A stretch of 63,997 nucleotides of DNA, filler included, from Ionaspis alba (Eukaryota): the NCBI GenBank assembly GCA_964255285.1. It is 3 parts of 3 records of this genome, joined end to end, with 100 filler letters (N's around TTAATTAATTAA, not from the genome) between each part and the next. Parts side by side here need not be neighbours in the genome. Positions count along the whole stretch, not along the records: positions 22,980 to 45,815 come from CAXUUL010000195.1; 2 more parts are not named here. One strand, given 5' to 3'. How positions within the stretch are numbered: position 1 is the stretch's first letter; each line of letters begins with the position of its first letter. Both the position numbers and the translations under genes were made by a program. Below the pieces are notes generated by a model. That model worked only from the letters and a program-made list of their open reading frames with translations. It had not been told where the DNA came from and did not search any database. Below are positions 1 to 63,997 of this stretch, in pieces.

Positions 1-176
1 AAAGAGAGAAAAGGTAAACGCTATCATAACCCCAATTATATACAGTAGCTCCGCCGCTGATGCCTGTCCTGTCGTACCAGAGTATCATTGCCATGCCAAA
101 GCAAATTTATGGTTCTCTTCCACCAAGTGTAGAAGGCACATCAAGTTTTATAGAAGTACAACCTCAAGGGCATCCA

Positions 177-2102
177 TCAAAACCAACTATCCGTCTGCCT
201 CACCGTCCGCGGCGGCGATGTCCACGCCGGCTCCAACACCGGATGATGCTTTGAGACAGGCAAGAAGAGTTCCGACGGTATTCGAGGGACAGGCGGTAAA
301 GACTTGTTCATCTGAAGCAGTTTATGATCTCTCTTGGCTACCGCGTCGCCGTCTTCATCGCTGCCCTCGATGGTCGAAGGCTGTGGCGTTCGAAACCTCT
401 TGGGTAGCACCAGGCTTTCTTCGCTAGGTGGTGGCCGTGCAAGAGAGGTTTGTCGACTGACAGACTTCCCATCAAATGCTCGACTGGGTAACCGGAGGGC
501 CTCCGAATTCGTAACCGAGCTCGGGTGTGCTTCGCTGATACGCATACCAATGCGCACAGTTGCGCTTTCAGATTCGTCCCTAGTGTGTCGTGGTGTGAAC
601 AGTGCTGGAGGTAACATCGTGACTTCGTCGTCTTTGGACGATCCATTCGTACTCAAGGAGATACGCCTTTCCGAGGCGTGTGTGGGGTAGAAGGAATAGC
701 TCGCTTTAGATTGATGGTGACGCTGTGCTGACTGAGTGGGACGGGATGGCGGCTCCGATTGTGAAGTCAACGGTGCACTGGCGGCGGGGAAGATGTCTTG
801 GATGCGAAGATTCCTTGGATTTTTCGTCGATCGCGTAGGTGACATACCGTCCTCGTTGTTAAAGACAACATGCGTATCAGTCATGCTATCTGACCGAAGA
901 AGAGGAGAGAAAATATGTCCGCTCATGTTAAGGTCGCTTGGACCGAGTATGCGTATTCCTCTGTTTTCTGTCCAGGGAGCTTCTCGGGGTCGAATTGCCA
1001 TTCTTTCGGAATTAGCACGGAGGAAGATATGAACAGCTGCATGTAGAAGGCCGCTGAGGACCAGGGCAATATTGGCTAGGTTTGCGGTTGTATTTACGCG
1101 TCCGAATAAGAGAACTTTAGTATAATAGGGTATGACCAGTGCCTAGTTGTGCGTTAGTCGTCACTCTTGCTCAAGAGGCCTAAGCAATGAATGTACCAAG
1201 ATTATAGTATTGGTACCAAGAGAGTACACGACCCTGGTAGCCGCAATCCGCTCGTTTCGATCCATCTTGATGGTACGCAGAAGTTGTGTGATAATTACCC
1301 ATGCACTGACAAAATGAGTGAATATTATACTGGCACATAAAACAACTCCGATCCTTGCATAATCCTCGGTCCATCGTACAAGTGATGCTGTGCATTGGTC
1401 GTTGGTAGGCAGTAGTAGCGAAGGAATCCAAAGTAGCACTAGCATAATAACAATCACAACAAAACAGATCCCGATATCTAGTTTTCCTCGTGGACGGAAC
1501 CTATGTCTCCGAAGGGATCGAAATACGGTTTCCATTCCAAAAACAAGTGCAGTAAGTGCGACGATCCATATTGCTGCATCACATATTCAGTATATTGAGA
1601 TCTGATATAGGAGAATGAATAGTCCTACCAGGCCAGAGGAGCTCGGCCGTTCTCCTACACCCTGTTGCCTGAATACCGTTCATGCCACCACTCTGTATGG
1701 CAACGAAGATAGAGCATTGAATAATAATCGCGAAAGCCATGATAAGTGGGAAGACTTCGGCGGGGTGGATCTTCGGAAAGAATCTTTGCAGTCTCCTAGT
1801 ATTCGTAAGCGTGTGCCATGGAACAGCTGGTATCCTTGTGGCTATACTTACGACTTCCAATCATATCTATGCCTCCTGTCCGAAAGGAACGCATCATATA
1901 GAATGCTTACAATCACGAAAACAGCGGCCGCGATGCTGAACGCTCCCACGACAATGATGGCGATGTCATGCTGCTGGGTGTTCTTGAGCATCAATTCCTG
2001 GATCAGCTCCGACGGTGATTCATTGGAGCTCGTGTCATTGATCATGTCGAAGTCTCTATGAAAGCCATCGGAGTTCCTGCTGGAGTTATCCCAAGTCCTC
2101 AT
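177..2102 (-). CDS. Uncharacterised multi-pass membrane protein, 7 predicted TM helices and a long Ser/Pro-rich C-tail (~586 aa, 4 exons)
   Basis: ORF pieces join in frame through GT-AG introns at 1851-1796, 1628-1574 and 1196-1143 (the last has an ACTAAC branch point). Spliced length is 1761 nt, divisible by 3. Seven hydrophobic segments were read by eye. Confidence 0.75.
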
Positions 2103-3598
2103 CTTTGCTGCTTGTCACTTGAGTAGAGATGATGATCGTCGGCAGTAACAAACACTGTTCGGCGACACCTCTTTCAAGACAGAGGAAGGTTGGCAAGAAG
2201 ACGGAGCATGGTCTCAGCGTGTGGTAAGAAAATAAGTGGAGATCCTGCTCATGGTATTAAAAACAGTACCTGATCCAGTCAGGTATGAGAATGAGGAGCT
2301 AAAAACAAAGGACGAACGACGGGAAGGATGATGCTTTGAACCTGGCGACGCATGATGTACCAGAGTTGCTGAAGCACGGGATCAGGATCAAGGGCCTAGA
2401 TTGACCCCAGAATGGCACTGTCAAGGCACTTCCGGAGGCATGGCTTTCCATGAAGGTACGAATCGGTACACCCAAGGCGCGGCCAGTTTTCTGAAGGCCA
2501 AGAAGTTTCGTGGGCCACATGGCGAACTACGCCGCATGCAGTCCATTGCGATAAGGTTACTACGGGAAGACGGGTGCTGCCGATAGTGAGAGAAGCTTCA
2601 TGGTCAATCAATGGCGCGTAAGAGACGAATAGACTAGATGTATCTTGATGTGATATTCCAACTCATAGCATAATTCGACGTGCTGTTCAGTGCGAAATCA
2701 ATTAATCAATCAATCAACCACAAACAGTCCAATATCATGTCGTCAACACTGTCACTATTACAAAACATTTAGGATAAACCCATTTCAAATTGATTGGCAT
2801 ACGCAACAATGCAGCATAGAGCGTTATTGATTTGGTGAATATGTGGGTGTGCATGAAGAGAAAAATTGCCTGAAACCAGCAGGAGGCCAGAAATGGTTTC
2901 AAGTTGCCATAGGGCTGGCCACACAATTCAGTCTTGGCTAGAGACGCATAAATCTGTAGGATTTCGTACTTATCTAATGATGAGTCTCTCCATCGGTAGG
3001 CGGGTGCAAAGGATTCCGTCGTTCATGGTGTGAGGTTTCTTCCTGTCATTGCAGGCTGCAGTCACTTTGAGTGACGTGGAGGAAGTTAAGGGTACAAGGA
3101 ATTTGATGCCATTCTCTCGAGGTCTGCCACAACCAACTTATCATTTTGGCATAAGCGCTCTTGGTTGGCTGTAGAGCTCTTTCGACGTCGTACGTTGTGA
3201 TACCTGTTATGGCTCTCTGACATGTTCTTGAAGTTCGAGCATAGGCAATTTCTCAGCTGAACCAGTGACACACACCCAGCAGAGCAAGGCACGAACAGAC
3301 GATCGAAAAGGATTCTGTTGAGAGTATCAGCTTCCTGGATCTAGCTGGCCACCTCCATGTACACTAGTAGTATGTGGATCAGTATTTCGCGTCCACGACA
3401 TCTTGTAAGTATAGGAGGGAGATGGTGGATGGTTGAGAAATCAAACAATCCCTCAACGGCGCGCATGACTCTACTAGGCTACTTTCAGCTTAGTATCTGG
3501 TCATTCTTTTTGTGCCTGGTCTGTGCTCGAGCTCTCGAAACCACAACTTCGAGAATAGTAACAGTCATCGAACATGCGCATTCCATTGCACCCACCCT

Positions 3599-6574
3599 AT
3601 GACCCTTAGATCACGTCTGAGGCCCTGGCTATGGACGCACCTTCGATTACGGCAACACGGCGGGGCAACACGTTCCGCTTCCTTGAGTGCACCATCCAGT
3701 CGTCTCGACCTCCAGGCCATCGATAAAAAATGGCAAGTCCGGTGGAAGGATGCTGTAGCGGTCGAGGCAAGGCAGAGACAAGGGCAGCAGGAGCAAAATG
3801 CCAAAGCATACATACTGCCCATGTTTCCGTACCCGTCAGGCACACTTCACATGGGTCACTTGAGAGTGTACACCATCGCAGATGTTTTGGCTCGTTTCAA
3901 GCGCATGCAAGGCCATGACGTTCTCTATCCCATGGGTTGGGACGCTTTCGGACTACCAGCTGAGAATGCTGCTATCGAGAGGGGTATCGACCCTGCTACT
4001 TGGACCAAACAAAATGTCGCAAAGATGAAAGATCAGTTACAGGCAATGAATGGAGGTTTCGATTGGAGCCGAGTATGTACTTTCTCATGGCCGGATTCTC
4101 CAGAATGGAGGTCCATGTCCTAGATGTCTCGATAGTTACTGGTTCATTATACTTACACGATCGTTTCTACCCTAGGAAATCATGACTTGTGATCCAACTT
4201 TCTACAAGCACACACAACGCATCTTCCTGTTACTGCATGAGCAAGGGCTTGCCTATCAAGCAGAATCAGTGGTCAACTATGACCCTGTCGATAAGACTGT
4301 CTTAGCAAATGAGCAGGTATGTTCAACGGAAGTATTAGATTGACTCAGTCAGACTGATACTGAAAGGTTGACTCAAATGGATGCTCATGGCGATCAGGCG
4401 CAAAAGTGGAAAGGATCGAATTGAAGCAATGGTTTCTCCGCATCACCAAATTTAAGGAGGCTTTGTTGGAAGATCTCAAGATCCTCAGCAAGGACAATCG
4501 GTGGCCTACGCGAGTCCTTTCCATGCAGCGAAATTGGCTGGGACTTTCGGAAGGAGCAACATTCAGATTCCGAGTCGAGGGAATCCCGATGAGGGGGAAT
4601 ATTTCAAATTCTGTCCAAGTTTTCACGACAAGACCAGACACCCTCTTTGGAGTTCAGTACGTGGCACTGTCTACGTCTCATCCACTTATCTCGATCCTGG
4701 TCGATAACATCCCAGCCTTGAGAACGTTTGTGGATGGTGCGTCATCCTTGCCTCCAGGATCCAAAGCTGGATTTCGAATACCAGGCCTCCGTGCAATCAA
4801 TCCTCTCTCAGCTCTTCGAGGGACGCCAGAGTACCTGCGGGAGACCTTGCCAGTTTTTATCGCACCATATGTCCTATCAGATTATGGAGAAGGAGCTGTT
4901 ATGGGCGTCCCTGGTCATGATATTCGTGATAACGAATTCTGGAAGTCCAATCAAGGTGATCAACCGGTTCGTCTTGTTATCGAGCCTGCAGATCCTTCGA
5001 CCACGGACCGGCCCGCTGCACCTTCTGATGGCGTCGACAATCAAGTCTTTACATCCCAAGGTATACTGACCTCAACGTGCGGTAGCTTTTCTGGAATGTC
5101 CTCTTGGGAGGGGTCCCAAAGAATTGTTTCAGATCTTGCATCGGCCGGTGACCACGCCGCGCACACCGAGACATGGAAGCTTCGAGATTGGTTGATCAGT
5201 CGGCAGAGATATTGGGGAACACCGATTCCCATTATTCATTGCCGCGATTGCGGGGCAGTGCCTGTTCCCGCAGCAGACCTTCCCGTCCTACTACCAAACG
5301 TGGATGGTGCTTGGTTCAAGAGCAAGACGGGCAATCCTCTCCAGTTTGCTGAGGACTGGGTGAACACCAACTGTCCTAATTGCGGCGGTGTCGCCAAGCG
5401 GGACACGGACACTATGGACACCTTTGTTGACTCGTCATGGTACTTCATGCGATTTGTGGATCCGCATAATGACCTCCAGCCATTCGCTCCCGACAAGGCA
5501 GATTCAAGACTACCTGTTGACGTCTATATTGGCGGCATAGAACATGCGATCCTCCATCTGCTCTACGCACGGTTCATTTCCAAGTTCCTTACGACCACTC
5601 CACTTTGGCCTTCCGGTGGTGGTCCTGAAAACAACGGGGAGCCTTTCCGCAATCTCATCACACAAGGCATGGTGCACGGAAAGACGTACTCCGACCCACA
5701 CACAGGTAGATTCCTCAAAGCTGAAGAGCTCGATATGAGTGATACCGTGACCCCCAAGATAAGGACGACGGGTGAGGATCCAATCATCACCTGGGAAAAG
5801 ATGAGTAAGAGCAAACACAACGGTGTCGAACCTACACAGTTCATCCAGAAGTATGGTGCCGACGTGACCCGAGCTCATATTCTTTTTCAAGCTCCAGTCA
5901 GTGAAGTCCTTCTATGGGAAGAGTCTCGCATTGTAGGCATCCAGCGCTGGTTCCATCGTCTCTGGCGCCTCGTTGATTCAGCACCAAAACCTGTGCCATC
6001 CATCGCCTCCTCCCCAACACCTCCCTCTTTCACATCATCTGAAGCACACCTTCATTCCACCCTCCAGAAGACCATAGCCTCTGTCACCGCCTCGCTCTCC
6101 ACCACCTTCACTCTCAACACCACAATTTCAGACCTGATGTCATTGACAAACACCTTCGCTACCACCTCCCCCATCTCGCCCGCTCTCTACCACCAAACCC
6201 TTTCCTCTCTTCTCCGACTACTCGCTCCCGTCGCTCCCGCTTTTGCGGAAGAATGCTGGGAACAACTCCAACTTCCTCGGTCTTCACATTCAAGGCCTAG
6301 TATCTTCACGCAACCTTGGCCGACAGTGGAGGAAGAGATCAAGGTGGGGGAGAAGAAGCAGATGTGCGCAGTCATGGAGAACGGGAAGCTAAGGTTTGCC
6401 GTAGAGATCGCGGCTCCGCCTGAAGGATTTAGGGAAGAAGAAGTCAGGGAGTGGGTCCTAGAGAAGGTTAAGGGAACGGAGAAGGGAGAGAAGTGGCTGG
6501 GAGAAAGGAGGGGAAAACAGTGGAAGAGGGTAGTTGTCGTCAAGGGCGGACGAACCGTGAATTTCGTTGGATAG
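3599..6574 (+). CDS. NAM2: Mitochondrial leucyl-tRNA synthetase
   Basis: [13 protein letters not shown] (HIGH), [28 protein letters not shown] and KMSKS motifs. Arg-rich N-terminal presequence [11 protein letters not shown]. Introns 4073-4175 and 4317-4366. Confidence 0.95.
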
Positions 6575-6727
6575 ATGAGATCGTCCATAGACTTCCCAAA
6601 ACAATTCAATGTAGATATTATCCAGATTATAGGACTAATCCAGCTCCATCCCACTTCCCTAATCCGCTAAAGTTGCGCTCACCACACTAATTCTAAGCAT
6701 CTACTTCCACTACCTCCTACCATCCTC

Positions 6728-8459
6728 TCACTGCCTCTTTTTCCCCTTCTTATACAAAACCCCATGCGAAACAAGCAAATACTTCCCAAAGAAATCCTCC
6801 GCAAAATCATCAAAAGCCTCATACTCCGCTCCCAATCGATACGCCGCCGCAATCCCCGAAACACAAGCCAACTCATGCATATTCACCAAGGTCCAGCTGC
6901 CTGCAAACCACGTCCTATTCCTACCATTGATAAACATCATCCCTGGTACAACTCTCAAATAATGCTGCCAGCGATGACCCAACTGATGCCACCACTTCCG
7001 TTCAATGACCTTGCTCTCGTCGATCTGATCGATCGTCCAGAGGTGGCGCTGTGTTTTGTCCAGGAAGATGCTCTGGAAGACGTGGTTCTCGTACGGCATA
7101 GGTGCTTTATCCGCGTCATGGTCTTCGCGGAATTGATGCTGGTAATTCGTGCAATCGAAAGACATCTCAATCTTCTGTGGATCGGACGGATACGAATGCG
7201 TGTAGTACATCGGTCTGAAGCCACCCGGCTCGCCATCCTGACCCTTGGCTTCGTTTTTGGCGAATTTGATCTGAGCTTCTTGCGCAGCATTCTTGGGTGA
7301 AGCGCATAGAGCAGGGTCAAAGCGCGTTTCGTAGATCGACTCGAAGTACTTGCTATCAGAATGCGTGATCGTGATGTCGTCGTAGAAACTAGCGCCCCCG
7401 AGGACGAAGCGCTCACGCCAGGTAGCTGTTTTGCCGAGGAGCTTTTTCGCATCGTCGGCGAGGATGGCGAGGACCATTTCGTCGAAGGTTTCGGTCGTGG
7501 ATTCAGGACCCGTGTGTTCGCCTTGGCGGGAGCGGGCGTCGGGGTCGAAAGGGCGGGTTTGCAGGACGATGCCTGTTTTCGTGTTACGGGAGAGGATGGC
7601 TGTGACATCTGTGTTGAGGCGGATGGTGACGCCTTTGGAGGTGAGATCCGCGGCCCAGTCTTTGTAGAAGCGATCGAGGTTGGGGAAGGTGACCATTGTG
7701 GGTAGATTGGGCAGGAGGGTCGAGGGGTCGTAGTCCCAGAGTTTCATGTTGGGGTCTGCAAAGAGGCGTTCGAGGATGGCGCAGGAGACGTTGGCGGTTT
7801 GGTTACCTTCTGGGTGTGAGTCTTGTATATACTCGAGAAACGAGTGAAGTGGAAAGGGTAGGAAGGGGTAGTCTCTACCAGTTCCGAGAAATAGCGCTAT
7901 CAACGGAAAAACCATTTTGTCACCAAAGTCTTTGCTAAAGAAGAACATCCGCAGCATGACTTTTATGGGTACCAGTCCTAGTACTGGCATCGTCCATTTG
8001 ATTATCTTGAGCACCTTCCCAAACTTCTTGATATCTCCCGAGTATTGCTCCACCAGCGGACTTGGGAAACAATTCGTCCAGAAGCCATCTTTGCCCTTGC
8101 CAAAGGCAACCTGAAGCTTGACCTCCTGCGGTTCATGTCCGTATTTCTTGAAGAAATTGAAAGTATGTCTGAAAATAGGAGAGCCGCCTTGAACGCCGTC
8201 ATTCAGCCACGAGGCACCGTACTTTTCATTGTCGAGAGATATGGAGGTCGCCTGTCCACCGGTCACGCCCATTCGTTCGATAATGGTGACCTTGTATTTT
8301 TCTGGATGCTGGGCCAGCGTCGCTGCACAGGACTAGCGTCTTATCAGCAAGCACGGTTTGACTAGGAGGCTCTTGTGCATTTACCATTCCAGCTGCACCA
8401 GCTCCAATAATAACGACATTTTTCTTCTTGCCATTCTTCAGCGATCCCTCGAAAGACAT
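6728..8459 (-). CDS. FAD-dependent oxidoreductase (flavin-containing amine oxidase-like)
   Basis: N-terminal Rossmann motif VVIIGAGAAG and C-terminal WFAGSW...NMHELACVSGIAAAYRLGA. Introns 8384-8333 and a probable in-frame intron 7878-7807. Confidence 0.85.
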
Positions 8460-9057
8460 ATTGAAAGGTGAAACAGGCCCTCAGGAGCAGAAAAGAGAAT
8501 ATTAATGTACTTCTAATACAAAGCACGGTTTGCTAGTAGCTCCAGGGAAGTATCATTAATCGACATAGGTGTAATAAATGAGAATCTCATCTGAAGATAC
8601 ACAATGCCAAGTTATTTGGAGAGGAGAGGAGAAACACGATTCTATTGGTCGATCTCTTTGGATGGATGACGCACTTGAGCCAGATTGCCGAGATCTCGAT
8701 ATGCATGATTATGTGATTCATCGGTACCTCGGCGGAATCATGTCCGATGCGAAAACCACGACGTAGAGTTGCGCTTAGAGGAAGACAGGAAAACAAATCG
8801 TCCACCGTGAGCAACACTGAGCAGGCATTGTCAATATTGCTTCTTTTTTACGATTAATTAGAGTTATTGAAAGCTTAGCGAAGGAATCCGGCTGCATTTC
8901 GAAGGGCTTTTGACGCCTTCAGCCTCAGCTATTGGCTCGAGATGTAAACAATGTGGAAGCAATAAATCGTCTGCATAGCTTCGATCTTCTTCCTCACTGG
9001 GCTTCAAGGAGCTACGCTACCTGCCAAAAAACTATTGTGACTTAGCAGTCTAGGGAC

Positions 9058-10962
9058 ATGGACGACTCTACGGAAGACGAGGAAGAGTCTCAGCTGAAAA
9101 CGGCCATCGCACTATCGCTACAAGAGCAGACAGTGGCTGCAGCGGCTACCACCGCAGCCCTTACAGCCGACCCAGTCAAGCACCGCACGGAGTTTATTGA
9201 TCTTTCGGCCGACGATGACCCGATCGAACTCGATCCATCCAGAGGCGAGCCAAAGAGCACGGCCGTGAAGTCCAACGCAGCGTGCCCTGCATTCCTGGGG
9301 CTTGACCGCAAAGCTATGGAGCAAGAAAGGCTGGCGCGCAAGCGCAAAGCCCTCGAGCCATCTCTTCCCCCAGCCACTTCCGACAACCGGGTTTGCGATG
9401 AAAGCCATGAGGTTGTTGCAGCCCGGGAGTGTGGGACGTGCGCTTCAACGCAATCTTCTGCATTGGGTGACGATGAGACGCGAAACAAGAAAGCGAGGAT
9501 TGAGAGCCAGTCAGAAAAGTTGACCAACAGTAATCTTCAATATCCCAAAGGAATAGTCAAGAAGACCTGGGCCCTGGGCTTTCCGCGCGAGGATGACATC
9601 AAGATCGAAGAAGTGCTTGAACGTAGCGACCTCACATTAGCGGTGCTGAGCTCTTTTCAGTGGGACGTAGAGTGGCTGATGAGGAAGATCGATGTTGCAA
9701 AGACGAAGATGATTTTTATCATGCAAGCGAAAGATGAATCGACGAAGGAACAGTACAGACGGGAGACTGCTGACATGCCTACTCTACGACTTTGCTTTCC
9801 ATCAATGGAAGGACAGGTAAATTGTATGCATTCGAAACTTATGCTACTTGCTCATCCGTCGTATCTCCGTATTGTTGTGCCAACAGCCAATCTTGTACCC
9901 TACGATTGGGGCGAAGGCGGTGTAATGGAGAATATGGTGTTTCTTATTGACTTGCCGCGTCTGCCAGATGGCCAGACCACGTCGGCCGAAGATCTGACGT
10001 TTTTCGGGCAAGAGCTCGTCTCCTTTTGTCAGGCCATGGGCCTTCAGAAGGATGTGGTCCATAGTTTGCGCAGGTTTGACTTCAGTGAGACCAAGGAGAT
10101 GGCTTTTGTTCACACGATTGGAGGTGCTCATACTGGTGATGGTGAGCCATGGCGTCGGACAGGATATTGTGGTCTTGGTCGAGCTGTCAAGCAGCTGGGA
10201 CTGAGTACGCGAAAACACCTTGACATTGACTTTGTGACCTCCTCCATTGGTGCTTTGGATCTTTATTTCCTGACTATGATTTATCTTGCCGCTCAAGGTG
10301 ATGACGGTCTTCAAGAGTATGAGTGGAGAACCAATGCTTCGGGGAAAACCAAGGCCGGTAAGAAGGGCTCACGGCCAAACCCAGCAGCCCAAGTGGAAGT
10401 TGTCAAGACTCTCAAAGAGTCGTTCAGAATATTCTTTCCTTCCAGAGACACTGTTGTGAGGTCAAGGGGTGGCCCAGCGTGTGGAGGAGTAATATGTTTC
10501 TCATCAAAATGGTATACAGCTTCAAATTTTCCACAGGAAGTGCTTCGTGATTGCAAGAGCATGAGGCAAGGCATGTTGATGCATAACAAGGTGTGCTTGA
10601 TCGGGCTCGTTCAAAGTAGCGGCTGACGACATTAGGTGCTCTATGTTCGACCTCAGAATCATAGTAATGAGTTGTCTACATCTCCAACCGAAGGTGCCTG
10701 GGCATATATCGGCTCTGCGAATTGCTCCGAGAGCGCTTGGGGCAGACTTGTCTCGGTCAAAGGAAGCAAAGAGCCGAAACTCAACTGTCGTAACTGGGAA
10801 TGCGGAGTTGTTCTTACAGTCAAAGAAAAAGTATTTTCGAAGCCAGCTGGTGCCGGGTCCTCATCCAGAAATCTTGACGTCTTCACAGACACTATACCCA
10901 TCCCAATGCAGTATCCTGGAGCAGGCTATGAGAATCGCCAGCCGTGGTTCTACGCCGAATAG
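9058..10962 (+). CDS. TDP1: Tyrosyl-DNA phosphodiesterase 1 family protein with N-terminal ubiquitin-interacting motif
   Basis: Two HxK catalytic motifs (MHSKL, MHNKV), TANL, GSANCSESAWG and NWECGV. UIM-like EEESQLKTAIALSLQE. Intron 10591-10635. Confidence 0.9.
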
Positions 10963-13900
10963 TCATTAAGAAGATCTATCACAGCAGCTTGAAGTCATCC
11001 ACAGACTTCGAGGAAGACCTAGACCCTTGCGAGACAAGGGTGGTCCTCTCTCGACTAGATTTCGTCCACTAGTGGATTATGTCTCGGAATAGAACGTAAT
11101 GATCAATGCATTATCATGGAAGGACATCACCCCGACAGTGGCATTGTTGTGCCGTATGTTATCCCGTTCCTGGACGCAATAATGACATTGTTGTCCGTAA
11201 ATGAGAGATGGATCTGAGAGAGTCGGGAATGAAATAGGAATATGGATCCTGTGACAAGGAACGCACGGTGCAGATCATTCACAAACGTTCCTTGAGATCA
11301 ACGAAAGTGATTGGATCGAAGCGAGTTCACTAGCTGACTCGTGCGCATGTTGGTTCGATTTCATGGTCCGCGTCCACCAGCGCTACACAGAACCGTGTAC
11401 TTCGTACCAGTACCCTTTTCCGCAAGACTTTTTTGGAACAGGGTCCGGACCTGCTTTGGTAGAAGACGCCAACGTCGAGGATACATAATCTAACAGGTAC
11501 TTGCTGTACTTAGCAAGATGTAAAGGAAAATGAGATCATGATTCCATCTGGACATTCTGACGTCAAAGAGTCAACGTAATACGCATCCAGGCATTCATCC
11601 TAGCGCAGTCGACAGGTGCCAAAATTCGGGAACATGGAACAATGATCGAAATAGATACCATCGACAATCCTTACTCGCTCTCAGACTCCTTAAGTCCGGA
11701 GAACGGCGAGAGGAGATTAGATGGAAGTTCAGGAGAACTTCTCCCACGCCAAAGATCAAGATCGACCTTTTTAGTGACTTGAGTGTCAGGGAAGCGAAAG
11801 GAGGTGGAGGGGGGTGTGAAGCCCTTGAAAAGAGGCTGATCATCCGAAGCGATGGACGGTACGGTATCTTCGGCACTTCGAATGACCGGCAATTCGAACC
11901 AAACAAACATCAGACGCTACTTCCTGCTACTACCCCTGCTGCGGAACACTGGGGGGCAAAGTAGAGAGTCGTCAATAAATCCCCGTTAGACGATTTTTTG
12001 GTTTCCGTGCTGTAAGCATGTGTACGTATTACAGTATGCTTAGCCGCCTTGGTGAGGTGGTGGGATTTGCGGTGCATGCTTGTACATAATGTGTACTGTG
12101 GTACCACGCATGTATATGCGAGTATATTGTTTTATAGAGTGGGGGAATAGCAGGATTGATGTAGGTACGCAAAATCATCACACAGCGCACAAACCTGGAT
12201 CCAAACGACAATGTCTGTATCAACCTGCTCACCGATATGGAGGCCTACCCGATGACGCCTGATCAGGCGAGCGATTATTGCATCTGGGCTGGGGCAGAGG
12301 CGCGCCATCTATCAGCTTGCCCCTGTTCGGCACATGCATTTCGATGCCTCGATTTGTTGGCTGAAACCCCGAGACTGGCACGAGCGGTGCGCAGTGTGGG
12401 TAGAAAGTGGCTTGCAACATGGCGTCTTCTCCTCTCGCCACGACCACGATCGCCTCTCGCAACCTCCTCCGCTCCTCCAGTCACTCACAGAAATCCTCGA
12501 TCCGACGCCAGCCATGAATCTCAGCTGTGCCCTCCGTTGCGCGCAAGCGACCGCTTTCAGCTATTATTCATTCATTTGCCCTCACTGGCCACGAGTCGAA
12601 AATGGCCGCCAAGTCAGCGAAGGGTTTCGTGCTTGAGACTTTCGGCATTGGACGGCAACGCAAGGACACACATCTTCTTCGAGCTTTAAACGGGATCTTC
12701 CCTGTCCGTGGGGGAGCCAATGACCAGACCAGGTTTGCTCCTTTGCCCGCTAGAAGGACCCGTAGGTAGAGCTGAGACACTATTGCATGGCCACTTTACT
12801 CTCCGATATCCCGCCGAACAAAGATTACAAAACCACTGGAGCATCAATCCATGCAGATGAAAGCACATAGAGATGTCTACATGCCAACAATTAATAGGAG
12901 AGAACGAGAGGAGCAGAGATTCTAGTCGAGAGAAACCATGGCGGAAAGACAGGGCACGCAATCAGAAGGGGAGGCTCAGATGAGCAGTAAAAGTCGCAGT
13001 GTGCGCATGCAGTCGCCTTCTGTTGTGGTGCACATGCACCTGCACAGTTGCCCATCGTTTTGCTGCACCCTGATCGCACAGACAGCATCTCGAAATCTCC
13101 CTTGGCTTTTCAACGACCAGGGCACCAAGAGGGAGCAAATGAGAGTCCACGACAGTCTGACTAAGGAGGCTGGCGGACTACCGCAGCCTCTTCCACGTAT
13201 CATCGCCCTTTGCCATCACCAGCCCCAGTCACAGTCAAGCAACAAATCATTGTTGATTCAAAGGCGTTGCACGAATTGGCAGAAATTCCGGCTTTTGTAG
13301 GGTAGGAAGTGGATTCTCTTGCTTCATTCTAGGCGCAGATTCCTGCCTGGATTACTATTCTTCCGACATCCATGTAATTAGGCGAATCATACATGATTTC
13401 ACCATCAGTAGCAAGCTAAGGACTTGGACCAGGCGTACGATGTCGCCTTTCACTTCGGTGACATCGTTGAGGCAGTCATAGTAGTAGTACTGGTAATAGC
13501 TCGTAGCTCATCGTCTGCTGCCCATGTCGTCTTCTCATCCCCCTTCCCCCCCCTCCCGTCCCAAGCCCTACGCAGTTCCTTACCTTAAATCCAACAGACT
13601 TTCCCTGCCCTGCTTTCCCCATTCATACCTTCAAACCTTCCTGCTTCGCGTGTACGAGTAGGAGGACGAGACACGGCAAGGCTACCCACCCCGTCGACGG
13701 AGGATCATCACCACGATACAGGGGGGAAGATCATTCGAGAGAACGTTCGGTGAGTTACAAGCTTTCTTCTACTCGACCTTCCACGTGCTATGATTCGTGC
13801 TGGATCTATCTTCTCCTCCGGTTTGAAATGGTAATTGGCACCATGATTATCTGGACATGGATTATTTCCTGACAGCCATGTCTTGCCGTTATCGTGGAGA

Positions 13901-15136
13901 GATTGCAGACGCCCCAGGAGTCCTCGCCATCACCAATGAGAAACAAGAATATGCCATGAATGATGAATTATTGTTGGAGCCCGAGGGGAACAAGTCCACG
14001 GGAGTGATTCGCACAGCCCAAAGAGGAACAAAAGAAAAACTATGTACCAGAGCAGAGAGCAAAGATTCCAACCAACCCCAGCAAGATCCACCATGCACAT
14101 TGTACACTGGCGGCCCAATTAACCGCACAACTCGTGCCAATGTGCTTCTCGTCTCTCACTCTTCAATCAAATATCGTACATACTACATATCAGCGTTGCT
14201 ATCAATAATCCACCTGCATGCTCTGCTTTTCTCTTGCCACCTACGGGTACCTTGGTCATAGCACCATTTCCACACCTCTCACACACCACCCGCTATTGAT
14301 TCGGAGTGCGTACACGTTCCAACCTCTACGCACGGCCTGAAGGACACGCCTGGAACTAGTATCCAAGGACCCGAAAAGCCTCCTCTTGGACTTAGGCTTT
14401 CTTGCTTTGCATTTGTCGGAACCAGCCAACAACTTTCCGAGTAATCCCTACAGAGCCCTTCGATTCTAACTTTCGGGTAGGTCGATCGCAAAAAGGCTGG
14501 GCCAGCAAGCAAGGCAAAGTAGCGTTTCAATAAATCAGTGCATCGAGCTCTTAGTTCGAGGTACAAAAAAACACGAAAAGGCGTGGAAAAGGTAGCGGTC
14601 AAAAGAAGAGAGGGCAGAAAAACCAGGACGCGAGAAGTTCAAGCAGGAAAGTCATTCCTTCGTGCATTTTCCGCCATCCCGACCCTTGAACTCGCATCGC
14701 AACGGCTTTCTCGTGTGCCACCATCAATAATCCCCCTCACTCCCCCTCGAAGGACCGCTTCCAAGTCCAAAAAACCCAAAAACTCTCTCCAGCCTCCATC
14801 CTTGTCGCCAATCCCCACCGGCAGCACCTTCACGAGCAACACCACGCCTAACACCTAATCGCGTCGAATCAAATCGGAGCCAATTCAAACATTACTCTTT
14901 GTTCACGCAATCATCCGTGGTACCAAGCGTCATTCGCACTACTATCATTCGCACATTCGTTTGTCCTCGCCCGCAGTAGATAATTACTACTCGAGTACAA
15001 CATCTTACTCACCATTTACACTTTCGCTCACTCCAACTAAGGTACGGACCAAACCACTCGCGCTCTCGCCTGCCCTTGCCCCACCAATTCTCTCCCTTAA
15101 ATCTTCAAACCTTACTTTTGCTTCTTTGAGTGCGGG

Positions 15137-15195
15137 GAGAGAGAGAGCTTGTTGTGTGTGCGCGTGTGAGTGAGTGAGTGAGAGAGTGAGAGAGA
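15137..15195. repeat. Compound (GA)n/(GT)n/(GAGT)n microsatellite
   Basis: gagagagagag...gtgtgtg...gtgagtgagtgagtgagagagtgagagaga read directly. Confidence 0.8.
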
Positions 15196-15975
15196 AGAAC
15201 CAGGACGAGGACGAAAGAGAGTGGAGAGTTGAGTACGGCGAGTGAGGAAGAGGAACAGTGTGTGCAGTGCATCTTCGTCCGCAAGGCAAGACCGGAAGCG
15301 CGATCTGGGCTTAGACCCTCTTACGTGCTCGACTGTCAACTCGCGCTTTCCTTGTGAAGAAGCCTCAATCGCGCTTACTTGGCGAACGCTGATAAGTTTC
15401 CTCTGGCTTCCTGGCTCCTGGCTCCTGCCTCGTGCTTGACGTCTGCGTGACATCCCGGGGCTTCCTTCAATTCGTCCAACGACCGACCTTTTGACTCCTC
15501 GTCGATTCACTTCTGACTTCACCTTACCTTACTTACCTACTTTGCGTTTCACCTTCTGTGCAGTGCAAGAAGTTAAAAGCTCCTGCGCACGTCAAATCCC
15601 CTCTTGACAGGATCGAGGGAACCTTCTTGTATTACCACGGACGAGGTCGAAAGCCACACCAAGAATCAGAAACTCTACCCCAAGGTTCGAGAAAGCGTAA
15701 AGCTTGTCTGGCGGACGCAAAAATCCCCCCACACGCCGCACCGTACGCTTCCGACATCTGTCTGTGTTTGACGTCCGGCTCCTCCCTTACGAGAAAGGCG
15801 ATCGTTAAGGATTGAGCTTCTTCAGAAAGTCACTCGTTTACAAATCTTTAAACAATTCCTTCTTTTCTGGACAGTTTCTTGACCTGCTCAACACTTTAAA
15901 AGAAACAAGACCAAGCGATACTTTGTCCTGAGCAAGCCACCGAACTCTCCCTGCAACTCTGTCAGAAAACCTTCT

Positions 15976-15990
15976 ATGAGCCTCATCTGA
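15976..15990 (+). promoter_or_regulatory. 4-codon uORF (MSLI*) ending 5 nt before the WOPR start codon
   Basis: ATG AGC CTC ATC TGA, then AGACT, then the main ATG at 15996. Confidence 0.6.
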
Positions 15991-15995
15991 AGACT

Positions 15996-17369
15996 ATGAG
16001 CACCATGACCAGCGGCTCTTTACAGCCGACTTGGTACGGCCACGTCGCCACCACGAGAGACGCTCTCATCCTCTTCGAATCATGTCTCAATGGCACCTTA
16101 CATCACGTACCGCGACGACCTCACGACCGCGAGCGCGGTAGTCTTATCAAGAGTGGCAGTGTGTTCATCTACGAAGAAAATGCCTCTGGTATCAAGCGGT
16201 GGACCGACGGTGTACCGTGGAGTCCGAGTCGGATACTAGGAAACTTCCTCGTCTACCGTGAGCTCACCAAACCATTCCCTCCAGGTGAGAAGAAAAGAGC
16301 GACGAAGCGCAATAAGAGGTCTACCAAACCTGGAGAACCTTACCCAAGGATGAACGGTGGAGGCGCAGAGAATCCAGCATCACCCACAACGCCTGGAGTG
16401 AAGTCAGACGGTGGACTCGACAACAGAGAGAACGAGCGGGCATTGATAGGATCTCTTGTGGATTCGTATGGATTCAAGGAAGGTGGATTGGTGAAGAAAA
16501 CGATGAGCGTCAACGTCCATGGTGTTCACCATCATTTGGTCTCGTACTACAGAATCAATGACGCTTTGGAAGGTCACCTGAGCCCACCTTGCAAAGATCC
16601 TCGATTCACAAACATCGAGCCTCGTCCTGAACTTGTCGCTCGTCAGAACTTTAGAGCTCCACTCGATGATGTCGAGGACGGTATCCAGGACCACACACTC
16701 GACGGAACCCAGCCAAACGCTTACGCCTACGATCCCTCAGCCTACGACCCACGAAGACATCAATACTCACACTCCCAACCAGGCCACGCTCACTATCCCG
16801 TACACATGACCCAATACGCCCATGCGCAGTTCCCTTACTCGAGCGCTCCGCAACTGCAGCAGAACATGCAAGCCTACACAGCCGTGCCAACGAGCCAGGG
16901 CTTCTACTCATCTGGGCATCCCGCCACTCACCCAGCCATACCGATCAAGGACGAATATACCGGCTACGCACCTACGTATCAAACATCCACCAGCACGCCC
17001 ATCGCGCCCTCGCAAGCTCACATCCCGCAACAGTATCCATACCGGCAAAACTCCCTTCACAACATCGTCACCTCAAGGTCGAATTCCATCATGGAACCAG
17101 CGAACTCAATATCTGACCAGAAACCCATGGACTCGTACAGTATGCCTCGCAATACGCCCGTTTATGCACCTACCGCTCCGCAACAGCAGCAACACCATCA
17201 TCAGGTGAGCACGCCTACGTATGCGAGTAGCCAGCAATGGAATCTGGGCCCTTTGAGCCATACTCCTACGCGAACGGAGGCCGCGTGGGTGGGTGGGGAT
17301 ACGCAAGGGTGGGGGTTGCAGACGCCGATGACGGCGAGACAGCAGATTTATTCTGCGACGCCTCATTAA
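15996..17369 (+). CDS. RYP1: Gti1/Pac2 (WOPR) transcription factor, Wor1/Ryp1/Sge1 subgroup
   Basis: RRPHDRER, GIKRWTDG, WSPSR, the subgroup NLS PPGEKKR, and GLVKKTMS...HHLVSYY. Q/Y/P/S-rich low-complexity C-terminus. Intronless, 457 aa. Confidence 0.93.
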   Translation: MSTMTSGSLQPTWYGHVATTRDALILFESCLNGTLHHVPRRPHDRERGSLIKSGSVFIYEENASGIKRWTDGVPWSPSRILGNFLVYRELTKPFPPGEKKRATKRNKRSTKPGEPYPRMNGGGAENPASPTTPGVKSDGGLDNRENERALIGSLVDSYGFKEGGLVKKTMSVNVHGVHHHLVSYYRINDALEGHLSPPCKDPRFTNIEPRPELVARQNFRAPLDDVEDGIQDHTLDGTQPNAYAYDPSAYDPRRHQYSHSQPGHAHYPVHMTQYAHAQFPYSSAPQLQQNMQAYTAVPTSQGFYSSGHPATHPAIPIKDEYTGYAPTYQTSTSTPIAPSQAHIPQQYPYRQNSLHNIVTSRSNSIMEPANSISDQKPMDSYSMPRNTPVYAPTAPQQQQHHHQVSTPTYASSQQWNLGPLSHTPTRTEAAWVGGDTQGWGLQTPMTARQQIYSATPH

Positions 17370-18036
17370 TCTCGAGCAGTGGGAATCTCGTGATGTCTAG
17401 GGCAGAGGAGCATGTGTTCTCCAGCGGTTTGACTTCACAGGAACAGAGTCGTCTCGGAAGAAACGAAGCGTTCCAACGAGGGACAACCCACTGATCTCAA
17501 CCTTTCCAAACCACCTGGATCATCCGGAATCTGGACGAGGCATCTCTACTGAAGCCTCACGAGAGCATCAGAGTATTTACTGGCGCAGAATTATCATGAA
17601 GGCATTGAATACCCACTCAGCATCTTCGAAAGCATCCTTCGACTTGATCGCGTAATTTACGACTCCATTTATGATAACCCAATCGGACTCACAGCACAAC
17701 CACTGCTCTTTCAATATCTCATCCCAGCCAGCCATCCGATGCTTTTCGCGTCCGACCGTGGGTTTTCCACGTCGAATCGACTTCCATCGAGGTGGCCATC
17801 ATCGTCCTAGCACGACTTTCACCTACCCATCTCTTTTCTGACTTTCTCTCTATACGAGCTCTCGACAACCCGACTTTCCTCTCCAACCTCGACGCTCGAT
17901 GAGGGAACGTGCTGTTCAGTATCCGTACGACGCCATCCTCGCACCACACTCGAGTTTCCTTTCATGTTTCTACACTTTTCCCTTGCCCGTAGCCAGCATA
18001 GCTTGGCTACCCCGGATGGCCGAATATGTACATATG

Positions 18037-18060
18037 CAGGACAGGACAGGACAGGACAGG
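18037..18060. repeat. (CAGGA)~5 microsatellite
   Basis: caggacaggacaggacaggacagg read directly. Confidence 0.85.
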
Positions 18061-21000
18061 GCGGCTATCTGAATCCCTTTGCTTTTGCGGTATAATCTTT
18101 TGTTGTGTCTTTGGGACGGCGCGGGCGAAAAAAGTTTGCCGGTGTTGGGGGTATTTGTTGCATTTTTGTTTTGTGTTGTTGTTGGCGTGTTGGGATTAGG
18201 AAGGGGATATTATGGGTGTTGAGGAACAAGGGAAGGGACAGAGGGAATTTGTCTGTGTGTGGCCGTTGCTGGAGAAAGGAAGGAGAGAGGGTAATTTGAC
18301 GATGGATAAGTGACTGGTGTTTTTCGTGGGCGGTGTGTAGTTTACTTATTTTGAAGCTGGTGGTTGCTTTGACGGGGTTTGTGTCTTTGCTTGGGTTTGG
18401 TGATTGAGTAACTTTGGTGTGATTGTTTGGCGTTTACTACCTTCAGCTGAGGTGCCTTTTGTTTTGTTTACACTGTGATGCTGACGTGAGATGGAGACGC
18501 GCGCGCGGTCCCAAGTGAAGGAGCAGGCTGCTCAGCTCCCAGCCTCAAGTCGTTCTTCCTCTCTTTCTTCTCTTGCTTTGCTACGAAGTATCAATCTATT
18601 GCCTTCGCTCTTTCTCTTACATTCTTGCACCTCCAACCATCTTTCCATTTTCACTTCCATTCTCCCGCCTAACCAAGATACCCGATCTTCGAATACTTCC
18701 TCACTCTCACAACCATCACCTTTCCTCTCATTACGCGCCAGCCGTTTCCTCGATCGCTTGCAGTATATTCCCAATCAAGGCTCCCACTACCTTCCTCCCA
18801 TCATGATATCTACCTTCATCAGGCCCGATGCCCCGTTTCAGCAGACTCGCTGTTCCAACGCTCTATTGCATCTCAGCTGAGTCACTAACGCTCGAGGAAG
18901 ACATGCGTCAAAACTAGCAAAAAAAGAGCAGAGCATAGTTTGGAAGTGAGGCAGCGGATGGGACCAGCACAACTACGCTGTGACCTTCTCGTGCGACCGG
19001 AGGTAATGTGGCCCTAATCTTCAAAACTTCTTTGTGACTCCCTGACTGACTTCCGAAATATAGAAATCTCGACATAGCATCTCAGCTTGATATATCGAGG
19101 GTTTTTCCGACGGATAGGCTATCTCGCTTGGTCGATATACAACCGTCAGTCTATGAGTTCTGGACGGGTTGACTACAGCATCTACGATCTTAGCTAACGC
19201 CGAATGCTTATGATACGACTTCGATATCTTCGGGACGGCTTATGTTTGGGAGGGTCGCTCGCAGGATAACGGAATAAGAGGAGGATGCTCAAAAGGATCT
19301 GAGGTTGGGGCTGGAGTAGGGAGAATGCTAGGAATGTGTGGGCTCGAGAAGTACCGATTGTTGGGGGGAAAGAAGAGCATTGAGGTCGGAGAATGACAGA
19401 TAAATTGGGATCTGGGGCTGGGAAGGTTATTTCGATGGTGGGAAAAGAAGGAATCGGTGGCAGCGAGAGAACTCTGGCGATAGAGAGGCTTTCAGGGAAT
19501 GGTTTTGGTCGAACCGAGGATTTGATGTCGGATATTACAGCAGGTTAGCGATTCTCAGTCAAGGTTTTGCGTTGGTTCAATCATCTACGGCACTTTGGGA
19601 GGGAACTTGAGCGGCAGAGATGGGCATGCTTGAGATGCGCATTAGAGGCCAGATTTCGTGGTACTTGTTTTTCCTCTCTTGACATTCACCAATTCCTCAC
19701 ACAACCTGTGACCGAAAGTACATCCAAGAACTACCACCTGCTGGATCTTCAGGAGAACCGAGCTCGCTCAGCCCGAACCTAGAACGCCTCCCAAGCCACA
19801 CCCAACGCCGCCTCCCTTAGCGGAGATACCCAGCACCTCAAGCCCTCGCGATCCATTCATCCAGGGGCAAGCCTCCCTCTCTCCCTCAGCCCAGGCACAC
19901 AACACAAGGGGAACAAGACGGCTCATCCCTTTTGCTCCCTTCCCCCCTCGCTCTTCTCCTCTCCTCCCTACTCCCGCTATTCAGGGGTATACAATATCAG
20001 GGGCGCACGGAGCAAGGGCAAGGGCGGTTGTCAAAAAAGCTCAGATCATGGATCGGCTGCTGCTGCTACTGCTGCTGCCGTTGCTTGCTGCATAAAAGGT
20101 CAGATGAGGGCTACACAGCAGGATTATGTGGGTTTGACAGCTGCGAGGCGTGTGATCGGGCTGTCGATGTATGTTTGCTTTTCCCAGAGGGGTGGAGTTT
20201 GTGCTCCGTGCTTTGAAAGGTGCTGATGGTGGTGGTGAAACCGTGGTTGGTGGGTAATGCGAGTTTGGTCCGAAAAAGAGGGGAGAGGCTTGTTTGGGGT
20301 GAGGCCTTGGGAGTGAATACGAGGAGAAGGGGGGTTTTAGTGGTGCCGGGAGGTGGGTTTGCAGGAATGGTGCTGGTAGGAGGGGAGATCGGCACGGCAT
20401 ACTTGCGTCTTTTGAAGGCTTGCAGGTATTATTGATTACTTTTTCGAGAGATGAGAGAAACGAGGGACGGCAATCTAGGGTAGAGCCGAAGCGACTTGGG
20501 TTGCCCCTGGAGAGGGGAAAGAATGATTAACGGACAGACTGGTTGGAATGATGCGGTGTATTATGCAGCTCTGGAATCCTGGGGGAGATCTTTTCTCTTG
20601 ATTCTTGCACTTGCTTTTGCTTTTCTAGTTCGTTGTATGCATCATGTACGAGTAATGCAGGTGTTGGGATCGGGTGCGAATAAGCCTGGTCGTTTCGGCG
20701 CTTCTGACTCCTGGTGTTTTTCTTTCTTTTTCTTCTGCTTTTGCTCGTCCGGTGATCTAGGCTGGGGTTGGTAGATTGTGGCTTCATATGAGACCAGTGA
20801 TAGAGATCTGCAAACGGTCACAGTGCATTAGACGGTAGAAGCTAGCTAGTTGACATGCAATGCATGGGATCAGCATGGGGTATGTGAGATATATTGATTG
20901 AACGAGATCCAGCATGATGCATATCAACGAGGCGTTGGGAGGCGGGTTTCGATCTTGGCTTTTCGGGTAAACTTGATTCTTGATGGATTTTTCGAACAGA

Positions 21001-22879
21001 TTCACCAAAACGGCAATAAACACGAAGTCGGTAGTTGGAGGACTCTGCCGACATATTATATGCAGTATTCGACGTGGGATATTGCGGTATGCAAGCCTGG
21101 AGCCAGGGTCGAGTGTCGCGAAAGGTGGGGATTTGACTTTGGCCAGCATAAGGTTTGACTGGGATACTGCATTGGTTACTGAATTAGAAGACCGTTGGAT
21201 TATGTAGGTTATCTGCTTGTGGTTTTCGTGCGAGGCGATTTAGGTTGATGCAAAGCTAGTATAACTGGTCTGAACTTAATGCATGAAATGCAGGTTGGCC
21301 CAAGATCCAGCAATGAGGTCAAAGATACAAATTATAATTGCTTTTTGGAAAGACAAACAGTAATTGCTGCTTAATATGCGTATAACGTAGGCGAAATGGT
21401 TTGCCACGATATGCTTGGCAATATGATCTGAAACATTTGAAAGCCCATATGCACGAAATGAATACGAGAAATCAGGAACAGGAACCTTGATGTCGGCAAG
21501 TCTAGAACTGCCGTCTAGTGGTGATTGTTGTTTCTTTTTTTGGTGCATCTTCCCGTCCCGCGACAGTCACGGAATTACCGAGGTATATTCGAACATGTTA
21601 TCGTCTAGGTGCTCATTATCTAGTCTTGATGCATCCAATGCAGAGGATTTGAGCAATATAGCAACATTTTGGAAGATCTTATGGGCATTCGCGGATCCTG
21701 AGAAGGAAAAGTATTCCGATAGCATTAAGGCTAATCCGAATGGCATTTCGTGCCGGCATTAGAAGCCGTCTGGCAAAGACTTGGATGAAAATGAGAAGAG
21801 CCAACTCGGTAAAGAGCAAGATACGAGACGAAACTCGCAACGAAGAGCGAGACTAGGAAGAATGATGAAAGTGGCGTTGTGGCTCAATTTCGTAGCTGCT
21901 CTTTTGCCATACCAGGTTACCAAAAACTGGGATATCGGAGCATTTCTCCATGGCTCGGTAGGACAAGAAACCAAGGCCCTCCATGCCTCGCAAAGACCGG
22001 AGAATCGGCTACGTGGAGGAGAAGATATTCAGGGGCCGAGCACAAGGTTTGCCTGCTAATTTGATCGTCATGTATTCTCGAAGGATTCTGTGACGTTCTG
22101 TGGCTGGGTATCTCCAAGGACCTTCGCTGTATCAATTCTCGCGCTTGTTGATCTTGCTGACAGATACTATGCACGGACCAGGGACGCGTAAAACGTGGAC
22201 TTGTGTGCTCCAGGGCTGAGATGACTTCAAGCTCAAGCTATACCCAATTAACCGCATATTGAGCTCGGCCTTACCCTTTCTGGGATATTTTGATACTTGT
22301 CGTAGTAGAGCTCGAGGCACAATGCAATGGCAACAGTGCTCTTCCGCAACTCGCGGTCACTCACACGCCTTCATCTTCATACTCGGTCCCAGATAGCGAG
22401 AGCAACCTTTACCATATGTACCAAGTCATTAGGAGAGGGATGGACCAATCATTCAAGAGTAGAGGAATTGAGCTACAATAGATTCAGTAATGCTAGAAAT
22501 CTGTATCAAAGGTGTGTAGTAAGCTTTCTTAGCGTTGACTTTCGTGATGCTGATTGTAACAGCAGACATCATCCACAATCTCAATACCACGGCCAACTTC
22601 GCTGCGCATCATCACAGAATGAGAAGAAAAATGCACCACAGAACATGTAAGTTGCTTCTAGCTTCAGCTATTGTTTGGAAGTATTCAATGGTGTCGTGAA
22701 AAACTGCAAACTACCCATTGCATCTCATGTCACGTATTCCATTGCTATTTGTCTTTCCACTGTAATATCTCAACCATAACATGCTTTGCCTCAAGCTCTG
22801 CTTTCCTCGTTGCAGCCGTTATATAGCATATTCTATGTTTGATACCATCAGACCACAATCTAAACTCCCTACATCAGAC

Positions 22880-22979
22880 NNNNNNNNNNNNNNNNNNNNN
22901 NNNNNNNNNNNNNNNNNNNNNNNTTAATTAATTAANNNNNNNNNNNNNNNNNNNNNNNNNNNNNNNNNNNNNNNNNNNN
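22880..22979. other. Artificial contig linker N44-TTAATTAATTAA-N44
   Basis: All-frame stop spacer centred in Ns, identical in design to 45816-45915. Confidence 0.97.
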
Positions 22980-23430
22980 GAAATAAGGTTTTACCGCAGG
23001 AATTCTAAAGAATTCGCTCGGGTCATAGGGTTAGGGAAATTAAAATTAAAAAAATCAGAACATGTTTGTATATAAAAAAGGCAAATACAGGTACATTAGA
23101 TCTAATTGTAGAAATGGCAGGAGTACAGCCAGCTCTTATATAGAAAAGCCTCTAATCCAGCCCGGATTCGAAGCCGTGACGGCCTCGCTACTTCTCGAAC
23201 GCTGCCATTCCGAACCCAGACATCACGGTTGCAGAGCTCATTAAGACAAATGAATAGCATTGCCCACTATCCATTCCATAATCCTGCATGGTCGCACGGC
23301 TCGAAACCCTAAACCTCCCTCCGCCCCAGTGAGCTCTCCCGCAAAGCCCTGACCACCAAATCCAAGCCCTAATCCACACGGGTCGCAATGTTCCCCCAGC
23401 ACAAATCTCCAGGGGGATATCTCCATCAAG

Positions 23431-23471
23431 CAGTCTTCTTTCATTGTCCCCATACACCGAGCAGGCTGCTC
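23431..23471. repeat. 41-bp direct repeat, distal copy: duplicated PEX11 3' end with a nonsense change
   Basis: cagtcttctttcattgtccccatacaccgagcaggctgctc matches 24102-24142 at 39/41 positions. The minus strand reads SSLLGVWGQ*KKTA* (the final A* extends to 23426). Confidence 0.92.
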
Positions 23472-23479
23472 GGCCAAGA

Positions 23480-23857
23480 TCATCCAGAAACTGGACAGCC
23501 ACGGGTGGCGTAATACCCGGCGCTGATCCATCGATAGAAGTCTATAGTCCACCAGATGCCCATACCACCCAGCGTAAATAGTTTTCCAACTCCCAGTCCG
23601 ATATTGCCTGCGTAAAACTGATCTACGCCAAATAGGCCGAGGGCCAGGTTAAGGATGAATGCGATCCTTCCTTGGCGGTCACATTTCTCCAGATTATTCC
23701 AATGGTCGTCGTGAGTAACTAGTAAGAAAATCAATCATTTTTCAATAGAAGATAGAGTCAACTTACGGAACACAGACGGATATATCGTGGCTACAAGGAT
23801 ATTTGCAAAGGTCAGGAGGCAAGAAATCGCTGTTATTATCTTCAGGTATAGCTCCAT
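23480..23857 (-). CDS. Small TM2-domain membrane protein (~109 aa, 2 exons)
   Basis: Exon 1 encodes a hydrophobic signal/TM segment (MELYLKIITAISCLLTFANILVAT). Intron GTAAGT 23766 to TAG 23719 restores the frame into AFILNLALGLFGVDQFYAGNIGLGVGKLFTLGGMGIWWTIDF, which fits the TM2 consensus. Confidence 0.85.
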
Positions 23858-24096
23858 CTTGGATGAAGCATATGTGGAGCGTTTATGACGAGATTTTGGT
23901 AAATAGATTAGGAGAGGTGCGAGCAAGACGTCGAAATATAAGTTCAGTTGAAGAAACAAAGCATCTCTAACACTGAGAGCTGCCAACGTACTAGGATTCC
24001 GCATTCGGCCAGACAAAGGCAGCAGTCTCAAACGAGCTTAACACGCATTCCCAAGTAGCCGCGGAATGCGGCCCACACAAGATGTGCTCCTAGCGC

Positions 24097-24918
24097 TTAA
24101 ACAGTCTTCTTCCATTGTCCCCACACACCGAGCAGGCTGCTCACAGTCCCTGCCAAACCCACGATACCATCATCCAAGTCGACATAACCGAGCGCTGAGC
24201 CGGGGACGGTTAGATCGCAGAGGTCGGAGACTAGTTGAAGGTTGACGGTCGTACGCTCTCTGAAGACCTGTCAGCCAGCTCGACAAGCGTACGGGGAGAC
24301 TTACCTCTCGACCCTTTTCTTGTCTTCTGTAGTAGCTTGCCTCAGGAGCCACAAAGTATATAGACCAGCGATTGTATTGAACAACAGTCCTATGAGCCAC
24401 GCTCTGTAGGCCTCCTTCTGCAATCGCTTTGCACTGTTTGACACTCTTATCCCAGCAGCATCAAGCTGTGTCTGTCAGCTTCGTCCTTGGTGACGAGGAG
24501 ATGTACCCACGTATGTGATCATGTCGAAACTGAGATACATCCCATATCCAAGTTGCCTTCCGACGGCACAATATTTTAGTATCGGATCCATGTTCTTGCT
24601 ATCGGCAGCGACTGCGGCGGCCTTGAAGTGTTCGACATTCTTGCCTATGCGAAGACACTTTCGCGTGAGACCGAACTGCTTCTTGATGGCTTCGAAGGGA
24701 GCAATGGTTCGCGTAGGACTATTGGTACGGAATAGATACCAGGCGTAGAATCGCGAAAAGTATTGGAGAGTTCTTAAGAGCTTGTCACGGCCGACTAAGG
24801 AGAGGGTGTTTCAGTACTCATAGGAAGGTCAGGAGATTGAGGGAGACTCACCAGTGGTCGCAACAAACCGCAGGTAGTGCGCTACAGACGGATGGTAGAC
24901 CAGTGCGTCTGCAACCAT
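24097..24918 (-). CDS. PEX11: Peroxisomal biogenesis factor 11
   Basis: MVADALVYHPSVAHYLRFVATTVGRDKLLRTLQYFSRFYAWYL...SSLLGVWGQWKKTV*. Introns 24851-24795, 24510-24466 and 24304-24260; 675 nt spliced. Confidence 0.93.
24102..24142. repeat. 41-bp direct repeat, proximal copy (inside the PEX11 CDS end)
   Basis: cagtcttcttccattgtccccacacaccgagcaggctgctc read directly. Confidence 0.92.
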
Positions 24919-25034
24919 TGTGTGTTCTGTTGATGGCAATGTTGCGGCTGTGGGCGTGAGTAGGTTATATATGGGAGAAACAGCTTAACCTCGGCATCGT
25001 CATCATACTTGGCAATCTACAATATATATCACGA

Positions 25035-27184
25035 TCATAAACTTCTAAATACATTGCCACTAGCACTCCTTCTTCCCTTATCACGCCGAACCTCCGTCTT
25101 CTCAATCTTTCGAGCCTTGCTTGTCCTCTCCGGAGCAAAAGTAATATTCCTCTCGCCAACCACCGCCGTAGAAGTAATTCGATCGCTCCTGTTTTGAACC
25201 GCCCTCGATCCAAAAGAACGATCTCGACTTTGTTGTGGCTTCTTGGAAGAAGTCACGAGCATCTGCGGTCGATGTCCGGAACGTTTGTAAGAAACGGACG
25301 AAATCCTTCCTTTATCTGCAGCTTTCGTTTCCTCCTCGCTTGTGTTCCCACTCCCAGATTCATTCGAGAGATCCTCTTCCTCCACGGCGGTGTGCTTTCT
25401 TGGTAATTGATCTCCAGGATTGGTACTTGGATTGAGAGATTGAAATTCTCTGGAATCCTCATTAATAGCATAATCCTCATCCTGGAAAAGTTTGGCAAAT
25501 CGAGGGTCATCGAGAAGACCGTTCTTAGTCTGCCCTTCATCATCCCCGCCTTTCTCCAATACACGTCTCGCTCTTCTCCGGTCACTCCTCTCCTCCCTCT
25601 CCAAAATCTTCTCCACCAGCCTCTTGTTGACTTTGGCGGCAACCTTCTTCGACCCTCTTATTCTGCTCTCTCTTTCACCATCAATCTTCTCTTTGACTTT
25701 CTTTGAACGTTGTTCTTCCCAAATGAACGGATCAGCTATTAGTTTGGCTTCTTCATAAAGTCTCTGTGCCACAAAGTATCCATGCATATATGGCCTGAGC
25801 AGACTTGTAGTTCCCACGAGATGTGATAGATTCAGTGTTATCAATTGCTGCATCGTCAAGAACTTGTAGTTGTCGTAAATCTCACCTGCATGTTGATGAG
25901 TAAAGGCATTCGGATCATTCGGGTCTTCGGCCATTTCCTCGACCAGATTGTCAAGAAAAGTACACCATTTTGGAGCTGGCCCTAGTTGAGGGATAAAAAA
26001 TGAATGTTGCTGCCGTCCCTCGTTTGCAGTGAGCAACATTCCAGAATCTTTGCACCATGCTACCGAGTTCAAGTCCACAGTCGGTTCGACAGAAGTCCAA
26101 GGAGTTCCATCCCGTCCATCCCAGATCTTGATGATTCGCTTATCGGCCGAGAGGATCTTTGGATCGTCTCTAGATGTCGAGGACGAAGTCAAAAAGAGAA
26201 GTGTATGGACTGGAAAGCCGTAGCCTTGATCTTTCTTGAGAAAAGGTAAAGGCGATCGTAAGTCATAAAGATGTATGAGACCGGTGGATGTGCCAGCAAC
26301 CATATTTAATCCGGATCGGTGGAATTCCAAGGCTGTCACTTCTTGCTTGCCCTCGAATCCATCAGAACGAGAAGGTAGCTGCAATATCCCAACACGATTT
26401 CTGGAACGAGAATCCCAAAACTCAACACTACCAATGGAAGTGCCGAAAGCAAGAAGATTGTGACTATCTTCTGCGATGGCAGCTGTATTGACACTACCAG
26501 ACCCCACACCTCCTTGTAGAGTACCACCACCAATAGATGAGAAGTCGTCACCACCTACATCAATCTCGTAGCTTCGCATATATCTGCCCACTTCCAAGTT
26601 CAATCGATAGACCTCGCCGAGTCCGCTGTCATTGATGCCCACTGCAGGAACAAGAGCCTCCGCAGATCTCTTATCGTACTTCAAATCTCGGCCATATCTT
26701 GGTATGCGGGTAGTAAAGTGACATCCCTGAGGTGTATGAAACTCGATGGAACGGTCGGCTTGTAAATGAATGGACTTTGAATAGTCGGAGGACAGCAAGA
26801 GAAAAGTGGTGTTGAGAGAAGTGGTGTGTCTGGCATATGAGAGAGAGAGATGCGGTAAATAGTGAGTGTGGATTTGAGGTTTGTACGTGCCTAGAATGTA
26901 TCATGTTAGCAAGCACAATCAGAGCAGCCCCAAAAGGTCAAGAATTTTTGATCATTAAAAGACATACCAGTACTCATCACCCATTGGCCATCTTCACTGA
27001 CCCGAACACACTGACTAGCCTCCTCGAATTCGAAATCCTGCAAAAGTTCGATGCGGCTGGCATATTCCGGATCATTCTTAAGGCTGCGCTTTCGTTTTCT
27101 CGCAAGCCAGTCTGGTAACGGACGTGCAGTAGATGAGCCTGAGATGGTATAAACAGGGACATCGGAGTGATTTGTCAATTTCAT
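25035..27184 (-). CDS. ENP2: Ribosome biogenesis WD40 protein Enp2/NOL10 (NUC153 domain)
   Basis: MKLTNHSDVPVYTISG...RIELLQDFEFEEAS, FFIPQLGPAPKWCTFLDNLVEEM, LLRPYMHGYF and DPRFAKLF. One intron near 26967-26892. Confidence 0.92.
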
Positions 27185-27566
27185 GACTTCCACGAGCTTT
27201 CGCACAGCATGAGGGTTGGCGGAGTATCAAAAAAGATTTAAAGTTTCAGATTGAGTTTATCTCGCTTATCTTATCGGAGATCCTTGGCTTGACACTCTAG
27301 TCGTTCTCTCCTCTGACTCGGGACAAGCTTCAGGGATGGACGGCTTAGGAGGGATATCAATTCAGTACCGGCAGGCAGCTCTTCACGCCGAAGCCATACA
27401 GCCGTCTCAGCTTAGTAAAGTATCTTGTAGTTCAAAATGAGCTTATTTATTACTTTCGAAAGCAACTCACCGGCACTCATGACCCTAAGCTGTGACTAGT
27501 GCTCAGTGGCACTGAGACTATGGTCCGGTCACTAATAATGTTCGATTTCACTCCTGTTTCTGCGAA

Positions 27567-30500
27567 ATGATGGACTTTCCCCTCAACTCGCTCACCAACG
27601 TGCACAAAATCGTTAGTCTCTTATTACCTTCATATACTAAAGACCATCGTTGATAGTTCATTAGGAAGGAATTCTGTTCATTCAATGGTCCATATATACT
27701 ACCATAGAGACTACAGAAGAGTCGCAGGAAAGCCTGGAAGCAGTAGAATTCGAATTAAGGGATGGCGGGCATCATGTGCTTCTGGAACGCCGTCAAAGAA
27801 GGCTATGGACGTTCGATCTATCCGGTCCAGCTGTCCGGAAAGAGAACAAGACTGATGAGAAAGGAGACATCAATAATATTCTATCACACGGTGGGCTAAA
27901 GAGCAAGTGCATTGGAATCTTTCTTTCTTTTAATGTATAAGCTAATTTTCAAAGAGACGGCTTTTGGCTCCATCAAGGCGTCTGATGTTGATGATGTATC
28001 CAAGCCCCGTCAACGAGATGCGAATACAAACAAATCAATATCTGCTGCATCCGATACCATGAAAGGGGTCAAGAACCTGCAAGCATATCAAACCAATGCG
28101 AGCATGCTAGACCATGGCGTACGAAACAGTGACGGAGCAAAATCTCCATCCAGTTCTCCGGATGTTGAGGTCATCTATGCCAACGTCGTTTCTGCAATCT
28201 CTAGGTCCCTGCTACATATTCTAGCAAAGTCTGCAAGATATGTTCCTCTAACCATGGCCTCTTTCATCGCAGCTCCAATCAATGTCGGCTCATGTACTCA
28301 AGAGACCGAGGAGTACGGTTTGGATGATCCTATTGCCTCCGCGGAATTTTCGCTCAACGTACAGTGGCTTTCTTGTGGTGCCTTAGTAATCCTTAGCCAT
28401 CCGTTCAAAACTCCGCGTTGGTATAACCTCATCGACCGGCATCCTGAACCCCACCAGGTAGTCAGACTTTCGCCTCTCGGCATTTTTGCGACTTTCAACT
28501 CTTTCGTCGCCGACACTGATCATAGGGATGACGTTCCAGCTTCGAGTCCTCGTGAGATGTTTGTTGATACAGAAGATCAAGCATACAGCGCAGACCTTCC
28601 ATACCAAGCATCCATCCAAACATTCCTGAGACGTTACGGCATCACCATTACAAATCGGATTCTTTGGGCTTCAGTCTCTATCAATATTCCGAGCAATCCT
28701 CTTGACGACAAAAGTGGTTTAAACAATATGCAAGAACTATTATGGCCAGCGCATTTATGCTTTCATGAAGCTACGCGCGACATTGACGACCCTACAGATT
28801 CTCTTCTATGGGGTGGTGCTAGAATTGCTACTATTGACCCATTGGCGGAAGCCGAACAGTGGTATCTGGGGAAAGAAAGTCGAGAAATGGCCTTACGAGA
28901 GCATCGCCGGTCGCAGGAACAACAATCAAATATGCAGGCGCATGGTGCATCTTCGGAAGATGATTCTATATCTGGTCTTTTCCCCATCACTGTGTCACAA
29001 GGAGATGTACATGGTATGACCGGTATATATCCTACCCCACCTGACGGGTTCCAGTCCCAAGCTATGGCTACCTCAACAGATCGTGAGATCGCAGGTAGTA
29101 TACGCGACAAGGAAGGCCTGCAAGGCACCAATCGAAACACTGAGGTTGATGACACCCAAGGGACTGACGGGTCACACGTCCAATCACCTGATGGTAGCAT
29201 GCAGCTTGGGGACTACGACAATGACGATCTATTTGGTGATTATACAGCCAATGGATTGACCGAAGCCGATTTTAGTTTCTTTGACGAACCCGATGTTGAC
29301 GGCCATCAGACAACGTCTGAAGAGGTCAGGGATATGAAGATACTTGCTGGCGCTTCTAGCATCAAATCCCCTCAGACCTACTCGAACAACTTTAGAGCTG
29401 AGATCGACGATAGCCGTCAAGAAATCTTCGAACAAGAAGCTGATGCATTTAGTACCAGTAAGCCTGTATCCAAAGTCCAACTAAGAGATTCAAGACTGGT
29501 GTGCTAATGATGAGCAACAGAAACTAGCAATCAACTGGCCGAGGAGACGTTGAAAGGTCACCATTCATCTCTTATTTCCCATGATACTCGAGTTCAATCA
29601 AGTCTGACAAACAACGCCCTCCATTCTGGGAGTCCTCAATCAAGCGCGATTCAAACTTCTCAAATGGCCGACGAAGGACAAAATTCAGGGTCACCAAGCT
29701 TGTGGGATCGAAAATTCGGTATCTTCGGGTCTCTGCGGGTTACCACACCGACAGACACCCTCGACACCAAATATGAAGGTGGTGGAAGATTCGCAGTACC
29801 TGGAGTTGATCGTGGGGAAGAAGTTCGGGCGATCAAATCCCCACCAATAGACAAATCGATTCCACAGATTGGCAAAAAGATAGAGGCTCAGAGTGATGAT
29901 ATGGACTCGGGCAGAGGTTGTCTAGAACAGGTTCTGTAATTGATCGCTTGCTAATGAGCTCCTTAGAATCCGAGGACGAGGACAAGCTTTCTACTACATC
30001 GATGCTACAAGAACCGTTCCTCTGGACAAAAGGGCCGGAAGAAGATGCTCTGATAACGACCCCGTTGTCGACCCATAAAAGGAAACGCAGTGATATGTCG
30101 CAAGAAGATTCCCCCCAGCCAAAGACAATGATTGAATCCTTTGCCATGCACGATGACACATCTCTTGCCGACTTTCGACCGTCTTATCCACCATGGCTTC
30201 CGCGTGAGCGCGACTCCCGATCCTTGATGTCCTCCACGAGGCCACTTGCGATTCCTGCTGAAAGTAAGGGGAAACTATACTTCGGTAAAGGTAGCTACTT
30301 CATAGAGCTCGCTCAGATAGTTGCCGATCAACTGTCTACGCGGGCATCGTGTGGTGGCGACCTGGACTCGAAACCAATCAGACCTAGCTTACACGATGAA
30401 CTTCAAAGCATGGCAATGACAGTGGATCCACTGGTTGATGTTGTCCCCATACTGTTTCATCAAAGCGTTCGGTGTGACTTGCAGACTTGCACGTCTCTTG

Positions 30501-32307
30501 GTGAAGGTCTTCGATCCATGACCACGTCCAGAACGATCTCACGTCCAATCCAGCGGAAACAGGATCCACTAAAACTCCAGGGCGACGCCGTACCCCTGAT
30601 CACCTCACATCTCCAAATCCCGATACCGAATGTTCGAGTTTGTCGAGGAGAAACAGTCTTGGACATCTCGGCAACTTCCTTGCAGTTTTGGGAAGAGCTT
30701 GGCTTTAGCCCTTATTCGGGCGCCAAAAATATTGTTGCTTTCTGCATCTTTCCACACAGTGATATGATTCTACGTGGGGTCAATTCATTATTGGATATGA
30801 TGAAAAGCTCCTTCTATGGCTTGAAATTAGGAACATTTACAGCCGGATATGCATCTCTCGACGAATTCTCGAATGGACTTGTGTCATACTCTTTGCAACA
30901 TGAATCTTGGCAGGATATCATAAGTGCGATCGTTGCTGTCTGCGAGAGACTAGGTAATGGCAAAGAAGACTCGATTTCAACTGTCCTCCCGCTGATTACC
31001 GGCTGATAGGCACGAATTTAGCACGGTGTTTCCCTCGAGATCGAAGCATTGTCATATACATTTTAGATCCTTTCAGAAGCTCCAGCTATCTTCCCAATCT
31101 ATGCGAAGCTTTTATGAAGATATCCCAGCTATCCGACTACTCTCCAGGACATAATCTCGAGGCTAAATTAAATCATCTGTCGTGTAGAATCCTTCCTCTC
31201 TCTTGGGTAGCCTCCAGCACGACTATCCCAATGCCCTCCTCCAAGGCGTACGCACGACTAGCAAAAGAAACGTACGACAAGTGTCCCATCGAACCTCCTG
31301 AAGTTTCATCACCATACGCCTCTTCCTCCGTCGTCGAACTAGCCCAAAGTATTCCAAAATCACTCAGTTTAAAATTGACCTCGGAAATTACTCAAGTTTT
31401 GCCCAAGGGAGATACCATTTTCCACATAGCGTATTCCTGGGGTATAGACAGGCAATGGCTTTCATCTTCAACAACAGACAGTCTTGGGAAACAGCAATGG
31501 AAGGCTTCATATTGTCTTGGTCCAGGAGTGGTCGACCTTTGGAATGCCTTTCGTGATATTTGCAACCAGATACTGGAGACTGCTTTGGATATGATGCGCA
31601 AGGAACATTTCAACTATCGATTATTCGTGATCAAAGATCAAGTGATGGCTCAAGAGGAGTCAGACAGTATGTAGTTTCCTCCTCGATTGAGGACTCTGAT
31701 TGACTTTGCAGCTTGGATTGCTTTGATATCCCAGACAGAAAGCCCCTCCATCGATCTAGTACTTGTACAATCCGATCTGGCGCCGCCAATATGTTACGTG
31801 TCGGACACCAACCGACGATTTTCCGAGGTCACTGATCGACCGATGAATCCAACACCGGTCTCAACGCCGGGACAAACACCAGAAAGCCTACCTAGCCCTT
31901 GCTCGCAGCCTGGCTTCTCTTCGGCATCCAAGTCTTTGGACACGTTTGAAATGCATCCTTCAGCGCGTTTGATTGACATTACGGACGAATGTTGGGCTCT
32001 AACGTCTGCTCGATCACTGTCTAGTCGAGATCCTGGAGCCAGGGTTCCTCCTATCATCCAAAATGGATATCTGATCAAGAGGGCTGGAACGGAAGACAGA
32101 GATGGTTGGTCAATGATGAGTGTGCAAATCGTCCACGCGGAAAAATGGTTGGAAGACTCAATGGTAGAACTTTTGAAGATGTATCGTTCCTTGGTTACGC
32201 TATCAAAAGCCAGAGGCATTGAGCATGGTGTCCTGCCTTGGCATATTGTTGTTGCGAGGAAGGCTCAAGAGGGATTGAGCTCTTTGATGTATTATGATCC
32301 AACTTAG
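27567..32307 (+). CDS. MED13: Mediator kinase-module subunit 13 (multi-exon)
   Basis: N-terminal MDFPLNSLTNVHKI, then LWPAHLCF, IYPTPPDG, TEADFSFFDEPD, FWEELGFSPYSGAKN, HIAYSW and LPWHI across consecutive ORFs separated by short GT-AG introns. Confidence 0.85.
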
Positions 32308-32820
32308 TTGATACCTCTTGTATACCACATGTGCGGGCTGTCTTCACCTGTGTCGATTGCATCTCCCCAAGAATGGGGTTTTTGTAGAGCAAAACAAGCC
32401 ATACCCACAACTGCGGCCGGGTCGGCATCTACTACCTCGAACTAAGGCGACTTGCCCACCGAAGATCTCGAAACCTAATTAGTGTTGGGGTTCGGCATCC
32501 CTAAATTCTTACTTGTAGTCCCACCTTTCCTCTCAACCGCGTGCCCTGCTCTGCATTGCCACTTTGGAGAGTGCCGCATCGCAGACATCAAGAGAAGCCC
32601 ATTTTAGTCTTCTCCATCCCGTACTCTCTGTCATATCTTTTGGTTTCTGTTCTTTCAGTAGATGCGGCTTCATCGTCTTGCATTGGTGTACCAAAAAGTG
32701 GTCAGGCTTCGCTCACCCGCTTTTCTTGCCAAGAACTAGGGCTTCTTAGTCCAAATCCGTCAGTGCAATATAGCGTTCCTCTTTCTCAGTCGGGGGTTTT
32801 CTTTCAGATGGTTGTGGAGA

Positions 32821-34192
32821 ATGACGGAACTTCCGCAGAGCTTTGATGGTAACTAATTTTCAACCCTAGTCCAGCTTTAGCTCAACATCTACGATTGCAC
32901 TTCCTCTACATAATCCTCTGATACTTGTCTAGGACTCGTCCAGGTTGCCATCATCGGCGGGACTGGCCTCTCACATCTACCAAATTTCACACCAATCGCA
33001 TCCCTCCCTGTCTCGCATACCTATCTCCGCACACCTTGGGGCCCTCCCTCTGGTCCTATTACCATACTATCACACCCTCGTGCCAAATGCCCTCCACTGA
33101 ATGTCGCGTTCCTCTCCCGACATGGTCTTCACCATGAGCTCGCGCCGCACGAAGTCAATTCAAGGGCGAACATCGCCGCGCTGAGAAAACTGGGTGTTCG
33201 GTGTGTGATTGCGTTCAGTGCAGTGGGAAGCTTGAGAGAAGAGGTGAAGCCAAGGGACTTCCTGATACCGGATCAGGTTATAGATAGGACCAAAGGAGTG
33301 AGTAACCTCTCCAGTGCTTAATGGCTCGAGTAGCTGGTGGAGGATTAAGAGTGATCAAATGGCAACGGAGCTGGTTTCAGGAGATATACGGAATAGTGTA
33401 CTCGTGAAAATCGGCTTGGATGCTGAACTCGGGCATCCTGTTCAGATGAACAACGGAAGGTTTTTCCAGTCGAAACTGACTGACGTGTTCTCTTCGTTAG
33501 GTTAGACCATGGACATTCTTCGAAGACGGGGTCGTCGGCCATGTGGGATTTGCGGACCCGTTTGACAATGGACTGAGAGAACTTGTAATCAAAGCGATCG
33601 ACAGCAAAGATATACTAGAAGGAGATGACATCAAACTACATGAAAGCGGTACCCTGATCTGTATGGGTACGAATATCCTTCTATGCATCTAATGTTCTCA
33701 GACCCACCTCTCTAAACGACAACCCTCACCGTTTGAACAAGCGCTGATCCTGTCGTTTGAGTTACAGAAGGACCTCAATTCTCTACTCGTGCCGAGTCCA
33801 ATCTCTACCGGTCCTGGTCGGGCTCCGTGATTAACATGTCCTGCTTACCTGAAGCAAAATTAGCCCGCGAGGCCGAGATGAGCTATGCAATGATCTGCAT
33901 GTCTACTGATTACGACAGTTGGCATGATACTAATGAGACGGTCAGTGTTGAGATGGTGATGGGGCACATGACTGCAAACGCGGACAACGCAAAGCGAATT
34001 GTCGGTGCAGTCTTGAATGTTCTAGGTGAAGAAACGGCTGTGGAGAATAAGGATATGGATACCGTCAGGGCCTTGGTTGGCGGCAAGCAGTGGGAAGGGC
34101 AGACGAAATTCGCGGCAGGCATGACAAAAATAGAAGGAAGGAAGAAGAACACTGTTGAGAAGCTGAGATGGCTATTTCCAGATTATTTCTGA
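32821..34192 (+). CDS. MEU1: S-methyl-5'-thioadenosine phosphorylase
   Basis: [53 protein letters not shown] and TDYD. Introns 32849-32932, 33298-33500 and 33667-33767; 984 nt spliced. Confidence 0.93.
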
Positions 34193-34518
34193 GTGCTGAA
34201 GCCTCCTGCTCTTTGAACGCACGGAGGTGTGAAACCAGGAGAGTATGGATAGATAGATGATAGAGCTAGAATAGAGCATAACGTATGGCCTGGATCATCA
34301 GTATTCGTTCTTGTGTCCCAAGGTGAATGGGAGATTTCTGAATCTCGCAAGCTCGGATTTGGTAATAATTGGCGTTGTGGGACCATGCATCGATTGGCTC
34401 ATGCTAAATTTGCATAGATTGTCACGGTCTACCACCACTGAATGTGGATCCTCATAACTCTCAAGTGTATGCCCTTGTGGTGAAGTAGTAGCTCGAAATC
34501 AAAGTAGGAACCACATTT

Positions 34519-36003
34519 TCAGACTTTGTAGAAACAAAAGGCGTGATAGAAGCTCACAGCTTCCAGCTCATCCTTGGTAAGCAACAAAGGGCCCCCACTG
34601 TTCTCCCGCACTCCCATGCGCACACTTAAAGGACCTAAAATCGGATCGTCCTTCTCATGCTTGAAAATATCCGCAAATGGCATTCGGTACTGCATCTCGA
34701 GATTGTAATCCTCGGCCAAAGCACGAAAAGCTTCCCAAGGAACAACGTACTCTGGTACCTCCTCAACGGCCTCCTCCATGAAATAGCTATATTTCCAGCC
34801 ATATGGTGGACGGAAAATTCCATCTTCAGGAGTCTTCCCAGGAAATCTAACACGATAGATACTGTTGCCCCACTCCAGTAGCTCCTGGTCGTCAACTTCA
34901 CCGTCCTCAGCAGGGTCTGAATCGTCTCGCTTGGAATCACCGTTGATATGCTTCTCGGTCCCATCATTTTCCGCTTTGAGTGGCTGGTCAATTTTCGCCC
35001 TACCCTCTTTTCGGGGCCGAGCCTGATGAAAACTCTCGACCTTGGAACGCAAGACATCTGAATTGGGTATCACACCGATGAATCGCCCACTTTTCTTTAG
35101 ACTCCCTGCTACGTTGCGCAGCATGCCTCGCGCTTTTGCTTCGCTCTCGAACGCGTAGTGCATACAGAACATCATGGTTACGACATCGAAACCGCCACCG
35201 CCCCACCGAGCAGATCCACGTCCGCCTGGCCCGACACTTCCGTCAATACCAACATCTCGAATGAGCGGTATATCTCCAATCCATTCCCCATAACCGTCCT
35301 TGACGTAAAATTCTCCCTGGAAAAGTCGGCCGCGAGATCGTCCTCGCATCTCGGCATACCGATCTCGTGCTTGCTCGATGGACACTTCGGCTGGATCGAC
35401 TCCGACATACAGCTCCACTGGCTGTGGTGCTTTTTGCCATTTCCCTAAATCTCCTCCCTTGCCACATCCAATATCTAGAACAAGTAGACCGTTTGTTTGT
35501 CCTGAACTTTCACCTTGCAAGTATCCCTCGCTGGGAGAGAATTTTTGAATGAGTACACTTTTAGCCCAATTGTTGTAGTTTCGTAAGCCTCGAATTTTAC
35601 TATCCGTCCTCCTCCAGTCTCGCCCGCGTTGTGGCACAGAATTGTAATGCTGTCGGACCACGTCTTGAACGCCTCGAGTAGCAGCCACTATTCGAGCCTC
35701 CTGACGTTCGTCTCTTTCTCTTTCTAGCTGACGTTGACGAGCAGTCTCTTTGTCAGCCAACGCGATCTTGGACGCTGCCCCGGGTCTTCTTCGCTGTCGA
35801 GGTGGAGATCTTGGGGGAGGGCTTGGAGATCTACGAGTCTTCTTGACTGGGTTTTGCAACGACTCTGGTTCGCGCACTCTCTTCAGCTTCTTTCTAGGAG
35901 GATCTTCGGATAGTGGTTGTGAGGGTCGGCTAGGAGAAGGATGCTGCGCTTCTTCGGGGGCGGACTCTGCGGGCTTGAACGTGTCGCGCGCAGGGTCGTA
36001 CAT
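34519..36003 (-). CDS. ABD1: mRNA cap guanine-N7 methyltransferase
   Basis: VRQHYN, LRNYNNWAKSVLI, VLDIGCGKGGDLGKW, MFCMHYAFESE and VPEYVVPW. The start was taken at the ATG of MYDPARD, because the ORF-track start is a GTG. Confidence 0.93.
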   Translation of the reverse strand: MYDPARDTFKPAESAPEEAQHPSPSRPSQPLSEDPPRKKLKRVREPESLQNPVKKTRRSPSPPPRSPPRQRRRPGAASKIALADKETARQRQLERERDERQEARIVAATRGVQDVVRQHYNSVPQRGRDWRRTDSKIRGLRNYNNWAKSVLIQKFSPSEGYLQGESSGQTNGLLVLDIGCGKGGDLGKWQKAPQPVELYVGVDPAEVSIEQARDRYAEMRGRSRGRLFQGEFYVKDGYGEWIGDIPLIRDVGIDGSVGPGGRGSARWGGGGFDVVTMMFCMHYAFESEAKARGMLRNVAGSLKKSGRFIGVIPNSDVLRSKVESFHQARPRKEGRAKIDQPLKAENDGTEKHINGDSKRDDSDPAEDGEVDDQELLEWGNSIYRVRFPGKTPEDGIFRPPYGWKYSYFMEEAVEEVPEYVVPWEAFRALAEDYNLEMQYRMPFADIFKHEKDDPILGPLSVRMGVRENSGGPLLLTKDELEAVSFYHAFCFYKV

Positions 36004-36896
36004 GTTGGCTATATCTGAGAAGACGGCTGTCTCTGTTGAGCTCACTTATTAGGTTATTAGACTGACAATGGAAAAAGCATCGCGATCGTTTGCGTTTTCC
36101 TTTATTATCTTGAAGTTCCGTACAGGGCTGAAGACTTGGCGCGCTAATATTGATAGTGCTATAAGTTCTTTGACTGACTACCGGGAAGACATTATTGGAG
36201 ATCTCGTCCTCCGTTTCCTCTATGAGGTTTGATGCAGCTATCTTATTATCACTAAAGGCACGAGCGCCGTAATGGAAAAAAATACGGAGCAAATGACTCG
36301 CCTTGCTGTATCCTTTGAACATTTGAGGAATATGGTACTCAGTACTATCGCTGTTGGTGCCGCAGTGACCCCGACTGTGGTCAAGACTAATGCTGAACAT
36401 CCAATCCACTCTGTCTGTTGTACCTCACATACAGTGACATGCCAAGTACCCCAATCGCAAAGGGCGGCCTCAAAAGCCTATAGCTCATATATCTCATATG
36501 ACGAAGGCTTATCGCCGATCCAGCAGTTCCTCCATTACACCTCCCTTTATAACGTGAAGGATCTCCAAGCATTCACTTCTGCGCATACGGATGTTTATTC
36601 CATATGTAGATTCAACCAGAGTTCGTACACAGAGATGTACGTGCTTTTTCAATCGACTGGGACACGGCCTTCATTGCATGTAGCAAGGGATGCAGCCGAC
36701 TCTCTAACAAGCATGGGTCGTTTCGAGGTGGTGGAAAATGCCAGTACTCCCCTTCCCAGTACTTACCTGAGACTTTTACCCCAAGCACGTATGCTTTGCT
36801 CCCATAGAGTAGATGCAAAGTTACTGTGTCCCAACGCAACTTCGACAACTTCCTCGGGAGACATTATAAAATAGGCCCCAGTATTGTGACAACAGC

Positions 36897-38048
36897 TCAC
36901 AGTCCGATCTTTCGCCCTATTGCTTCGGCCACATTCATGAATGATTGGCCGCGCGGACTGGAAGGCTCAGATACAACTGTCGGCTTGCCACGATCTGCAT
37001 CATCACATATGCTCGCATGCAATGGGATATCACCAAGAAAATCTATGTTATTCGCCAAGCATTGTCGGTTGACGCCCGCCGAGCCAAAGATGTGAGTGCT
37101 TTGATTACAGTGGGGACAAGTGAAGATGGACATATTCTGAATCATGCCAAGTATCTCCATCGTCATGTTAGCAGCGCTAGATTTGACAGTAATGAAATAA
37201 AACTTACTGGTACTTCAACTTTCTGAAACATGGCGATACCTTTTACTGCATCTTTCAAGGCGATGTCTTGTGGCGTTGAAACGATTACAGCTCCTGTTTT
37301 GACTTCAGTTCTGAAATCAAGGGATGGAATATTTGTTTGACCCACCATCGAGCTTGACTTGTTGTGTGATAGTCAATTGAGTATCCCCTGTGCCGGGTGG
37401 TAGATCTAGTACTAGGACATCCAGACCACCCCAGTCGACTTCATGCAACAATTGCTGCAACGCTTTCATAACCATCAAGCCGCGCCACACAATTGGTGCT
37501 TTCTCATCCACGAGGAAACCCATCGACATGGCTTTGACGCCATAGTTGGTGAGAGGAATCAACTGGTTATCTGCCAATGAATGAAAGCATCAACTCAGCA
37601 ATTTGCCGTGAACGGCCCACAACAAGAGAACTGACTGGGAGAGAGACGAGGCTCGTCAGAGAGGTTCATCAGGGTTGGAACAGACGGGCCGAAGATATCT
37701 GTGTCCAATATGCCTGCACGATGACCGCTGCGACTGAATGAGAGTGCAAGATTTACTACGAGAGCGATCAATGAGAGAGAGTTCCTGATTTAAAAAAAGA
37801 GTCCGAGGCTCGTACCTGCGATAGTTGATTTACCGACGCCACCCTTAGCTGAAGAGACCGCAATGACTTTTCGAACATCCCGAATGTTACGCTTCTCCGG
37901 AAGACCTCGCTGTCGACGTGGAAGCTGAGGTGGAGTACCTGAGTGAGGCAGACCCTAGGGTCACAATTAATATGGGATTCACGTTTCAGTCAGCTGATGA
38001 GCTTGATACCAAAGGATTTTCGTGTCGTAGACATCTCAGTGTAGAGAA
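36897..38048 (-). CDS. IND1: Mrp/NBP35-family Fe-S scaffold ATPase, mitochondrial Ind1/NUBPL type (5' end lies in the gap)
   Basis: [46 protein letters not shown] and [10 protein letters not shown]. The visible N-terminus [13 protein letters not shown] looks like a presequence. Multiple introns. Confidence 0.85.
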
Positions 38049-38148
38049 NNNNNNNNNNNNNNNNNNNNNNNNNNNNNNNNNNNNNNNNNNNNNNNNNNNN
38101 NNNNNNNNNNNNNNNNNNNNNNNNNNNNNNNNNNNNNNNNNNNNNNNN
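38049..38148. other. 100-N scaffold gap covering the IND1 start codon and the shared divergent promoter
   Basis: 100 Ns between the IND1 5' end and the BSD gene. Confidence 0.95.
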
Positions 38149-38229
38149 TTAAGGCGCCAATCTTTCTTTCCAACTCGGGCATGAAACGGAGTCTACTCCC
38201 CCGTATCCGAGTAGATCTTATCTAGTAGT

Positions 38230-39687
38230 ATGGATTCTGCATACGATCATATCCAAGAGGAAGTCCTCCGGTCTGATGACAGTTCCGAACAAGCTCGTGG
38301 GAAACAACAACAGCAACAGCAACAGGAAGGCAGCCTCAACACCGAGCTTCAAGAAGCTTACAGGTCTTTCTCTGCTAGCCCATGGGGTGCGAGACTAGGC
38401 GGGTTCCTTGGAAGTGTCAAAAAGCAAGGGGAGAGTTATTACCAAGGTGCTCGGCAAGAAGCAACGGCTGCTGGTGAGGAAGCGTTGAAAGGCTTCACGG
38501 ATCTGAAGTCCACACTCGTCAGTCGCGCTCGCTCTCTGTCTACTGGCGAGACGTCAGTGGCTGCAGCTGCAGGTACAATTGAAAAGAACACTCTTGGAGT
38601 GAACGGTACAGAGGAAGAAACGAGGGCACGCACAGCAAGCGAAGCTCTACGTGAGTCGGAAGGGCTCATCTCTCGTTTCAGGTCCGAAGCCGCGAAACGG
38701 CTGAAAGACATTGAGAAAGCTGAAGATGCAGCCGATGAAGCTCTTTTCAGATTCGGCACCAATATCCGCAACTTCCTCCGTGACGCTGTGAGCATAGCCC
38801 CACCGACGGATGAAAGTGACAAAGATGGCAACAGTAAAGTCCTTTTCGAGAGCAAGGATCATGACGGGAAGAGAGTCATACACACGACCCGATTTGATGC
38901 CCAGCTCCATGCCATACATTCCTCACTCGACAGCTTCACTAGAGACCCAGTGAGCTCCGAATATGAGAAATGGAAGACCTCAGACTTCAACGTAGAGAAG
39001 AAGACGGATGAGATAGCAGCCGATCTCGAGAAATATGAAGAGTTGAGACGGGTCATGGAAAAGCTTGTTCCCGAGAAGGTGGAATACGCACAGTTCTGGG
39101 AACGATATTACTTTTTACGAATGGTCATCGAGAGTGAAGAACAGCGAAGGCGAGATCTCCTCAAAGGTATGAGAAACATACGATCATCTGATCATCATGA
39201 TCATCACTTTCCTAGCTCAATCTAATACGTGGTGCCAGGCGCTACACTTGCTCCGGTCGAAGAGGTTGGCTGGGACGAAGATTCCGATTCAGAACCATCG
39301 ACTCCACAACCCGGCAAGACCGCTCCTAATCTTCCTCTTGGACTGGCTCCCAAAACATCTACTTCCACTCCAACCGCCTCTACGACCATTACCGTCCCTC
39401 AGCATCCGGCATTCGCTTCAGAGGAATCGTCAAATGGAAATGAATCAGATGCCCTTAAACCGAATGAATCGCGTCGATCCCAGGATCAGCATAGTCAGCC
39501 AGATAGCGACGCTAGCTACGATCTGGTGAGTGGAGTCACCACTGGTGCACCAGGGAGTCCAAAGGAAGAAAAGGAAAAGGCCGAGAGTGCCGGAACCGAT
39601 GATAGGAGTAAGTCAGTCAAGGTGGATCAATCAGGGAAGGAGACAAAGCATAGCAAGGTCGAGAGTGACGAAGAGGACTGGGAGTGA
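38230..39687 (+). CDS. DOS2: BSD domain protein (Dos2-like)
   Basis: [41 protein letters not shown] and C-terminal ESDEEDWE. Intron 39167-39238. Confidence 0.85.
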
Positions 39688-40063
39688 CGTCGTACGTTTC
39701 GAAATTCCTCAGATGCGGTGGTAAAGCAAGCTTAGCTTGCAAGACAATAAGGAAGCAAAATGTTGCCGCGGATTTGGTGCCTTTTCCTATTCCCGGCGTT
39801 GTGAGGAGGGCGATGTTCAATGATTCTAAGACGAGTCTATATCATTTGTCATGGTAATGAAGATGCAGATAGCAGGAGCAGTGCACCTCTAGAGACAGAG
39901 AGGAGTCGCTCTCCCTGCGACTCAGTACATTAATCATATTAGCCCTTGCTGTGGCACAAGTCAGCACCATGATATCATCAAAACACGGCTCTGCAGCAGA
40001 AACGAGTTCCAATCATACTAATGCTAGACAACGACTGACGACCACATTCATCCCCTTCCAGTT

Positions 40064-42857
40064 CTAATCCTTTGGCTCTTCTGTTGTAGAAATAGGACTT
40101 GTTCCCAAGCCCTCGTCGGTAATGCCGGTTCCCGGCCTTGCAAGTGGGCTTCCCTTTTTCATTGGGACTTTTGAAACGTCCTCAAATCTCATGCGAGATG
40201 TCCTCTTGTCTGTCCGANNNNNNNNNNNNNNNNNNNNNNNNNNNNNNNNNNNNNNNNNNNNNNNNNNNNNNNNNNNNNNNNNNNNNNNNNNNNNNNNNNN
40301 NNNNNNNNNNNNNNNNNTGGGACTTTTGAAACGTCCTCAAATCTCATGCGAGATGTCCTCTTGTCTGTCCGAAACCTTGGAATACCTGGCGAAAGCCCTG
40401 GCGAGGTATGCCGTACTTGCATATTGTCGCTAGAGGACCGAGGAAGAGGAGGCGCTGATCGGTCAGGCGTGTTGCCCCGTGAAGAATATGCGCGGTTTTT
40501 CAGCAGAAGTGGTGGTGTCGCTGGTACAGGTTGTCCGTCGGAAGCGGAAGGATGGGTGGGTGAGTAGATGCGATGGGAGTCATAGCCTTCATCGTATCGA
40601 GAACTTCCATATCCATCATAATTCCTCTCTTCCGCCGACTCTACATAATCCTCATATCCATTTTCTCGAGTATGATTCCAGCCCGCTTGGCTTTCGCCGC
40701 CACGGTACTGGTATTCCTCGCCTCGTCTCTTGATTGGACTTTCGTCGTAAGGGTCGAAACCTACTTGGCGTCTGGCCTCAGCTCGGAGACGTCTCCGTTC
40801 ATGTTCGTCGCCTTGTGCCGCGCCTGTTGTGGCTGATTCCGAGAGGAAGAAGTTCAAAAGTTCATCAGGAATAGACAGATGCGAGGTTTGTTGAAATTGT
40901 TGAAGGGAAAGAAGACGGAGAATCGTTTCGAGGAGGGAGAGGGAGGTACGGATTGGTGGAAGCGGTGCGGCAGTGATCATGGAGACCGTATTGGTTGGCG
41001 GAGATTGCGAGATGAGATGACGAGAATGGAAGGAGTCAGGACGGGGTGTGTCGTTCAGATAGAGCTTGGAAAGAGCCCTTGTCATCTCTGGATCGATGGA
41101 TGGAGAACGCGAGGATGATTTGTTCCTGCCTGGCGTCTCGATTTCAGATTCCGTATCAGATTGGGGATCGTCAGTATAGACCTCAAATGCCAGCCATTCA
41201 GGGTCGAGATCTGCTGGAATATGCCATTGGTTTAGGCGCGGCGAGAGACCAAAAGAACCAATCGATACCGTGGAAGAACAGTCCTGCTCACGTTCAAATT
41301 GGGCATCAATTTCGATCTGATTAGTATCTTGATCGACGTTTTTCCGTGACATGTCTGCATTGCTGGGATGCTCAACCCCAGCTTGTGGACTGTTTGCCTC
41401 CTGAAACCGTTCCATCATTCGTCGAGGTGGTATTGCATTGGTGTCTCGCTTCAAAAGAAGCACTGGGCTATTTACCTCTCCCTCGTTCCCGATGTTGAGA
41501 ATTTTTCCAGTATCTGCATAAAAGATCTTGGAAATTTCATGGACCGGTATGGCTTCACGGATCCCAGCAACATGAACATCGTCGTAGGGACCAGGTGCTG
41601 CCTCGTACTCTTCGTATGTATGAACACGATCGTCTTCGAGATCCTCGACAATGAGGAGTTGATATGCGTACTCGAATTCCTTGCCCTCTGCCTCGATGTT
41701 CGGTCGTTGATCGTCGTTCGACCCTGGCAATTCTGTAACCCCACTATCTGAACGCCTCCCGTATTTCAAGCCTGCCTCACTTTGCGGCAAATCGTACAGA
41801 GAGTCAAGAGGCACTCGAACAAGCTTCAGTCGTGCTTTGTGAATCACTTCTTTCCAAGTACTTTGTCTCATGTCCTCTTCTTTCTCTACAAAGGAATGAC
41901 CAAGGAACAGCATGTACAAGGAGAGAGTAAACGTTGGACCTATCTGGACAAAGGGGGAGGCCGAGCTGGAATACGCTGTATCTCCCGCGGTCAGGAATGT
42001 ACTTGCTTGGAGCAGTCGAGAAGGGGAAATCGTGGTCGGCAGAGATGTTGACAAGCTCGCACCAGAGGTGGTTATGGCGAGATTGATTAGTGGTACCGCA
42101 TCCTCTATTTTACTCAATACCTTTCGTATCTGGATCACTATTCTCTTCAGTTCAAGCTCGTTTTGGTGCTTTGGTTGAGATTCCGGATTTCTTTGCATAA
42201 GCTCTCCCTCGTTCGCCGCCCTTGCCAGACGTTGGCCAAGTTCTTGGATCTCCCATCTCAATGATTTCGTCAAAGACACAGCAGACTCAAGGGAGGTATT
42301 GCCACGGGCAGAGCTACATATCTGTCAGAGCGATGCCCGAAAACATGAAAAATGTGCCCGCATTAACGTACATCAGCTCGATCATGTCGATAGCAGGAGA
42401 TATTATCTATCATGACTAGTCAGGAAATGGATTCTCGGAACCAATCAGCGAAATTCGAAAAGCACAAGACGAAAAGCAAAGCATCTGGGACAAGGAAGCT
42501 ATAGAACTATTTAAAGCATAAATTGGATGTGTAGAGGGTGTAAGGATGTTCGAAGCAGACAAGGTAACAAACTCTAATCTTGCTGTCTAGGCGCTCCTGG
42601 AGAGCCTGGAGCTCTTCTCTTGCACTGTCATCTACATTCTGTATCAAAAAGTCAATTTTTTGGAACATTGGAGTTCAGGGCACGTCTGTCAGACCTTGAG
42701 AAGTCTAGATGATTGCCGAAGGGCATATCCTGCGGTAATGGTAATTCCAGAACTGCACGCTTCGTCAGAGATGATCGGGAATGTTCCTGTAGTATGTCCT
42801 TCACCGAATGGCATAGTTCATGGCCTGCTGAGTGACTTTGCTTAGAAGGACATCCAT
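40064..42857 (-). CDS. YRB30: RanGTP-binding protein (Yrb30 family)
   Basis: MDVLLSKVTQQAMNYAIR, IISPAIDMIEL, IEDAVPLINLAITTSGA, SPSRLLQAS, WKEVIHKA and SLSLLETILRL. The C-terminus (...STTEEPKD*) is recovered by collapsing the 55-bp overlap across the N gap. Confidence 0.85.
40218..40317. other. 100-N gap flanked by an identical 55-bp overlap (assembly artefact)
   Basis: 40163-40217 is identical to 40318-40372. Confidence 0.95.
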
Positions 42858-43324
42858 GATGTCGTCACGTTGAAGTTTAGGAGCTCTATGGAGCACCAGC
42901 GCCGCCTGCCTCGTTAGTAGCAGAACATCCTCGAGTAAGTAACGACATATCAGAAAATTATCCGAAGTGCTGTTAGAATTCTTGCTGATCTTGCTTAAAG
43001 TTGAGCATACTAATCATCTGATCAATAATGTGCCGAACATGAGTAAGGATGAGTCAAACAATACCCGAAACAGATCGCAGTGTAAACAACCGGGGAGAGG
43101 GTTAGAACGGCTTCGCCATTGGCTGGAAGGCACGTCATTAGCGCGCGTCTTTAGCAAACCCTCCTCAGCCCTGCTACGAACAGTTCGACTGTTTCGACAC
43201 CTTTTCTCCATCCTAGTACCCGCCGTCAACTTCACCTACCGGGTGAGGCCAAAACGCCTGAACAATCATTTGAGCTGAAGGTTCTTTCTCTATCTCCCCC
43301 TGGTCGACAACCGACTGTATCAAG

Positions 43325-45507
43325 ATGTCCGGCCTTGATTCCTGGGAAGATGATCCGGCAGCGCAAGAGGATAAAGATCTCTCTCGTCAGGCCCAACAGA
43401 ACCTCAATCTACAGGTTCAAGGAAATCAGAATGCACAAGGCCATACTTTTACACCCGGAGCGAACACCTTGCAACCAGGAGCCCAGTCATTTCAGCCCGG
43501 GCAAGCATACCAACAGTACGGGTACAATCAACCACAATACAATCAGTACTATAGTCAACAGCAGCAGCAGCAGTACGGGGGCTATCCACAGTACGGCCAG
43601 GGAGATTATGGCCAAGGTTACGGTCAGGAACGCGGTGGCTACAACGAGACGTACGGCAACCAATACGGAGCATATAACCAAACCCAGGGTTATCAACAGA
43701 AGCAGCCTCAACCAACGCAGACACCGATTATAGCAAAGAGACCATCCGCAGGTCAAGCTCCCGTGAACGGGATCTCTGCTCCTATCTCTACTCCGGCCCC
43801 ACCTCAACCTACAGCTCCTACATCAGTAGCTCCAGAGAAGAAAGAACCTCAACCGCCACTGAAATCCAAGGTCCAATCGACCAAGGTCTTGACAATAGGT
43901 GGAACGGCTCCTGCTAAGAAGGAGACTGGTAGTGCGGAGGATGGTGCGAAAGTGGCCGCCACCAAGGCCATCGAGAGGACGGAAAAGCCTGCTGCCTCTA
44001 CCAGCGGCACTACCTCCCCGGCACCGTCTTCGGGCAAGTCGAGTCCTACGCCGGCGGAGACCAGAGCAGCACAGAGAGAGGCAGATGCTGTCACGAAAGA
44101 ACAAGCTATGGATGTCGACGAGGAAATTCTCGAGGAAGTTTATGGCAAGGAACATGTTAATTTGATTTTCATCGGTCACGTCGACGCTGGTAAATCCACG
44201 CTGGGAGGTAGCATTCTCTACGCCACAGGCATGGTAGATGAGCGGACTATGGACAAATACAAGAGGGAGGCGAAGGAAGCGGGACGAGAGACCTGGTATT
44301 TATCCTGGGCCTTGGACTTGACAAAAGAGGAACGAGCGAAGGGTAAGACCGTGGAGGTGGGACGGGGTTTCTTTGAGACCGAGAAACGACGCTACACCAT
44401 TCTTGATGCACCGGGCCACAAGACGTTCGTACCAAACATGATTGGAGGTGCTTCACAGGCAGATATCGGCATTCTAGTCATCTCTGCCCGTAAAGGAGAA
44501 TACGAGACAGGTTTCGAGAAAGGCGGTCAAACACGGGAACATGCAATCCTTGCCAAAACCCAAGGAGTGAATCAGCTGGTCGTCGTTATCAACAAAATGG
44601 ATGACCCAACCGTGGAATGGAGCCAAGCACGATTTAAGGAGTGCTCCGACAAACTCACAATGTTTCTTAAAGGTCTAGGCTACGGCAAGAATGACCTGAC
44701 ATTCATGCCCATTTCGGCACAAACCACGGTCGGAATAAAAGATAGGGTGCCGAAACATATCGCCCCATGGCACGACGGTCCTTCCCTGCTAGAATATCTT
44801 GACAATTTAAAGTCTTTGGAGCGAAAGCTCAATGCTCCTTTCATGATGCCTGTCAACGGCAAATACCGTGACATGGGAACGATGGTAGAGGGGAAGATTG
44901 AGGCCGGTGCCATCAAAAAAGGAAGTACTTACGTTATGATGCCAAATCGAGATGAGGTCTCAGTGTCCGCTCTCTATGGTGAAACCGAAGAGGAGATTCA
45001 GCAAGCGACTTGTGGTGAGCAAGTTCGGGTCCGACTAAGAGGAATCGAGGAGGAAGATATCCTTCCTGGTTTTGTCATGTGTTCGCCCAAGCGACCCGTG
45101 CACTGTGTTTCGGAATTTGAAGCTCAGATCGTTCTTCTCGAACTAAAGAGCATTCTTAGCGCTGGCTTCAATTGTGTATTGCATGTGCACTCAGCCATTG
45201 AAGAGGTGACATTTGATGCACTACTGCACAAGCTGGAGAAAGGTACGGGGAGACGAAGCAAGAAACCTCCGGCATTTGCTGCCAAAGGTCAAAGTATCAT
45301 TGCGCGATTGAAGGTCATCGGTGGCGCAGGAGCTGTCTGTGTCGAAAGATTCGAGGATTACGCCCAGATGGGCCGCTTTACCTTACGAGATCAGGTATGT
45401 CTGGCGTGTGGGCGATCTTTCCGGGTCCTCCTGGCTGACCTGGCCATTAGGGTCAAACCATTGCCATTGGCAAAATCACTAAACTCATCACCGACGCGCC
45501 CGCTTAG
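43325..45507 (+). CDS. SUP35: Eukaryotic release factor 3 GTPase with Q/N/G/Y-rich N-domain
   Basis: GHVDAGKST, GKTVEVG, DAPGH and NKMDD. Intron 45395-45450 gives the ending FTLRDQGQTIAIGKITKL. Confidence 0.97.
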
Positions 45508-45815
45508 ATGGTGGAGAAGAACGTCTATAGGATTGACAATAGAATGGCCGGTTCGACGGTTAATCAGGGTCTGGGATAGGGGATTATCAGGATAAGCAGG
45601 ATGCACGAGATGTGCCTACGCACGCCTTTACGGGCCTAAAAGAAAGGTTGCTGTTTTACTCATATGTCCTGTAGACGGGCGCGTCACACTTTCAAGCATT
45701 TATTTGTAGGACGTATTATTAGAAGTTGCAAACGAAAGCAACTAAAGGTGTTCACCAAGCACCAGCAGTACTTCTGTTGGACACTCACTGGAGGCCGTAT
45801 CACCCCGACTCAACC

Positions 45816-45915
45816 NNNNNNNNNNNNNNNNNNNNNNNNNNNNNNNNNNNNNNNNNNNNTTAATTAATTAANNNNNNNNNNNNNNNNNNNNNNNNNNNNN
45901 NNNNNNNNNNNNNNN
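45816..45915. other. Artificial contig linker N44-TTAATTAATTAA-N44
   Basis: Same design as 22880-22979. Confidence 0.97.
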
Positions 45916-46728
45916 CGAGGGTTGTTGTAACGACTGTTGGGGTTGGATTACGTGGTTGGACAAGCTAAAATCGACAAAGCTCTGTTGCAAACCCCTCTGG
46001 ATGCAATCGATCATGCTCAAGTAGCGAGACGTCGAATGCTGTAGACCAGGTAAAAGAATGGCATTGGTCGTAAAGTTCTCGAGATTGTGAGAAGAGGGGA
46101 ATGATACCCTACCTAATTCGACGACTCCTGCTCGTGCAATTTACCGGGAGATTAGACGCGGGCCGGGGAGCTCCATGCTTAGGCGGTCAGTCCCTGGATT
46201 TTGGAGCTTCCCCTGTCAGTATTCCCTGTTTGGCGGATTCCTAGGTATGGATTAACGGTGCCGCTGACCCAAAGGGCAACTGAACTCGTAGGAGTCGAGA
46301 TTCGCGGTGATCGTTCACATATGTTGCAGTGCGTGCAACAGCAAGCGAGTATCGTGGTCGGTCAGGGGGCGGAAACTAGTGACTAACGACAACATCCACA
46401 ACAGGACACCGTCATGTTAACGTGCATGTTTATTGTTGTACTTTGTACGTCAGACGTCATACTTAATATGAGGGAACGATTTGCTACAGACTGCGAGTAC
46501 GCGTGTGGAAGATCAAATAAACGTATTTGCAGACCTATCTAGAGAGGACTGTTTGAAAAATGCACGGGATATGATATGTCGATGGAGCGGAGGAATAGAG
46601 CCGTCATCCATTCGTGGTCAAGATCCTCATTACTCACCAAGGCTGTCGTATATATTTGCCCGATCCTACTCCTTGCTCTCTATCCGTTCATCAGCAGTTC
46701 CATGATCAGAGCTCTATTTAAAGCCAAA

Positions 46729-47404
46729 ATGTCCTCCAAAGCCCCCTTGAATCCACGCGATTTCCCTCGCCCTCCTCTTTGTGAACCAACTCCTAGGCAT
46801 CTACAGATCAAATGGGACGGTACATTGATTGCAGATACTAAAGAGGCGTTCTGGGTGCTCGAGACCACCCATCCACCGAGTATGTTTCTTAAAGCTGTCA
46901 ATGTCTTTTATCGTTCATCGAAGCGTTTTCTGCATTCATGTAAATTTGCCGAAGAAGCTCTCTTACCACGTTTCTGTTGTCAATCTTCGGATCCAAAGAG
47001 GCAAGCGGAGACAAACTGTGATACATCGACTGTTTGTCGCGCCGAGCTTGCACCACACTGACTCTTCCAATCCAGCGTACTACCTCCCACCCTCTTCCAT
47101 CTCCATCCCACTCACCAAGTCCTCCCATTCCTCGTTCTGCGAGTGGAAAGGTCGCGCCACATACTGGGACATTGTTCACCCCAATGATTCATCCTCCACC
47201 GTCCGCAACCGTATCTGGAGCTACCAATCCCCGACAAAAGGGTTCAATGGGATCAAAGATTATTTGTCCTTTTATGCGGGACCTTGGGATTGCTATGTTG
47301 ATGGTGAGCTCGTGAAGCCACAGCCAGGAGATTTTTACGGGGGCTGGGTCACGAGCGAGATTGTTGGAAAGGTCAAGGGTGGCCCTGGGACTTGGGGGTG
47401 GTAA
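46729..47404 (+). CDS. DUF427 family protein
   Basis: WVLETTHPPTYYLP, SFCEWKGRATY, IWSY, YLSFYA and FYGGWVT. Intron 46880-47075. An alternative in-frame ATG lies at 46702. Confidence 0.88.
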
Positions 47405-47687
47405 ATCCGAAGGGTTGCGTGCTGCATTTATGGATGAGGAGATGTGTGAAGGGAAATGGATCAGTTAGATGGAAGACGGGTGTGATATAGGATCCGAAGA
47501 ACACGAGAATGTGATCTTCGGTTGAAAAAGAATGTCAATTGGCAACGGAGAGACCGATATACTTGCCCAAAACATCAGTACCTTCATTGACAGATCAGTA
47601 GCACGAGACTTGTGAAAAGTAGTAGAGTACGTAATTCGTGACTATCTTATGTCAAGCAAAGCGCTCGAGATACAAACTCGAGAATAG

Positions 47688-47808
47688 TCCACGTAGAGAA
47701 ATGACATCTCTCTGAAAAGTGACACAAATCCTGTGCCCAAGTATTCCATCCACGTAGAGCAACGACAATTCTTTAGAAATGACACAAAACCTGTGTCCAA
47801 ATATTCCG
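47688..47808. repeat. Degenerate ~61-bp tandem duplication (2 copies)
   Basis: tccacgtagag...tgacacaaa.cctgtg.ccaa.tattcc starts at 47688 and again at 47749. Confidence 0.8.
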
Positions 47809-47982
47809 ACCAAGTCCACCATTTTCACGTAAGCCCCATGCAGTAACACGAACACCCAAGAATACACAAGCCCCGACTAAACAACTTCTAGCAGTGGGTC
47901 AAATGGAGATCTCCACCCCAACGCGTCTGCACGTCTGTGCTAGTTCTAAAAATTGATCAACCTAGTCAGGTCATGCCTTACC

Positions 47983-49607
47983 TCACGTTCGAGGGGTGCG
48001 ACGTCTAGCGGACCGGGCATCCATGATCCCGTACAGAAACTTCTGGGGGACGCAAAGAGCACCTCGGTGTTCCTCTCCAGTGCAGTTGCCATCATCCGGG
48101 ACGAACTTTCCGTTCTTGACGCAAATGAGACAAAGAGGTTTGACATCGTCCATACTCTCAATGTCGAGATCACGCATCGCCTTATTGACACTGGTGATAC
48201 AGATCTTGCACTTGCAAGAGTTCGGGCTGAACCCGATCCAATGGTTCCCTGGTTCCTCCTCGAACTTCTTGAGCTTGCGGTGGATCTCTTCAATGCTTGT
48301 TCGGCCCATGGTCACTGACAATGGCCAAAGGCCTTGCTCTGACAGTTTGATTAGCCAGTTCCCGATCTTTTCCTTGGCTTTGCAGAAGTTGTTTGGCGGC
48401 TCTGGTTGCAATTGCCCTTGTTCCAACAGTTCCGCGTTACTGAGGCTGCTGCTGTAGGGTCCGACTCTGGCGATGGTCAGATTAGGAGCAAATCTACCAT
48501 CGTTCGTGCCAACTGGGTTGTTGGTCGTGCCAGTATTGACAAGGGGAGGGAATGCTGGTCTATTGGGACGAGAGTGGTTGGCTGTGATAGGGTGCATACG
48601 AGCAGTAAACCTCCTCGCTCTTGCATTGAACATAGCAAACGGCGCTCGTCGAGGAGAGGGTGCAACAAGCTGGGTCCCGTTCGCAACCGGGTTATTTTGC
48701 ACAATTGCAGGTGTAGATACTGCTGCTAATACATGATCAGACGGATTCGTGTTGGTTGTTGGTCGAAGCTTGTGATAAACATGTGCAGTGAAAAAGGACC
48801 AAAAAATGGAATAGGACATACCTTCATTTATTCTTTTATATTCTTCTAGGTATGGCAGAATAGCTGTCTCGATCTTGCGCTGGAGTTGTGCCATCAAGTC
48901 CATGCGGTAAACTCTGATAGTCTCTATGATCACGAATATTAGTTACCGAACAGCCGCGTCAACGGCAGATACTCACCGAGAAAGCCATCTGGAAGGACGG
49001 CGAAACCTGGCGCATTCTGGTCGATGTTGGAGACGTCTGCTGCGGTAGCCCTCCACAAGAAGTTTCGACTCGCGACTGCAAACCCATTCTCATGGTTATA
49101 GCAATAGGCAATGTAGATGCATTGGCCATACTTCTGGGGCAATTGCTCTCTCAAGTCTATGCCAGGAGGATACCTGAAGCGGAAATGGAACCGGGTGCTA
49201 AACCAGACCTCAACCCATGGCTGGAGTGCTTCGCTCGTATCGTATTTATCACACAGAATAGCGAGATCATTCAACAAAGAAAAGGAGGTCACTTTGACTG
49301 ACCCACATCGCAAGTGTGCAATATCACACAGAACAGTCACCGCAGCCACATTGTCGTCGGGGAGAGAAATGCTCCGTAGCCCATTGGACGCTCTTGATGT
49401 GCCTTCAAGGAATCTTGAGTTTAGCATTCTTTTGAAAACAGGCGAGACACGGCACAAAGCATGCGAAGAAACACGAAGATGTCGTTGCACTGCTCCACTG
49501 CCAACCATGAGGAGTAGATCACCTTCTGCATCGATACTCTCAACGGTGGGTTGCCCAGGGGAATTCATATCTAGGTCAGTAGAGTCAACAGCTATGTGGG
49601 AGCTCAT
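47983..49607 (-). CDS. Fungal BTB/POZ-domain protein with Cys-rich C-terminus
   Basis: IDAEGDLLLMVG...LRVSSHALCRVSPVFKRML...LPDD...LAILCDKYD. Intron 48976-48924. C-terminal LSEQGLWP and CLICVK. Confidence 0.85.
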
Positions 49608-50165
49608 TGTGCTTGCGATTTCGATAGGATTAAGCTCAGGAATGAACAGTTCTTTTCAAGCAAAGCCCAGAGGAAGCAGATTGTAGTCAAGATGGTCGTA
49701 CAAGTTAACGACGTTCATAATTCCTGGTTCGATGTGTCGGTATATCGACTAAGCGAAGCCCTCAAACGCGTCGTAGGCGGGATCGCGGTGGCAGTAGCCT
49801 TCTTGTGGTGTCAAAAGCGGCAACCCTCTTAGGTCTTATGCCCTCCATTTTCAGGCCTATGTTAAGGACCAGGCACGGTTTATGACTTTGCTTTCCTGAA
49901 AGCACTTGAATACTCCTTGCGCCTGAAACAGATTGCATCTTCGTGCCTGGCACGACTGACTGGGGAGAAACATTGGAAGTGGGTGCTTTGGTGTTGTTTT
50001 GTCGAAGGTGTGTGCTGAAAAGTCGTTGGTATCGCCAAGACCATCGTTTCCGGGCCAACAATTCTTGGCGCCGGGACTTCGATAACCAAACACCCTGTAT
50101 CGCCAATCGTGATTGTACAGCAGCTGAAGGGCAAGCAAGTACAAACGCAACGATTCTGGGTCACG

Positions 50166-52828
50166 ATGGAGCCTCCACCTAGACCGACGTCCAGCTCTCT
50201 CTTCCAGGTCTACCTTCGTCTGCGCCCACCGCCCTTTCCTGCTCAGATCACCCAGCAAACACAACAATCACTCTATCCCCAGCTTACTCCTCCAGAACGC
50301 TTCCTTACAGTCGAAGCTCAATCAAGAGATACACCTGATAGCCTGCCGACGCATATCACACTGTATCCACCCAGTGACTCAAGGAAACGAGCTGTGGAAA
50401 AGTTCGCCTTCACGAAGGTGTTCGAGGAAGAGGCGACGCAACTAGAGATCTTCAAAGGCACAGGAGTAGTGCCTCTTGTTGAAGGCGTGATCGGCGAAGG
50501 AAGAGATGGTTTGCTTGCAACACTTGGAGTTACAGGATCTGGCAAAGTGGGAATCAAAATTGTAGATATCGGGCAAGACTGATAGATTATGCAGAGTCAT
50601 ACAATACTCGGCTCGAAGTCGCAGCGAGGATTGACCCAGCTCTCACTGGATCTGCTGTTTCGATCTCTCGATGGACAAACCTTGCATCCCACCGAAAGTC
50701 CCTCCCTTACATCATCGCTTGTTGTGGCAGACACTTCGGAAGCCCAGATTCTTCCTGCATCGGGGTTTCTAGATGGAATATATGGTGAATACATACAAGA
50801 GCGCAGCAACTCAAGAGCTCCGACACCAATGATGGTAGGCAAGAAAGAATTTTCTTCAGTCAAGCAGAAAGATCACGGCGGTCTGTGGAGTCAATGGTCC
50901 ATATTGGGTCTCAATACTGGGTCTTCACATGGAGCAATAGACCACAAAAAAGATCGCATGACCAGTACTTTAGAAAAAGTCGAAATGAAAGACGGGGTCA
51001 AAGAAAAATATTTGTCGCCTTCAAGACTTCCCTTTTGGAATACTTCAAGAGTAACAAGAACGAAAGCTAAATTACGCTTCGGCAACTTACTACAGGACAA
51101 CAGCTTTATACCAAGCATGCCCAAACGCAATGCTCCGCAAAGACCATCTGCACTCCCTCAAATACCCGACGTCAGCGAGTTCACCGTCTCCTCCATTCCG
51201 AACACCGACTACGCTATTCTCATCTCCATGTACGAGGTCTACAACGACAGAATATTCGATCTACTGTCACATCCTCGAAACCTGAAGGATCTTCGCCGAA
51301 GACCACTCCTCTTCAAGTCCACCGAAGGATCGCCAGATCGAAAGGTGGTTGCTGGGCTAAGGAAGATTGTTTGCGGAAGCTATGAAGAAGCCCTTATGGT
51401 ACTTGAGACAGGACTGACCGAGCGAAGAGTGGCGGGTACGGGAAGCAATAGCGTAAGCTCACGAAGTCATGGCTTCTTCTGTGTCGAGGTCAAGAAGCGG
51501 CCGAAAGGGGGTATGTCAAGTGCATGGACTGGTGCACAGCTCACAGTTGTAGATCTAGCAGGTATGTAGCACTGAGTATCTTGTGACAGTCTTTAGCTGA
51601 CCATCTATTTTTCAGGATCCGAGAGAGCAAGAAACGCCAAAACAGCTGGAGCAACACTCGCGGAAGCTGGTAAGATCAATGAAAGTCTGATGTACTTGGG
51701 GCAGTGCCTGCAAATGCAAAGTGACTGCAACGATGGTGTAAAGGTATGCAGAGATTGTCTATAGAATCCATAAAGGAATACTGACATCGCTGAGCCATCC
51801 ATCGTTCCCTTCCGGCAATGCAAGTTGACAGAGCTGCTCTTCTCGAACTCTTTCCCATCCTCTTATCACAGCACCACACATGGAACTCACCACCATCGTA
51901 ATGCGCAGAAAGCAGTTATGATCGTAACGGCTGATCCAGTCGGAGACTTCAACGCCACCTCACAGATCCTACGTTACTCGGCTCTTGCCAGGGAAGTAAC
52001 AGTCCCCAGGATACCCTCCGTGACCAGTACAATATTTTCTGGAAACACTGGCATCACTGGAAGCAACAAGCACCACATCACTCACAGTCGACCCACCACA
52101 CCAGAAGACAGAAGAGCAGATCTTGAGGCTGCAGCTGTGGAGATTGTGAAGTTGGGTGATGAAGTAGAGATCTTGGCTTTGCGCCTGGCAGAGGAGCAAG
52201 CCAGGCGGAGGGAGGCAGAAGAAGGCTGGCAACTCGCAGAAGAGACAGCAGAAGAGACAGAGAGGAACGTGCGAGAGGAGTGTTGGGGCGAGATGGAAAG
52301 GAGACTCGAGGAGGAAAGGAGAAGGTGGATGGGAGCGTGGAGTGAAGAGGTAAATGCGGGCGTGTGAGCTCTATTGCCATTTTGCTGACGACTTTCCAGG
52401 CAGATCGAAATGACGAGCACCTGGACCGCAAGCTGGAGATCTTATCTCGAGGAATCCAAAGTAGGTCGATGTAATCGATCGATCAGCCAAACACAGCTGA
52501 CTCAGAAATAGTCCACGAAGACGTGCCCGAGTCAAGCATCGAACGCATCGCAGAACTTGAGGACGAAAACGCAGCCCTTCATCGCAAGATAGCAGCACTC
52601 GAACGAGAAATGCAATGCCGCTCGCCGACGAAGACGTCAAGAGTCAAGCCAATACCGGCAACGAACCAGGAAGATGTAGAATTGGAAGCTGCAACTTTGC
52701 AGATGAAAGACACCAACATCAACGAGCCTGTTGCTCCTGCTAAGGCACCTGGCAGGAAGATCCGCAAGCTCACTCCGAGGACTCGAATTGTAGGGAATGA
52801 GAATGATGACTTGTTTGGGACTCCTTGA
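50166..52828 (+). CDS. Kinesin motor protein, probably kinesin-6 (Klp9/MKLP-like)
   Basis: VYLRLRP, P-loop GVTGSGK/SHT, switch I NSVSSRSH, VVDLAGSER, INESL and VPFRQCKLTELL. Long insertion after the P-loop and a coiled-coil tail. Several introns. Confidence 0.88.
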
Positions 52829-53299
52829 TGATACACCTAGCATTTGGGCGGTCGCGTCAATTTGTTACCTAGATCCGCTGGGAACTTGCGATGTGTAGAG
52901 AAACTGTGGTGGCGTTGGTGATTTTTTTGATACCACGGCGGGATTGTTCTTTTAAATATTTACGTCCAAGGATTTGGGCCGCGCAGGGATTCATCTCGAT
53001 ACTGCAACGGATTTTGTCAAGACTCCCTGTTGATAAAGCGAAGCCTGTTGTGCAGCCATCTTCGCTCCTTAAACCTCTTACCTCCCTTCGGCCCAGTAGT
53101 GTAATGCAAAGTGGCCTTGGGATATTTCGAGTGATCGCCGCTCGCTTTCAGGCTATATAATTCAATGCTCCTCGCTCGAACATTACGAGCCCATTCCAGC
53201 CTCAAGCAAGCCTTGCTGATCATCAAACCACAACCTCGGATTCTGTTATACCTGCCACTTTTTCCTCGGCCCAGCTCGAAACTACCCCAATCACGTACG

Positions 53300-53770
53300 A
53301 TGATGCAGACTAATTTAGCTGCCAAAGATAGTGGAATTCCGGACGATGACCCGCCTCCATACTCCGCCGAGTCCGCCTCGGCTGACATCCCGCACTCGCA
53401 ATCCATTTCCAGCAACAGCAGTACCGAGCTCTCGGGTCCGCTGATCATAGACGGCTCGATCAAGTGCAATGGCAGCTTATATCTCAATGGCATGATTCAG
53501 GTCGTGGGTCTGGTGAAGGTCAATGGGTCTGTAAATATCGCAGGCAATGTGACGGTCAAGTAAGCTTCGTTGTGTAAGGACCGGGAAAACTACTACGCTC
53601 ATTATGGCAGGGACAATATGACTGTTCATGGCTCCGTCCATGTTGATCAAGGAAATATTCACGTCATGCAGGATCTTAAGGTGAATGGGTCGGTGAATCT
53701 GAGTAGTGGGACTAGATTCACGATTGGGGGGACAAGGAAGATTAATGGGTCATGGAATGGTCCTGTATAG
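53300..53770 (+). CDS. 139-aa hexapeptide-repeat (bactofilin-like beta-helix) protein with N-terminal PPPY motif
   Basis: Intron GTAAGC 53560 to CAG 53610 joins two ORFs in frame (420 nt spliced). About 14 [VIL]xGx[VIL]x repeats. Confidence 0.75.
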
Positions 53771-55026
53771 GAGGCTGTGAATTCGCAGGGAGAGCTATAT
53801 TGAGATATATCTTTTAGGACTCTTTTTTGGTCTCGATTTTGGATGTGGAAAGGAGCAAATGGTGAATATCGGAAAGATTCCTGTATGCTAGTGTCGCAGT
53901 TAAGGGCATCGAGAGCGGGGTGCCTCTTTGTATACAGAAATGCCTTGCACCGCCATGCTTTGACCATCCAAGTGGATGTTCTTCCCACTTGCAGCAACGA
54001 GTGTATGATTAGGGTTACTATTTGGAGATAGTCGCCCAGATACTTCGGCAAGGTTTACACTCACGCTAAGCACGACGGCGCCTCTCCTGATTTGGCTTAA
54101 CTTCCGAGCTTCAGCCTTAAACATATTGCAACATGTCGACTTTCACACGCGGCCTAAGGGTGGCTTGAGCGTATCGATGCGACTCTGATGCCGTGCTTCT
54201 GGAGCTTGCTGCGAGGAAACGGCATGTTGGTATACGTTTGTACCAAAATCGACTGGAGGCTGTCTTCACAGGATCCTGGATGTTTGGAACCGGCATTCAG
54301 AAGGTCTGTGGCCGGGCGGTATCTATGAGCAGGGTTTTCCGGACATCTTCACGCGGATATTGTTGTCGCTGAAATTTACTTGCAAAACAAGTAAGAATCT
54401 TGATAATTTTCGTCCTGATGCATCGTGGCTAGAGAGACAGCAACCACAACGAACAGCCTCTTATTGCAGTGCGGAGAGCGAGTTCCTTCAAGGAAGCGGC
54501 CTCGGTCCAAGTATATTTTGTTGGCGAGACAATATCTCGTACTGTTTCGTCCTAATTGAAATGCTGCATCTACCTAATTTTACTATGCTATGGCGGTCTT
54601 CCTGGCAGTTTGCTCTGTACCAAGCATGCACTTGGTGAGTTCCTGTGTCGCTCACGCGGCTCTACTGCTTGAGGTACACTGTCCTTCTTTTGACGTCTAC
54701 CAAGAAATCGTCGAAGTTTTACAGCGTGGTCGAGTGCCAGGAGAAGATCTCGACACAAATGCTTCATTAAATCTGCGTCTTGGCTGAGCACATACCACCA
54801 AACAATCTTCTTTCGAATTCTGGCCCGCGTGGCGCGGCGAAGCTGTCTTGATTTACGCCGTAGCATTGGTTTCTACACACCCTTCTGTACCTGCAGATTC
54901 CGGATGAGATGGCCTGTCTCAGTGACGCAACCCAGTCGATCATCTTTCTCCACTGATCTTCCGAGTCTCTTTTTCTGTGAATATGATCTTGTTCCAATAA
55001 GATACTTCCATTCTTCGTGTAGCAAC

Positions 55027-56224
55027 ATGCTATCCCCTATTACGTTCTATAGGCGCTATGATGTTCTTGTTCTCCTCTGCATCATAGTTCTCGTCTACCA
55101 TGTCGCCTACTTCCTCCCAGCCTCACACTCCTATACCATTCCCCACATTCGGCATACGGTCTGCCACATTGGCCACAACAGGCACGTCAAGCAGGACTTG
55201 AGTGCCATGAATGCTACTCTTGGGGTACGATGATCCCTGGATATTGATCTGAAATACCTTCATTGACTCGGTGCCAAGTTCCAGAAAATCGTCGCTATCT
55301 CTTCTGAAAATCCCACGGCAGGAGATGCCTGGCGTCGACGAGGCCTTATGCAAGCAGCCATTCGGACGGGGTTACACATCGACATCCAGTCGCAGCCTGA
55401 CATTAACTCCGAGGAACTTCACACTCTTCTTGAAGGGCCAGGAGACGACGACAGACATCCAAGCGTGGGCCAAGCCTTAGCTTGGCTTGCCCACCTGCAC
55501 GCCATTCAAGAGTACTTTCTCAATCCCCAATCCCAGCTTTCCCATAGCTAAGGATCCTTCTTTTAGTGTGATCGACACCTCGACCACCAGCGCTCTGATT
55601 CTCGAAGACGACGCTGACTGGGACGTCAACATTCACTCTCAAATCCTGCCAATCGCCTCCGCAATCCGCAGCATCACTAACACCACAGCCTCGCCCATCA
55701 CCTATCCCTATGGCGCTGACTGGGACATCCTCTGGCTAGGCCATTGCGGCGACATCTACGACACCACCCTGCCCTCAAACATCGCTTTCCACGACCAGAC
55801 GGTCCTGCCCTCGCCCTCGCTAAAAAGCGTGTGGCTAAACTATCCTTACGCCACCTATCCCAACTACACACGCAACGTTCACTATTCCCAAGGCGCCATG
55901 TGCACTTTCGGCTACGCCGTGACTCTTACCGGCGCACGCAAAATTCAGGACTTAGCAAGCTCTTCGGGCGAGGCGTACGATGTCAAGCTTAACCATCTCT
56001 GTGTCAAGAAGGAGCTGGTCTGTATGAGTGTGGTGCCTGAGCTGGTGCACCACCAGCGGATGGAGGGCGCGAAGTCGTTAAGTAGCGGTGGAAGTGAGAG
56101 GTTGGGGACGAGGAGGTGGACGCATAATATTAGACATAGTGCGAGGTGCAATTGGGATAGGAGGGACGATGACTTGGTTACTTGTGCTCCGAATAGTGAA
56201 GAGTGGGAAGCATATTCGAGTTGA
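55027..56224 (+). CDS. Glycosyltransferase family 25 protein, type II membrane anchor
   Basis: N-terminal TM segment, NATLGFQKI, SALILEDDADWD, WDILWLGHC and CTFGYAVT. Introns 55225-55278 and ~55512-55566. Confidence 0.87.
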
Positions 56225-58342
56225 GCTGTATACCCTTATGAATGGGCTCAAGTGTAAGCTACAGGTAGTGAGGTGTGGCAAATGCTCTTGGGTGAATGGT
56301 ATGGGTACTGTTCAGAATTTGGGTGTATCCTATTGCATATAAAAGTACATAGCAATATGCAAGTGCTCGAGCTGACTCAACAACATAGGCGTTCACTGTG
56401 CATAGAGTATAGTGTCTTGACTGTGCTCCATATGTGATTGCACTCTTTAGTCACTGGATGGTAGGTTCAATACGTTCCTGCCACAGACTACCATTTGACA
56501 GGGAAGGAGAGCTGAATTAAGTATCTTTGCATGCACAACGCCCATGAAGAGACATTGTCTCGGAATGGGCTTTAAAGGCCGCTATTGTTGGAAATAGGGG
56601 CTCAAGGGGGGATCATGTGACCACACCAGTGATTTAATATAACACACTCTCGCTTAGACTAGTATTAAATCAGCTTGGAATACTAGACCATGAGGTAATC
56701 TAAGGCATGTTCCATGGCGAGTGCTTTGCGTTCCAGAGGACAACCAGTCGTATCTAAAAAATTGTATTCATCAAAGTTTATCATGCTCAAACAAAAAACA
56801 GATACCGGCATTATGTAGCTCTGTACTGTAAGAAAGACGTGTCGCACGGTCGAAAGGAAGGAGCACGCCTTCAAGGAATGGACCTTGGGGTCGATGCTGC
56901 ACTTTAACCATGGGTACATAGCCCTTCCCAGTCCGTGAAGCACTCTTTTATTGTACATAGGATACTGACTCGGGTCAGTCCTCAGACGACGCCCTTCCAA
57001 CTGTTTCAGATTGCTTTTCTATTTTTCGGCGGAGAGTTCGGTCCGACCGCTGTTCTTCGGATATCTTCTCTTCCGTGGTCTTGTATTCGCGTTTGTTGAG
57101 CACGATGTCTTTATCGGGATCATCAACGTCCTTGTGTCCTGAATTGGTTGCCCAGGATCCATTGGTCCGGGCAAGGGATGTCGAGGAAGTCCCAAAGCTC
57201 CACGGAAAACATCTATGTTTTAAATTTTCCAATGAACGTGTCAATCTCAAATTGGGGGTTTGGCAGTGCCTGGCGCACAGTCGCTTCTATGAGAAATCAC
57301 ATAGCACCCTGTCTGACCAACAGATTCCCTCGCTTAATTAAATCATGGCTTTTGCTGCAGACGCACGACGAAGGAAATTATGAAAAATGTCGATTGTCGA
57401 CTAGGTGGTATTCTTGTTCCGTTCGATGCTTAATACCGGGATCTTGGTTTCGTTATGTAGGTACACCACCTTTTTTTTTCCTGTAAAGAGGATGATTCGG
57501 CAGCAATGTCGATCTCTCTAATTTCAGTGTTGATTTCAGCCGACTTCGTGGCCGCCCTTTTCTTAGCTAATACCCTGCCTCGTTCCACCGCGTCTGTGGC
57601 TCCTGCTTCAAGTTGTTCTACCAGGCCATGCAGGTCCCCTCGGCCGACTTTTACCCAGGATCAAGAGAGGTTCGAGGTATTTGCTAATAACGCGACTAAC
57701 AGAATGGAACGACTTGTTTAGATATATCAAGGGTTTGTCCGACCTCGTTTTGTCCTCCAATAGTTGCCAGCTTTATGCTTGGATATTCTGTTAGAGATCT
57801 TTCATTCTATTGGCTCGTACCTGGCAGCAGTTGCGAAATATGAGTGGTTCGGCACCGTTATGTTTGCCTAATGAAGAGGGCGAAGACATTTGCCTCATAT
57901 ATAGAAATATTCGATCACAGATAGAATTCAGCTAGGGGAGGGAGTCAAAGAATGCGACACTATGAAAGTCATTACATTTGTTGAGTCACAACTACGCAAA
58001 CCATCCATAGGGGGGGTGGTCTCTTGTAGTGTGTAACTCTGAGGCTTGATTGTAGGCTAAAAAGGGTACTATATACAAGCGCTAGTCACGTGCACTAGCG
58101 TAGCTTAGCCCCTTGGCAATCCTTGGCCTGAGTCCCTGCCCTAACAACATTCTCAAAGAAGTGAAACTGCTAATAAGACTTGATTAGGTAACGGAAGGCT
58201 ATGTCCATGTATAGAAGGACAGAAAGCAAGTGCCGGACCGCGTTATCGAACCCATTGACGACAAACACCAACGCTATGCAGATTGATCATCAAAAATGAC
58301 TACCGTGATAACCTTCGCCGATATCAAGAATCACCAAACCTA

Positions 58343-61017
58343 TCATAAGAAGCTGACAACAGCTGCAACAACCACCAGCGCCACACCCACCCCTGTAACT
58401 CTATTCATCGTTGCCCCACTAGACGGAGTCGTCGTTGCCGTCGTCGTAGTAGGCGGCGCCGTCCCTGAAATCGTAACATTCCCGGTATTCCCACTCCCAC
58501 TCCCACTCAGACTTGACGGATCTCCTGTGCTCCCCTCTACGCAAAGGGAATTCCCCTTGCCCCACGCAGCATCCGCCGCCACGCGCCAAACCTCGGAAAT
58601 GTCATTGATCATCTTGGGCGTGTACCAAAGGCGGCAGTCGGCAGCTTCGTAGACAAATTGGAGTGGCGTGAGAGACCCGTCGCCAGAGCGAATGTTGTTT
58701 TTCAGATTCCCTGAGGCAGCGACGGTGCGGTTGAGAGCGTAGAGGGAAAGGTTCTCTAGCGTTGTGCCGGTGAGATTGGCGGAGACGTACTGGGATCTGT
58801 AAGTAAGGCTGTGTGACAATAGAGGTGAGCGTTGTGGACTTACATCCTGCAGTTGTTGTTCTAAGCCGGACCCTGTACTGTTAAAGATGTCGATACCGGC
58901 GGCTAGGGCAACGTCGATGAGGAGAAGCTGCCATGAATATACTTGTGCGCCTTTACTCCCGCCAACGGCCTGCATAGGTCCTTTTTGAGGCCGACCGCCG
59001 AAAGTATATGATTTGACCTTTGCTTGGGTCTTCATGAACTCGGCGAAGAGCGTGCACGTCGAAGTACAGAAACCATCAGTGAGCATGATGATGTTCTCGG
59101 CTTTGAAAGGGGGTTCTTTGGCGAGGAGATCGGTTCTGTTGCCGTAGCCGGTGATGTTGATGAAGGGAGAACCGTATAGAGACTGGTAAGGGTCGCTTAG
59201 ATTCATCCGGACCAAGGAAGTAAAGTTGTCATTGTTGACTTGCTGAGGTCCATAAAGCTCGCTCCACGACGAGTAGGCAGTTCCGTCTGGCTTCAGATAG
59301 TTGTATGCATCAAGACCGTCTGCTGTACTAATGGCCCGAACCTCGGAAGCGGTGCGGCCTTTGGCAGACGTTGAAGCTAGGTGCTGGAAACGGTCCGTGA
59401 CGGCTTGGCCAATGACATCCAGTCCCGAATGAGCGCGATAATTGGCTGCACCATATGGCTCCAGGTTGGGGAATAATTGACGGAACACCTCATAACCCAG
59501 ATCGATGAGACCTCCAGGATTGGCTTGCAGATCAATAACCAATTTTGTTTTCCCAGCAGCCGTTGCATTCGCCAAAAATATCTCAAGCACAGATTGAAAC
59601 TCTACCCCCGCTCTGGTACCAGTGGTTGAGAATGAAGGTATCGACAGAACAGCAACATCCTTGGATCCGGTATCGTTGAGGTAGTAGCCTCCAATAGTGT
59701 ATTTAGAATGCATCACCTCTGGTTTTGGATATGCTGGAGCAAATTCTCTTGAAGTAGTGTTTAGAGTTAGTGGACTAGAGGTCGAAAGTGGAGCCTTTCG
59801 CGTTGGACCGCAGAATTTTTTGTAAAAGGATGCTCCATCAACGACACCCCGGAAGCTGTTGGCAACCACAATGGCCTTGTTAGGGAATGCACGTTCTGTT
59901 CCGTTCGCGAACTTAAATACATTGGCTTCTCCTGGGTACCTGAACCTTGGAGGCGTGTACCTGTTTTTGTTGATCGGAACCTGCGCAATCTCGTAAAAGT
60001 TTGTGTTGTACAAAGCATCGAGATCTTGGAACTTGTTGTCTAGAGAGAGTTCTTTGAGCGCAGACACAATATCTTTCCCGTCTATGGTTGATACTGGTGA
60101 CGGAGTGTAGGGTATGGTTTCGTTTCCAGAGCTCTGGCGACGAATATCCTCTGCAGACAAGAAAAGTATTAGCAGTTGAACTACAAAAATCAAAGCTCAA
60201 GACTTGTGGAAGCTCGAGGTAAAAATTTGGTAGGTACGCAAATGATTGAGCAGGAAAACAACCATGCGGCAAGCTTGTTGTAACGGCGGAGGTTCGGAAG
60301 AAGGGATCCCGCCTCGGCACCTCGAACGCGCAACTGAATCGGCTTACCTAGAACATATACAGAGGGCAAGGCTTTCCCATCTTCAGAGACCGATACCAAC
60401 TTCCAGCCCACTTGATAGACAATTGCGGCACTAAGGACATCCCCTTGCCAACTCAGATGGCCATCGTGAGCGCTTGTGATCAAATTCCATAGATCCATTT
60501 GGAAGGCATGCTCGCCAGGATAAACATCTTTTGTAACATTCTCCCTTATCTTTTGGATGCCCTCGAAAATGTCGACTGGAGGAAACTGATAGCCTTTGGG
60601 TGGGTTCTTAAGGAATGCCAAAGTCGACTGAAATTGTAGATACGGTAGCATTCCATCAAGCAGTTTGAGAGCGTCATCCTTCACAATTGGTACGGACTTC
60701 AGACAATCACGGGCAACCTTGATAGGGACGACTGGAGGTGCAGTTGCTAGGGAGTCTTAGCAGGCTTTCTTATCATAAAAATGCAGGTTCATACCTCTAG
60801 CATGTCGCGATATCGAGCTGATTGATGCACAAGCTGAACCAGCTTCCACCGCTGTTGGAGCATCCGTTGGCGATGTATCAAAGTCCGTCGACGAAGCAAC
60901 AACTGCAGTTGAAGTTGGAAAACCGCCCGTGTAGATAGTATATGAGTCAGTAGAGCTGTATTGCGCCCAAGAGACAGACCACAACGCAACAGTCGCCAAT
61001 AGCTGAGAGACACGCAT
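58343..61017 (-). CDS. Secreted, probably GPI-anchored peptidase S41 family protein
   Basis: Signal peptide MRVSQLLATVALWSVSWA, FQSTLAFLKNPP, HDGH, VIDLQANPGG, TDGFCTSTC, GGRPQKGPMQAVGG and FVYEAADCRLWYT. Thr/Ser stalk and hydrophobic C-terminus. Introns near 60795-60749, 60347-60151 and 58843-58790. Confidence 0.9.
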
Positions 61018-63997
61018 GATGAGATCTACTGGAGTATCAACAGGTCGGACGGATGAGGCCAATAGCTCGTGTGTCCCATCCAGAAGCGGCAGCGAGGTCT
61101 TTTAAGCAAAGCCATCCTCCAAACAAATGGATTTTCAAGGACCGCGAAACGGCCTGTATGACCCTTGTGCAGGATGACAGGGCATTTTCTCAGAGCTCTG
61201 GCGAAGCATGTTTCAGGTGGGGAAGCAGGGGTGTGTCTGGGCAGTGTGAGCCAGCCGAATGAAGTTCCAACATCACTAGAATCCATCGATTTCTTTCTGT
61301 GGCTTAATTGATGCCTCAAGCGGCTGTATAACGGTTACCCGCTATACATGGAGTAGTCATGGGCAAATCGTCATGATCATCAAATTTCGAACACGACAGA
61401 ACATAGAATGACAACGTTATTGTCGCATAGAGCATGCACATTTGCCAAAGACAAACAGTCTCTGATTGATTGTACACAGTATAAGAGACGTCTTGAGATA
61501 CCAGGCTGCGAACACAAAGCGACTTGATATGGCTGGTGCGTGAGAGCCAACTGCCCCACAAACAGGCAAGGCTGGAGAAGCAATAGTGGAAAATTCCAGG
61601 CTATGAAGTTCCATCGTTTGAAGACGAAGGGGCTTGATGCTCCGCGCTATTGGGGCGGTACCAATGGCAACAGGAAGCCGCGCGTGCCCTCACAGCCAGA
61701 CGGCGGGACGACACAAGATTCTGCAGCAGATTCGGCCACAGGTACCCAGATTTAGAGGAGCCGTTTGACAGATAGGTCGTTCAGTTCCAAGCCAACGTGG
61801 TTCGGGCAGCTCCAATAGGATAGTGGACTAAAGGAGGATCTTATTGTTGGAAAAGCCCAGGTGTCTCGCGGAGCCTAGTGAGGCGATGAAGCTATTTCGG
61901 GATGCCAAGCCATTCCTGCCATGTAGAGAATGCGACGCTGGCAAACATGAATATTTCGACCTCTCAGGATATGATTAGCAAGGCTCGCGGGGACTATCAG
62001 GCTTTCCCAAGAAACGAACTCAGCATGTCTTGGGACTGAGAGGAACCGATCCTTTAAATTGCTTCAAGAGTGAAATAGAGTACTCTTATGGCATACCTTG
62101 AGGATAACATCCTATACAGCATTTATAGCCAACTCGACATTGGTGTAGAAGCACTCCGGCAGCTGGACGGGGCTTTCACGGCAGAATCAGCACCATTGAC
62201 CACCCAGCGTGATTGACTCTACAAAGTTGTGTTGCTCCATCATGGAATTTACAAGCTTCAAGGGAATGCGCAAGACAATCCGGAAACAAACTCGAGAGGA
62301 TGTCCTTGTGTCTGTGACCGCTGTCCTCGAACGTTTTCTCTGCAATCGGTCTTTTCCTCTTCAATGTCAATAACCACTACATGTTCCACCCATCATCCCG
62401 AGTACTACCCTATTGCCGACTCTTCCGATTCTGGGTCCTTCAAGATAAGCGGGAACAAAAAGAAAGTGATCGGCCCCGGAGGTCTTGGGCAGGTGGCTTA
62501 AGCCACTCAGCCCTTGGTTGCGGAGATACTTCTCACCACATAGTTTCTTACCCACCTCGCATGGAATGAGTGTCACTGCTAGGTGCAGATTGTGGCATCT
62601 TGAGGTTTGTGATGACTCCTTTTGATTACTGCTTGATTCGTGTCTTGAAGGTGTCGCCATAATGACTATTAGTGCAAGAATATCTTACAGCATTGCAATG
62701 CATGTGGTCCTTAGAAGAGTGGAGCCGAAACTGGATATTTCTAAATGTATGAATTGTCTATCGGAGAATCGATGACTCTTCTTTTCACTCATGATTTAAA
62801 TTCCATAATCCCAGCTTGAGCTATGGCAACCATGATACACGATATGAAAGAGATCTCTACGGAAGAGCGTCATCTTGACCATCTCCTACAGCTACATTCA
62901 TCTCTCTTACCTCGACATCTTTTGATTCGGTATCAACAAGCAGGACGTGAGGACCTGGACCTAAACTATTGTTTGACGACTCCCTACCTAGCAAAAGAAA
63001 AGGTCCTCACCGACTTCCCGCAAAAGTGGCTGACGATTCTGTCCCAGCAAATCTGATCCAGAGATCCGAACCACTTCTCAACGATTCTGCTCTACAGCCT
63101 GGTGTAGTAAGTGCGGTTTCGGCAATCATGCCGATCTCAGAACTACTGACCGCTCCGGACCCTTCAGCCGATGACTTCCTACTAAGCCGGGCACATAGAA
63201 TCCTGCAAGATACCCACCTCCAAGCCGATGACAGAATCTGGGCCTGCGTGGTCTCGCTTACCATCCATCAACCCATTGTCTTCGTTGAAGCATTCATATC
63301 CGCGATAGCCAGGCTAGAGGCATGCATTTGGCGACAACGCAGTCTCGATATCCTGAAGCTTGAGATCGTGTAAGATACAGCAGGCAGTAAGCGGGCTAGA
63401 CCCTAGACCGAGGAGGTGCGTTCAAGGTTCCAGGACTGGATGTCCGCGCAGCATGGTGGTTTTGGACTAAATTTTGAGATCTGTCGATGCTTGATGAGGA
63501 AGCCTTTGGAGTAAGCAAAGAAAATTACTCGGGAAGACGAGTTGGAGGCTGACATAGTGTTTTTGAAAATGGTGGATGGGCTGTGCTCTACGGAGTCAAT
63601 TTTGAATGATGATTCTGAAAATATGGGTTGTGCGAAGGGGGAAATCAGACCACATTTTTACTTGTATAATATAGTATTTCCTAATGGCTTGTCCATGCTG
63701 AGTCCCGAGCAGGATGTGGCAGGGGCATCCTGTTCGGTTATGAAACTAAACTTTTAACACGATTCTTTTGTGAAAAAAAAAAGCTCTATCTCAGGCATCA
63801 TTTACAGATCTGGCGATCATGAATGCGGCTGAAATTGTGGTAGATTCACGCAGTATAAAGCAGAGAAATTCGGAAAGGGGCCACAGTCCCCACGTCATAC
63901 GGCTGAACTTCGGCTAATGCCTAAGCTTCACCGTGACAGCTAGAGCGTGACGCAGATATTCAAACACAACAAGACAATGAAGCTTTCTCCTCAACCC

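Follow-up and report, generated by a model that had tools for sequence, protein, structure and literature searches.

The locus occupies the left end of the contig beginning at position 22980 of the window, the 64-kb stretch of DNA analyzed here, in which contigs are chained by artificial linkers (one at the edge of this contig and one at 45816-45915). Along the minus strand, this contig end carries a NOL10-like gene, PEX11, and a gene for a TM2-domain protein, in that order (Table 1). The TM2 gene sits between two direct copies of the PEX11 3' end, a near copy that is part of PEX11 itself and a far copy just past TM2. The segment between the copies contains the TM2 gene together with 239 nt 5' of its start and 8 nt past its stop codon. 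An Rfam search gave no match, and a tRNA search found no gene.

Table 1. Features at the PEX11-TM2 locus, in window coordinates
Feature	Position	Strand	Evidence or remark
Artificial contig linker (N run, TTAATTAATTAA, N run)	22880..22979	.	DNA left of the linker is possibly non-adjacent in the genome
AT-rich multi-copy repeat, contig start	22980..23035	.	Summed depth 254; assembly graph branches here
Unique non-coding flank behind far copy	23036..23427	.	Without convincing ORF; unlike relatives' flanks
Far repeat copy, non-functional	23428..23471	-	SSLLGVWGQ*KKTA, then TGA
627-bp segment between repeat copies	23472..24098	-	Missing behind PEX11 in all related loci examined
TM2-domain gene, 109 aa	23480..23857	-	Gene model; Pfam PF05154, 1.1e-12; fungal relatives; quick tree
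PEX11 gene, 224 aa	24097..24918	-	Splice model, translation, Pfam PF05648
Near repeat copy, functional	24099..24142	-	Last 14 PEX11 codons and first stop-codon base
NOL10-like WD-repeat gene	open frame 25035-26900	-	

PEX11 is encoded by minus-strand exons at 24918-24852, 24794-24511, 24465-24305, and 24259-24097, and the protein ends in QWKKTV, followed by a TAA stop codon at 24099-24097. Exon 2 matches Pfam PF05648 at 6.9e-35 (121 bits) and exon 4 at 1.5e-14 (54.5 bits), against a cut-off of 23.8. PEX11 from lichen-forming Lecanoromycetes, among them Circinaria, Lambiella, Imshaugia, and Cladonia, shares 85-91% identity with exon 2. The gene model supports the view of an earlier note on this DNA, made from the sequence alone, that PEX11 was left intact and acquired a new stop codon and 3' flank.

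We compared the C terminus with those of relatives in two sets. The PEX11 proteins fetched from relatives have 234 aa and end in WKKTA in 17 of 17 cases, which bears out what the earlier note said of the usual Pex11 terminus. Among 80 PEX11 loci from metagenome contigs, 75 had a readable C-terminal end; 49 of the 75 end in KKTA and 65 in TA. KKTV, the ending that would count against an insertion if it were ancestral, was found at 0 of 75. Because of this distribution (WKKTA in all fetched relatives, KKTV at none of the readable loci), alanine is, on sequence comparison, the ancestral last residue; the valine of the working copy is derived, and the far copy keeps the ancestral alanine codon. 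The WKKTV end of the window PEX11 retains both lysines of the di-lysine-type WKKTA end. For rat Pex11, coatomer binding by the C-terminal di-lysine motif has been described (PMC2148451).

The TM2 gene has two minus-strand exons (23857-23767 and 23718-23480) around a 48-nt GT..AG intron (23766-23719), and its product ends in GCPVSG before a TGA stop codon. An N-terminal hydrophobic helix is followed by the TM2 domain, which matches PF05154 at 48.3 bits (cut-off, 27.9). The gene between the copies is therefore complete, with one predicted intron, as first read. An alternative in-frame ATG lies upstream at 24004. In a second genotype, recovered from sequencing run X2 (see below), three differences 5' of the ATG at 23857 would, in the alternative upstream frame, hit first or second codon positions, which favors 23857 as the start and makes 24004 the less likely one as judged from sequence. 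Within the last 25 codons of TM2, the second genotype has S-to-P, Y-to-F, and A-to-G replacements and one silent change. From its sequence the gene looks functional but weakly constrained in its tail.

A word-based protein search with the TM2 exon returned no match; relatives were later found by HMMER and profile searches. HMMER with the TM2 protein gave 3505 matches at E <= 0.001 among 1.84 billion representatives. Those that match the full query form a family of small proteins with named members in Fusarium, Trichoderma, and Icmadophila ericetorum, and the nearest named relative is protein P0363 of the lichen I. ericetorum, with 61% identity over 99% of the query. The small fungal proteins (P0363, a "TM2 domain-containing protein" of Fusarium redolens, and Trichoderma hypothetical proteins) have the same architecture at 50-61% identity, and they share with the window protein the N-terminal helix, Cys-x-(R/K)-Q, a G-x-D-Q-F-Y-A-G core, and a C-terminal G-C pair. 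In bacterial YozV-type proteins, similarity is limited to the 45-residue TM2 core. A quick tree groups the window protein with P0363 and four unnamed clusters, inside a fungal-type set that was labeled by architecture (SH-aLRT 86 and 89, below the 95 mark). The earlier note had proposed a TM2 tree as a test of horizontal transfer; the tree and the shared architecture indicate that TM2 is a member of a fungal family, and transfer from bacteria is not indicated. Within the small fungal family, the gene is behind PEX11 only in this window; in Icmadophila, TM2 is on a contig of 63,940 nt and PEX11 on a different one of 54,405 nt. A limited literature search found no paper on fungal TM2 genes, which is weak evidence of absence. 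Both genes are ordinary members of their families, PEX11 and a fungal TM2 family that has been little studied.

The repeat first described as 41 bp with 39 matches, 671 bp apart, is real and forms the core of a longer tract. A repeat search aligned the two copies over 44 nt at 41/44 identity, with a start-to-start spacing of 671; when the tract is extended to include the last base of both stop codons (TAA and TGA), it is 46 nt long at 42/46. At up to 3 mismatches, these are the only two sites in the 64-kb window, against an expectation of 0.00 from 100 shuffles, and a chance origin is excluded. Homology stops abruptly at both edges. The far copy begins 8 nt past the TM2 stop codon and shares its frame with the TM2 ORF, an agreement that would occur by chance one time in three. 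All three differences over the 44 nt are transitions. The earlier note had counted two differences, both C to T on the plus strand; those two hold, with T in the far copy and C in the PEX11 copy, but the longer tract adds a third, in the Ala/Val codon. The translations agree with the ends it gave, QWKKTV for PEX11 and Q*KKTA* for the far copy, and the TGG-to-TGA change that created the internal stop is, by comparison with relatives, derived in the far copy.

The codons themselves tell where the far copy came from. Both copies read CTG CTC (Leu-Leu) where 14 of 14 compared relatives have Leu-Ile, so the far copy was made from this lineage's own PEX11, after the lineage had diverged. Its KKTA end does not by itself prove that it is a displaced original, because a patch copied before the Ala-to-Val change would look identical. 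The direct orientation and the spacing of 671 are also what one would expect from a tandem event in which a 671-bp unit, made up of the PEX11 end and a resident TM2 segment, was duplicated and the second TM2 segment was then lost, leaving an A-B-A arrangement. That route presupposes that TM2 was already in residence and that a precise deletion followed, and there is no trace of a second unit behind the far copy; we consider it very unlikely.

Three other ways of accounting for the far copy were tried and rejected. Alternative splicing from a donor (GTGAGC) at 24144 to the far copy would run into a stop codon when read in the PEX11 frame, and the one frame that stays open there is unrelated. 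A fusion of TM2 with the PEX11 tail, or stop-codon read-through, as a present function is contradicted by two in-frame TGA codons between them in both genotypes. RIP is known from duplications far longer than 44 nt, and its typical context is present at only some of the sites that differ between the copies; we therefore do not attribute the differences to it.

The window is built of linker-joined contigs, and an artifact or chimera of this metagenome-derived assembly had to be considered. We placed contigs from three public runs (X1, X2, and X3) on 22990-25100. Run X1 contains 97% of sampled words and is possibly the source sample; X2 is another sample from the same study. In X1 (records 6 and 8), one contig covers 23005-23575 and another runs from 23577 to beyond 25100, and both repeat copies sit in unique DNA on either side. 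X2 gave low-depth contigs at 23371-23599, 23801-24240, 24232-24490, and 24809-24959, of which records 9 and 10 span both copies. They represent a different genotype, with 8 letters differing from the window over 1079 and none of these within either repeat copy. PEX11 genes of other fungi are also present in X2 (records 13 and 14, ~84% alike).

The near and far copies have no 31-mer in common, and their longest exact run is 18 nt; the repeat was therefore unable to tangle the assembly graph. No X1 contig crosses base 23576, where mean word depth is 57 on the left and 150 on the right, which would be in keeping with an artifact. The X2 contigs bridge this base. The depth step could be due to coverage bias beside the AT-rich repeat at the contig start, where several contigs overlap and three loose ends fall at 23028-23035, or to a second haplotype that diverges at this point. 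Since contigs from two runs, with two genotypes, cross both junctions, the arrangement is not a misassembly, a possibility that the earlier note had raised against its own reading and that we now regard as scarcely credible. No contig in X1, X2, or X3 skips the 671 bp, as an empty allele would; for X2 and X3 this applies to the parts with contig cover. The arrangement predates the split of the two genotypes. This, together with the three or four sites at which the copies differ (3 of 44 in the shorter tract), indicates that the event is not very recent, in disagreement with the recent capture suggested before.

To place the TM2 gene in a wider context, we searched the 80 related PEX11 loci, many with 5-10 kb on each side, by tblastn with the window TM2 exon and 20 relatives as queries. 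TM2 was found at 0 of 80 at E <= 1e-3, the best value being 0.02. Three groups of lichen-type loci (L001/L016/L017, L011/L012/L013, and L060) share the order NOL10, PEX11, and a long, same-strand coiled-coil gene that starts 0.54-0.73 kb behind the PEX11 stop. NOL10 is 70% identical to the window gene in the first two groups, which also have a further conserved gene ~5.2 kb downstream, and 60% identical in L060. The downstream region differs in L036. Collinearity between the window and these loci takes in the region upstream of PEX11 and the gene itself, and it breaks off at the PEX11 stop codon. Absence from all 80 loci and a different downstream order common to three lineages make the position of TM2 lineage specific among all those sampled, in agreement with the earlier view of TM2 as an arrival in this lineage. 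The repeat copies bracket exactly this extra DNA.

The same loci were used to look for the original PEX11 3' flank. Searches with the relatives' downstream genes against the window (tblastx and tblastn) gave nothing meaningful; the ancestral downstream genes are not in the window, as expected for a contig that stops, within a repeat, ~390 nt past the far copy. Blastn at word size 7 between the relatives' non-coding flanks and both window flanks matched coding sequence only. Local alignment of the flanks against shuffles gave one nominal result in 28 tests (L011 against the near flank, z = 3.2, 2/100 shuffles), which we count as chance. Even the nearest PEX11 loci, at ~85% protein identity, are too distant for non-coding alignment. 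As the relatives' flanks match neither window flank, these comparisons favor neither direction of the event.

We propose that the locus was formed by one old insertion at a staggered break in this lichen-fungus lineage, with fill-in that duplicated the PEX11 end, an explanation to which we assign an even chance. A segment of ~627 bp with a complete, native fungal-family TM2 gene would have been joined into a break at the PEX11 end, with the cuts in the two strands about 44-46 nt from each other. Fill-in of the overhangs would have duplicated the last 14 codons and the stop codon, so that the insert came to be flanked by a copy at either end. With the copy that stayed joined to it, PEX11 would have remained whole and retained the di-lysine (KKxx-type) motif at its C terminus; the change from Ala to Val in this copy would have come later. 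The other copy would have become the start of the TM2 3' flank and then decayed (TGG to TGA). PEX11 would then terminate in former TM2 upstream DNA, of which there are 239 nt before the TM2 start, and TM2 probably uses the old PEX11 3' flank, which under this model is the unique DNA at 23036-23427.

A single staggered insertion would account for two observations, the exact fit of the copies around the lineage-specific DNA and the home-made sequence of both. It would also offer a reason for where the duplication ends. The coatomer-binding di-lysine motif known from rat Pex11 must be terminal, so only events that keep the exact C terminus would survive; with the upstream nick in coding sequence, the shortest duplication that reaches the stop codon would be the likeliest. 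Staggered single-strand breaks followed by fill-in and end joining have been described, in a Drosophila study, as a source of duplications at rearrangement breakpoints (PMC1885836). Against the model stands the length of the stagger, since 44 nt is much longer than the usual target duplication.

The absence of a recognizable old flank also leaves room for a second explanation, in which TM2 already lay behind PEX11 through an earlier rearrangement. A later break 8 nt past the TM2 stop codon would have been mended by a templated copy of ~46 nt from the nearby PEX11 end, and the far copy would be filler DNA. The far copy is indeed short, sharp edged, and without flanking homology; it lies 627 bp from its would-be template, and its KKTA end fits any copy made before the Ala-to-Val change. 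The non-coding comparisons, which cannot identify the old PEX11 3' flank, are equally compatible with such a patch. However, two events are needed instead of one, and it would be a coincidence that template and patch bracket exactly the lineage-specific DNA, and a second coincidence that the edge of the template falls on the PEX11 stop codon. The edges, moreover, lack microhomology. We consider a repair patch unlikely, but it is the main rival of the staggered-break insertion.

The layout of a restored gene end, a displaced copy, and direct repeats is formally also that of an integrated element, and the earlier note had suggested a circular DNA or a mobile unit of an undescribed kind. Here, a circular or mobile DNA with TM2 and a PEX11-end "attachment" sequence would have entered by Campbell-type recombination. 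The segment has no recombinase, TM2 being its only ORF with a family match, and its neighbors are PEX11 and the NOL10-like gene, with no site-specific recombinase nearby. Our repeat search agrees with the earlier note that there are no terminal inverted repeats; none join the ends of 23472-24098. There is no second copy of the segment in the 64-kb window or the 80 loci, and none of the 80 other PEX11 loci is occupied by TM2. The lineage's own derived codons in both copies make a foreign PEX11 end unlikely. An integrating cassette therefore seems very improbable to us.

A narrower version of this idea, to which we give only a slim chance, is that the TM2 segment is a minimal, non-autonomous cassette that entered the last 44 nt of PEX11 through a matching attachment sequence. 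If true, it would be a eukaryotic example of gene-end-targeted integration that restores the gene end in the manner of bacterial integrative elements. With its later TGG-to-TGA change, the far copy would then hold the cassette in place. Excision between the copies would, in most registers, strip PEX11 of its WKKTA end.

Under the staggered-break insertion that we favor, the locus would be a clean natural example of a whole gene relocated beside an essential gene without harm. The 14 duplicated codons would have preserved the exact PEX11 C terminus while the old 3' flank passed to the newcomer TM2. Scars this legible are rare in fungi, and this one would provide a dated, testable case of break-repair-driven gene relocation in lichen fungi. 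Without further copies or circles, there is no case for a new class of element.

Among known systems, transposons and LINE-mediated retrocopies also leave direct target repeats that flank the insert. Their target-site duplications are typically 2-20 nt long, whereas the repeat here is 44 nt, and the segment has neither inverted ends nor transposase. No inverted pair of the kind found in DNA transposons or MITEs joins the ends of the segment. A LINE-mediated retrocopy is contradicted by the retained 48-nt intron and by the lack of an A-run (poly(A)) before the far copy. Prokaryotic integrative elements and prophages insert at the 3' ends of genes and restore the gene, and they resemble this locus in the intact target with a duplicated end, the displaced far copy, and the direct repeats. 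In contrast to these integrators, the host here is a eukaryote, there is no integrase, and both copies come from the host's own gene; in the 64-kb window and the 80 loci, we saw neither mobility nor further copies of the segment. The structure thus resembles a target-site duplication but fails the tests for a transposon, a retrocopy, or an integrative element. A limited literature search found no such insertion described in fungi, which is weak evidence of absence.

The closest likeness is to the breakpoint duplications of Ranz et al. 2007 (PMC1885836). In that study, non-repetitive host DNA, including gene ends, was duplicated, as it is here, without transposon hallmarks, and the copies diverge by substitution. 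Those duplications are inverted and lie at Drosophila inversion breakpoints, whereas ours is direct, 44-46 nt long, and flanks a 627-bp insert with one gene. What we find behind PEX11 is a direct duplication that exactly flanks lineage-specific DNA, and we propose to class the locus as an unusually legible further member of the break-repair insertions with target duplication.

Assembly of the public sequencing run X1 breaks inside the second exon of the TM2 gene. Two X1 contigs stop at 23575 and 23577, leaving position 23576 uncovered by any contig of that run, and the mean word depth around this position is 57 on the left versus 150 on the right. One low-depth contig from X2, a second run of slightly different genotype, crosses it. 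The break and the depth step may reflect either coverage bias close to an AT-rich repeat or a second haplotype that diverges within this exon.

An AT-rich stretch that is multi-copy in X1 lies at the contig start (see the table below). Several X1 contigs branch from it into other AT-rich DNA, and the stretch probably represents a degraded repeat that made the assembly break here. The artificial linkers contain TTAATTAATTAA, which puts a stop codon into each of the six frames; the order of genes on either side of a linker is not to be relied on. An exact repeat flanks a further run of N's. Its copies look like two contig ends that overlap by one assembler k-mer, and the gap is therefore probably artificial.

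Assembly-related features of the window
Feature	Position	Remark
Artificial contig linkers	22880-22979, 45816-45915	N runs around TTAATTAATTAA
AT-rich stretch, multi-copy in run X1	22980-23035	contig start; summed depth 254
Exact 55-nt repeat	40163-40217 and 40318-40372	either side of 100-N gap 40218-40317

The PEX11 model in the window encodes 224 amino acids, versus 234 in all 17 retrieved relatives. It lacks about 10 residues in the variable loop (24259-24330) ahead of the last exon, reading ATTEDKKRVER where the relatives carry a longer acidic/basic stretch.

Among related PEX11 loci from metagenome contigs, a conserved 3'-flank block of the TGTATGTAAGTGGGG...TTTTCCAG type is common to the non-lichen loci L010, L032, L039, L040, L041, and L042, about 60 to 110 nt past the PEX11 stop; both the window and the lichen-type loci lack it. 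The block has donor-like and acceptor-like ends and possibly represents an intron of the 3' UTR or else some regulatory element.

The order NOL10-like gene, PEX11, long coiled-coil gene is kept in three lichen-type lineages (L001, L011-L013, L016, L017, and L060). L036 departs from this downstream of PEX11. An additional conserved gene, approximately 5.2 kb downstream, is common to L001/L016/L017 and L011-L013.
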